Below are positions 1 to 64,000 of a stretch of 64,000 bases of DNA, piece by piece; position 1 is the first letter of the stretch, and each line of letters opens with the position of its first letter. This DNA comes from Eledone cirrhosa (lineage: Eukaryota): the NCBI GenBank assembly GCA_964016885.1, contig OZ024761.1, positions 14,818,001-14,882,000 of the forward strand. The letters are read 5' to 3'. A program made the position numbers and the translations under genes. Below the pieces are notes generated by a model that did no database searches, had not been told where the DNA came from, and was given only the letters and a program-made list of their open reading frames with translations.

Positions 1-110
1 AAATACACCTTGCCCACACTTGTGGCTCAGAGGGGAACTTTCTAGTTGCAAGTCCCATCCATGGTCATTGATGATGGAAGGGGTTCTTTATTCTATTATA
101 TACATATATA

Positions 111-183
111 CATCATCATCATCATCATCATCATCATTTTACGTCCGCTGCCCAATGCTCTAACCACTAAGCCATGTGCCTCC
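111..183 (-). mobile_element. Internally deleted SINE family A copy (tail fused to tRNA head)
   Basis: (CAT)n-TTTTACGTCCGCT (family A tail, reverse) joins directly to GCCCAATGCTCTAACCACTAAGCCATGTGCCTCC (reverse complement of the head at 777). Confidence 0.7.
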
Positions 184-776
184 ATATATATATAACATGA
201 TAGAACCAATTTAAAACTAGTTAGACCTGGAGTAGTAGAGTATGGCTATATTATAAAGAGTCGGGACTCGACAGCTGAGCTCTTGCCATTTCAACAGCTA
301 GTTCCAGACTCACACGCACACACACACATGCTGCTTCCCCTTTCTCTGTATCTCTCATTTTCTTTTTACCCCCTCTGCCAGCCACTCTCTCAGTTAGCCT
401 CTTCCTCACCCTTTCACTCACTCACTCTCTGCTACTCCCTCTCCCTCACTTCCTCCCGTTTGACCTGTGTGAAATCCTTTTCTCGCTCACATTTCACCCA
501 GACTGGATAGTCTTTATCTCTCGTCTACGATTTCACAGAACTTAAGTTCATCGATTTCAGTGACTTGACTCCTTCTTCCTCACTTTTCATTGCATTACTA
601 TCTTTGTTTGTTTACATGTCTGGCTCGTTTCACCCTATTTTACGTGTCCCAACGACTTTCTTTAGCTGTTGCTCGCACCAACCAGAGGTATATGATCTTT
701 AAAGCGATGAAATACCAATGAAGGCTGGAAGATCACTGATGAGGGATTAATTTTATTTAAATATATATATATATAT

Positions 777-1122
777 GGAGGCACATGGCTTAGTGGTTAG
801 AACATTGGCCTTGCAATCGAAAGGTTGTGAGTTCAATCCTCAGACCGGGTGATGTGTTGTTTCCTTGAGCAAGACACTTTATTTCACATTGCTCCAGTTT
901 ACTCAGCTGTAGAAATGAGATGATACGGACTGGGGTCCCTATCATTACACTGCAAAGTGGTCGTGGAGGTGCCACGGCAAAAAAGCACCCAGCACTCACT
1001 GTAAATGAGGTTGGTGTTAGGAAGGGCATCCAGCTGTAGAAATCAAGCCAGAATCAGTTCCCGTCCCACCCTTGCAAGCAGGGAAAAAGTGGACGTAAAA
1101 TGAAATGATGAAATGATGATGA
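777..1122 (+). mobile_element. tRNA-derived SINE family A (CORE-like), full length
   Basis: A-box TGGCTTAGTGG 786-796, anticodon-like loop TTGCAAT, B-box GTTCAATCC 831-839, CORE-like CCTTGAGCAAGACACTT, GGAAGGGCATCCAGCTGTAGAAA block and (ATG)n tail; five more near-identical copies in the window. Confidence 0.9.
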
Positions 1123-1145
1123 CATATATATATATATATATATAG

Positions 1146-1433
1146 ACAATATGCCCCCACACCCCCCACCGCAAGGTGGTCGTGGAGGTGCCACGGCAAA
1201 AAAGCACCCAGCCCACACTGTAAAGTGGACGTGTAGGCGCCACGAAAAAGCACCCAGCACTCACTGTAAATGAGGTTGGTGTTAGGAAGGGCATCCAGCT
1301 GTAGAAATCAAGCCAAATCAGTTCCTGTATGAGCAAGGCATGGTCAGCCGACCAGACACTGCCCACAACAGGACAACCCGTCTAACCCATGCTAGCGTGG
1401 AAGAACGGACGTAAAACGGTGATGATGATGATG
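1146..1433 (+). mobile_element. Headless SINE-A-related element (A2)
   Basis: Shares the GGAAGGGCATCCAGC block and 3' subrepeats with family A, lacks the tRNA head, ends CCCATGCTAGCGTGGAAG...(GAT)n; near-identical inverted copy at 14653-14940. Confidence 0.8.
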
Positions 1434-1666
1434 ATATATATTCTCTTGGTTTGTTTCTTACAAATTTAGGCGACAAGGTGGAGAAATCAATAAATAGTTT
1501 TGATCAACTTTCGATAAGTATCTGTTTCTGCTTGGCTTCCATCATGGTTTATTTAGTGTGTGTATATGTGTCTGAAGGTGAGTGTATCTATATGTATGTG
1601 TCTATATATATATGTCTATATGTCTGGCACATGTTTGTGAAATACTCAGTCAGTCGTGTACACTAT

Positions 1667-1943
1667 AATTGTTTCTACTTTTGGCACAAGGCTAGCAATT
1701 ATCCCAGTACATTACTGGTACAATATAATGGTTTCTTATATAGGCACAAGGTCAGAAATTTGGGGGAGGGGGAAGTCGATTAAATTGACCCTGTGCGTGA
1801 CTGGTACTTTATTTTATCGACCCTGTAAGGATGAAAGGCAAAGTTAACCTCGGCGGGATTTGAACTCAGATCATATTTGAACTCAGTAACTATGCTGCTA
1901 AGCATGGCGTCCAAACCTCTCCCAATATTGCCAATCTACCGCC
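1667..1943 (-). mobile_element. tRNA-derived SINE family B (Meta/MESC-like domain) with duplicated tail
   Basis: Reverse of the GAGTTCAAATCCCGCCGAGGTTAACTTTGCCTTTCATCCTTAC..GTCGATAAAATAAAGTACCAG core; flanked by 18-bp TSD AGTCGTGTACA(C/A)TATAAT at 1652-1669 and 1947-1964. Confidence 0.85.
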
Positions 1944-1974
1944 TTTAGTCGTGTACAATATAATGCAAGATGAA

Positions 1975-2255
1975 CTCTCGCTGTAATTCACACACTGTGC
2001 CATGCTGAATCTCCCTGAGAGTTATGTTATCGGTGCACATGTTTGTGTGGAATACTCAACCATCTACAATATAGTACAAAATAATCTGTACCTGTAATCC
2101 ACAGTCAGTTTTCCCATACACTGTATCTCGCTGAATCTCCCTGAGATTTACATTAAGGGTACATATATCTGTGGAACACTTAAGTTAATTTAAAGAGTAG
2201 GTTGTGTCGTTGACTGAACGATTGCTACACTCATCATGGAAACCACTTGAGGTCC
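1975..2255 (-). mobile_element. Interspersed repeat family C, two degenerate fragments
   Basis: GCTGAATCTCCCTGAGA...TGTGGAA motif occurs twice; reverse complement of 8572-8740 and of the 63.6-63.9 kb units. Confidence 0.65.
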
Positions 2256-2409
2256 ATTCTCCTTATCTTCGCTCGATCTAATAAATCTGTTTTCTAACTT
2301 TATGTCCAACACGCAAAAAAAAAATCATCCCCTGTCTTCCTCGCTCTTGTAATAATTTACAGTGCTGAAGTACAAGATGGTTCCCTCACCACCACCACCA
2401 CTTTGCCTT

Positions 2410-3810
2410 TGTACTTTCTCTCTGTCTCTCTTTCACAAACTCTCTCTTTCTCTCTTTCACAAACTCTCTCTTTCTCTCTTTCACAAACTCTCTCTTTCTC
2501 TCTTTCACAAACTCTCTCTTTCTCTCTTTCACAAACTCTCTCTTTCTCTCTTGCCCTTTCACAAACTCTTTCTTTTTCCCTCGCCCTTTCACAAAATCTC
2601 TCTTTCTCTCTCATTCTTTCACAAACTCTCTCTTTCTCTTTTTTCTCTTTCTCCTCTCACTCTTTCACACACTCTCTCTTTCACAAATTCTTTCTCGCTC
2701 TTTCACAAATTCTTTCTTTCTCTCTTGCTCTTTCACAAACTCTCTCTTTCTCTCTCGTCCTTTCACAAACTCTCTCTTTCTCTCTCGTCCTTTCACAAAC
2801 TCTTTCTTTCTCTCTTGCTCTTTCACAAACTCTCTCTTTCTCTCTCACTCTTTCACAAACTCTCTCTTTCTCTCTTGCTCTTTCACAAACTCTCTCTTTC
2901 TCTCTCGTCCTTTCACAAACTCTTTCTTTCTCTCTCACTCTTTCACAAACTCTCTCTTTCTCTCTCTTTCTCTCTTGCTCTTTCACAAACTCTCTCTTTC
3001 TCTCTCACTCTTTCACAAACTCTCTCTTTCTCTCTCACTCTTTCACAAACTCTCTCTTGCTCTTTCACAAACTCTCTCTTTCTCTTTCACAAACTCTCTC
3101 TTTCTCTCTCGTCCTTTCACAAACTCTCTCTTTCTCTCTCGTCCTTTCACAAACTCTTTTTCTCTTTTGCTCTTTCACAAACTCTCTCTTTCTCTCTTGC
3201 TCTTTCACAAACTCTCTCTTTATCTTTCACCCTTTCACAAACTCTCTCTTTCTCTCTCACCCTTTCACAAACTTCCTCTTTCTCTCTTGCTCTTTCACAA
3301 ACTCTCTCTTTCTCTCTCACCCTTTCACAAACTTCCTCTTTCTCTCTTGCTCTTTCACAAACTCTCTCTTTCTCTCTCACCCTTTCACAAACTCTCTCTT
3401 TCTCTCTTGTCCTTTCACAAACTCTCTCTTTCTCTCTTGTCCTTTCACAAACTCTCCCTTTCTCTCTCGTCCTTTCACAAACTCTCTTTCTCTCTCACTC
3501 TTTCACAAACTCTCTCTTTCTCTCTTGTCCTTTCACAAACTCTCTCTTTCTCTCTTGTCCTTTCACAAACTCTCCCTTTCTCTCTCGTCCTTTCACAAAC
3601 TCTCTTTATCTCTCACTCTTTCACAAACTCTCTTTCTCTCTCACTCTTTCACAAACTCTCTCTTTCTCTCGCTCTTTCACAAACTCTCTCTTTCTCTCGC
3701 TCTTTCACACAAACTCTCTCTTTCCCGCTCTTTCACACAAACTCTCTCTTTCTCTCTCGCTCTTTCACACACAAACTCTCTTCTCTCTTGCCCTTTCACA
3801 AACTCTCACT
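2410..3810. repeat. ~22-30-bp pyrimidine-rich minisatellite (TTTCACAAACTCTCTCTTTCTCTCTTGCTC)
   Basis: Tandem TTTCACAAAC anchors at ~30-bp spacing; accounts for the 334-509 aa low-complexity ORFs. Confidence 0.95.
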
Positions 3811-3914
3811 TTCTCTCTCTCAGTCTCTGACTTTCTCTCTCACTGTCTCTCCCCTTTTCTTACACAAACTCTGTTACAACAGATCTTATGATCAAAGATG
3901 TTGCAGCCTTGGTT

Positions 3915-4420
3915 CAGTAATACACTGGGGTAATTGCTGGCCTTGTGCCAAAAGTAGAAACAATTATTATTATTATTAGTATTAAAGTACCAGTAATGCA
4001 CTGGTGTCGATTTAATCAACTTTCCCCTCTCCCCCAAATTGGTGGCCTTGTGCCTTTGCAGCAAAGAGCTACGGCCCTTTATGGTCTGAGTTCAAATCCC
4101 GCCGAGGTTAACTTTGCCTTTCATTCATCCTTACAGGGTCGATAAAATAAAGTACCAGTAATACACTGGGATAATTGCTGGCCCTGTGCCAAAAGTAGAA
4201 ACAATTATTATTATTATCTTCAAGGGCAGTGGATTGACGGTATCGGTAGAGGGTCGAACGCCATGCTTTGTGGCATAGAGTTACGGCCCTTTACGGTCTG
4301 AGTTCAAATCCCGCTGAGGTTAACTTTGCCTTTCATCCTTACGGGGGTCGATAAAATAAAGTACCAGTCACGCACTGGGGTAATTGCTGGCCTTTGTGCC
4401 AAAAGAAGAAACAATTATTA
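3915..4420 (+). mobile_element. Cluster of tandem SINE family B copies and tails
   Basis: Repeated GGCCTTGTGCCAAAAGTAGAAACAATT(ATT)n tails; 5'-truncated copy ~4060-4215 and full copy ~4224-4420. Confidence 0.85.
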
Positions 4421-4516
4421 TTTCCCCTGATTTCTACACCCTTCCCCCATTTTCATGTTGTAACCTGCTTTTGTACACCTTTTCATCCGATGCCCATGTG
4501 ACATATTAAAGAAACC

Positions 4517-5200
4517 ATGGGTGGTGTATTGGCAGAATCGGTAGAGCGTCAGACAACATGCTTTGCGGCATTGAGTTACGGCCCTTTGCGTTCTGAGTTC
4601 ACATCCAGACAACATGCTTTGCGGCATTGAGTTACGGCCCTTTGCGTTCTGAGTTCAAATCCAGACAACATGCTTTGCGGCATTGAGTTACGGCCCTTTG
4701 CGTTCTGAGTTCACATCCAGACAACATGATTTGCGGCATTGAGTTACGGCCCTTTGCGTTCTGAGTTCACATCCAGACAACAAGCTTTGCGGCATTGAGT
4801 TACGGCCCTTTGCGTTCTGAGTTCAAATCCAGACAACATGCTTTGCGGCATTGAGTTACGACCCATTGCGTTCTGAGTTCACATCCAGACAACAAGCTTT
4901 GCGGCATTGAGTTACGACCCATTGCGTTCTGAGTTCACATCCAGACAACAAGCTTTGCGGTATTGAGTTACGGCCCTTTGCGTTCTGAGTTCAAATCCAG
5001 ACAACATGCTTTGCGGCATTGAGTTACGGCCCATTGCGTTCTGAGTTCAAATCCCGTCGAGTTTAGCTCTTTGCCTTTCATCATTTCGGGGTCGATAAAA
5101 TAAAGCACCAGCAGTGTATTGGAGTCGATTTAATCGATCTCCCCACCACCACCTCCACCACCATAAAGTTACTGGCCTTGTGCCTAATTCAGAAACCGTT
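4517..5200 (+). mobile_element. SINE family B copy carrying an internal 9 x 56-bp tandem array
   Basis: Head TTGGCAGAATCGGTAGAG, then units starting CAGACAAC at 4550, 4606 ... 4998, then normal core TTTGCCTTTCATC..GGGGTCGATAAAATAAAG and tail. Confidence 0.9.
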
Positions 5201-5344
5201 GTTGTTGTTGTTGTTGTTGTTGACAGATATCCTGCCTCGGACTACGTCTCTTTATTTCATTTTCTTCTTTTTAAGATCATGATAACGAGATCTGGTTGTT
5301 ATTTCTAGCTCGTCTAGCGATCTCTCAGCGAAGACGGCTTTGCT

Positions 5345-5345
<1 letters not shown>

Positions 5346-5386
<41 letters not shown>

Positions 5387-6420
5387 TATAATATATATGT
5401 ATATGTGTGTGTGTGTGTGTGTATGCTTATAATATATTTGTGCATGTATGTGTGTGTGTGTGTGTATTTGTATGTGTGTGTGTGTGCTTATAATATATAT
5501 GTATATGTGTGTGTGTGTGTGTGTATGCTTATAATATATTTGTGCATGTATGTGTGTGTGTGTGTGTATTTGTATGTGTGTGTGTGTGTGCTTATAATAT
5601 ATATGTATATGTGTGTGTGTGTGTGTGTATGCTTATAATATATTTGTGCATGTATGTGTGTGTGTGTGTGTATTTGTATGTGTGTGTGTGTGCTTATAAT
5701 ATATATGTATATGTGTGTGTGTGTATGCTTATAATATATTTGTGCATGTATGTGTGTGTATTTGTATGTGTGTATGTGCTTATAATATATTAGTGTGTGC
5801 TTATAATATATTTGTGCATGTATGTGTGTGTGTGTGTGCTTATAATATATTTGTATGTGTGTGTGTGTGTGTGTATGCTTATAATATATTTGTGCATGTA
5901 TGTGTGTGTATTTGTATGTGTGTATGTGCTTATAATATATTAGTGTGTGCTTATAATATATTTGTGTATGTGTCTGTGCGTGTTTATAATATATTAGTGT
6001 GTGTGCGTATATATACGTGTGTTCGGTTAATATATTAATGTGTGTGCGTGCATATATATATTAATGTGTGTGTGTGTGTGTGCATGTGTATAATATATTA
6101 GTGTGTGCGTGCGTATATATATTAGTGTGTGTGCGTGAGTATAATATATTAGTGTGTGCGTGCGTATATATATTAGTGTGTGTGTGTGTGTGCGTATAAT
6201 ATATTAGTGTGTGTATGTGGTATGAATGTGTGTGTGTACATATTAGTGTGTGTATGTGTATGTCACTTGTGTTATTTTGCAAATGTTCATTCACAGCAGC
6301 GAAGTTGTCAGGTGACGTCAGTCGCACACACACACACACACATATACATACACACACATATACATACACACACACATACATATGTGTCATACACACGAAC
6401 ACACATACGTATACACACAC
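5346..6420. repeat. Compound (TG)n/(CA)n minisatellite with GCTTATAATATAT anchors
   Basis: Visible directly in the sequence. Confidence 0.9.
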
Positions 6421-6464
6421 ACTTTCTCTCCCCTTAGCTTGCTTGGTTTTAAGTTTTAATCTCT

Positions 6465-7430
6465 AACTCTCTCTCTATCTCTCTAGTTATCTCACACCCT
6501 CTCTCTATATATATCTAGTTATCTCACACACCCTCTCTCTCTATCTCTCTAGTTATCTCACACACCCTCTCTCTATATATATCTAGTTATCTCACACACC
6601 CTCTCTCTATATATATCTAGTTATCTCACACACCCTCTCTCTATATATATCTCGTTATCTCACACACCCTCTCTCTATATATATCTAGTTATCTCACACA
6701 CCCTCTCTCTATATATATCTAGTTATCTCACACACCCTCTCTATCTCTCTAGTTATCTCACACACCCTCTCTATCTATCTAGTTATCTCACACACCCTCT
6801 CTCTATATATATCTAGTTATCTCACACACACCCTCTCTATCTCTCTATTTATCTCACACACACCCCCTCTCTATCTCTCTAGTTATCTCACACACCCTCT
6901 CTCTATCTCTCTAGTTATCTCACACACCCTCTCTATCTATCTAGTTATCTCACACACCCTCTCTCTATATATATCTAGTTATCTCACACACACCCTCTCT
7001 ATCTCTCTATTTATCTCACACACACCCCCTCTCTATCTCTCTAGTTATCTCACACACCCTCTCTATCTATCTAGTTATCTCACCCCCCCCTCTCTCTCTA
7101 TCTATTTAGTTATCTCACCCCCCTATATATATCTAGTTATCTCACACCCACTCTCTCTATCTAGTTATCTCACACAGCCCTCTATATATATCTAGTTATC
7201 TCACACACATACCCTCTCTATATATATCTAGTTATCTCACACACATACCCTCTCTATATATATCTAGTTATCTCACCCCCCCTCTATATATATCTAGTTA
7301 TCTCACACATACCCTCTCTATATATATCTAGTTATCCCCCCCCCCCTCTATGTATATCTAGTTATCTCACACACCCCTCTCTATATATATCTAGTTATCT
7401 CACACACACCCTCTCTATCTATCTGGTTTT
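6465..7430. repeat. ~30-35-bp minisatellite (TAGTTATCTCACACACCCTCTCTCTATATATATC)
   Basis: Repeated TAGTTATCTCAC anchor. Confidence 0.95.
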
Positions 7431-8401
7431 CTCTCACACCCTTTCTATCTATTTATCTACCCCCCCCACTCACACTCTCTCTCTATCTGGTTATTTCTCA
7501 CACGCTTTCTATCTATTTATCTATCCCCCTCCCTCTCACACTCTCTATCTATCTGTCTGCTTATCTCTCACACCCTCTTTGTTTATTTATCTCTCTAGCT
7601 ATCTCTCACACTCCCTTTCTCAATCAATCTCTCTATCTATGTAACTATCCATCTCCCTTTCTCTAGCCAACTCTTTCTCTCGCTCATCTCTTCAGCTATC
7701 TCTTACACCGCCTTTCTCTATTTCTCTCACCCTTTCTCTTTCTTCCTCACACTCTCGCTCATCGCTCATGTGCAAACACTCACCGCCTGTCTTCACTTAG
7801 ACTTCCTTCTCTATTGACGACATGACTCTTAAGTAAGTGCTCCAAATAAGCAGAGGAGCGCCGGAGCACGATCACGATCACGTCCAGGCGTAATACTCTT
7901 TCTCTTCTATATCTAGAAGTCCAGTCGATTGAAATTCGATTTTAAAGTTAAAAAAACATCAACAAAACAAAACAAACAAACACACAAAGATGTTGCCCCA
8001 CTCTACACTTACACACATAGAAGACAAGAGAAATAGCATGAATGCCTCAACTTCCCGTTTCTCACTTAACACGTCTGGAGTAAATTAAGTGATCTCGACT
8101 AAAAGAGAGAGATAGATAGAGATCATATACATATAATCGAGGATATATATATACTACGGTGGAGTATATATATACTTTATATATATATATATACTTTGCT
8201 AAACGGTGTGTTGTTTTTTTCGCCGACTCCACTCACGATCTTTTACGGTAAGAACGAAGCCAGCTCAGCTTACGAGGGACCAGTTTACCATATATTTTGT
8301 TTTGCGTTGTTCCGGAGTCGATTGCTATAAATACCGGTAAGATACTGAGGGCATTTATTTATTTATTTATTACAATTGGTGATGAATTTCCACCGCAATT
8401 C

Positions 8402-8442
<41 letters not shown>

Positions 8443-8494
8443 CTCTCTCTCCTTCTCTATTTATATATATTTGTCTCTCTCTCTCTCTCTCTCT

Positions 8495-8525
<31 letters not shown>

Positions 8526-8571
8526 GCACACACATTTATAGACACATACGTTCATATACACGTATATGTTA

Positions 8572-8740
8572 TGGCACCCCGTCGTTTATGACGACGAGTG
8601 TTCCCGTTGAATACGACCAACGGAACAGCTTGCTCTTGAAATTACCGTGCAAGTGGTCTGTGTATTCCACAGACACACGTACCCTTAACGTAGTTCTCAG
8701 GGAGATTCAGGCTGACCCCTTCCAATTACAAGTACAACTT
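8572..8740 (+). mobile_element. Interspersed repeat family C
   Basis: GGAACAGCTTGCTCTTGAAATTACCGTGCAAGTGG...GTAGTTCTCAGGGAGATTCAG matches the tandem units at 63550-63960. Confidence 0.7.
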
Positions 8741-8914
8741 ATTTTTTTTTTTATACCAGTTAAGTAATCGTGAGCCGAATACCTTAACATATACACGCAC
8801 TCGCATATATATATATATATGTGTGTGTGTGTAGTGTCTGCTCTAATGGTATTAGTAGCCCATAAAGAAAGAAGAATTCAGTATTTATGTGTAGAGAGTA
8901 AACATACAAGTTTA

Positions 8915-9007
8915 TTTATTCATTTACTTACAACATAGCTACGATTATTATTTAACTGAAGTGTCTTTGCTGAAACATCATAGCTATGCTGTAAGAAAAT
9001 GAATAAA
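8915..9007. mobile_element. Short foldback element with degenerate hammerhead-like core
   Basis: ~31-bp imperfect inverted arms TTTATTCATTTACTTACAACATAGCTACGAT / ATCATAGCTATGCTGTAAGAAAATGAATAAA around CTGAAGT-GTCTTTGCT-GAAAC. Confidence 0.5.
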
Positions 9008-9044
9008 CTCTCTCTCTATATATATAGATAGGTAGATAAATAAA

Positions 9045-9255
9045 TGTGTGTGCCAAAAGTAGAAACAATCGTTATTATTATTATCGAGGTTAAACTTTGC
9101 CTTTCATCCTTACGGGGTCGATAAAATAAAGTACCAGTAATACACTGGGTAATTGCTGGCCTTGTGCATAACGTAGAAACAATTATTATTATTATACCAG
9201 TAATATACTGGATAATTGCTGGCCTTGTGCCAATAGTAGAAACTATTATTATTAT
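9045..9255 (+). mobile_element. SINE family B 3' fragments in tandem
   Basis: Core GAGGTTAAACTTTGCCTTTCATCCTTACGGGGTCGATAA plus three tails. Confidence 0.8.
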
Positions 9256-9434
9256 GTTACCTTTTCTTACAATACCATACAATATGTACAAGCCTGTTTT
9301 AACCAACATAATTATGGACTTGTCTTCTCTCTCCATCTCACACACACACACACACTGCATATATACATACAGACACACGTATACTCACATTTGTATGATA
9401 TGTATGTATATATATTTATGTATAGAAATTACAG

Positions 9435-9475
<41 letters not shown>

Positions 9476-9505
9476 CATGGGTGTGTATGATTGTGTATAG
9501 AAGAT

Positions 9506-9780
9506 TATATTAATAAGAGGAATTCCAACTTTGTCTGATTTACTCGTTTTATTTACAATCCTTTAAAATTTATAATGGTATTATAATGAAACATTTGAAA
9601 ATTGCAAACTTGACTGTCACCACACATTATGAACCTGAAGATTGCGAAAGCATGAAAGTACTTGTTCAATTAACACCTAACATTTAATAATCTATCATAC
9701 TATTTCATTATAATACCATTATAAATTTTAAAGGATTGTCAATAAAACGAGTAAATCAGACAAAGATGGAATTCCTCTTA

Positions 9781-9788
<8 letters not shown>
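9506..9788. mobile_element. Foldback element (~86-bp inverted arms), Penelope-like
   Basis: Arms 9506-9591 and 9703-9788 are reverse complements with ~3 differences; the spacer holds a hammerhead fold; adjacent (TA)n. Confidence 0.75.
9630..9668 (+). ncRNA. Minimal type I hammerhead ribozyme candidate
   Basis: TGAAC-CTGAAGA-tTGC(GAAA)GCAt-GAAA-GTAC-TT-GTTCA: stem I TGAAC/GTTCA, stem II with GNRA loop (first pair U.U), palindromic stem III AGTACT, UH site. Confidence 0.65.
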
Positions 9789-9845
<57 letters not shown>

Positions 9846-10121
9846 ACACTTCGGTTTTGTATTTGTTTTGCTATATTCCTGATGTGAAATCGTGTGTCGA
9901 AACAGATATTGTTATGCTTTGAACTGCTCTAAGTATGAAACATACACCCACTATAGATATAAGTTAAAAGAGAAAACAAAAACAATAACGAAGAGTGCAG
10001 TACAAGTATATATATACATACATATATATTTAAAAAGTTAAACAAGGTTCAATGAATACATCAAAGAATGAGTTTTACAATAGATTGGAAGCACTCAACC
10101 GTAGGGTTTTCCAGAGTTATT

Positions 10122-10332
10122 AATGTTAATTCAAAATATTAACAAAATAGATATTTTTGTGATCAATTATGTTTTATTATAACCATCTACTATGTCAGGG
10201 TATGTCATGCATCATCTTATTTTATCTGATGAGGACGTACTGTTGAACTTAACTCAGTACCTCTGAAATATGTATAATAAAATATACTTGATCACAAGAA
10301 TATCTATTTTGTTAATATTTTGAATTAACATT
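10122..10332. mobile_element. Foldback element (~60-bp inverted arms), Penelope-like
   Basis: Arms 10122-10181 and 10273-10332 with 3 mismatches; hammerhead in the spacer. Confidence 0.75.
10218..10284 (+). ncRNA. Type I hammerhead ribozyme candidate
   Basis: TATTTTAT-CTGATGA-GGAcGTACTG(12 nt)CAGTACcTCT-GAAA-TATGTA-TA-ATAAAATA: 8-bp stem I, intact core, 9-bp stem II, quasi-palindromic stem III, AUA site. Confidence 0.8.
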
Positions 10333-10739
10333 TACACACACATATATATATATATACACACACACATATATATATATATCTATCTATCTATATACATATA
10401 TATATACATACACACACATATACATATGTGTGTATGTATGTATATATGTGTGTGTATGTATATATATATAAAACATAAATGGAATGTGCCTGTGTGTGAT
10501 CTACGATTATCAGGCGCTTATAGACGTATACATGCTCACATATACACACATAACGTGCATATGTGTGTATATGCTCACATATACACACATATGCATGTTT
10601 ATCAGATACAAATACACATATTTGCCAGACACACATATATGCATATACATGCATATATACGTATAGACGATAGATACATACATATGTACGTTTACAAGAT
10701 ATACATATAGGCATATATGTATATACATATAGTTAAATA

Positions 10740-11148
10740 TATACGCTAATGCACCTTTGCCACAAACACACACATACGCACGTACGCTTCCCAGATGCAC
10801 ATATATACATAGATTCATACATACGTACGTTCGCCAGATACACTTACATATGTACGTCTGCTACACACACATACATATATACATATACACACACATACAT
10901 ACGTATGTTTGCCAGATACAATTACATATGTACATTTGCCACACACACATATATATAAATACATATACACACACACACACACACACATACGTACGTTTGC
11001 CAGACACACACACACACATATATATACATTTACATTAACACACACATAACGTACGTACGTTTCCCAGCTACACACACACACACACGTACGTTTGCCAGAC
11101 ACACACATATATATATACATATACACACACATACATAAGTACGTTTTC

Positions 11149-11182
<34 letters not shown>

Positions 11183-11480
11183 CATATACACACGCATACA
11201 TACGTACGTTTCCCAGGTACACACACATATATATATACATATACACATACATACGTACGTTTGCCAGACACACACACATACATATATACATACACACACA
11301 TACATATGTACGTTTGCCACACACACACACACACATATATATATACATATACACACACATACATACGTACGTTTCCCAGATACACACACATACATATGTA
11401 CGTTTCCCAGATACACACACATACATATGTACATTTCCAAGATACACATATATACACAGAGACACGTACATCCGTACGTT
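10740..11480. repeat. Compound minisatellite (TACGTACGTTTGCCAGA + CA/TA tracts)
   Basis: Repeated TACGTTT(G/C)CCAGA anchors. Confidence 0.9.
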
Positions 11481-11509
11481 TGTCAATTACATACATGCAT
11501 ACACGCATG

Positions 11510-11665
11510 TTCTACTAGTTTCAGTCATTTAGACTTCGGCCATGCTGGGGCACCCCACCATGAAGGGGTTTTAGTTGATCGTATCGACATCCTGATACTT
11601 ATTAAAGGAAAAAAAAAAACCTGCTACTCATTTTATCGATCTCTTTTTATCGAACCGCAAGTTTT
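11510..11665 (-). mobile_element. Third SINE-like family (D) fragment
   Basis: CATTTAGACTTCGGCCATGCTGGGGCACC...ATCGAC motif, also at ~30790-30845 and ~40570-40790. Confidence 0.6.
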
Positions 11666-12150
11666 TCTGTATGTACAGATATAATATATCTTGAAAACTT
11701 TGTGATCGTTTTAATGGTGAGCATATGTATGCAACACACCATTGACACTTGCTTATCTTTCTACTGACGGTCTATATTACTGGTACTGAGCTATGGGGGG
11801 AGGAGGGGTGATGGGTGGGTGATTGTTTGATGTGCGTTGGTGGCGGACATGCCTCACTAGCCAGTGTGACAGCGGAGTTTGTTTGTTTGTCACACTGGCT
11901 GATCTTATTACTGGTGCTGTAATAGTGGGTGGGTGGTTGGTTGTGTGTGTCGCGTGAGTTGGTGGTGGGCAAGCATGCCTTACCACTGAGGCACTGCTGT
12001 TGCTACTGCTATTTACAGTATAATGGAGAGGGGGGTTGCAAGCATATGAAAGAGGAGATAATGTGTTTGTTATGTTAAGTCCAACAACACCTGCTGTCTA
12101 GTGTGTGGGGTGGGGGTGGGGGTGGGGGTGGATAGCAGCGATTATAGAGG

Positions 12151-12188
<38 letters not shown>

Positions 12189-12240
12189 TTGTTTCTGTGT
12201 TTATGCATACACATGTTCATTTATTTGTGTGAAATATACT

Positions 12241-12277
<37 letters not shown>

Positions 12278-12298
12278 ATGTATATATATATTCATATT

Positions 12299-12331
<33 letters not shown>

Positions 12332-12426
12332 TGATATTCACATATGCTACATAATATACTTTCCTTTTATTGAGTCTACTTAATCCCAAGATTAGAGTAA
12401 CTTATGTTCAATATTTACACACATGA

Positions 12427-12482
<56 letters not shown>

Positions 12483-12542
12483 ATGTATATATGTATATAT
12501 ATATATGTATATATATATATGTGTATGTATGTATATGTATGG

Positions 12543-12578
<36 letters not shown>

Positions 12579-12754
12579 GTATATATATATATGGATATAT
12601 ATGTATGGATATATATGTATGTATATATATGTATATATATGTATATATATATGTATATATATATGTATATATATATGTATATATATATGTATATATATAT
12701 GTATATATATGTATATATATGTATATATATATGTATATATATATATATATATGT

Positions 12755-12914
12755 AAGCTAAGAGTCAGAGGAATAGAATTTAGCATTCATGAGAGACAAT
12801 TCTGCTGGTATGGTCCTGTGATGTGTAAAGAGAGCAAGTGTTATATAAAAAGGTGTCAAGACACTTGAAGTGGATGGAACCTTTAGAAGAGGGATTCCTA
12901 GGAAGACATAGGAC
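12755..12914 (+). pseudogene. RTE-clade LINE fragment, C-terminal region downstream of RT (decayed)
   Basis: Translates [25 protein letters not shown]...(frameshift)[16 protein letters not shown], matching the RTE motif RRLRWxGHVxR...GxRxRGRPRKTW. Confidence 0.7.
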
Positions 12915-13809
12915 AAAATTGTCTTTTTTTATAAATTCTTCTTCATGCATGAGTTGTCTTTTGCCTGATTGAGATGAGGGATCAGTTTCTAGAGCCCACT
13001 GCGAGGTAACATATCTTTATAATGAGATTAAATCTACAAGTAGATCTTTTTCTTGTGAGTTGCTCTCAGTTTGTTGTCGTTCTTCTGATTGAGATCGGAG
13101 ATCGGTGATCAGTTTCCAGGGTCCACAATGAGCAGCTAAATAATAAACTTGCGCTCCAGGATGAAGTTGTGACAACTTGAATGGAAGTGGTGAGAGCTGA
13201 TCTCTGAAATTCAGAGGAGATGACAAAGGAACAAGACAAGTGGAAAGATGTTGTACTGAGAAGGACCCATCCAACCCATCATGCAAGCATGGAACAATGG
13301 ACGTAACATGATAATGATGAACTGACATAGGGCCAAGCTGACAGATGACAGGACCAAACTGACCATTGATATGCCATTAAACAAAAGATATGTCCACCAA
13401 TCACCAATATGTCCACTGTCACAGTAAATGCAAACATGAATGTGTGGTGTGGGGTGAGCTGAGGGGGAGGAGAACTCGGGCTGGGAGGGATCTGATGCGG
13501 TGTGTAAAGGGAGGGGGCTGAGATGTTGTGGATGTGTTGATGTGGTGGGGCTGGTGTGTATGGAGAATGATAGCTGTATAAAGAGATGCAGAGAAATCTC
13601 AGTGGGTGGGACTACATTTTTCTCATTTCCCATCTCTTCCCCTCCCCTCTCCACATCACCCTTTTGAACCCCACCACACCTGTCACCCACGCATGACATA
13701 TTTATCACCCCCCCACCACCACACACACACACACACACAGCATTATACCCACCCCTTTCCCCTGTGAGGTAGAAGAGGCTCCTCAGTGAGGGGAAATCAA
13801 TGACTTACA

Positions 13810-14340
13810 GCCTCACTAGTGCTGATGCCACAAAAAAACACACCCAGTACACTCTGCAAGGCAGTTGGTTGGTTGCTGTTAGGAAAGGCTCCCAGTTGTA
13901 AAAAACACACCCAGTACACTCTGCAAGGCAGTTGGTTTGTCGGTTGCTGTTAGAAAAGGCTCCCAGTTGTAAAAAAACACACCCAGTACACTCTGCAAGG
14001 CAGTTGGTTTGTCGGTTGCTGTTAGGAAAGGCTCCCAGTTGTAAAAACCTTGCTCAAAAACGGTTAAGAGGACTCTTTAGTTATGCCAAGGACACAATAA
14101 CCTTTCTAGTGCTGATGCCATGAAAAATACCCCAGTACACCATTTGATCATAGTAAGGGCTTTCGGGTGTAGAAACCATGCAAAAAAAAAATGGATTGAA
14201 AGGACTTTGTAGTTTTGTCAACAGTACCACAACCTCTTTAGTGTTGGTGATATGATAAACTCTACTCAGTAGTCTTTGTAAAATGGTTGGTGATAGGAAG
14301 GACATCCAGTTATATAAAACTTGCCAAAGCTAACATCAGC
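13810..14340 (+). repeat. Degenerate SINE-A-related fragments with ~70-bp tandem triplication
   Basis: CACCCAGTACACTCTGCAAGGCAGTTGG...GCTCCCAGTTGTAAAAA x3 (13832-14046). Confidence 0.7.
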
Positions 14341-14418
14341 AGAATTTGAACTTAGAATGAAAAGAACCAGAACTGTATGCTGCAAAGCATGTTCGACATT
14401 CTACAGATACTGCCATAT

Positions 14419-14597
14419 ATATTTAATATAGAAATGGCTTCTACAGGACTAGAACTGTTGGGCTTACCTGATGATTTCCTTCGAATGAATGAAACAGTTC
14501 TAGTCCTGTAGAAGCCATTTCTATATTAAATATTTATACTCTGCTATGTATTGAGTACCTTACTTACTGTGGATACTCTCGATTGAACCCGAGATAT
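14419..14597 (+). mobile_element. Foldback element family P (41-bp perfect arms + 3' tail) with hammerhead-like core
   Basis: Arms 14419-14459 / 14493-14533; spacer CTGATGA-tTTC..GAAt-GAAACAGTTC; tail TATACTCTGCTATGTATTGAGTACCTTACTTACTGTGG shared with 43157-43295, 57385-57568 and ~41150-41205. Confidence 0.75.
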
Positions 14598-14652
14598 ATA
14601 CACACACACAATCATCATCATCATCTGCTATATATATATATATATACATATA

Positions 14653-14940
14653 CATCATCATCATCACCGTTTTACGTCCGTTCTTCCACGCTAGCATGGG
14701 TTAGACAGGTTGTCCTGTTGTGTGCAGTGTCTGGTCGGCTGACCATGCCTTGCTCATACAGGAACTGATCTGGCTTGATTTCTACAGCTGGATGCCCTTC
14801 CTAACACCAACCTCATTTACAGTGAGTGCTGGGTGCTTTTTCGTGGCGCCTACACATCCACTTTACAGTGTGGGCTGGGTGCTTTTTTGCCGTGGCACCT
14901 CCACGACCACCTTGCGGTGGGGGGTGTGGGGGCATATTGT
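14653..14940 (-). mobile_element. Headless element A2
   Basis: Near-identical reverse complement of 1146-1433 with the same 5' boundary (GGGGGCATATTGT). Confidence 0.85.
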
Positions 14941-15370
14941 TTATATGCTTCAGCATGTACCCATGGGAGGTCGGGTACTCTGTATTACTGCGTGACGCCA
15001 GAAGTCAACAAACACATACACATTATGTATGTGTATATATATATCCTAGGCAACAATACAACAAATAAATAAATACATTTATATATATATATTGTGTATA
15101 TATGCTTGGTACTTATTTAGTTATTTGCATTCAATTTAGAGATTCACAGGTATTGGGTAATGGGTGTGTCTGTCTGTGTGTTTTTTGTATATGTGTGCGT
15201 ATGTAGATGTGTGTGTGCGTAGATGTGTGTGTGCGTAGATGTGTGTGTCTGTACAGATATTCACATACATTATTTAAAATATGTTGGTTTATTAATCATT
15301 AAATGTGTATATTATATATATATATGTGTGTATATATATATGTGTGTATGTGTATATATATATGTGTATG

Positions 15371-15407
<37 letters not shown>

Positions 15408-15451
15408 ATGTATATGTGTATATATGTAATATATATATATATGTGTGTGTA

Positions 15452-15502
<51 letters not shown>

Positions 15503-15529
15503 ATGTATATGTGTATATATATATATATA

Positions 15530-15568
<39 letters not shown>

Positions 15569-16091
15569 GTGTATGTATATGTGTATATATGTATATATAT
15601 ATATATGTGTGTATGTATATATATTTATACGTGTGTGTGTATGTATAGTGTGTGTGTATCCATATATACATGTATACACACGTGTATATAGATACACACA
15701 CATATATAATGATGTTTGTTTTCCATGCTGGCAGATGTTGTGGGACCAGATAAGTCAGACGACCATATCCTGCTCAGGTGCTCCATCTGGGCCTGGTTTG
15801 TTGCCATGGCTGGATGGCTAGGGTGTACTGGATGCATTATATCATTACCACTTTCACACACACACACACACACTCACACTCACACTCACACTCTCACACT
15901 CACACACACACACACACACACACACATCACTCTTGCTAGTGTGGAAAAACGGATGCTAAATTAAATGATGATATTCACACTCACCAAATATTTAAGTACC
16001 CTCTAACCAAGAGCACAGCTGGGGCTGTAGATATCCACACACATGTATATACATACATACACACACACTCACCATGCGTTATATATATAAT

Positions 16092-16427
16092 CATCATCAT
16101 CATTTTACGTCCGCTTTTCCCTGCTTGCAAGGGTTGGACGGGAACTGATTCTGGCTTGATTTCTACAGCTGGATACCCTTCCTAACACCAACCTCATTTA
16201 CAGTGAGTGCTGGGTGCTTTTTTTTTCCGTGGCACCTCCACGACCACTTTGCAGTGGAATGATAGGGACCCCAGTCCCTATCATCTCATTTCTACAGCTG
16301 AGTAAACTGGAGCAATGTGAAATAAAGTGTCTTGCTCAAGGAAACAACACATCACCCTGTCTGAGAATTGAACTCACAACCTTTCGATTGCAAGCCCAAT
16401 GCTCTAACCACTAAGCCATGCGCCTCC
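16092..16427 (-). mobile_element. SINE family A, full length
   Basis: Reverse complement of 777-1122. Confidence 0.9.
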
Positions 16428-16481
16428 ATTATATATATATATACACACACACATACATATTCACCAATAGTTATATGCATT

Positions 16482-16790
16482 CATCATCATCATTTAATGT
16501 CCATCTTCCACGCTAGCATGTGTTGGACGGTTTTGTCCTACTTGAGGCAAGATTGGTCAGGAGATCGTGTCTTGTTTGTACAGAACTGTCTCTGGCAGGT
16601 TTTTTACGGCTGGATGCCCTTCCTAACACCAACCACATTTACAGTGTGGACTGGGAGCTTTTTTACCATGTCTCCTACATGACCAATTTACAGTGTAGAC
16701 TGGGTGATTTTTGTCCTGTCACCTACTCGACCACTTTAGTGTGGACTGGGAGCCTTTTTACCGTGTCTCCTACACGACCATTTTACAGTG
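16482..16790 (-). mobile_element. A2-like element with three internal subrepeats
   Basis: (CAT)n tail, GGATGCCCTTCCTAACACC, repeated TTTACAGTGTGGACTGGG. Confidence 0.7.
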
Positions 16791-17389
16791 GACGGAAATG
16801 GGAGAATGGAGTAGGGTGTGTGGGGTGGGGTGTATATTTGGTTAAGAGGGGCCTACTGACTGTAGGTTTAAGTTAGTGTGCAAGGAAAGGCGGATTTTCT
16901 GTATAACTGCATATATATATATTTGTATATATATATATATATGTGTGTGTGTATATGTATGTATATATATTCACACACACACACACACCAGCTACTATTT
17001 GAGTACTCCACTAACCAATAAGACCACAGTATTTGAAATATTTTTAAAATAATTTCTTCAATATTGATTTCTATGTTTAACTGTAATTTAAAATCAATTT
17101 TATCTTAGATAGAATTGTGAAGATGTCTTCTCAACAGACATATCTCTCTCCTTCTCTCCCTCATACACACATTCTTTCCCCCCCCCCCCCTCAGACACTA
17201 TCCAATCTGTTCCACTATCAACCAGTGTACTAAATCTCTCCACTATCCAGCCTCTACTATGATACATGCCACAACCACAACCATTTATATGATACAGCTT
17301 CAAGCGCCACCTTTTTCACAAGGTATTAATTACTGTTTGCTGTTTAATCAGGGTGGGAAGAAAAGAAGGAGGAAGGCAACTATTTTCAA

Positions 17390-18080
17390 ACCGGTACTAG
17401 GTTGAAATACAGTCAGTCAACTACCGATGAACAGATACTGGTACTAGGACTAAATACAGTCAGTTTATGTGAACAGATAATGATGAGTAGATATTAGTAC
17501 TAGAACCAGATAGAGTCTGTCAATGTGAAAAGCTAATGATGAGCAAAGACTGGTACTAGACCAGATAGTCAGTTAATGTGAACTGATACTGGTACTACGA
17601 CCAAATAGAGACAGTTAACCCTTTAGCATTTATATTACTCTATATTTATTATTGTTTTCTTGTGGTAAAGGCTTTACCTCACATAATTATCCCACATAAT
17701 ATGGAATCTATGAGATTTTGATATTATTTATTTTGAGAACAATACCTTAAAGTCAGTATGAGTGGCCAGTTAGGGCTGGTTTGAACAGAAAGAGGTGAGA
17801 GAATTCTGGCTGGATATGGTCAGTTTAAATGCTAAAGGGTTAATGTGAACTGATACTGGTACTATGACCAAATAGAGTCAGTCAATGTGAAAAGCTAATG
17901 AGGGGCAGAGACTGGTATTAGGACCAGATACAGTCAGTCAACGTGAACTGGTATTAGGTCTAAATATAGTCAGTTAATATTAACTAATAGTGCACGGATA
18001 CTGTTACTGGAACCCAATACAGCCAGTTAGTATGAACAGTTACTAGTAGTACGACCAAATACAGTTACTAGTACTAGGAC
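17390..18080. repeat. Degenerate ~42-55-bp tandem repeat (ACTGGTACTAGGACCAAATACAGTCAGTTAATGTGAAC)
   Basis: Recurrent GGTACTAG/CAGTCAGT motifs, interrupted by a MITE. Confidence 0.7.
17615..17843. mobile_element. piggyBac-type MITE (~220 bp)
   Basis: TTAA-CCCTTTAGCATTTA ... TAAATGCTAAAGGG-TTAA: TTAA TSD and CCC/GGG termini typical of piggyBac. Confidence 0.85.
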
Positions 18081-18089
18081 TTGTTCACA

Positions 18090-18500
18090 CTAGTATATAA
18101 CCTTCCAGATCACATGTCCTTAATTTAACAGTCCAGTGTTCACAGTAATAAGACTTTCCAGACTTCATGTCCTTAGCTTAACAATCCTGTGTTCACAGTA
18201 ATAAAACCTTCCAGATATCATGTCCTTAATTTAACAATCCAGTGTTCACAGTAGTATATAACCTTCCAGACCTCATGTCTTCAAGTTAACAATCCAGTGT
18301 TCACAAAAATAAAACCTTCCAGACCTCATAGCCTTAGCTTAACAATCCATTGTTCACAGTAATAAAACTTCCTAAACCTCATGTCTTCAACTTGGCAATC
18401 CAGTGTTCACAGTAATAAAACCTTCCAGACCTCATGTCTTCAACTTAACAATCCAGTGTTCACAGTATATAAATATGTAACCTTCCATACCTCTTGTCCT
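18090..18500. repeat. ~53-bp minisatellite, ~7.5 copies
   Basis: AACCTTCCAGACCTCATGTCTTCAACTTAACAATCCAGTGTTCACAGTAATAA repeated. Confidence 0.9.
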
Positions 18501-18987
18501 AGTGACATTTAGAAAACCTGTATGTCAGAATAAATATTTAGCTACTGTCACAGAATTAACACACAACAGTAATATTACCCCCCCCCCCCCCCCCCCCCCA
18601 CCCCCACCACCACCACACCACTCTCTTTAAGTCATCATTTTACTACTTCCTGTTGAAATCTCATCCATCCCCTTTCTAGCTTAACCCCATTTGTCACTAT
18701 ATTTCTAATAAAAAAAACATTAGGTATGGTTTTGAAATTAAGCAAGAAAGAATTTGAAGGGATTTAGTAATGTAACTCATGTTTTCATTATTGAGCTGTT
18801 GTTTGGAACATTGCTTAAAAATTCTTGCATAAAATTATATAAACACTTTAAATATAAACACTTTAAATATAAACACTTTAAAAATAAACACTTTAAAATA
18901 AACAATTTTGTATCATAGAACCAGGGATGGTTGGTATCAAAATGGCTTATAACAACCCATTGTTACCATATTTCTGCCTGTAACTCA

Positions 18988-19203
18988 TTAACCCTTTAGC
19001 ATTTAAAGTGGCCGTATCCAACCTGAATTTCCCCCACCTCTTTCTGTTCAAACTGGCTGTAACCAGCTGCTTATACTTATGTTAAGTATTTTTCTCAAAA
19101 TAAACAAGATCAAAATCTCATAGATTCAATATTATGTGAGATAAAGCCTTTATCGTGAAAATATAATAGTAAATATAGAGTAATGTAAATGCTAAATGGT
19201 TAA
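18988..19203. mobile_element. piggyBac-type MITE (opposite orientation)
   Basis: TTAACCCTTTAGCATTTAAA ... AAATGCTAAATGGTTAA. Confidence 0.8.
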
Positions 19204-19385
19204 AGTTTATGTTTACACACACATAATGATAAGATTGTGGATTCTACCCCTACATTTGTCCCTGTAAATAGTTATTTCTCCAAAGTTACTCATTCGTTTA
19301 ACTCTCTATATCATAATATATATGATAATATATGATAGTTGTATAAATACTCAGCATATCCTGAGTATTTATACAATTATATCCA

Positions 19386-19910
19386 GGAGTGGTGGATTGG
19401 CAGAATCAGTAGAGCTTCGGACAACATGCTTTGTTGCATATAGTTATGGCCCTTTACGTTCTACATTCAAATCCTGCTGAGGTTAACGTTGCCTTTCATC
19501 TTTACAGGGTCAATAAACTAAAGTACCAATAATCGACTTTCCCCTTTTCCTAAATTGCTGGCCTTGTGGGGACTGTGATTACGTTGTAAGACCAAAATAT
19601 ATATATAACCAGAATCAATAAAGTGAAGTACCAGTAATGTACTGGTGTCGATTTAATTGACTTTCCCCGCTTCTAAAAGTATGTGCCTAAATCAGAAACC
19701 ATTATTTAAAGAAAGCGGTGCATTGGTAGAATCAGTAGAGCATCAGACAACATGCTGTGGGGCATAGAGTTGTGGCCCTTTACGTTCTAAGTTCAAATTC
19801 TGCCAAGGTTAGCTTTGCCTTTCATCCTTACTGGGTTGATAAAATAAAGTACCAGTATTGCACTGGGGTTGATTTAATCAACCAAATTATTGGCCTTGTC
19901 CCTAAACCAA
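19386..19910 (+). mobile_element. Two older SINE family B copies plus a tail fragment
   Basis: Heads at ~19386 and ~19716; core GCCTTTCATC..GGGT(C/T)RATAAA.TAAAGTACC with CpG decay. Confidence 0.8.
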
Positions 19911-20013
19911 TATCCTGGCAGTATATTATTAAGATATCATTCTTATTTTTAATCACGTCTATGTGAAGCACATTTAATGCTATTGTCATCATTATTAATA
20001 GCACTGGTCTGAA

Positions 20014-20459
20014 TAATGATAATTACTTTGAATATAAGCCGATGAATATGTGAAAAAAAAAAATCAATGTTAACTCTTTAATGTTCAAACCGGCCAAAAC
20101 TGGCCGGGAATTCTCTACCTCTTTCTGTTCTGTTGAAACTGGCTGTAACTGGCCACTCATACTGACGTTAAGGTATTGTTCTCAAAATAAATACTTTCAA
20201 AATCTCATAGATTTGATATTATGTGAGATAATTATGCGAGGTAAAGCCTTTACCATGAAAATATAATAGTATATATAGAGTAATGTGAATGCTAAAGGGT
20301 TAAAAGAGGGTCAGCTTATATTCAGGAGTCAATATTTTGATGATTTTGACCAACTTCAAATTCTATGTAAATAAAGTTTGGATTTTTGCCCATTTCTCAG
20401 ACATAAAACAGTCGGGTTGGCTTATATCCTTATCGGCTTATATTCGAGTATTTATGGTA
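20014..20459. mobile_element. Non-autonomous Tc1/mariner (Tc2/pogo-like) element hosting a piggyBac MITE
   Basis: Inverted ends AATTACTTTGAATATAAGCCGAT / ATCGGCTTATATTCGAGTATTTATGG-TA; internal GCTTATAT repeats. Confidence 0.55.
20070..20303. mobile_element. piggyBac-type MITE, nested
   Basis: TTAACTCTTTAATGTTCAAA ... AATGCTAAAGGGTTAA; body homologous to 17615. Confidence 0.8.
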
Positions 20460-20466
20460 TATTGAT

Positions 20467-20622
20467 ACCCCCAGTACTTGACTGGTACGTTATTTTATCA
20501 ACTTCAGAAGGATGAGAGGCAAAGTTGACCTCGGCGGAATTTGAATTCTGACCGTAAAGTGTTGGAACAAATACTGCTAAGCCTTTGTCCGATTCTCTAA
20601 CACCTCTACCAATCTACCACCC
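20467..20622 (-). mobile_element. SINE family B, diverged
   Basis: GGCAAAGTTGACCTCGGCGGAATTTGAA core. Confidence 0.75.
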
Positions 20623-21059
20623 CTTGGTCCACCAGTAATGATGATTTGGAAGGCTCAAGGCCACAGATGTAGGAGGGTGGCAGTGTTACCCACTTAACTC
20701 CATTGTTTTGCACTGTTATTTCTAGTTTCTATTTACATTATATTCTACATTGTGAAGTGAAGTGAATAAAAAGTTGTTGTTTCATATCTGAACCGGCAAA
20801 GTTTTGAGGAAAACTAGCTTTCCTTTCTTCCTTGGGTGTGTTTCTGTGTGCAGGTGGTGTGTATCCATCCTGTTGTGTGTATATCATCATCATCATCCAT
20901 TTAATGTCTGCCCTTCCCTGCTAACAAGAGTTGGATTGGTCTTTACAGACCAAGTCAGTACCCAAGCAGAGTTAATGACCTCTTTCCTTATTCCTCCTTC
21001 CCACAGATAGTTTTGCTGCACACACACACACACATACATATATATATGTGTATGCATGT

Positions 21060-21280
21060 ATCGTCATCATCATCATCATCGTCGTTTAACGTCTATCTTC
21101 CACGCTAGCATGGGTTTAGACGGGAATTGTCCCACTTGAGGCAAGATTGGTTGTCTTGCTCGTATAGGAGTGTCGGGCAGGTTTTCTACGGCTGGATGCC
21201 CTCCTAACACCAACCACGTTTACAGTGTGGACTGTGTGCTTTTTTGTCGTGACACCTACACGACCTCATTTATTTAGGAC
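21060..21280 (-). mobile_element. A2-like element
   Basis: (CAT)n-GTTTAACGTC..CCACGCTAGCATGGG...GGATGCCC; homologous to 30330-30540. Confidence 0.7.
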
Positions 21281-21928
21281 TGGATGTTGTGGTACCAACA
21301 TAACTTTACAGAGAAAGGGGTGATGTATGTATGTGTGTATGAAATGTGTATGTATGTAGATACACATATATACAAACACATACATGCATACATATTGTGT
21401 TGTGTATGTTATTCTGATCCTAGTAAACATTCTTCAATACTGTTTAGGAGAGTAGAGTACAGGGGAGACGTGGCAGTGGTGGTGGTCGTGGTTGGAGACT
21501 GTAAACAATTCATGATGTGAATGTAACTGTTTTCTCATTACATTAGCACATTGTAAAGTCACCTGTTTGTGTCTCCTGAATAAATGCTGTCTATATAGGA
21601 ATGGATGGTGACAGTGACTGGTGGTGGTGTATAGTATTGACGGTGTGGCATATGAGAGACTTCCTTAATACATACAACACAATATTATTCCACCATGGAC
21701 AACATCATACACTAACCATGGGAAGAATCTCACTACTGTCTATTTTTATGTAAAAAAAAAAATTGACTTTTTTTCTTAATATATCCTGTTTCTCACCCAT
21801 TTGGGAAAAATTCAGCCTTGTTTTTATATATATATATTGAGAGAAAGAGACAGTGGTGCATATATAGATATACACACAGGCACACACACAAACATATATA
21901 TATGTGTGTGTGTGTGTGTATATATATA

Positions 21929-22258
21929 GGCACATGGCTTAATGGTTAGAGCATTGGCCTTGCAATCGAAAGGTTGTGAGTTCAATTCTCAGACCGGGTG
22001 ATGTGTTGTTTCCTTGAGCAAGACACTTTATTTCACATTGCTCCAGTTTACTCAGCTGTAGAAATGAGATGATAGAGACTGGGGTCCCTATCATTCCACT
22101 GCAAAGTGGTCGTGGAGGTGCCATGGCAAAAAAAACACCCAGCACTCACTGTAAATGAGGTTGGTGTCAGGAAGGGCATCCAGCTGTAGAAATCAAGCCA
22201 GAATCAGTTCCCGTCCCACCCTTGCAAGCAGGGAACGGCGGACATAAAATGATGATGA
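21929..22258 (+). mobile_element. SINE family A, full length
   Basis: Near-identical to 777-1122. Confidence 0.9.
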
Positions 22259-22439
22259 TATATATATCCACACACATATAATGGTTGAGTGTAATGATAA
22301 TAATGGCAATAGTCAATGGAGTCAGGTATTTCTAGATTTTTGTTTTTCCCAAAATACTGACTGGGGAGATATTTAAAGATTTCATTGCTTATTATTGTTA
22401 CTATATCAAACCAGCAATGAGAAGAAAGGAAAGGAAATT

Positions 22440-23700
22440 TACAGTTCACACCTATATAGGTTTAGCTGGCCTCCTACGAGGTTTCTTAGTTGTTTTAATA
22501 ATAAGGGCTCCCACAGTTTTCTATAGTTAATACTGTTCACACCTATGTAACTTTTGTTGGCCTCCTATGAGGTTGCTTAGGTGTTTAAATACGGGCCCCA
22601 ATCCTATCAAATTATGAGTACAGTTCACATCGATGCAGGTTTTTCTGGCCTCCTACGAGGTTTCTTAGGTGTTTAACCCTTTAGTATTCATATTACTCTA
22701 TATATACTATTGTATTTTTGCTGTAAAGGCTTTTTCTTACATAATATCTCACATAGTATCGAATCGTTGAGATTTTGATATTATTTATTTTGAGAATAAT
22801 ATCTTAACATCAGTATGAGTGGTCGGTTACAGTCAGTTTGAACAAAAAGAGGTGAGAGAATTCTGGCCGGATACGGTCGGTTTAAATGCTAAAGTGTTGA
22901 ATAAGGGCCCTAATCCTATCAGGTTATGAGTTCAGTTTCCGCCTATGCAGGTTTATCTGGCCTCCTATGAGGTTACATCTCATAGAAGATTTCTTGGATG
23001 TTTTAATGATAGGGTCCTCAGTCCTATCATGTTACAGCTCACACCTATGTAAATTTATCTTGCCTTCTAGAAAGTATCTCGAGTATTTTAATGATAGTGG
23101 CCTCATTCCTATCATGTTGTTCTTACAGTCCACACCTATGTAGGTTTAGCTGGCCTCCTATGAGGTTTCTTGGGTGTTTTTAAAAATAGGGGCCTCAAGT
23201 TTTATATTGTTGGTACGGTCCACACCCGTACAGGATTAGCTGGCATCCTACAAGGTTGGGCCTCGAAGGAAGTTTCTTTGTTGTTTTAATGATAGAAGTT
23301 TCAGTTATATCATGTGTTTATTACAGCACACACATATGTAGATTTAATTGACTGCTGTATCTCAGAGGAGGGTTCTGGGTGTTTCAATGACAGGGGCTCC
23401 AGTCATGATTATTTTTGTTACAGTTCACACCTATGTAGTTGTACCTCATAGGAGGGTTCTTGGGTGTTTCAATAGCAGGGTCTCCCACCCTATCATATTT
23501 TTGTTACAGTTCACACTCCTATGTAATTTTATTTTTAACTGACTGCCTATGTGTTGTATTTCATAGGAGGGTTCTTGGGTGTTTTAATGGTAGGGTCTCC
23601 AGTCTTATCATATTTTTGTTATAGTTCACACACCCATGTTGTTGATCTCATAAGAGGTTTCTTCAGTGTTTTAATGGAAGCCCCCTCCCCCCAAGTCTTA
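22440..23700. repeat. Old degenerate ~75-105-bp tandem array (ACAGTTCACACCTATG...GGCCTCCTAYGAGG...GTGTTTTAATG)
   Basis: About a dozen diverged units; a single inverted unit at ~58870-58975. Confidence 0.8.
22673..22900. mobile_element. piggyBac-type MITE inserted in the satellite
   Basis: TTAACCCTTTAGTATT ... AAATGCTAAAGTGTTGA. Confidence 0.8.
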
Positions 23701-23914
23701 TCACGAAAAAACAACATGAAATGAAGAGTCTTGCTTATGAATAAAATGCATTGCCCACCCGGCTGAGGTATCAAACCCACGACCTTATTGTTGTGATTCC
23801 AGCAGCCTAACTACCAGACCATACACCTTCATATATATTTCATCATTCAGTCTTGTAAGAGTTAAACACAGCTATGAAGATTTATGTGCTCTTGTGTGTG
23901 TGTGTGTGTGTATA

Positions 23915-24395
23915 TATTGGTCATGTAGGAGACAGTGAAAAGGCTCCCAGTCCACACTGTAAATGTGGTTGGTGTTAGGAAGGGCATTCAGCTTTAAAAA
24001 AACCTGTCAGAGATACTTTTGTATGAGCGAGATGCAGTCTCCTGACCATTCATGCATCAAATGGAGCAAAGCCGTCTAACCCATGCTAGCGTGGAAGATG
24101 GACGTTAAATGATGATGATGATATATAGACTGAGTGGTGTGTTGTTTCCTTGAGCAAGACACTTTATTTCACATTGCCCCAGTTTACTCAGCTGTAGAAA
24201 TGAGATGATTGGGACTGGGGTCTATATCATTCCACTGCAAAGTGGTCGTGGAGGTGCCACGGCAGAAAAGCACCCAGCACTCACTGTAAATGAGGTTGGT
24301 GTTAGGAAGGGCATCCAGCTGTAGAAATCAAGCCAGATTCAGTTCCCGTCCCACCCTTGCAAGCAGGGAAAAGCGGACGTAAAATGAAATGATGA
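23915..24395 (+). mobile_element. A2-like element followed by a 5'-truncated SINE A
   Basis: Two GGAAGGGCAT blocks, each followed by its own (ATG)n tail. Confidence 0.8.
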
Positions 24396-24484
24396 TATAT
24401 ATATATATATATATATACAGACACACAGCACAATGTTATTGTCGTTGGAAATCTTGATACCTATAAACATTATCATCATCACGT

Positions 24485-24860
24485 GAACTACTACTACTAC
24501 AACTACTACTGCTGCTGCTGCCACTACTGTCTCTTACTAATACTACTATTACTATTCCAACTACTACCACTGCTAGTATTACCATGTCTCACTACCACTA
24601 CCACCACCACTACCAGTACCACTACTACTACCACCACCACCAGTACCACTACTACTACCACCACCACCAGTACCTCTACCACCACTACTACCAGTATCAC
24701 CACCACCACCACCACTACCAGTACTACCAGTACCTCTACCAACACCACCACCACCACTACCAGTACCACCACCACTATCAGCATCACTACCATCACTACC
24801 ACCACCACTACCACTACCAGTACCACCATCACCACCAGTACTACCATGTTCCACCATAAT
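24485..24860. repeat. (ACT/ACC)n trinucleotide low-complexity tract
   Basis: Visible directly in the sequence. Confidence 0.9.
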
Positions 24861-25117
24861 GTTTAGATCAACCTGATAAGATAGAGAGATAGATAAAAAA
24901 ACAACATCATCAAAAACGCATCTCTTATGATGTCAATATAGAATAATTTTAGTTTGGAAACAATAGCAGCAGTTTGTATATTTATAATTATCAGTAAAAA
25001 GTAGAACAGAAGAGTCGGGAGGAGAGGTGGTGGTGGTAAGTGGGGGTGGGGTGGCAAGGTAGTTATATCATTGTTAACAATATCAGTTTCTAAAATCATG
25101 TGGACCAACTAGTACTA

Positions 25118-25181
<64 letters not shown>

Positions 25182-25209
25182 AACAAAAGATGGTTAAAAG
25201 AGTTCCATG

Positions 25210-25280
25210 TATTTTATTATGCGCATTTCAAAAACAAATATCATCATGCAATAATATTTGTGTTTTCATCAGATAAAATA
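25210..25280 (-). ncRNA. Type I hammerhead ribozyme candidate (mirror copy)
   Basis: Reverse complement of 25350-25420. Confidence 0.8.
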
Positions 25281-25349
25281 GGAAGACATGATATGAAGGT
25301 TAAAAAACACTTGTGGATAGTGTTTTTTAACCTTCATATCATGTCTTTC

Positions 25350-25420
25350 TATTTTATCTGATGAAAACACAAATATTATTGCATGATGATATTTGTTTTT
25401 GAAATGCGCATAATAAAATA
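25350..25420 (+). ncRNA. Type I hammerhead ribozyme candidate
   Basis: TATTTTAT-CTGATGA-AAAcACAAATAT(12 nt)ATATTTGTtTTT-GAAA-TGCGCA-TA-ATAAAATA; stem III is the perfect palindrome ATGCGCAT. Confidence 0.8.
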
Positions 25421-25608
25421 CATGGAACTCTTTTAACCATCTTTTGTTCTTATATATTATGTATACTCCAGTCCTACAAACTGTAGAGTGCTTCTTATCC
25501 GATATCTGCATTACTTTATTGTACTACAATAAAACTCACCTCCTACATTATATATATATATATATAATAGTAATAAACAAAAGATATATACTTTATATCA
25601 TCTCTATT

Positions 25609-25689
25609 TATTTTATCATATATATATTTCGAAGATGTAAAGTTTTTATGTATAACATAAAGCAAAACATGTCTTCCTCAGACAAAATA
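25609..25689 (-). ncRNA. Diverged hammerhead of the same family, probably inactive
   Basis: Minus strand TATTTTGT-CTGAGGA-(stem II)-GAAA-TATATATA-TG-ATAAAATA; cleavage dinucleotide is UG rather than UH. Confidence 0.5.
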
Positions 25690-26049
25690 CATAGGAGATG
25701 TATAATTTTTTCATGATATGCTGGTAGGCAAATGAGCTGGACAGACCGGTGACCACCAATCATATATATATACAAGTGGAAGCTTAGTAAAATTGAAGCT
25801 TTTTTAATGTCTCCAAAGCCCCAATATCGATTTTTGAAAGCCTTTGTAGATCATGTACAGGTTTTGTGCAAAGAGAAGCTCTGTAAAAAATTTCAAAGAA
25901 ATCGCGTGAATGGTTTAGAATATATGAGCCCTCATTAAAAATTGTCCACACACACACATATATGGGAAACTTCGTCTTTATATATAGACAGATACAGATA
26001 TATGTTCCCAGCCTGAGTAGCCACTTGACCACTTGGGGGATGGGTTTAT

Positions 26050-26240
26050 CATCTAATCACCTGGGCAGCCACCTAACTACTGGGCAGTCACCTAACTACC
26101 TGGGTAATCACTTCACCACCTGGGCAGTCACTTAACTACCTGGGCAGCCGCCTAATTATCTGGACAGTCACCTGTGTACCTGGGCTGCCACCTAACTACC
26201 GAGCAGTCACCTGACCACATGGGCAGCCACCTAACTACCT
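26050..26240. repeat. ~20-bp minisatellite (ACCTGGGCAGCCACCTAACT)
   Basis: About nine diverged units. Confidence 0.85.
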
Positions 26241-26241
26241 A

Positions 26242-27940
26242 TCTAATGTGTCCTGAATTTTATTTAGGTGTAGTGTATCTAGGACTACATTGTCTAATGT
26301 GACCTGTCATTTATTAAGGTATAGTGTATCTAGGACTACATTGTCTAATGTGACCTGTCATTTATTTAGGTGTAGTGTATCTTGGGCTACATTGTCTAAT
26401 GTGTCCTATCATTTATTTAGGTATAGTGTATCTAGGACTACATTGTCTGATGTGTCCTATCATTTATTTAGGTGTAGTGTATCTAGGACTACATTGTCTA
26501 ATGTGACCTGTCATTTATTTAGGTCTAGTGTATCTAGGACTACATTGTCTAATGTGTCCTATCATTTATTTAGGTGTAGTGTATCTAGGACTGCAATATC
26601 TAATGTGTCCTATCATTTATTTAGGTATAGTGTATCTAGGGCTGCAATATCTAATGTGTCTTGTCTTTTAAACAGGTATAGTGTATCTAGGACTACATTG
26701 TCTAATGTGTCCTATCATTTATTTAGGTATAGTGTATCTAGGACTACATTGTCTAATGTGACCTATCATTTATTAAGGTGTAGTGTATCTAGGACTACAT
26801 TGTCTAATGTGTCCTATCATTTATTTAGGTGTAGTGTATCTAGGACTACATTGTCTAATGTGTCCTATCATTTATTTAGGTGTAGTGTATCTAGGACTAC
26901 ATTGTCTAATGTGTCCTATCATTTATTTAGGTATAGTGTATCTAGGACTACATTGTCTAATGTGACCTATCATTTATTAAGGTATAGTGTATCTAGGACT
27001 ACATTGTCTAATGTGTCCTATCATTTATTTAGGTCTAGTGTATCTAGGACTACATTGTCTAATGTGTCCTATCATTTATTAAGGTATAGTGTATCTGGGA
27101 CTACATTGTCTAATGTGTCCTATCATTTATTTAGGTATAGTGTATCTAGGACTACATTGTCTGATGTGTCCTATCATTTATTAAGGTATAGTGTATCTAG
27201 GACTACATTGTCTAATGTGTCCTATCATTTATTAAGGTATAGTGTATCTAGGGCTACATTGTCTAATGTGTCCTATCATTTATTAAGGTATAGTGTATCT
27301 AGGACTACATTGTCTAATGTGTCCTATCATTTATTTAGGTGTAGTGTATCTAGGACTACATTGTCTAATGTGTCCTATCATTTATTTAGGTCTAGTGTAT
27401 CTAGGACTACATTGTCTAATGTGACCTATCATTTATTAAGGTGTAGTGTATCTAGGACTACATTGTCTAATGTGACCTGTCATTTATTTAGGTGTAGTGT
27501 ATCTAGGACTACATTGTCTAATGTGTCTTGTCTTTTAAACAGGTATAGTGTATCTAGGACTACATTGTCTAATGTGTCCTATCATTTATTTAGGTATAGT
27601 GTATCTAGGACTACATTGTCTAATGTGTTCTATCATTTATTTAGGTGTAGTGTATCTAGGACTACATTGTCTAATGTGACCTGTCATTTATTAAGGTGTA
27701 GTGTATCTAGGACTACATTGTCTAATGTGTCCTATCATTTATTTAGGTGTAGTGTATCTAGGACTACATTGTCTAATGTGTCCTATCATTTATTTAGGTG
27801 TAGTGTATCTAGGACTGCAATATCTAATGTGTCCTATCATTTATTTAGGTATAGTGTATCTAGGACTGCAATATCTAATGTGTCTTGTCTTTTAAACAGG
27901 TATAGTGTATCTAGGACTACATTGTCTGATGTGTCTTGTC
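26242..27940. repeat. 51-bp satellite, ~33 copies
   Basis: TGTCTAATGTGTCCTATCATTTATTTAGGTGTAGTGTATCTAGGACTACAT; the 17-codon period explains the 574-aa ORF. Confidence 0.97.
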
Positions 27941-28249
27941 TGGGTCCGGACCCTAGGCTGTCATCTAAGAAGAGTGTGTGCAGGGGGTGGTGGTTATTTG
28001 GCTGTTACTTGTAGCCGAAGGGAACACTTTGACTGACTGGAAGTGTCATTAGTTTCTGTCCATTTCCAAATGTCACTGACCGTTCTACAAATGTCTTTGA
28101 CCGTTCTACAGATGTCTTTGACCGATCCTAATCTCCTTCTAATGATGTCTATCACTTCACTTCATTTCTTCCTTATATTCCATGTTCTTTCTGCTCAAAT
28201 GTTGCTGCCTCCTCACCTTTATGCATGTTCTGTGTTGTTTGCCCTCATT

Positions 28250-29900
28250 GACTTTTCTTCTATGTATGTGTGTGTGTGTGTATATGTCTGTGTATATTTC
28301 TTCTATGTGTGTGTGTGTGTATATGTCTGTGTATATTTCTTCTATGTGTGTGTGTGTGTATATTTCTTCTATATATGTGCGTGTGTATATGTCTGTGTAT
28401 ATTTCTTCTATATATATATGTGTGTGTGTGTGTATATTTCTTCTATATACGTGTGTGTGTATATGTCTGTGTATATTTCTTCTATATATATGTGTGTGTG
28501 TGTGTATATTTCTTCTATATACGTGTGTGTGTATATTTCTTCTATATATATGTGTGTGTGTGTGTATATTTCTTCTATATACGTGTGTGTGTGTATATGT
28601 CTGTGTATATTTCTTCTATATATGTGTGTGTGTGTATATTTCTTCTATATACGTGTGTGTGAGTATATGTCTGTGTATATTTCTTCTATATATGTGTGTG
28701 TGTGTATATTTCTTCTATATACGTGTGTGTGTATATGTCTGTGTATATTTCTTCTATATATATGTGTGTGTGTGTGTATATTTCTTCTATATACGTGTGT
28801 GTGTATATTTCTTCTATATATATGTGTGTGTGTGTGTGTATATTTCTTCTATATACGTGTGTGTGTGTATATGTCTGTGTATATTTCTTCTATATATATG
28901 TGTGTGTGTGTGTATATTTCTTCTATATACGTGTGTGTGAGTATATGTCTGTGTATATTTCTTCTATATATGTGTGTGTGTGTATATTTCTTCTATATAC
29001 GTGTGTGTGTATATGTCTGTGTATATTTCTTCTATATATGTGTGTGTGTGTGTATATTTCTTCTATATACGTGTGTGTGTGTATATGTCTGTGTATATTT
29101 CTTCTATATATGTGTGTGTGTATATTTCTTCTATATATGTGCGTGTGTATATGTCGGTGTATTATATTTCTTCTATATCCGTGTGCCTGTATATGTCTGT
29201 GTATATTTCTTCTATATATCTGTGTGAGTATATGTCTGTGTATATTTCTTCTATATACGTGTGTGTGTATATGTCTGTATATTTCTTCTATATATGTGCG
29301 TGTGTGTATGTCGGTGTATTATATTTCTTCTATATACGTGTGCCTGTATATGTCTGTGTATATTTCTTCTATATACGTGTGCCTGTATATGTCTGTGTAT
29401 ATTTCTTCTATATATCTGTGTGAGTATATGTCTGTGTATATTTCTTCTATATCCGTGTGCCTGTATATGTCTGTGTATATTTCTTCTATATATGTGTGTG
29501 TGTGTGTATATGTCTGTGTATATTTCTTCTATATACGTGTGTGTGTGTATACATCTGTGTATATTTCTTCTATATACGTGTGTGTGTATACGTCTGTGTA
29601 TATTTCTTCTATATATGTGTGTGTGTGTGTATATGTCTGTGTATATTTCTTCTATATACGTGTGTGTGTGTATACATCTGTGTATATTTCTTCTATATAC
29701 GTGTGTGTGTATACGTCTGTGTATATTTCTTCTATATATGTGTGTGTGTATACATCTGTATATTTCTTCTATATACGTGTGTGTGTATACGTCTGTGTAT
29801 ATTTCTTCTATATATGTGTGTGTGTATACGTCTGTGTATATTTCTTCTATATATGTGTGTGTGTATACGTCTGTGTATATTTCTTCTATATACGTGTGCC
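28250..29900. repeat. Compound minisatellite (TATATTTCTTCTATATA + TG tracts)
   Basis: Repeated TTTCTTCTATAT anchor. Confidence 0.95.
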
Positions 29901-30014
29901 TTCTATATTTATGTGAAAAGTAAATGAAAAAACAACAGATGATGAGGTTCAATGTAGATATATATATTTATATTAGTTTCATGCTTAATATGGTAGGAAA
30001 AGTCTTAACCTATA

Positions 30015-30061
<47 letters not shown>

Positions 30062-30087
30062 TTATATATATGTATGCGTGTGTGTGA

Positions 30088-30160
<73 letters not shown>

Positions 30161-30289
30161 ACTCTTCTTTCCTTTACTTTTTCTATGGAAATACTTCACA
30201 CACAAATAAATATACATAAAACACTGTTGTCTCTGATCAAGATGAATTTACTTAGTTGTCTTATTACTTAGTTCTTTTATTATTCTTGT

Positions 30290-30329
<40 letters not shown>

Positions 30330-30334
<5 letters not shown>

Positions 30335-30559
30335 TCATCATCATCGTTTAACGTCCATTTTCCACGCTAGCATGGGTCTGGACGGGAATTGTCCCACTTG
30401 AAGCAAGATTGGTTATCTTGCTCAGGACTGTCTGGCGGGTTTTCTACGGCTGGATGCCCTTCCTAACACCAACCACGTTTACAGTGTGGACTGGGAGGTT
30501 TTTACCGTGTTACCTACACGTCCACATTTCAGTGTGGACTGTGTGTTTTTTTTATATAC

Positions 30560-30597
<38 letters not shown>

Positions 30598-30647
30598 TTT
30601 CATCATCATTTCGTTTTAAGTCCGCTTTTTTCCCTGCTTGCAAGGGT
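30330..30647 (-). mobile_element. A2-like element and SINE A tail fragment
   Basis: Homology to 21060-21280 and to the family A tail CCCTGCTTGCAAGGGTG. Confidence 0.7.
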
Positions 30648-30648
30648 G

Positions 30649-30743
<95 letters not shown>

Positions 30744-30986
30744 AGAATGATAACAGTACTCAGTAAATGAGATATATACATATATTCTTATACTGGCTTC
30801 AATCATTAGACTGTGGCCATGCTGGGGCGCCGCCTTGATTTAGTCGTTCACTGTTATTGTTGTTGATGTTGATGATGATGATGATGCTGTTGTTATCCTT
30901 CTATTCAGCTAATCACTGGAGGCCATTCTACCGCTGTCTGTCTGTATCTGTCTGTATGTCTGTATCTATCTGTCTGTCTGTATGTA

Positions 30987-31029
<43 letters not shown>

Positions 31030-31259
31030 TGGTTGGATTTACTTAAATTTGCAATCCCCAAAGCATTCAATTTTTACTTTACACTAAAATAGATTTAGTC
31101 AGTCATACATAGATAAACATACATGCTTATATCCACACACACACACTCATGTGTGTATGCACACTCGCACACAAAGATACATGTACATACATGCACACAC
31201 ACGTCTAACATATGGCAAACCCATGCCAGCATTGAAGTTGGGAGTAAGATGGAGGCTGA

Positions 31260-31732
31260 TGATATATATACACACACATATATGTACATACATACACCAC
31301 ATTCATACACACTCACACACACACATATATATATATATACACACAAACATACATGCCCCACACTCACACAAATATATATATATACACACATGTACATATA
31401 CCAACATACATACACCACATTCATACACACTCACACATACACACATATATATATATACACTCACACATACATATATATATACACACAAACATACATACCC
31501 CACACTCACACAAATATATACACACACACACACACACACTACATATACCAACATACATACACCACATTCATACATACCCCACACTCACACAAATATATAT
31601 ACACACACACACTACATATACCAACATACATACACCACATTCATATACATATATATATATATATATATACATACACCACACTCACACACATATATACAAA
31701 CATACGTACACCACACTCACACACAGACATAT

Positions 31733-31781
<49 letters not shown>

Positions 31782-31814
31782 CATACATACACCTCACTCA
31801 CACACAGACATATT

Positions 31815-31845
<31 letters not shown>

Positions 31846-31964
31846 CATATATACATACACCACACTCACACACATATACAAACATACGTACACCACACTC
31901 ACACACAGACATATTACACACACACATAGATACATACATACACCTCACTCACACATAGACATAT

Positions 31965-32021
<57 letters not shown>

Positions 32022-32060
32022 CATACACCACACTCACACACATATATACAAACATACATA
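31260..32060. repeat. Compound CA/TA minisatellite
   Basis: Recurrent CATACACCACACTCACAC. Confidence 0.9.
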
Positions 32061-33738
32061 CAGAAACACAATGATGTTGGCAATTTAGACTTATCTATTT
32101 AATAAATAGGATTTTAAATCTGTGTGGAAAACGTTTTTTTTTATAGATTAATTCATTTATTCTGTTAATTTTTCTATTATTTATCAGAAAAATGAATTCA
32201 TTTCAGGAGTAGAAATCCCTAGTGAGACATGAAATTGATAAGATATTTACAAAATTGGTTGTGGCACACATTTGTAGGGCTCGTGAGACTTGTTAGGCAC
32301 ATTTAACGAGGACACATATATAGTAGATACTTCAGGGATTGATTTATTGAAATTTTGGGGGTCTAAATCTTTTAACCCCTTTGATGCCAAACTGACTAAA
32401 GGCATCCATGGTTTTAAGATTCAAAACTATGTATATGTTTTAATCTTTAGCATGCTAGAATTTGTCACGAATTGCTTCCCTTGACACTGCTTATGTTTTA
32501 AGGAGATATTACTCTATTGTTTCAATTTGTCACCAACAGCACGTTAAAGGTTAAAGTTTGTGCGAGTCTGTATATATATATTGCCTTCCTATGGTTATCT
32601 ATGCACATTTGTGTTGCTTTCAATTGTAACAGTTTTCCTGTCCCATATCAGTACGCAGATATTTCTTGTTTTTTTTTTTTTTTGTCCAATATCTTGAATA
32701 GCTATCTGTGGATAGTATTGATGCACTGGTGGTTAATAGTACTGTATTATAAATACCTGAAACTATAATAATCCCCAGATGACAACTGATGAGCAGGAAT
32801 TGTCAATGTGCTTATCTCTTCCAAGTTTTCTGTTTCCTGATAGATATGTTTCTTTATTAGCCACAGGGGCACAAAAGAAGGGGACAAATACAAAGGGGGA
32901 AGTTTACATACAATAAAAACGGGTAAAATATTATCACAAATGCAATTGAAAAGTTAATCGATTTCCCCCAATAGAGAGAGACATTTCATATGGGTAACAC
33001 ATACCCCCGAAAAAATGTGCAACCCTCATCTCCAGCCAGGAGTACAAAGAGTTTGTACCCCTTTCCTCTCTTCCTCCTTTTTCCTCAACCTACAGGCTGA
33101 TATAGAGAGATAGATATACATACAGAGACATATACACAGATCCTTACATATAATTGAGAGAAGGTGGTCTATCTCAGGGTCTCCTGCTGTTGGTTTTTGC
33201 CCGTAAAATTTGTCCAGCGATTCTTTCTTGAGCCATTCTAACCGCCATGCCCATAATATCAGAGATGTGAGCTCTCAATTCGGAGAAGTGGCTCTTCCTC
33301 TCCTGGAGCAACTCACTGATCTCCAAGCTACGCACTAACATCCTGTTATGATGTAGTAGAAAAATATCTAAAAACAGGCTTGTTAATTCAGATGTTTAAA
33401 GTATCTTTATCAGTGACAAATCGGTGTGAACATTTGCAGTATTAGATTAAAGATTTACATTTTTAATGTGATGCAGCCATTCATCTTCCTGTTTTGTACT
33501 TGTCTTCAAAATGTCTTGCTAATGGGGTTTCATGTAGTACATTATGTTAAGGGATAATGTGCTAGCTGTCTTCTGCTAAGTCCACCCCTCTCTCTCTCTC
33601 TTTCTCTCTCTCTCTTTCTCTCTCTCTCTTTCTCTCTATATATATATCACTCTCTCTCTCTGTCTCTGTCACAACAGTGCTTCAGGTCGTTTTCTCTGTC
33701 ACTCTATATCTAACTCTTTCTGTGTCTTCTGTTACACT

Positions 33739-33769
<31 letters not shown>

Positions 33770-33775
<6 letters not shown>

Positions 33776-33833
33776 CATCATTTAAGGCTATCTTCCACAG
33801 TCTCTCTCTCTCTCTCTCTCTCTCCCCCCCCCC

Positions 33834-33875
<42 letters not shown>

Positions 33876-34140
33876 CATCATCGTCATTTAAGGCTATCTT
33901 CCAAGGTCTCTCTCTCTCCCTCTCTATATATATATATCATCATCATCATCGTCATTTAAGGCTATCTTCCAAGGTCTCTTTCTCTCCCTCTCCCTCTCTC
34001 TATATATATATATATCATCATCATCATCGTCGTTTAAGGCTATCTTCCAAGGTCTCTCTCTCTCTCTCCCTCTCTCTCTCTCTCTCTATATATATATATC
34101 ATCATCATCATCATTTAAGGCTATCTTCCACTGTCTCTCT
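33770..34140. repeat. Tandem of (CAT)n-TTTAAGGCTATCTTCCA + (CT)n/(TA)n units, five copies
   Basis: The anchor resembles the reverse of the A2 3' end (TGGAAGATAGACATTAAA-(TGA)n). Confidence 0.8.
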
Positions 34141-34364
34141 CTCTCTCTTTATACACACACAATCTCTTCCTGTCACACTCTTTGACTTTCTCTGTTAAGT
34201 TCTATTTATCTATCAGATATGTTGCTATGACAACATATAGCCTCTAGGGTTGATAATTAAATATTTATCAGCAAGCATGGGGATGGGAAGACAGCCATTC
34301 AGTTTTAGGTTTTTAGTTTATAAATCTTGACTGACCCTAAAATGTATTAGCAAAAGTATATTGT

Positions 34365-34990
34365 AGTGGTGGCATTGTTGTTGTTGCTAGTGATTGTTGG
34401 GGTGGTAGTAGTGGTGGTATTGTTGTTGTTGCTAGTGATTGTTGGGGTGGTAGTAGTGGTGGTATTGTTGTTGTTGCTAGTGATTGTTGGGGTGGTAGTA
34501 GTGGTGGCATTGTTGTTGTTGCTAGTGATTGTTGGGGTGGTAGTAGTGGTGGCATTGTTGTTGTTGCTAGTGATTGTTGGGGTGGTAGTAGTGGTGGCAT
34601 TGTTGTTGTTGCTAGTGATTGTTGGGGTGGTAGTAGTGGTGGTATTGTTGTTGTTGCTAGTGATTGTTGGGGTGGTAGTAGTGGTGGTATTGTTGTTGTT
34701 GCTAGTGATTGTGGTGGTGTTTGTGTGTTGTGGTGGTAGTAGTGGTGGTATTGTTGTTGTTGCTAGTGATTGTGGTGGTGTTTGTGTGTTGGGGTGGTAG
34801 TAGTGGTGGCATTGTTGGGGTGGTAGTAGTGGTGGCATTGTTGTTGTTGCTAGTGATTGTTGGGGTGGTAGTAGTGGTGGTATTGTTGTTGTTGCTAGTG
34901 ATTGTGGTGGTGTTTGTGTGTTGTGGTGGTAGTAGTGGTGGTATTGTTGTTGTTGCTAGTGATTGTGGTGGTGTTTGTGTGTTGGGGTGG
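34365..34990. repeat. 45-bp minisatellite
   Basis: GCTAGTGATT at 34386, 34431 and onward. Confidence 0.92.
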
Positions 34991-36300
34991 TAGTAGTGGT
35001 GGTATTGGTAGTGGTTATGATAATATTAGTGGATGTAGTGGTGGTGGTAGTAGTGGAGGTTCTTATGATGTTAGTGGATGTAGTAGTGGTGGTGGTAGTG
35101 GTAGTGGTATTGGTGGTGGTTATGATAATATTAGTGGATGTAGTGGTGGTGGTAGTAGTGGAGGTTCTTATGATGTTAGTGGATGTAGTAGTGGTGGTGG
35201 TAGTGGTATTGGTGGTGGTTATGATAATATTAGTGGATGTAGTGGTGGTGGTAGTAGTGGAGGCTCTTATGATGTTAGTGGATGTAGTAGTGGTGGTGGT
35301 AGTGGTAGTGGTATTGGTGGTGGTTATGATAATATTAGTGGATGTAGTGGTGGTGGTGGTGGTAGTGGAGGTTCTTATGATGTTAGTGGATGTAGTAGTG
35401 GTGGTGGTAGTGGTATTGGTGGTGGTTATGATAATATTAGTGGATGTAGTGGTGGTGGTGGTAGTAGTGGAGGTTCTTATGATGTTAGTGGATGTAGTAG
35501 TGGTGGTGGTAGTGGTATTGGTGGTGGTTATGATAATATTAGTGGATGTAGTGGTGGTGGTAGTAGTGGAGGTTCTTATGATGTTAGTGGATGTAGTAGT
35601 GGTGGTGGTAGTGGTATTGGTGGTGGTTATGATAATATTAGTGGATGTAGTGGTGGTGGTGGTAGTGGAGGTTCTTATGATGTTAGTGGATGTAGTAGTG
35701 GTGGTGGTAGTGGTATTGGTGGTGGTTATGATAATATTAGTGGATGTAGTGGTGGTGGTGGTAGTGGAGGTTCTTATGATGTTAGTGGATGTAGTAGTGG
35801 TGGTGGTAGTGGTGGTGGTTATGATAATATTAGTGGATGTAGTGGTGGTGGTGGTAGTGGAGGTTCTTATGATGTTAGTGGATGTAGTAGTGGTGGTGGT
35901 AGTGGTATTGGTGGTGGTTATGATAATATTAGTGGATGTAGTGGTGGTGGTGGTAGTGGAGGTTTTTATGATGTTAGTGGATGTAGTAGTGGTGGTGGTA
36001 GTGGTATTGGTGGTGGTGGATATGGTGTTAATGTTAGTGGATGTAGTAGTGGTGGTGGTAGTAGTATTGGTGGTGGTGGATATGGTGTTAATGTTAGTGG
36101 ATGTAGTGGTGTTGGTGCTAGTGGTAGTGGTATTGGTGGTAGTGGTGGTGCTAGTGGTAGTGGTATTGGTGGAGGTGGTGGATATGGTGTTAATGTTAGT
36201 GGATGTAGTAGTGTTGGTGGTAGTGGTATTGGTGGTGGTGGATATGGTGTTAATGTTAGTAGAGGTAGTAGTGTTGGTGCTAGTGGTGGTGCTGTTAGTG
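34990..36300. repeat. ~87-96-bp dimeric (GGT/AGT)-based minisatellite
   Basis: Alternating GGTTATGATAATATTAGTGGATGT and GGTTCTTATGATGTTAGTGGATGT subunits. Confidence 0.92.
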
Positions 36301-36644
36301 TAAATTGCTGGCTTTGTGCCTTTATCAGAAATCATAAAACTAGTGCTTGGAACATAACTTAACAGAGGTTTTTACATAAAAGTACGGTAGGTCTTTGGAT
36401 AGATTAATATAAAACAATTTGATGCTTTCAATAGTATATTTCTAATGAAAAACAATACTTGTGATTTACAAATAATTTTGAAAATAAAGAATTTGGAAGG
36501 ATTTAGTAAATATAAATTGATTTCTTGTTTCTCGCTGATATTTGGAACATAACTTAACAAAGTTATGTTCCAACTTGATAAGACTTACATAAAATTATGA
36601 CAGGATTTTAGATAAATATATATAATTTGATGCTTTCACTACAA

Positions 36645-36841
36645 TACAAGGCTCGTCTGGAAAGTTCATAGGCTGACCAAGATACTCTCATGGAATGACC
36701 AAATGAGGTTTATTTTTCAACATAGTCCCTGGAAAGAAACAATGCAGTTATTAAGAAGAGTTGAAATTAATGCACACAAGATTTCACAGCTCTAGCATCA
36801 CTCCTTCATAGTCAGACTATAAATTTTCAACCAGCGCTCAT
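36645..36841. mobile_element. Degenerate non-autonomous mariner-like element
   Basis: Imperfect inverted ends GAAAGTTCATAGGCTGAC / GTCAGACTATAAATTTTC. Confidence 0.4.
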
Positions 36842-37599
36842 TTTTTAATGAAACACACTACCTACAATTCTAATAAATATATTTAGCTTTTTTGTTATCA
36901 AGCTGATGTTTGGAGCATAACTTGACAAAGATTTTTACATAAAATTATACATGACTGAAATGAATATGTGAATATGTATGTTGGATCTTTGAGGGTACGT
37001 GTCTGAAGGGTTAGGTAGGGTGTTGGCTTCATGATGGTATGGTTGTGGGTTCAGTTTCTGCACCGGACAGCATGTTATTTTTGAGAGCAAGATGCTTCGT
37101 TACATTACTTTTGCTTCTATTTTTTGATGGCATAGAGGGAGAATCTCCTTAAAGTCTGTTGAAAGAACATTTCATTGATTTTAATTAGAAAAATTGTTTA
37201 ATTTCTATAGAAATAAGCCAATAGTAACTTTGCATTTTTTAATATTGTTATTATTGCCATTCTTTTTATAATTATTGTTGTTGTTGTTGTTGTTATGGAA
37301 TTCAGCTTCGTGTTCATTTTTTAATTGTTTTTTTTTTTCGGTATGTAATTAGCCTGTGGTCAAATGTTGATGTAATTAGCTCACGTTCTAATTTGTTGTT
37401 GTTGTTTTTTCTTTCTTTAAAGGAAAATTGCATTTATTTGTATTCAATAACTGCTGAATTAAACTTAATAATAATAATAATAATGTGATGATAATGATAG
37501 TTGTGATGATGGTGATGATGATGATGATGGTGGTTTCCTTTATTTAGGCTACTAAAAGCATTGTCATTCATACATACAATTACATGAAATGTTAAAAAA

Positions 37600-38200
37600 A
37601 CTAGTGTGGTGGTGGGATGGTAGTGGGGGGGGGGTTAGTGGTGGTGGTGGTGGTGGTGTTGGCTGTGGTAGTGGTGGTGTTGTAGGCAGTGGTAGCTGTG
37701 GCAGTGATGGCGGTCACATTGGTGGTGGTGGTGGGGTGGTAGTTTTGGTGGTGTTATTGGTAGTGGTGATGGTAGTTGTGGTGGTGTTATTGGTAGTGGT
37801 GGTGGTGGTGGTGGTGTTGGCTGTGGTAGCTGTAGCAGTGATGGCGGTCACAGTGGTGGTGGTGGTGGGGTTGTAGGCAGTGGTAGCTGTGGCAGTGATG
37901 GCGGTCACATTGGTGGTGGTGGTGGGGTGGTAGTTTTGGTGGTGTTATTGGTAGTGGTGGTGGTGGTGGTGTTGGCTGTGGTGGCAGTGATGGCGGTCAC
38001 AGTGGTGGTGGTAGTGGTGGTGGTGTTATTGGTAGTGGTGATGGTGGTGGTGGTAGTGTTGGCTGTGGTAGCTGTGGCAGTGATGGCGGTCACAGTGGTG
38101 GTGGTGGTAGTGGTGATGATTGTGTTGTCAGCAGTGGTAGTGGTGGTAGTTATTGTATTATTGTTGGCAGTGGTAGCTGTAGTGGTGATGGTGGTGGTTA
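37600..38200. repeat. (GGT)n-based compound repeat
   Basis: Repeated GGCAGTGATGGCGGTCACA anchors. Confidence 0.85.
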
Positions 38201-38674
38201 CAGAAAAAGGTGTGGAAATGAAAGGGTGTGGGATCAGGTGGTACATATTATGACACAAGGAAGACATTTGAATAATTTGTCTAAAAATAAGGACATATAT
38301 AGAATAATTATGGATACTACTATTACTACCACTACTAATAGTGTTTTTTTTTATTTTGGTACAAGCACAGCAATTTTGGGGAAGGGAAAGTCAATTAAAT
38401 CAACCCCAATGTATCACTGGTACTTTATTTTACTGACCCCGTATGGATGAAAGGCAAAGTTAACATCAGTGGGATTTGAATTAATTCTTAATGTAAAGCA
38501 GTCAAAGTGATGTTTGCTAATTCCAATGTTTATAGTATCTTTACTAAAGGACAGATTGTTGTAAACATTGACAATATTAAGTAAAGACTTTAATTCTTAA
38601 TGTGATTATAGTCACAGTGATGTTTGTACTTTTTAAGAATGTCTTGCTAGTGCAGTTTCATGTGGCTTGTTAAT

Positions 38675-39224
38675 TTAATCCTTTAGCATTTACATTACTC
38701 GATATATACTATATAGTGAAGGCACATGGCTTAGTGGTTAGAGCATTGGCCTTGCAATCAAAAGGTTGTGAGTTCAATTCTCAGACCGGGTGATGTGTTG
38801 TTTCCTTGAGCAAGACACTTTATTTCACATTGCTCCAGTTTACTCAGCTGTAGAAATGAGATGATAGGGACTGGGGTCCCTATCATTCCACTGCAAAGTG
38901 GACGTGGAGGTGCCACGGCAAAAAAGCACCCAGCACTCACTGTAAATGAGGTTGGTGTTAGGAAGGGCATCCAGCTGTAGAAATCAAGCCAGAATCAGTT
39001 CCCGTCCCACCCTTGCAAGCAAGGAAAAGTGGACGTAAAATGAAATGATACTATTGTATTTTCATGGTTAAAGCTTTATATTACATAATTATCTCACATG
39101 ATATCAAATCGTTGAAATTTTGATGTTTTAACGTCAGTATGAATGGTCAGTTATGGCCGGTTTGAACACAAAGAGGTGAGAAAATTATGGCCGGAAATGG
39201 CCAGTTTAAATGCTAAAGGGTTAA
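38675..39224. mobile_element. piggyBac-type MITE split by a SINE A insertion
   Basis: Left end TTAATCCTTTAGCATT, right end AAATGCTAAAGGGTTAA; the body resumes after the SINE. Confidence 0.85.
38717..39047 (+). mobile_element. SINE family A, full length, nested in a MITE
   Basis: Homology to 777-1122; ATACTAT duplicated at 38706-38712 and 39048-39054. Confidence 0.9.
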
Positions 39225-40837
39225 ATGTTTATAGTATCTTTACTAAAGGATAGATCATTGTGAAAACTTAGAGTATTAGAATAAGGATTTCAATTGCTAA
39301 TATGATGCAGCCACTGTGCTGCTTTGTACTTTTCAAGACTGTTTTCCTAATGCGACTTCGTGTGGTACAGGACGTTAAGAGTTAATTGATAAAGGTGTTG
39401 ATGGTTTTGGGTGGTGATGGTGGTTGTGGTGGGGGGTTTCAGGCCTAATTTCTTGGCAAATACAGCAGGTTTTATAGAACCCCAATTCCCCTCAGATACA
39501 CACACACACACACACACACACATGTGATGAATGAAGCTGGGTAGGGATGGGTGCAAGGCAATGTTTGGAAGCTGCCGCGCCTATTGGCGTTCATGAAGTG
39601 ATTGTATTAACTGCATCTCGATGGTCTTTTTATTATATAAAACGCTGTTGAATGCGAATAAAACCAGCGCCAAAAGATGCAGTGTGTTGCAAACATTTCG
39701 TGTGTGGAGTTAGCAAAAAGACTTGATTGAATAGATGGGTGGTATGTGGTGGTGGTGTTGGGGTGTAGTGGTGGTGGTGGTGGGGCTGTAGTGATGGTGG
39801 TAGCTGTGGTGGTGTGAAGATGATGGTAGTAATAGTGGTGGTACTTGGTGGTGGTGGTGATGATGGTAGTGGGGTGGTGGTGGTGGTGGTGGTGGTGCTA
39901 AGGGTGTGTGGGTATGATTGTGGTGGTGTAGTGAGGGTGCTGATGGTGGTGGTGCTAGGGGGGGATGTGGTGATGGTGGTGGTGTTGGAGGGTAGTGGGT
40001 GGTGGTGGTTGTGTTGGAAGGTAGTGAGGGTGATGGTGGTGGTGTAGTGATAGTAGTAGTGGTGGTGTCAGTAGCAGTGCTTGTTGTTGTTGGTGGTGGT
40101 GGTGGTAGTCAGTGGTTGGGGTAGGGGTTATTGATTTTGGCATATTTTCCATAAAGGTTTCTTACAGACACAAAATCATTAACTTGTAGCTTCAGAGGCA
40201 GCAGGACAGTGACCTCTGCCCCCCCCCCCCCTCACCTACCTCACATCTCCCCACCATCACCACCTACTCCCATGTAATCTCCTCCATCTACCCCCATGTC
40301 TGTCTACCCCATTTTATTCCTCCACCACCCCACCAGCTCCATGTCTCTCCACCCCCACCTCTCTCCACTTCCGTTGTCGTCTCCCCCATCTAACCCCTCG
40401 GTCTATTCCACATCACACCCCCAACTCAACCTACCCTACATCTCTCACCCCAGTCACACCCCACCATCACCTGCTTCATCTACCCTATGGCCCTCTACCC
40501 ACCTGTTGCCATTCCAATAATTAAATCAGCACGAAATGTTATATAAAAGATTTTATTCTTTTATATTTTTACTGGCTCCAATCATTAGACTGTGACCATG
40601 CTGGAGCACCAGCTTGAGGGAATCATCATCATCATCATCATTTAATGTCCACTTTCCCGATTTTAGTGAATAATATCGACCCTAGCCCTTATTTTTCATG
40701 TCTGGTGCTTATTTTATTGGTTTGCTCTTTGATGGACATAAACACAGACACAAATGTGTAGACACACACACCTTGACGGGCTTCTGCAAAAAAAAGCTAT
40801 ATGGGAGGAAAGCAAATACATTCACACACACATATAA

Positions 40838-40920
40838 TAGAGATGACTTCTACAGGACCAGAACTGTTTCATTCATGAGAAATCATCATCCAGTTCTAGT
40901 CGTGGTGAAGTCATTTCTAT
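40838..40920 (-). mobile_element. Foldback family P, short diverged copy
   Basis: ATAGAGATGACTTCTACAGGACCAGAACTG ... CAGTTCTAGTCGTGGTGAAGTCATTTCTAT; minus strand retains TGATGA-tTTC..GAAt-GAAACAGTTC. Confidence 0.65.
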
Positions 40921-40935
40921 AATAAAATAAATACT

Positions 40936-41122
40936 ATAATTGTTTCTACTTTTGGCACAAGGCCAGCAATTACCCAGTACATTACTGGTACTTTGTTTTA
41001 TCGACCCTGTAATGAAAGGCAAAGTTAACCTCGACGGGATTTGAACTCAAACCGTAACGGGACGTAACTATGCTAGAAAGCATGGCGTCCAACCCTCTAC
41101 TGATACTGCCAATTCACCGCCC
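40936..41122 (-). mobile_element. SINE family B
   Basis: Core and tail present; TSD AAATAAATACTATAA on both sides. Confidence 0.88.
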
Positions 41123-41221
41123 TCTAAATAAATACTATAACATACTATAATATACTCTACTAATGTATTGAGTACCTTATTTAACTGCGGACACCTCCCG
41201 ATATACATCAGAAATCTACCC

Positions 41222-41257
<36 letters not shown>

Positions 41258-41466
41258 ATATATTTGTTGGTGTTAGAAAGGGCATCCAGCCGTAGAAAAC
41301 CTGCCAGAGACAGTTCTATACGAGCGAGACACGGTCTCTCAACCAATCGCGCAGCAAGTGGAACAACACCGTCTAACCCATGCTAGCGTGGAAGTTGGGC
41401 ATTAAACAATGATGATAATGATATACACAACCCAGGCATGGAAAATAGGTGTTAAGCTATGATGAT

Positions 41467-41499
<33 letters not shown>

Positions 41500-41648
41500 T
41501 ACTTGGGGAGGGTCATATTGTTATAATATTGCCAGAAATAATAACAGAACACACTCACTGTTTGGTTTGGGTTGGTTTTCGCTTCTGTATCTTTTATATC
41601 TCCATAGTTAATTTATTTGGCAATCATTGTTTATCATATATATACACA

Positions 41649-41723
41649 CAGTAGGTGTCCCAAAAAATGTATACACACTTCAACAGTATTCTAATCAAAC
41701 TGTGTATACATTTTTGGGACACC

Positions 41724-41726
<3 letters not shown>
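41649..41726. mobile_element. Tc1/mariner-type mini-MITE (~78 bp)
   Basis: GGTGTCCCAAAAAATGTATACACA / TGTGTATACATTTTTGGGACACCCTG-TA; CAGGGTGT-type terminus next to TA. Confidence 0.7.
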
Positions 41727-41783
<57 letters not shown>

Positions 41784-42257
41784 CAACTGTGTGTAAGATT
41801 GTACTCTTTAATAGTTTTCATGTGATTCTTTGTTATTTGAATTTAATGAATCCCAATGATTGCCATAATATAAATTAATTAGTTATCTCCATCATCATTT
41901 CTCCTGGCCCCTTGTGTATGTTCTGTAAATATTTGTGTTTGGGTCTCACCGCTAGATCAAGTCACACCTCCATATTACATGCAGCATTCTTGATTCAGTA
42001 CGTGACTTGTATATGAGACATAGGCTGTGTTTATCAATACCACTTATATATATGATGTATGTATGCTTAGATGAAATTACCATTAGTGCGTCTATACACA
42101 CACACTCTCACATATATATATGTGCCTATATATATATATATATTAATTTCCTAAACACCAAAGAGCTTTTAATCAACTGGTAAAGGAGTTTAACTACTCC
42201 AGTTAATATTATCATAAGCATAATATTAATACAACTATTATATTATGCGTCTAAAAA

Positions 42258-42450
42258 GCGGTGGATTGGCAGTATTGGTAGAGGGTCAGACGCCATACAT
42301 TGGAGCATAGAGTTACGGCCCTTTATGATCTGAGTTCAAATTCCTCCGAGGTTAACTTTGCCTTTCATCCTTACGGGGTCGATAAAATAAAGTACCAGTA
42401 ATGCACTGGGATAATTGCTGGCCTTGTGCCAAAACTAGAAACAATTATAT
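42258..42450 (+). mobile_element. SINE family B, full length
   Basis: Head, B-box GAGTTCAAATTCC, core and tail; TSD ATTATATTATG(C/T)GTCT. Confidence 0.9.
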
Positions 42451-42458
42451 TATGTGTC

Positions 42459-42491
<33 letters not shown>

Positions 42492-42714
42492 GATTTCGAC
42501 CTCATTGCTTACAATTTGCTCAACACACACACACACACACATATATATATCCATCCTTATGTTTGGGCTTACAAGACGAGGAAAAAAGTGTCTTCTGTAC
42601 CAGAATAGTGACTAATAAATGATATATATATTTATTAATATATATTTTTGTTGTGTGATCAGCAGCCTTTCGCGAAATTCAGATCAACAACAGCGATTAA
42701 TCACATATATCTAT

Positions 42715-42872
42715 CTATCTAAGGCGGGTAAAATTCCCGAGATCCATGGACGAGTTCTCTCCAGCGGTCTCTGTCCCTCATTATCGCTGCCATATCCTGC
42801 ATCTCCAACAGACCAGTGTCTGTCCTTAGGGCATCAACATATGTTAACCTTGGTCTTCCTCTTCTAGTGTGT
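42715..42872 (-). pseudogene. RTE/RTE-X-clade LINE 3' terminus
   Basis: Translates HTRRGRPRLTYVDALRTDTGL...MRDRDRWRELV then stop and a (TAGA)n tail, the typical RTE C-terminus (RGRP...DR..WR). Confidence 0.8.
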
Positions 42873-43156
42873 CCATATATGTGTCTGTATACATGTGCAC
42901 AACACATACTGCATCAATCCAGAAGGAAAAGAAGTCACATTTTATGACATTAAACAAAGGTAATGTATTTAAAATAGTGGAATCTTATAAACCATGGAGT
43001 TGTAAAAAAAAAAAAAAAAAAAAATTATTTCCGGTTTAAGCTGTTATTTCCTTTCTTAATTTCCTCGCCAAAAGTGTGATGTTTCAACTGAATTTTATTT
43101 CTGTTCAGTTCACTGCTTTTGTGTATGTGTGTGTGTGTATGTGTGTGTGTGTATGA

Positions 43157-43295
43157 GTCCTGGGTTCAATCTGGGGGGGGGGGGATAACCACAGTAAGTA
43201 AGGTACTCAATACATTAGTAGAGTATGTACAAAATTTAGTATAGAAATGGCTTCTATAGGACTAGACCTGTTTCATTTGAAGGAAATCATCCTTT
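43157..43295 (-). mobile_element. Family P copy without an inverted arm
   Basis: CCACAGTAAGTAAGGTACTCAATACAT...ATAGAAATGGCTTCTATAGGACTAGACCTGTTTCAT is the reverse of 14470-14597. Confidence 0.7.
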
Positions 43296-43316
43296 CAATG
43301 TTTATTTTAGGTTATG

Positions 43317-43374
43317 CCGTCTGAAGAGCTCAGGCTATCTTAACTGATCGTCCTCAGTGAAATATGTATAACAG
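43317..43374 (+). ncRNA. Type I hammerhead candidate (slightly decayed)
   Basis: CCGT-CTGAAGA-GCTcAGG(17 nt)CCTcAGT-GAAA-TATGTA-TA-ACAG; same stem III as 10218; stem I short with one mismatch. Confidence 0.55.
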
Positions 43375-43751
43375 ATTTTTAAATAAACCAGAATAATCAA
43401 CCAAATATGGTCTCTGAACATACTTATCTGTACAGCGGCTGTCACCAATGGTAAAGGCAAGCTTGCTTGGCTTATAAACATGGCTAATACAGCATTTCCT
43501 TTGTTCTTCTATAACATACCACCACCACCACCACCACCATCTCCCCAGCCCTAACAGAATCAATTTTTTGAATTAGGTCAAGTTGTATTTGTTCAACAGC
43601 AGCAGCAAAGTCACCAAAGATGAAGGGAGAGGGGCATTTTAACTCCAGGGTTTCCTATATATATAAATATATATATATATATACACATATACTTGCACAG
43701 TTATATACATACATAGTTACACATGCATACTTTAGCATGCACACACACATG

Positions 43752-43787
<36 letters not shown>

Positions 43788-43789
43788 CA

Positions 43790-43950
43790 TATACTTAAGC
43801 ATGCATATATATATACACATACTTAAGCATGCATATATATATACACATACTTAAGCATGCATATATATATACACATACTTAAGCATGCATATATATATAC
43901 ACATACTTAAGCATGCATATATATATACACATACTTAAGCATGCATATAT
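43790..43950. repeat. ~28-bp minisatellite (ACACATACTTAAGCATGCATATATATAT)
   Basis: About six units. Confidence 0.9.
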
Positions 43951-44221
43951 ATATATATATATACACATACATACTTGCACACATCTACATACTTATATAT
44001 ATGCACACAAACACACATACACACAGGCAAGCACTTTTATTATTTTTTGACAAGTCTTGGTTTTAAAAATGCAACTCATACAAAAAGATAAAAGAAAAAC
44101 TAAATCCTAATCCAAATGAAAGGAGCAGACGACCATATCTGACATGTTTGTTGTCTCAGTAACTTCTTAAAACAAAGATTTTCCTTGTCATCTCTTTCTC
44201 TCCCCCCTCTCGCTCTCTCTC

Positions 44222-44252
<31 letters not shown>

Positions 44253-44259
44253 CTTTCTC

Positions 44260-44449
<190 letters not shown>

Positions 44450-47369
44450 ACCCAATTTCTTTTTCCCTTGGCATCTTCTAACCTCCTTTTCTGCCAACTG
44501 AAAGGACAATTGAAGAGGAGGAGAAGGCCTATGGCATGAGGGTTTTTTCCCCCTTGTTTTCTCTCTTCAAGTTGACCTTAAGTGACACTGTCTCTCACCA
44601 CCATCACCACCCAACCTGTGACATTCAAAATTGAAATGTTTTGTTTAAAACAATTTTTTTTTTTGTTACTTTTTTCTTTTCTAGTGGCCCAGTGGTTAGT
44701 TTGGGTGTTTAACTCAGGATCTCAAAACCCTTGTTTTGTTGGATACCTTGACTGGGCATCATGATATGTTTGGTCTTGATCATGATGCTATGTTTCACTT
44801 GGATTCTCATTTGAAAAGCTTTCTCATGTTAATATTGCGTTTGGGTGAAAAATAACTAAATGACAATTTCAAAAATGAGAGGAATTGATGAAACTCGAGA
44901 TTGCGAGAGTGGGGTGGGGGGATATGGACCTGGGTATCTGAGGACCCCTGAACTATTATACAGTCATTGAGGTTTGAAAAGCCTGCCCTTGTTAACATAA
45001 TGCTTAGGTGAAAACTTACTAGATGACAGTTCAAAATGGTGGTGTGGGGAGAAATTGAGGAAAGTTGGGATTGCAAGGGGAAGGAATAGGACTGTTGGAC
45101 TATTATATAGTCATTGAAAAGCTTGCCTGCCCTTGTTAATAAATGGTTAGGTGGAAAAGGGGGGAGGGGTAGAAATTGAGGAAAGCTTGTATTGCAAGGA
45201 GGGATGCGCTCTCTGTATCTGAGGACTACTGATTTAGTTGAGTGAGGAACTGCAGAAAGCTGTGATTGCAAGAGGAGGGTGTGTGTGGCTTAATGTCTTG
45301 AGAACCACAGCTTAGTTTGAGGAAAGGTAGGATTGGAAGGTGAGGGGTGTGATCTGGGTCTCTGAGAATCACTGGACTATACAATTACTGTAGTTTGAAA
45401 AGCTTGCTCCTGTTAGTATGGTGTTAATATGGTGCTTACTCTCAGGTCTCGAATAATCTCCCCCCTTATTAATTTTTCAGATTTTTTCCACCCTCCCTTA
45501 CTAATTAAATTTTGCTAATCTATCTCCAGTGGAATTTTATTTTAAGTGGTAGCATTCTTGCGATAGTTTTCTTTCTTGCAGGTAGAGGAGGAGAAATTGT
45601 AACACGGTGGGTCTGGGGCCTCCTTGTCATAAAAATGCACTGAAGAAACCTAATAAGAGGCTCAGTGCATCCTTCTTTTTTGCTCACTTATTCTGGAGGG
45701 GGGGGGCAGAGTCCTCGAACACTCCTTCCAGTGGGTCCTGTCAGAAGAAACTGATCCGGCTGGACCCCCAACCTTGACCAGCCAAGCTCATGGTTCCTCA
45801 GTGCACCCTCAATTCATATTTTGCTCCCCTCTCTCCTTCCACAATGTCCTGGCAGAATGCTAACAAGATCTCCTCATAAAAATACTCAGAGAAACCTACT
45901 AATGGGTGCAGTCTCATACATAAATGTATGTATGTGTGTGTGTGTCCCCACTCCCTGGTGGAACTTACACAGGTGTGAGCCAGTCATATGAGCTGACATC
46001 AATAGCAACTGCAACAAGCAATCCCACTTGACCTTATTTCCTTCTTCATCATCTGTGGTCCTTGGTGGTGGTGAGGTGATGGTGGTGTGATGTTAGTTGT
46101 GGTGGTGGTAGTGGTGGTGGTTTGGTGTTAGTTGTGGTGGTGGTGGTGGTGGTGGTGGTGGTGGTGGTGGTGGTGGTGGTAGTGGTGTTAGTTGTGGTGG
46201 TGGTGTGGTGTTAGTTGTGGTGGTGGTGTGGTGGTGGTGATAGTGGTGGTGTGGTGTGGTGTTAGTTGTGGTGGTGGTGATGGTGGTGGTGTGGTGTTAG
46301 TTATGGTGTGATGGTGGTGGTGTGGTGTTAGTTGTGGTGGTGGTGGTGGTGTTAGTTGTGGTGTGGTGGTGGTGGTGGTGTGGTGGTGGTGGTGGTGTTA
46401 GAGGTTTGTACTGAAGTTTAATTAGATGGTATTAAAGAAAAAGGAAGAAAAAAAAACTAGCTTTTATTTAAGTCAAACTGAAGAAGACTTGTTCTGTGAG
46501 GTTTAACAACCACCATGTCTTGGTGGTGGTGTTGTTGTTGTTGTTGTTGTTGATGATGATTCAGCCATTATCTTTATTTCATCTAAATCTGTCTGGTATC
46601 TCCTCCATCACCACCACCACCACCACACTAACTTACTACTACTAGTACTACTACTAGTACTACTACTACTAGTACTACTACTACTACTACTACTACTACT
46701 ACACAGCTTATTCTACCTTACACTCTCCCCATCTCCCACTCTCCCTACACTTTGGTTTTATACCTTTGAGATTTTTATCTCTCTCTCTCTTTCTCCCCTC
46801 TCTTTATCTTCCCCTATCTCTCTGTATTTCTCTTCCCCCTCTCTCAATACTTTTTCAGAAATTTATCTTTGTATCTCTCCATTTCTCTCTCTCTCGCTCT
46901 TCTCTTTTTTTTCCATTTCTCTCTCTATCTCTCTTCTCTTCCCCTCTCTCTATCTCTGTCAATTACCTCTCCTCCCTCTCTCTCTTCCCTTTCCCTCTCT
47001 GTATATCTCTATCTCTTCCCTTTCCTCTCTCTGTATCTCTCTTTATCACTCTTCACTCTCTGTATCTCTCTATCTCTGTCAATTACCTCTCCTCTCTCTC
47101 TCTCTTCCCTTTCCCTCTCTGTATATCTCTATCTCTTCCCTTTCCTCTCTCTGTATCTCTCCCGCTTCCCCCCCTCCCTCTCTCTCTCCTCATTCTCTCA
47201 GTACCTTTCAGAGATATTTTATTATCAATAGTCTTTATTCATTAAATTACAATGTGTCTTCGTTATCTAAATGTAATTTACTTGGTACATATGTCATCTT
47301 AATTACCATCTATCCTATAAACTATCTAGAGGACAATCTTATGGCAGCTGGGCTATTTTCTGTTTACTG

Positions 47370-49900
47370 GTGCTACAGCCTGGCCTTGGTCTCCAGTGTT
47401 GAGTTATAACATAGGATGTGTTGCTACAGCCTGGCCTTAGTCTCCAGTGTTGAGTTATAACATAGGATGTGTTGCTACAGCCTGGCCTTAGACTCCAGTG
47501 TTGAGTTATAACATAGGATGTGTTGCTACAGCCTCCAGTGTTGGGTTATAACATAGGATGTGTTGCTACAGCCTGGCCTTAGTCTCCAGTGTTGAGTTAT
47601 AACATAGGATGTGTTGCTACAGCCTGGCCTTAGACTCCAGTGTTGAGTTATAACATAGGATGTGTTGCTACAGCCTGGCCTTAGACTCCAGTGTTGAGTT
47701 ATAACATAGGATGTGTTGCTACAGCCTGGCCTTAGACTCCAGTGTTGAGTTATAACATAGGATGTGTTGCTACAGCCTCCAGTGTTGGGTTATAACATAG
47801 GATGTGTTGCTACAGCCTGGCCTTAGTCTCCAGTGTTGAGTTATAACATAGGATGTGTTGCTACAGCCTCCAGTGTTGGGTTATAACATAGGATGTGTTG
47901 CTACAGCCTGGCCTTAGTCTCCAGTGTTGAGTTATAACATAGGATGTGTTGCTACAGCCTGGCCTTAGTCTCCAGTGTTGAGTTATAACATAGGATGTGT
48001 TGCTACAGCCTGGCCTTAGACTCCAGTGTTGAGTTATAACATAGGATGTGTTGCTACAGCCTGGCCTTAGTCTCCAGTGTTGAGTTATAACATAGGATGT
48101 GTTGCTACAGCCTGGCCTTAGTCTCCAGTGTTGAGTTGTAACATAGGATGTGTTGCTACAGCCTGGCCTTAGTCTCCAGCGTTGAGTTATAACATAGGAT
48201 GTGTTGCTACAGCCTGGCCTTAGTCTCCAGTGTTGAGTTATAACATAGGATGTGTTGCTACAGCCTGGCCTTAGACTCCAGTGTTGAGTTATAACATAGG
48301 ATGTGTTGCTACAGCCTGGCCTTAGTCTCCAGTGTTGAGTTATAACATAGGATGTGTTGCTACAGCCTCCAGTGTTGGGTTATAACATAGGATGTGTTGC
48401 TACAGCCTCCAGTGTTGGGTTATAACATAGGATGTGTTGCTACAGCCTGGCCTTAGTCTCCAGTGTTGAGTTGTAACATAGGATGTGTTGCTACAGCCTG
48501 GCCTTAGTCTCCAGCGTTGAGTTATAACATAGGATGTGTTGCTACAGCCTGGCCTTAGTCTCCAGTGTTGAGTTATAACATAGGATGTGTTGCTACAGCC
48601 TGGCCTTAGACTCCAGTGTTGAGTTATAACATAGGATGTGTTGCTACAGCCTGGCCTTAGTCTCCAGTGTTGAGTTATAACATAGGATGTGTTGCTACAG
48701 CCTGGCCTTAGTCTCCAGTGTTGAGTTATAACATAGGATGTGTTGCTACAGCCTCCAGTGTTGGGTTATAACATAGGATGTGTTGCTACAGCCTCCAGTG
48801 TTGGGTTATAACATAGGATGTGTTGCTACAGCCTGGCCTTAGTCTCCAGTGTTGAGTTGTAACATAGGATGTGTTGCTACAGCCTGGCCTTAGTCTCCAG
48901 CGTTGAGTTATAACATAGGATGTGTTGCTACAGCCTGGCCTTAGTCTCCAGTGTTGAGTTATAACATAGGATGTGTTGCTACAGCCTGGCCTTAGACTCC
49001 AGTGTTGAGTTATAACATAGGATGTGTTGCTACAGCCTCCAGTGTTGGGTTATAACATAGGATGTGTTGCTACAGCCTGGCCTTAGTCTCCAGTGTTGAG
49101 TTATAACATAGGATGTGTTGCTACAGCCTGGCCTTAGTCTCCAGTGTTGAGTTATAACATAGGATGTGTTGCTACAGCCTGGCCTTAGTCTCCAGTGTTG
49201 AGTTATAACATAGGATGTGTTGCTACAGCCTCCAGTGTTGGGTTATAACATAGGATGTGTTGCTACAGCCTCCAGTGTTGGGTTATAACATAGGATGTGT
49301 TGCTACAGCCTGGCCTTAGTCTCCAGTGTTGAGTTGTAACATAGGATGTGTTGCTACAGCCTGGCCTTAGTCTCCAGCGTTGAGTTATAACATAGGATGT
49401 GTTGCTACAGCCTGGCCTTAGTCTCCAGTGTTGAGTTATAACATAGGATGTGTTGCTACAGCCTGGCCTTAGACTCCAGTGTTGAGTTATAACATAGGAT
49501 GTGTTGCTACAGCCTCCAGTGTTGGGTTATAACATAGGATGTGTTGCTACAGCCTGGCCTTAGTCTCCAGTGTTGAGTTATAACATAGGATGTGTTGCTA
49601 CAGCCTGGCCTTAGACTCCAGTGTTGAGTTAAAACATAGGATGTCTTGCTACAGCCTCCAGTGTTGGGTTATAACATAGGATGTGTTGCTACAGCCTGGC
49701 CTTAGACTCCAGTGTTGAGTTATAACATAGGATGTCTTGCTACAGCCTCCAGTGTTGGGTTATAACATAGGATGTGTTGCTACAGCCTGGCCTTAGTCTC
49801 CAGTGTTGAGTTGCAACATAGGATGTGTTGCTACAACTTAGCCTTACTCTCCAGTGTTGTTATAACATAGGATATGTTGCTACAGCTTAGCCTTAGACTT
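47370..49900. repeat. 51/40-bp two-variant satellite, ~51 units
   Basis: Long unit TTATAACATAGGATGTGTTGCTACAGCCTGGCCTTAG(T/A)CTCCAGTGTTGAG; the short unit lacks 11 bp and ends GGG. Confidence 0.97.
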
Positions 49901-50489
49901 CAGTATTCAGTTGTAGTAACACAAGCAATAGTGCTACAGTATGGCCTTAACTCTTAATACCAAGCTGCCTGAAACCACCCCTGGTTCCATGAAACATGAC
50001 TGTTTGTTTGACAAAGTTTATATTAATCTAAAAACCATCCATCATAATTCTATGTGAGCACCTTTGTTAAGTTATGTTCCAAATGCCAGCTTAATAATGA
50101 GAAAATCTAAAATCGACACATGGGGCAAACAAAGGACACCGAAATCTTGGAGAAGGTAGATACTCTGAGATTTCCCATTTGTCAGCTATCTACTGGGTGT
50201 CTTTGTAGTTTCAGGTGCTAAGACAGTACTACTCTTTCCAGTGCACCAATAGCTCCTAAAAGGCAGGGGAAAAAACTATTTGGATTAAAATTCCACAGCG
50301 ATGAAACAAGACAAGTAACAGTATAGGTCAGAGTCTTTCAACTCATTGGATAGGGAAACAAGACGAAAAATGTGTAAACTGATATGGGAAAGGAATAGCT
50401 CCAAAGGTAAAACAGAGATCCAGTGGAACACCCCACTGATTCCACACATTGTTTCCAAAGGCCATGGTCTTGAGCACCTCTGCTGTCTC

Positions 50490-50840
50490 TTTTACAGGGT
50501 GGACTAAGTACTTTCTCATTGTGTTACCACCACAACCACCTTATAGGGTAGACTGGCTGCTTTCTCATTTGTTACCAGCACAACCACCTTACAGGGTCGA
50601 CTGAGTGCTTTCTTGTGTTACCAACAAGACCGCCTTACAGGGTCGACTGAGTGCTTTCTTGTTGTGTCACCAGCATGACCACCTTACTGGGTGGACTGGG
50701 TACTTATTGTGTTATCAACAAGACTGCCTTACAGGGTGGACTGGGTACTTCTCGTGTTACCAACAAGACCTCCTTACAGGGTGGACTGGATACTTTTCCC
50801 ATGTCACCATCACGGCGCTTATATGTATGATGGACTGGAT
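50490..50840. repeat. Degenerate ~45-bp tandem related to SINE-A/A2 subrepeats
   Basis: CCTTACAGGGTGGACTGGGTACTT..TGTTACCAACAAGAC, about seven units. Confidence 0.7.
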
Positions 50841-50971
50841 GCTTTGATGGTTGTAGTACCAGATCACCATACGGGGATGGGGGTAGATCTTTTGGCTTTT
50901 TTGTTTTTATATATATTTATTTTAAAACCGTCTATCATTAACTTTATTATGTTCTAAACATCAGCTTAATG

Positions 50972-51161
50972 ATTATTTCTACTTTTGGCACAAGGCCAGC
51001 AATTACCCAGTGCATGACTGGTGCTTTATTTTATCGACCCCGTAAGGATGAAAGGCAAAGTTAACCTCAGCGGGATTTGAACTCAGACTGTCAAGGGCCG
51101 TAACTCTATGCTGTAAAGCATGGTGTTTGATGCTCTACCAATACTGCCAATCCACCGCCCT
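50972..51161 (-). mobile_element. SINE family B
   Basis: Full core; TSD-like CATCAGCTT..TAATGA on both sides. Confidence 0.88.
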
Positions 51162-51459
51162 TCATCAGCTTTATAATGAGAAAGTTTTATCACTAAATCA
51201 AATAATCTCTCTGGATTTTAGATTATTTACAAAATTAATTGAAAATCATAGGCAGCTTCTTTCATTTGAAATATGATAAAGAATGGGTTAATTTCATGAA
51301 ACACCGCCCTTTGTCTGTTCCCAAACCCCCTCTTCAATCTGTCACTGATTCCCTCCCTTTCTCACCCCCACACCAGCTCTCCAGCTATGAGGAATATGCA
51401 CCAGATTACACTTGTTGCCAAGATAAACTGAAGTTCAGTTCACAAATGTGGATTATATG

Positions 51460-52073
51460 ATGGAGGTGGTAGTGGTAGTGGTGGTGGTGGTGGTGGTGGT
51501 GGTATTGGTTGTAGTGGTATGTGGTGGTGGTGGTGTGTGGTGGTGGTATTGGTTGTAGTGGTATGTGTTGGTGGTAGTAGTGGTGTGTGGTGGTGGTGGT
51601 AGTGGTATTGGTTGTGGTGGTGGTAGTAGTGGTGGTGGTGGTATGTGGTGGTGGTAGTAGTGGTGTGTGGTGGTGGTATTGGTAGTAGTGGTGTGTGGTG
51701 GTATGTGGTGGTGGTGGTAGTAGTACTGGTGGGTGGTGGTGGTGGTGGTGGTAGTAGTGGTGTGTGGTCGTGGTAATGGTGGTGTGTGGTCGTGGTAATG
51801 GTGGTGTGTGGTGGTGGTGGTGGTGGTAGTGGGAGAGTGTGGTAGCGGTTGTGGTATTGGTCGTAGTGGTGTGTGGTGGTGGTGGTGATATTGGTTATAG
51901 TGGTGTGTGGGGATGTGAAGACAGAGAGAAAGAGACAAGGATCTTGATATTCTAAGCAGACCTTAGTGACAGAAAGAGAGAAAGAATGGAAACTTGATGA
52001 TTTTGAGCAATCTCAACAAGAGGGAGAGAGTGTGCCTGAGATAGTGTGTGTTGGAGAGAGAAATTGTATGTGC

Positions 52074-52143
<70 letters not shown>

Positions 52144-52830
52144 AAGAGAGAGAGTGGAGCATTTAAAAAATGTTTGCTAGGAAACTAAACACCAATATCC
52201 TTCTTTGTCTTTCGATGGCAAACAAACTTCAGCTAAATTTTTGCAAACTTTACTCAATGGCTTCTGCCAAACAAACACCACCACCACCACCACCACCACC
52301 ACCACCACTTCCACCAGCGCTACTACTGCCAATACCATCACCAATATGGCAACACCACCATCACCAACGCCACCACCACTACCATCGCCAACACCACCAC
52401 CACCACCATTACAATCGTCGACAACAACACCACCACCACCATCACCAACGCTGCCGCCATCACCAATACTACCATCACCAACACCACCATCACTTCCACC
52501 AGCACTACTACTGCCAATACCATCACCAATGGCAACACCACCAACGCCACCACCAACACCACCACCACCACCACCACCATTACAATCGTCAACAACAACA
52601 CCACCATCACCAACGCTGCCGCCATCACCAATGCCACCACCACTACCATCACCACCACCACCACCACCACCACCATTACAATCGTCAACAACAACACCAC
52701 CACCACAACCATCACCAACGCTGCCGCCATCACCAATGCCACCCTCACCACTACCATCACCACTACCACTATCAACACCAACACTACTAACATCACCAAC
52801 ACCACCACCATCACCACTACCAACACCACC
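51460..52830. repeat. (GGT)n and (ACC)n compound low-complexity tracts
   Basis: 51460-51910 is GGT-rich and 52275-52830 is ACC-rich with internal duplications. Confidence 0.85.
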
Positions 52831-53433
52831 ACTAGGTTCTAAAAGTCAACAAGAGAACCTTCTATGTGATAGTTCGACCGACTAGACATAGCAGCCAAAT
52901 TTCCTGCTCAAATCACAGTCACAGTCGGACCACATTATCACTGAACCTAATTAAATATTAATCTTTCCAACCCTTGCTAGGAGGTAAAGTAGATGTTAAA
53001 TGGAAATGATGATGATGATGATAATAGGAAAGACAGGCCTCCATCCCATCACCCATAATGTCAGACGCCATCTATATGACCCTAACCCCTTGACAGTTTG
53101 ATGTCTGTACCCCAGCACCAACCACCATCATTGCCTTCGCCAGCAAAACCAAGGACACTGAGCACCCTAGTGCTGTGATAAGATAGTGCTGGTATCTTGA
53201 GAAAATCACCCAGTCCATCCTGTAAGGTGGTTGTGTCAGAACAGAGTCCAGAATAGTCTGTAAAGTGGTTGGTGTTAGGCAGGACATCCAGCTGTAGGAA
53301 CCAAGCCAAAGCAAAGTGTAGAAGCAGGACCTAGCTACCTGACTGGTATGGCCTCAGCACACGACAGCATGCATGTAAAATAGACGTTAAATGATTATGA
53401 TGAAATGTGTATGTATGTATGTATGTGTGCATA

Positions 53434-53806
53434 TCATCATCATCATTACATTTTACGTCCGCTTTTTTCCTGCTTGCAAGGGTGGGACGGGAACTGATTC
53501 TGGCTTGATTTCTACAGCTGGATGCCCTTCCTAACACCAACCTCATTGCTTTTTTGCCGTGGCACCTACACGTCCACTTTACAGTGAGTGCTGGGTGCTT
53601 TTTTGCCGTGGTACCTCCACGACCACTTCGCAGTGGAATGCTAGGAAACCCAGTCCCTATCATCTCATTTCTACAGCTGAGTAAACTGGAGCAATATGAA
53701 ATAAAGTGTCTTGCTCAAGGAAACAACACATCACCCGGTCTGAGAATTGAACTCACAACCTTTCGATTGCAAGGCCAATGCTCTAACCACTAAGCCATGT
53801 GCCTCC
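53434..53806 (-). mobile_element. SINE family A with an extra internal subrepeat
   Basis: Reverse complement of 777-1122 with duplicated GCTTTTTTGCCGTGG.ACCT unit. Confidence 0.9.
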
Positions 53807-54237
53807 TGCATATATAGATAGATACATATATATGTGTTGTGTGTATGTTTGTGTATAGAACAAAGAAAAAAATGACAGAAGTCAGAGGTAGGTAGTTAAT
53901 TAGTTCATTGCTTTACAATCGTTTCAGAGGATTGATTGATTGTGAAAGATCAATGTATTGACTAGCATGCTAGTGGTTAGGTTACTAGCCATTTCTAGTC
54001 TCGCTATTTCTAGTTTCAAAATTCCTGTTCGATATGTGTTTGTGTGTATATATATATGTATGTATGTATATATATAAATATGGAAGTGTGGTAAGGAACC
54101 AGGTGGACCATAATGCACCAGAGTTCTCAATACTATGGGTAGTAGAGTGGGTAATAGGAAAATAGTCAGGACCCCGACAGCTGAGCTCCGGTCGTTTCGA
54201 CAGCTAGTTCTGAACCAACGCAGTATTGTTATATATA

Positions 54238-54304
<67 letters not shown>

Positions 54305-54310
<6 letters not shown>

Positions 54311-54497
54311 TCTACGTTAGGCACAAGGCCAGCAAATCACCCAGTGTATTACTGGTACTTTATTTTATCGACCCCGTAAGGATGAAAGGCAAAGTTAACC
54401 TCGGCGGGATTTGAACTCAGAATGGAATGGCAAGGGCCGTAACTCCATGTGTCAAAGCATGGCGTCCGACCCTCTACCAATACTGCCAATCCACCGA
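54305..54497 (-). mobile_element. SINE family B
   Basis: Intact core ATCGACCCCGTAAGGATGAAAGGCAAAGTTAACCTCGGCGGGATTTGAACTC. Confidence 0.9.
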
Positions 54498-54669
54498 TAT
54501 AATATAATAAAGAGAGATAAACACAGATATATACACATATGTGTCCAAATCATAAGGGACCTAATTCGCTAGGGTCAATAAGATACTAACTATGAACAAT
54601 ACGGTTTGCCAGACTCAATTAAAAGAATAAATAAAGAAATAGTACAAACCGAATCGTGATAACTATCAA

Positions 54670-54747
54670 ACATCCAGACAGTCTTTGGTAAAACTGTTTC
54701 GCAACAAGTGAAGGGAATTGCCAATTCTGTTGCTCTTCAGTGGATGT
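54670..54747 (-). ncRNA. Canonical type I hammerhead ribozyme (GUC cleavage site)
   Basis: Minus strand ACATCCA-CTGAAGA-GCAACA(21 nt)TGTTGC-GAAA-CAGTTTT(ACCA)AAGACTG-TC-TGGATGT: 7-bp stem I, 6-bp stem II with G10.1-C11.1, 8-bp stem III, all core nucleotides present. Confidence 0.9.
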
Positions 54748-54891
54748 ACGAATTAGTAAACTTTTCACTTCTAGGTTTCTAGAAGATTAAATGAGGCGCG
54801 TGTTTCGAATAACACACATGGCATTCAGTGCCTAGCATGTCTCGTAAAAGGTATGCTGCTATTATATATTATACAGCTATTATATATTATA

Positions 54892-55082
54892 GGGCGGTGG
54901 ATTGACAGTATCGGTAGGGGGTCGGACGCTATGCTTTCCAGCATAGTTACGTCCCGTTACGATCTGAGTTCAAATCCTGCCGAGGTTGACTTTGCCTTTC
55001 ATCCTTACGGGGTCGATAAAATAAAGTACCAGTAATGAACTGGGTAATTGCTGGCCTTGTGCCTAAAGTAAAAACAATTATA
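54892..55082 (+). mobile_element. SINE family B
   Basis: Head, B-box, core and tail; TATATTAT flanks. Confidence 0.9.
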
Positions 55083-55167
55083 TATTATACGGCTCGGAAA
55101 ATTTTTTCCTTCAGCTATTTTAATTGTAAGGGACTATTCTGAGTTTCTAACTCAATACATACTTTTG

Positions 55168-55198
<31 letters not shown>

Positions 55199-55399
55199 AG
55201 AAAAACCACAGATCCTCCATCTCAACTCTACTTTTGAAAAGCAGAAGAACTGCGAAATGGGTAAAGGAACCAAATAAATATTTATATATTTTTTTAAAAA
55301 TAAGACTCCAGTTGCATTTTCGATTTCATCTCTTTTTCTTCATACTTTCACTCGTGTAGGACACTTCGGTTATTTTTCATTTTGTAAAAAAAACCTCAC

Positions 55400-55470
<71 letters not shown>

Positions 55471-55560
55471 AGGAGGTTATAGTTCATTTAAATAAATCTA
55501 AGGTTATTTATTCTATGTCCATACCTGCATTGTTTTGGCTTTATTATACATATACAAACG

Positions 55561-55602
<42 letters not shown>

Positions 55603-55641
55603 TATTGAAGTTTGCTTGAAACATTGTGGAATAATAAATAA

Positions 55642-56231
55642 ATATCTTTAAGTCGTTTGGAAGCCTCGACAATGCAAATGGGTAAATCTCCGAGTAACAA
55701 GATCCGGTGGTGGAGAGAGAGATGTAAGTGGGTGTATGTTGAGATGCATGGCGTGTAAAGATGTGTAAATGTGTAGAAGAAAGAAGGGAAGAGTATAAAG
55801 GATAAAATAAATATAACAACACAAGAGAGAGTTACCATGGGAGAGATTTAATAGTCCCTATATATTTCGGATTCACATCCATCAACTGGGGTTTTTTTCC
55901 GGGGTAAAGGTTGTCTGTTGGACAGGTGCGAAACGCGTCCTCCGCTGTTTGTTGTTTCGCACCTGTCCGACAGACAACCTTTACCCCGGAAAAAAACCCC
56001 AGTTGATGGATGTGAATCCGAAATATATAGGGACTATTAAATCTCTCCCAAGGTAACTCTCTCTCGTGTTGTTATTTCTATTTTCCTTTATACTCTTTCC
56101 TTCATTCTTCCACACATCTGATACACGCCACGCATCTCAACGTACACCCACTTACATCTCTCTCTCCACCACCGGATCTTGTTACCCGGAGATTTACTCA
56201 TTTGCATTGTCGAGGCTTCCAAACGACTTAA

Positions 56232-56237
<6 letters not shown>
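55642..56237. mobile_element. ~600-bp foldback element (~290-bp arms, 19-nt loop), Penelope-like
   Basis: Arms 55642-55934 / 55954-56237; (TA)n on both sides; decayed hammerhead-like motif at 55997-56032 and GAAACGCGTC at the apex. Confidence 0.85.
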
Positions 56238-56274
<37 letters not shown>

Positions 56275-56349
56275 CACATGTATATATATATCATCACTTT
56301 GCATCCATTTTCCATGCTGGCATGAGTTGAACAGATTGTCATATATATA

Positions 56350-56690
56350 TATCATCATCATTTCATTTTACGTCCGCTTTTTCCTTGCTTGCAAGGGTGG
56401 GACGGGAACTGATACTGGCTTGATTTCTACAGCTGGATGCCCTTCTTAACACCAACCTCATTTACAGTGAGTGCTGGGTGCTTTTTTTGCCGTGGCACCT
56501 ACACGACCACTTTGCAGTGGAATGATAAGGACCTCAGTCCCTAGCATCTCATTTCTACAGCTGAGTAAACTGGAGCAATGTGAAATAAAGTGTCTTGCTC
56601 AAGGAAACAACGCACCACCCGGTCTGAGAATTGAACTCACAACCTTTCGATTGCAAGGCCAATGCTCTAACCACTAAGCCATGTGCCTCC
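56350..56690 (-). mobile_element. SINE family A, full length
   Basis: Reverse complement of 777-1122. Confidence 0.9.
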
Positions 56691-56964
56691 ATTATATATA
56701 TATATATATATTCACGGATCTCTACTCTGAGTTTGATCTTTTAGCCAAGTTATTTATTGTTATGTGTGTGTGTGTGTGTGTTTGACTTTGGCTTCTCCAC
56801 TTAGTCGCTGTTAGTCTTTCAATAACAGTTACTAGACAAAAGTACCATTACTACATCTAGCCTCAATAACTTCCCAAAATACTGCTTCATAATGTCCCTT
56901 TCTCTCTCTCTCTCTAAGAATGTATTCTAAAGTGCCCTGCTACTCTCTTTTTGTCTGTGTGTAT

Positions 56965-57032
<68 letters not shown>

Positions 57033-57085
57033 CAAAATGACAAACAAACAAACAAATGCTGGAGTCAATGGCACATAGTGTTATT

Positions 57086-57138
<53 letters not shown>

Positions 57139-57231
57139 AGACATTTGCTGCTCTTTCTCTCACTTTCTTGTGCTCTCCCTATATATATATAAAAGTAGAA
57201 CAGTGTTTTCATATCTTTTAACACACACACA

Positions 57232-57377
<146 letters not shown>

Positions 57378-57384
57378 TAAGTTA

Positions 57385-57568
57385 TTCTGGGTTGAATCGG
57401 AGGTAACCACAGTAAGTAAGGTACTCAATACATAGCAGAGTATAAAAGTTTCAATATAGATGAGATTCTACAGGACTAGAACTGTTTCATTCTTTAGAAA
57501 TCAACAGAGATTCCTATTGACGTCTAAAGAATGAAACAGTTCTAGTCCTGTAGAATCTCATCTATATT
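57385..57568 (-). mobile_element. Foldback family P (46-bp perfect arms + tail)
   Basis: Arms 57453-57498 / 57523-57568; minus strand CTGTTGA-tTTC(TAAA)GAAt-GAAACAGTTC; tail homologous to 14534-14597. Confidence 0.8.
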
Positions 57569-58055
57569 AAAAAATATATATATGTATATATATAAAGAGA
57601 GAGAGAGATATATATGTATAACCACATACCATAAAGCCCCATTGCTATATTCTCATTCCAGTCTTCAAACTTTATTAAATAATATGGCAGACTACTACTA
57701 CTACTTCCTAGTTATTACTACTACTACCAGCTAGTTACTATTACTACTTACTAGTTACTACAGTTCTCAGAAATTGGTTTAACTTTCCTTACCTAATTAT
57801 TTTGTTTCCTCTATTTTTACACCAACATTTGCAGAATTTTCCTCGCTCTCTTGTTTATTTTTCTTGTTATAGTAATAGTGGTTGTTGTTGTAACAGTAGT
57901 GGTTGTTTTAGTAGTTGCTGTTATAGCAGTATTAGTTATAGTTAGTACTTGTTGTAGCAGTGATTGTTGTGTTAGTAGTAGTTGATAGAGTTATTCTTGT
58001 TATGCAATTTTCAAAAATTGGTTTTGTATCTTAATCTTAAGTCAATCTGCTTTCC

Positions 58056-58432
58056 TTAACCCTTTAACATTTAAACCTCTTTCTGTTCAAACCAGCTGTA
58101 ACTAGCCGCTCATATTGATGTTAAGGTTTGTTCTCAAAATATATAATATGAAAGTCTCATAGATTCGATATTATGTGAGATAAAGTATTTACCATGAAAA
58201 TACAAAAGTATATATAGAGTAATGTAAATGCTAAAGGGTTAACCCTTTAGCATTTAAACCGGCTGTATCCGTCCAGAATTCTCTCACCTTTTTCTGTTCA
58301 AATTGGCCATAACTGGTTGCTCATACTGATGTTAAGGTATTGTTCTCAAAATAAATTATATCAAAATCTCCTAGATTCGATATTATGTGAGATAATTACA
58401 TGAGATATAGCCTTTACCACGAAAATACAATA

Positions 58433-58479
<47 letters not shown>

Positions 58480-58509
58480 CATATAGTAATGTAAATGTTA
58501 AAGGGTTAA
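58056..58509. mobile_element. Tandem dimer of piggyBac-type MITEs sharing one TTAA
   Basis: 58056-58242 and 58239-58509; junction GCTAAAGGG-TTAA-CCCTTTAGC. Confidence 0.88.
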
Positions 58510-59289
58510 GATGCTCAAGCAAGTAAGCTTCCTCCAGCAATGTGAATTTTCCCCACTTCTCCCAACACTTATCCAACATATTTCTGTGTACCTGAAGTTC
58601 CTCCAAGACATTCTTAAACTCACCCCATCTCAGCTTTCCCTTCCTTTCTCCAGCGTCCATGAAATTGCAGTCCTTGTATACTGCCAAATGAGTAGCTGGC
58701 AGGTGCAAAACGTTGACTTTGCTTTGCAAATGAATTTCTTTGTCTGTGACTGTTGTACATATGATATACAAAGTGTAGACTGCACCACCACTAGTTCTTA
58801 ATGTAATATCTGATTTGGTGACATTTTCTCTTTTTGAGGCCTAGCACTTTATTTCTCATTGCTTTTCATTATAGGACTGGGGTCTCCTATCATTAAAACA
58901 CCTGGGGTAAAACTTCCTATCGAATACAACCTCGTAAGAGGCCAGCTAAACCTGCATAGGTGGAAAGGCTGTAAATCTTTTTTTTTTCATTTTATACCTA
59001 TGATACCTCAACTGAATGATTAGGTCTTATCTGGTTTATGACATGTATGTCCATGACATGTCAACCAACTAACTTAGTCCTTACTATAGCTTTAGATTGT
59101 CATATGATGCATGTCAATGCCTGGGTCTTATCTAAAAATCTGGATTATGACTTATAACACGCCGACTGAATGATTATGTCCATTTCATGTCAACCAAATA
59201 GCTAGGTCCTCACTACAGCTTTGTATTATGATGTATGGCACATAGGTCAAAGTCTATATTAAATCTTATCTAAAGATCTGGATTATGAT

Positions 59290-60000
59290 GTATGACATGT
59301 CTACTTATGACTAGGTTCTCTCTGTGTCTCTAGATTATGACATATGATACATCAACTTATGACTAGGTTCTCTCTGTATCTCTAGATTTGACGTATGATA
59401 CATCTACTTATGACTAAGTTCTCTCTCTCTAGATTATGACATGATACATCTAATTATGACTAGGTTCTCTCTGTATCTCTAGATTTGACGTATGATACAT
59501 CTACTTATGACTAGGTTCTCTCTCTCTAGATTATGACATATGATACATCAACTTATGACTAGGTTCTCTCTCTCTCTCTCTAGATTATGACATATGATAA
59601 TCAACTTATGACTAGGTTCTCTCTGTATCTCTAGATTTGACGTATGATACATCAACTTATGACTAGGTTCTCTCTCTTTAAATTATGACATATGATACAT
59701 CAACTTATGACTAGGTTCTCTCTGTATCTCTAGATTATGACATATGATACATCAACTTATGACTAGGTTCTCTCTGTATCTCTAGATTTGACATATGATA
59801 CATCAACTTATGACTAGGTTCTCTCTGTATCTCTAGATTATGACGTATGATACATCTACTTATGACTAGGTTCTCTCTGTATCTCTAGATTATGACGTAT
59901 GATACATCTACTTATGACTAGGTTCTCTCTGTATCTCTAGATTATGACGTATGATACATCTACTTATGACTAGGTTCTCTCTGTATCTCTGGATTATGAC
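59290..60000. repeat. ~46-52-bp minisatellite, ~14 copies
   Basis: ACTTATGACTAGGTTCTCTCTGTATCTCTAGATTATGACGTATGATACATCT. Confidence 0.95.
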
Positions 60001-60139
60001 ATACATCTATGACACGTCAACTGAATCAGAATGACTAAGTTTAATCTAAAGATCTGGAATATGACGTATGTCCTTCAATACCGTCTGAATGTCTTACTCA
60101 CTCCAGTCAACTCAGTTTAAATGTGTGCCAACATTTTTG

Positions 60140-60942
60140 CATCATCATCATTATTGTTATCATTATCACAACCATCATCACTGTTACCACCACCACTGCT
60201 GCCTCTATCATCATCTCTGTTGTCATCATTACCATTCTCATCATCCTTATCATATTCAACATCACCATCATCAACACCATCATGATCATCATCACCATCA
60301 TCAACACCATCATGAGCGTGATCACCATCAACATGATCATCATCACCATCATCAACACCATCATGAGCGTGATCACCATCATCAACACCATCATGATCAT
60401 CACCATCATCAACACCATCATGATCGTCATCACCATCATCAACACCATCATGATCATCATCACCATCATCAACACCATCATGAGCGTGATCACCATCATC
60501 TTCCCACTCACTACCATCATCCTCATCATCACCACCACCACCACTATCACCTTCATCGCAATCACTACCACCACCACCACCACCATCATGATCTTCATCA
60601 CCACCACCACCATGATCATGATCACCACCACCACCATCATCATCATCAACACCATCATGATCCTCATCACCACCACCACCACCACAATCACTCAACACTA
60701 CCAACACCATCCTGATCTTCATCATCACCACCACCACCACCACCATCATGATCACCACCACCACCACCACCACCACCACCATCAACAACAACACCATCGT
60801 GATCTTCATCATCACCACCACCACCAACAACAACAACAACATCATGATCATGATCTTTATCACTACCACCACCACCAACATCATGATCACCATGATCACC
60901 ACCACCACCATCAACAACAACACCATCGTGATCTTCATCATC

Positions 60943-60974
<32 letters not shown>

Positions 60975-61070
60975 CAACATCATGATCATGATCATGATCT
61001 TTATCACCACCACCACCACCAACATCAACACCATCATGTTCTTCATCATCGCCACCATCATCATCATCAT
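60140..61070. repeat. (CAT/CAC)n compound trinucleotide repeat
   Basis: Visible directly; gives His-, Thr/Ile- and Asp-rich pseudo-ORFs. Confidence 0.9.
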
Positions 61071-62297
61071 CACAGTAAGTTTTCTCTGTTATCCATTCCC
61101 CTAGTTAGAAGCCAGTGTTGTTTATCAACATTCTTCCTCCCCACCCCCACCACCACCCACTCTCCCCAACCCCACCTCCACCCACCCTCCCCACCACCAC
61201 GTCCTCTCCTTCATTTACCAAAAATCTGATTCTTCACCTTGGCAGCTTTTTATTATCTTTGCCTCTAGTGTGGTTGTTGTTATTGGTGGTGGTGGTGGTG
61301 GTGGTGGTGGTTGTGGTGGTGTTGCTGTTGGTAGTGGTTGAGCTGCTGCTGTTCTTGTTGGTGGTGGTGGTGGTGGGGTGCTGTGGTTGTTTGCTGGGTG
61401 ATGATGGGGTGCTGTTGTTGGTGTTACTGCTACTATTGTTGTTGATGGGATGCTGTTGTTGTTGCGAATTTCTCATCAATGTTTCATAAGCGAAGTAGCT
61501 CTCTTTATAGAACACAGAAGATGGTAGGAATAGCTTACTTAACCTACGTCACTTAGACTAGCTCACTTAGCCTAGATTACATAACTTAGCTTATTTAGCC
61601 AAGCTTAGTTAGACTAGCTTACATAGGCTAGCTCACATCCTAGCTCACTTAGCCTAGCCTAGCTTAGTTAGCCTAGCTTACTTGGCCTAGATTTCTGCCT
61701 AGCTTACTTAGACTAGCTTATTTAAACTAACATACATACATACTTTCATATACACTCTTATTATGCTTAATGCTATGTAATTGGTATCAGGAAGGACATA
61801 TAGTTGTGAAAAACCCCAGCTAAAATACACTTCTGATTGAGAAAAGTACAACTCGGCCAACTTGCCAGACTTGCCTCATAATGTGGACGACACGGCTAAC
61901 CCATGCAAGTGTGGAAAAAAATAGACGTTAAACAGTGATGATGATGATAATATATAAGAATAATTTTGATCAATACACAGTAATATTGATCATATTGTCT
62001 GGCAATCGCTTGATGACAAAACAGTTGCAAAAAAAAACCAACCCAGTCAGAGTGTGGGCATCAGTTAATATTACCTAGATAGACATATCTAAGACTGTGT
62101 ATAGATATATAGATATAAAGAACCAGTTAGAGTATGGACTTCAGTTAATATTACCTAGATAGACATATCCAAGATTATGTGTAGATATATAGATATAAAG
62201 ACACATGAAAAGTAGGAAGGCAAGCAATGAACTTACATGAAAATGGTAAATACCAATTCTTAAGGCCTAAACCGATCTGTTTCAAGCTGACTAGAAA

Positions 62298-62488
62298 TAA
62301 TTGTATCTACGTTAGGAACAAGGCCAGCAATTACCCAGTGTATTACTGGTACTTTATTTTATCGACCCCGTAAGGATGAAAGGCAAAGTTGACCTCAGCG
62401 GGATTTGAACTCAGAATGGCAAGGGCCGTAACTCTATGCATCAAAGCATGGCGTCCGACCCTCTACCAATACTGCCAATCCACCGCCA
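62298..62488 (-). mobile_element. SINE family B
   Basis: Full copy; 19-bp TSD TCAAGCTGAC(T/A)AGAAATAAT. Confidence 0.9.
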
Positions 62489-62696
62489 CTGTCAAGCTGA
62501 CAAGAAATAATGCAGATTACCATTATTAGATGAAAGGCATCATTAAGATGTTAAACTTACGAAATTTAACCTTTAACATCCTCTAGGCAACATAAGGTGC
62601 CAGTAGAGTAATCTCCCCTGAATACAGTGTCAAGGGAAACAATTCATAAAAATGTTTAGCATGCTAAAGGTTAATATATGTTGAAACCTTGATATA

Positions 62697-62734
62697 CTGC
62701 CTGATGAGCTGAAAGGGGAAACGCACTGTAGCTG
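62697..62734 (+). ncRNA. Minimal hammerhead-like motif (decayed)
   Basis: CTGC-CTGATGA-GCT(GAAA)GGG-GAAA-CGCACTG-TA-GCTG; core intact, one mismatch each in stems I and II. Confidence 0.45.
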
Positions 62735-62741
62735 GCTTTTA

Positions 62742-62989
62742 TTAACCCTTTAGCATTTAAACTGGCCAGAATTCTCTCACCTTTTTCTGTTCAAACCAGT
62801 CGTAACCGGCCACAACTAACAACATTAATGTATTGTTCTCAAAATAAATAATCTCAAAATCTCGTAGCTTCAATATTATGTGAGATCAAGCCTTTACCAT
62901 GAAAATATAATAGTATAACCCATGCTCGCGTGGAAGATAGACATTAAACGATGATGATGATGATGATGATATGAATGCTAAAGAGTTGA
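62742..62989. mobile_element. piggyBac-type MITE containing an A2 tail fragment
   Basis: TTAACCCTTTAGCATTTAAA ... AATGCTAAAGAGTTGA with AACCCATGCTCGCGTGGAAG..(GAT)n at ~62917-62970. Confidence 0.75.
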
Positions 62990-63071
62990 ATGTTACATCA
63001 TCACTATAAGTGTTGTATTGAGTACGTTTCTTTTCTTCCTATGTTTGTCCTCAGTTGTGTATTTTCTTCAT

Positions 63072-63299
63072 TTAACCCTTTAGCATTTACATTACTCTAT
63101 ATTTACTATTGTATTTTCATGGTAAAGGCTTTATTTCACATAATTATCCTCACAATATCAAATATATGAGATTTTGTTATTATTTATTTTGAGAACAATA
63201 CCTTGACATCAGTATGAGTGGACTGTTACTGCCAGTTTGAACAGAAAGAGGTGGGAGAATCCTGACCAGATAGGGCCGGTTTAAATGCTAAAGGGTTAA
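63072..63299. mobile_element. piggyBac-type MITE
   Basis: TTAACCCTTTAGCATTTA ... TAAATGCTAAAGGGTTAA. Confidence 0.88.
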
Positions 63300-63321
63300 A
63301 TGTAATTACATACATAACATT

Positions 63322-63508
63322 GGTGGATTGGCAGTATCGGTAGAGGGTCGGACGCCATGCTTTCCAGCATAGTTACGTCCCTTTACGATCTGAGTTCAAA
63401 TCCTGCCGAGGTTGACTTTGCCTTTCATCCTTACGGGGTCGATAAAATAAAGTACCAGTAATGCACTGGGTAATAGCTGGCCTTGTGCCTAACGTAGAAA
63501 CAATTATT
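63322..63508 (+). mobile_element. SINE family B
   Basis: Near-identical to 54892-55082. Confidence 0.9.
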
Positions 63509-63549
63509 GAACCTCCTTGAGTTTCACCAGTGAGTGTGCCAGTTGTTTG

Positions 63550-63960
63550 AACAACAGGACTGCCTGCTCATGAAATTAACATGCAAGTAGCTGAACATTC
63601 CAATGACACATACATACATGCACTCTTTAAGATAGTTCTCAGGGAGATTCATTTTGAACTACAGAACAGCCTGCTCGTGAAATTAATGTGTAAGTAGCTG
63701 AACATTCCAATGACACATACATGCGCTGATAACATAGTTCTCAGGGAGATTCAGTTTGAACTACAGAACAGCCTGCTCGTGAAATTAATGTGTAAGTAGC
63801 TGAACATTCCAATGACACATACATGCGCTTATAACATAGTTCTCAGGGAGATTCAGTTTGACCAACAGAACAGCCTGCTCATGAAATTAATGTGCAAGTG
63901 GCTGAGAATACCACCGACTTGTGCATCCACCACATACTTCCCAGGGAGATTCAGTGAGAC
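63550..63960 (+). repeat. 102-bp x4 tandem amplification inside repeat family C
   Basis: GAACAGCCTGCTC at 63664, 63766 and 63868, plus a diverged first unit. Confidence 0.85.
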
Positions 63961-64000
63961 AGGGTTGGTCCTTTGAGTTATAGTTACAACACACCACAGT

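Follow-up and report, generated by a model that had tools for sequence, protein, structure and literature searches.

On the minus strand of the window, by which we mean the whole 64,000-nt stretch of Eledone cirrhosa DNA analysed here, lies a hammerhead ribozyme with three paired stems and an intact core. Its presence raises the question of whether it is a solitary, active motif or one representative of something larger. The motif taken alone is ordinary, as type I hammerheads in animal repeats are well known. It belongs to a family of at least hundreds of copies, likely spread by Penelope-like (PLE) retrotransposon machinery. The reading we favour, to which we give somewhat better than even chances, is that the family is a PLE-spread repeat of ~515 nt whose RNA is predicted to switch between the ribozyme and a leader hairpin that would likely keep unit circles uncut. 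A retrozyme-type repeat with PLE footprints is of a known kind; the covarying and, by prediction, self-blocking hairpin appears to be the new feature.

The hammerhead and its repeat family

The sequence-only reading had described stems of 7, 6 and 8 bp, an exact core and a GUC triplet, and all of these were confirmed, identifying a type I hammerhead (Table 1). The core conforms to CUGANGA and is accompanied by the GAAA strand and a UH cleavage site, and the three helices, with stem I open, are backed by covariation. Folded without the upstream leader, the minimum free energy (MFE) and centroid structures are both the hammerhead (z -2.89, 2 of 200 shuffles equally good), and the hammerhead persists when the leader is included (z -3.34, 0 of 200 shuffles as good). 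The active fold is the one predicted for the window copy, with a stem II pair probability of 0.96. A descriptor of the core plus three stems is matched four times over both strands of the window and not at all in 60 block shuffles. Rfam hammerhead models gave no match at the gathering score in the whole window and none at E ≤ 10 in 54300-55100, which likely reflects a failure of detection rather than of structure, caused by the long loop II together with stem III. Judged from the predicted folds, the window copy would likely cleave in vitro.

Stem III had been read as a stable hairpin that makes a dimer unnecessary, a view supported across the family, in which stem III measures 5-8 bp and carries a non-palindromic loop. 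The absent or short palindromic helix III of minimal PLE hammerheads, which need a dimer, is not found here. The description of the motif as fully canonical is correct for the core and stems of this copy but does not extend to its relatives: the 6-bp stem II is copy-specific, depending on two substitutions, of which one is absent from all 29 close paralogues and the other is present in a single one, whereas stem II of the family has 3-4 bp. A tertiary contact had also been suggested for the small hairpin within loop II. This hairpin is marginal, with only 2 bp in the MFE structure, and the main predicted partner of loop II is instead the 5' leader.

Table 1. Positions of the ribozyme, the repeat and adjoining elements in the window
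Feature	Positions	Strand	Remarks
Type I hammerhead, stems I/II/III	54670-54747	-	predicted cut between 54677 and 54676
Stem I	54741-54747 x 54670-54676	-	7 bp
Core CUGAAGA	54734-54740	-	C3 = 54740
Stem II of the window copy	54728-54733 x 54701-54706	-	6 bp
Loop II, 21 nt	54707-54727	-	marginal hairpin 54715-54727 plus strand complementary to 5' leader
GAAA strand	54697-54700	-	
Stem III	54690-54697 x 54678-54685	-	8 bp including one G-U, loop ACCA
Cleavage triplet GUC	C17 opposite 54677	-	predicted cut 3' of that C
5' leader, anti-hammerhead strand, about -33 to -9	54750-54770	-	complementary to loop II
Small 3' hairpin after stem I, 3 bp + AGUU loop	54658-54667	-	
Main arm of the repeat, 5'-truncated, about -122 to +241 of the core	54501-54861	-	3' end class A
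Inverted arm, about +240 to +335	55081-55167	+	3' end of class B, located on (TA)n
(TA)n microsatellite beyond the insertion's left end	54229-54304	.	
(TA)n microsatellite at the insertion's right end	55168-55195	.	
SINE at the element's 3' end	54305-54496	-	later insertion likely
Second SINE copy inside the inverted arm	54893-55080	+	11-nt AT-rich flanking duplication, likely target-site duplication
Family A autonomous PLE 3' piece, neighbour not part of the unit	55194-55361	+	worn U3-A8 minimal-hammerhead-like motif 55226-55271

The hammerhead is not a lone motif, as the window copy is one worn, 5'-truncated member of a large repeat family. A 336-nt query from the window gave 1,234 first-look candidates in the 3.0-Gb genome and, among the 40 of these that were scored, 39 besides the window itself match at 84-91%. 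The core pattern has 418 exact matches in the genome against 0 for the reversed control, a lower bound as worn cores escape an exact pattern. The repeat unit is ~515 nt long, non-coding, 32-34% GC and dispersed, and three natural dimers give 517-519 nt from cut site to cut site. A short non-coding unit with one type I hammerhead corresponds to a non-LTR retrozyme.

We mapped 87 loci (L001-L060 and L065-L094, minus three duplicates) onto natural reference copies. Two same-strand hammerheads ~507-519 nt apart, some with worn cores, are present in 5 of the 87, the dimers having come from a search with a natural dimer that favours long copies, and the head-to-tail junctions between units are seamless. 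Arrays of at least three units were not seen in the mapped loci, with flanks of about 1.5 kb, and in the window copy the main and inverted arms together amount to less than one unit. One further locus (L061), with two same-strand hammerheads 2.7 kb apart, was considered as a full-length PLE and rejected, no RT or endonuclease frame being present between them. Assembled contigs of three runs from one sample, the kind of run being unrecorded, contain the family and at 54704, 54720 and 54729 mostly show its usual letters; they have no bearing on expression or on the window copy. No paper describing this ~515-nt family was found in the literature, one of the searches having covered the best 20 of 4,965 matches.

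In 90 distinct copies, hammerhead pairs are kept in 94% of cells, compared with 21-42% in slid controls, and the 74 double-change cells are matched in 0 of 500 shuffles. These double changes amount to three events at the level of subfamilies, affecting stems I and III, which a flank-only tree of 78 rows placed on supported branches, with bootstrap values that are not fully settled. The small AGUU hairpin that follows stem I keeps all three pairs in 45 of the 55 copies where the motif was found and occurs in three main compensatory versions (22, 10 and 9 copies). When copies were chosen by overall similarity and not by core, the core is intact in 34 of 59, the intact core with 13 pairs is retained in 18 of these 59, and within the core only position 7 varies freely (U 25, A 23, C 11). 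Departures per site in the same 59 copies are 4.3-4.8% in the core and 3.7-5.2% in the stems. For the flanks the figure is 6-8.5%, in which subfamily differences are included. Neutrally decaying paralogues had been named beforehand as evidence against the ribozyme, and they are half of what is observed: single copies decay, but subfamilies show compensatory changes. Together, these two patterns suggest that selection acts on source RNAs and not on inserted copies, which would decay roughly neutrally, perhaps under slight constraint.

A leader complementary to loop II

Upstream of stem I is a leader of ~20 nt, on which the sequence-only reading did not remark and which is complementary to nearly all of loop II. 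Duplex energies, calculated for 91 copies after 7 of 98 were dropped for a truncated leader or deleted loop, average -16.4 kcal/mol compared with -7.0 +/- 2.6 kcal/mol for shuffled loops, and values of -12 kcal/mol or lower are reached by 74 of the 91 copies but by 4.3% of shuffles. The resulting 18-pair leader helix is paired in 84.5% of cells, slid controls giving 34-51%, and contains 62 double-change cells, a number equalled in 0 of 500 shuffles. These double changes occur in subfamilies F4 and F6, which the flank-only tree places on separate branches with support of 97/98 and 100/94; of the 153 subfamily-by-pair states, 134 are paired. The number of pairs carrying double changes, six, is not above chance (454 of 500 shuffles as high), so that covariation of the leader helix depends on few events, and the register of the helix in F6 is alignment-dependent. 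In a swap test, leader-loop pairs from the same subfamily were not more stable than cross-subfamily pairs.

Folding of the copies suggests which of the two structures would prevail. The hammerhead is dominant in 3 of 98 copies when the leader is present and in 11 of 98 when it is absent, and at least eight leader-loop pairs form in 60 of the 98 folded with the leader. An intact core together with the full set of 11 key pairs is found in 37 copies, in which imposing the hammerhead carries a median cost of 6.6 kcal/mol with the leader and 3.0 kcal/mol without it; the cost is zero in 5 of these 37, the window copy among them. Three natural monomers, covering 3 of the 5 dimers, were folded as circles; the leader hairpin forms in them, and their z scores are -6.7, -4.0 and -2.8 against 25 shuffles each. 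All of these values come from ViennaRNA, which ignores pseudoknots and tertiary contacts. They point to the leader hairpin as the predicted ground state in most copies and in circular monomers, and in most copies it would likely keep the ribozyme switched off.

At 16 of 341 sites, the letter of the window copy differs from the column majority. Four such departures (-22, +11, +20 and +36), common to 2, 0, 0 and 1 of 29 paralogues, respectively, lengthen stem II or weaken the hairpin, and it is to these private changes in the switch region that the copy owes its canonical appearance. Leader pairing is accordingly weakened in the window copy, and the distal half of the leader (54764-54770) could alternatively form a pseudoknot.

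As a separate observation, six loci that are the longest of their subfamily (L065, L066, L067, L068, L073 and L075) begin between -43 and +4 of the first core. These starts coincide with the leader hairpin, where reverse transcription may be halted or diverted, although they are partly set by the extent of the query.

Insertion footprints and neighbouring elements

The ends of the mapped loci are strongly patterned. In 80 of the 87, the 3' end falls into one of two classes (52 and 28 loci) about 90 nt apart; a microsatellite follows 54, and an inverted arm abuts the 5' end of 54. The 5' ends are variable, with only one of the 87 near the cleavage site, and some end assignments are blurred by TA-rich matches. 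More than one unit is present in 58 of 87 loci, a figure inflated by best-hit selection; in a sample of 27 loci selected on nothing but the core pattern, 13 are longer than one monomer and 18 are inverted. Copies are mostly 1-1.5-mers, the longest arms reaching about 1.5-1.9 units. In the window insertion, each arm ends at or near (TA)n. Passages of PMC8557442 describe PLE insertions as inverted and partial-tandem, with tails, and those of PMC11167929 describe an anole element with two internal RT starts that extends both strands and enters AT-rich targets. The partial tandems, inverted 5'-truncated arms, fixed 3' ends and microsatellite targets observed here match these accounts of PLE-mobilised elements. 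It is these insertion footprints that point to a PLE mobiliser.

Within this anatomy, the copy in the window is probably truncated and dead, its private changes favouring the active fold by coincidence. A truncated single copy of this kind could not make a circle and would likely at most cut a passing minus-strand transcript.

Two divergent SINEs had been noted on either side of the ribozyme. Both are present, 85% alike over 192 nt, but are incidental and likely later insertions. The copy at 54305-54496 we take to be tRNA-type from a box-B-like motif. Within the window this SINE has 18 matches; a copy abuts the element at just 6 of the 87 loci, for which reason a SINE composite element was rejected. 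SINE-driven transcription of the ribozyme was also rejected, as both SINEs face away from it. We speculate that the inverted SINE pair, if read through, could form a long RNA duplex around the ribozyme and possibly an editing substrate. A weak Rfam tRNA match (31 bits) at 16361-16418 on the minus strand marks the head of another abundant SINE family, which also occurs at 53436-53827 and 56351-56711. No host gene or exon was recognised in the window, reading frames being judged by eye.

PLE-type families with a GIY-YIG domain are abundant in the genome, each family search returning 21,426 to 59,125 first-look matches, and two families have open frames of at least 775 aa. The unit itself contains no RT plus GIY-YIG reading frame, and at 80 endonuclease loci from three families (30 + 20 + 30) no homology to the unit was found beyond nested unit copies. 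Family A, matched in the window at 55194-55405 on the plus strand, is abundant, has a CxxxxCxxC linker that is Neptune-like by the account in PMC8557442 and has frames of about 775 aa elsewhere; in its window motif, the palindromic helix III is worn. Family B (L125-L144) is young, with 94-100% amino-acid identity among the best 150 matches and frames of up to 1,257 aa. In 18 of 20 loci, a short hammerhead belonging to the family itself lies about 250 nt beyond the stop codon, and the family has two 3' ends about 60 nt apart, located on (TA)n in the four loci inspected.

Other hammerhead motifs are present in the window. A near-perfect head-to-head inverted repeat between (TA)n tracts occupies 25180-25450, with cores at 25358 (plus) and 25272 (minus), and both arms carry a PLE-type hammerhead motif with a long stem II and a palindromic helix III, the dimer-dependent kind. 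A further PLE-type hammerhead motif, with a CUGAUGA core and a near-palindromic helix III, is located at 10215-10290 on the plus strand inside a local inverted duplication. A second head-to-head inverted repeat, at 55634-56245, has arms 95-96% alike and ends on (TA)n; its family has 2,338 candidates, the best copies at 94-97%, and it contains a hammerhead-like, non-canonical motif at 56000 (plus) and 55888 (minus).

Competing readings and significance

The family shares with metazoan non-LTR retrozymes (Cervera and de la Pena 2020, PMC7229834; Li, Clavereau and Pollet 2026), as passages of these sources describe them, an AT-rich non-coding unit with one type I hammerhead, head-to-tail dimers, dispersed monomers, a predicted circle that is highly self-paired and the presence of PLEs in the same genome. 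It differs from them in consisting mostly of 1-1.5-mers with PLE-type inverted arms, in circles that are predicted only, and in a stem III of 5-8 bp with a loop II of 21-30 nt. Passages of PMC7229834 predict a free hammerhead for most metazoan retrozyme circles, apart from some in mussels, whereas the ribozyme here is predicted to be blocked by self-pairing. Blocking by complementary sequence in the circular RNA is a feature of plant LTR retrozymes and hammerhead viroids (PMC7229834 and PMC12029980, each in part), here a predicted one. Plant LTR retrozymes have type III hammerheads in LTRs, a PBS and PPT and Gypsy-type mobilisation, in contrast to the type I motif and PLE-type ends of this family.

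Resemblance to the PLEs Neptune, Nematis and Poseidon, as portrayed in passages of PMC4209133, PMC8557442 and PMC11167929, lies in partial-tandem and inverted insertions, AT-rich or microsatellite targets and two 3' ends (the 'tail'), and the hammerhead lies about 250-330 nt before the 3' end, as in PLEs and the local family B. Unlike PLEs, the unit has no ORF, its hammerhead is not minimal and lacks a palindromic helix III, its tail is ~90 nt compared with their 30-40, and it has no pLTR homology to three sampled autonomous families. A link between vertebrate retrozymes and PLE pLTRs has been drawn in bioRxiv 10.64898/2026.07.22.740005, in whose available text 1 of 9 dimers tested cleaved.

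Combined, these likenesses suggest a course of events in which each step is conditional. By analogy with the retrozyme literature, transcripts of dimer loci would be cut at both hammerheads during transcription, and the excised monomer would be ligated to a circle and then refold to the locked state. A PLE protein with RT and GIY-YIG domains would nick (TA)n and start copying at one of two internal sites, and copying may pass round the template for more than one full turn, on occasion starting from both strands. The weak palindromic helix III of most animal hammerheads is thought, in passages of PMC4209133, to permit cutting of multimers and not of monomer circles. As stem III is stable here, this dimer-dependence is absent, and the leader hairpin would replace it as the guard. 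A doubtful but possible extension of this scheme is that the leader strand first assists as a pseudoknot during transcription and then locks the ligated circle that is copied by the PLE RT.

The footprints are also compatible with a non-autonomous PLE repeat that forms no circles, in which the hairpin would keep linear tandem transcripts uncut and the ribozyme would fire upon refolding by protein. Anole Poseidon uses mainly unprocessed RNA and its hammerhead cuts only with protein, according to passages of PMC11167929, and both the scarcity of 5' ends at the cleavage site (1 of 87) and the limit of about 1.5-1.9 units on the longest arms agree with this account. Nevertheless, tandems would be expected to shorten through progressive 5' truncation if no circle or template jump renewed their length, and copies longer than one monomer span the subfamilies; monomers are predicted to fold as stable circles, and the full stem III differs from the anole motif. 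We therefore judge this alternative rather unlikely. The leader could instead be an activator, only its distal half pairing with loop II so as to align stems I and II, the long hairpin being a by-product of nested folding. Pseudoknots are predicted between stems I and II in about 40% of hammerheads, such contacts strongly raising rates, and pseudoknot-stabilised hammerheads similarly have a loop II complementary to sequence flanking stem I (Perreault et al. 2011, PMC3088659, in part). Several double changes fall in the distal half, and in some folds the proximal leader is able to extend stem I. Known pseudoknots of this type, however, measure about 4-6 bp and activate, whereas the helix here has about 18-20 bp, too long beside stem II and, on geometric grounds, incompatible with it. 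The proximal half is paired in 84-99% of cells per pair and has a double change of its own (UA 68, AU 15). An exclusively activating leader is thus decidedly unlikely, while one strand could serve both states, which is compatible with the switch we favour.

Three further explanations were weighed. An old inversion in the founder element could have left the complementarity behind as a neutral relic, which would accord with the frequency of inverted duplications (54 of 87), the negative swap test and the few independent compensatory events. This explanation is made quite improbable by double changes on separate branches, by the 134 paired states of 153 and by the retention of pairing despite indel divergence of the flanks and of the length of loop II. 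The PLE end structure could equally mark the copies as 3' tails of an autonomous PLE, each made afresh; long arms, conversely, continue into another copy of the unit and not into a reading frame, and no same-strand RT/EN match ends less than 1 kb upstream in 87 loci, the closest being at 1072 nt, which leaves this explanation with very little probability. Retention of the window copy by the host as an active regulatory ribozyme is just as hard to credit. All four switch-region changes favour the active fold, yet chance would place about this share of the 16 departures in a region that takes up 80 of the 341 sites, and an active fold is in any case predicted for 5 of 37 intact copies. A reader would naturally single out the copy of most canonical appearance, and inspection of the window by eye revealed no recognisable host exon.

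Several points also weigh against the switch between ribozyme and leader hairpin. The leader precedes the ribozyme, which leaves the route to the active fold unexplained, and the modelled median penalty of 3.0 kcal/mol persists even without the leader. The unit of ~515 nt exceeds the 150-450 nt given in passages of PMC7229834, and classic retrozymes often occur in longer arrays, none of at least three units being present in the loci mapped here.

The family combines retrozyme anatomy with PLE insertion footprints and constitutes a short switch with natural variants, predicted-locked copies and the unlocked window copy. Passages of PMC7229834 leave open how animal circles avoid cutting themselves and which elements mobilise them, and the sequence test of PLE origin in the 2026 preprint, in its available part, concerns Xenopus only. 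If the extended scheme holds, in which the leader first assists and later locks, the family would provide a covariation-backed, metazoan case of viroid-style self-blocking, and its footprints would tie retrozyme circles directly to PLE machinery.
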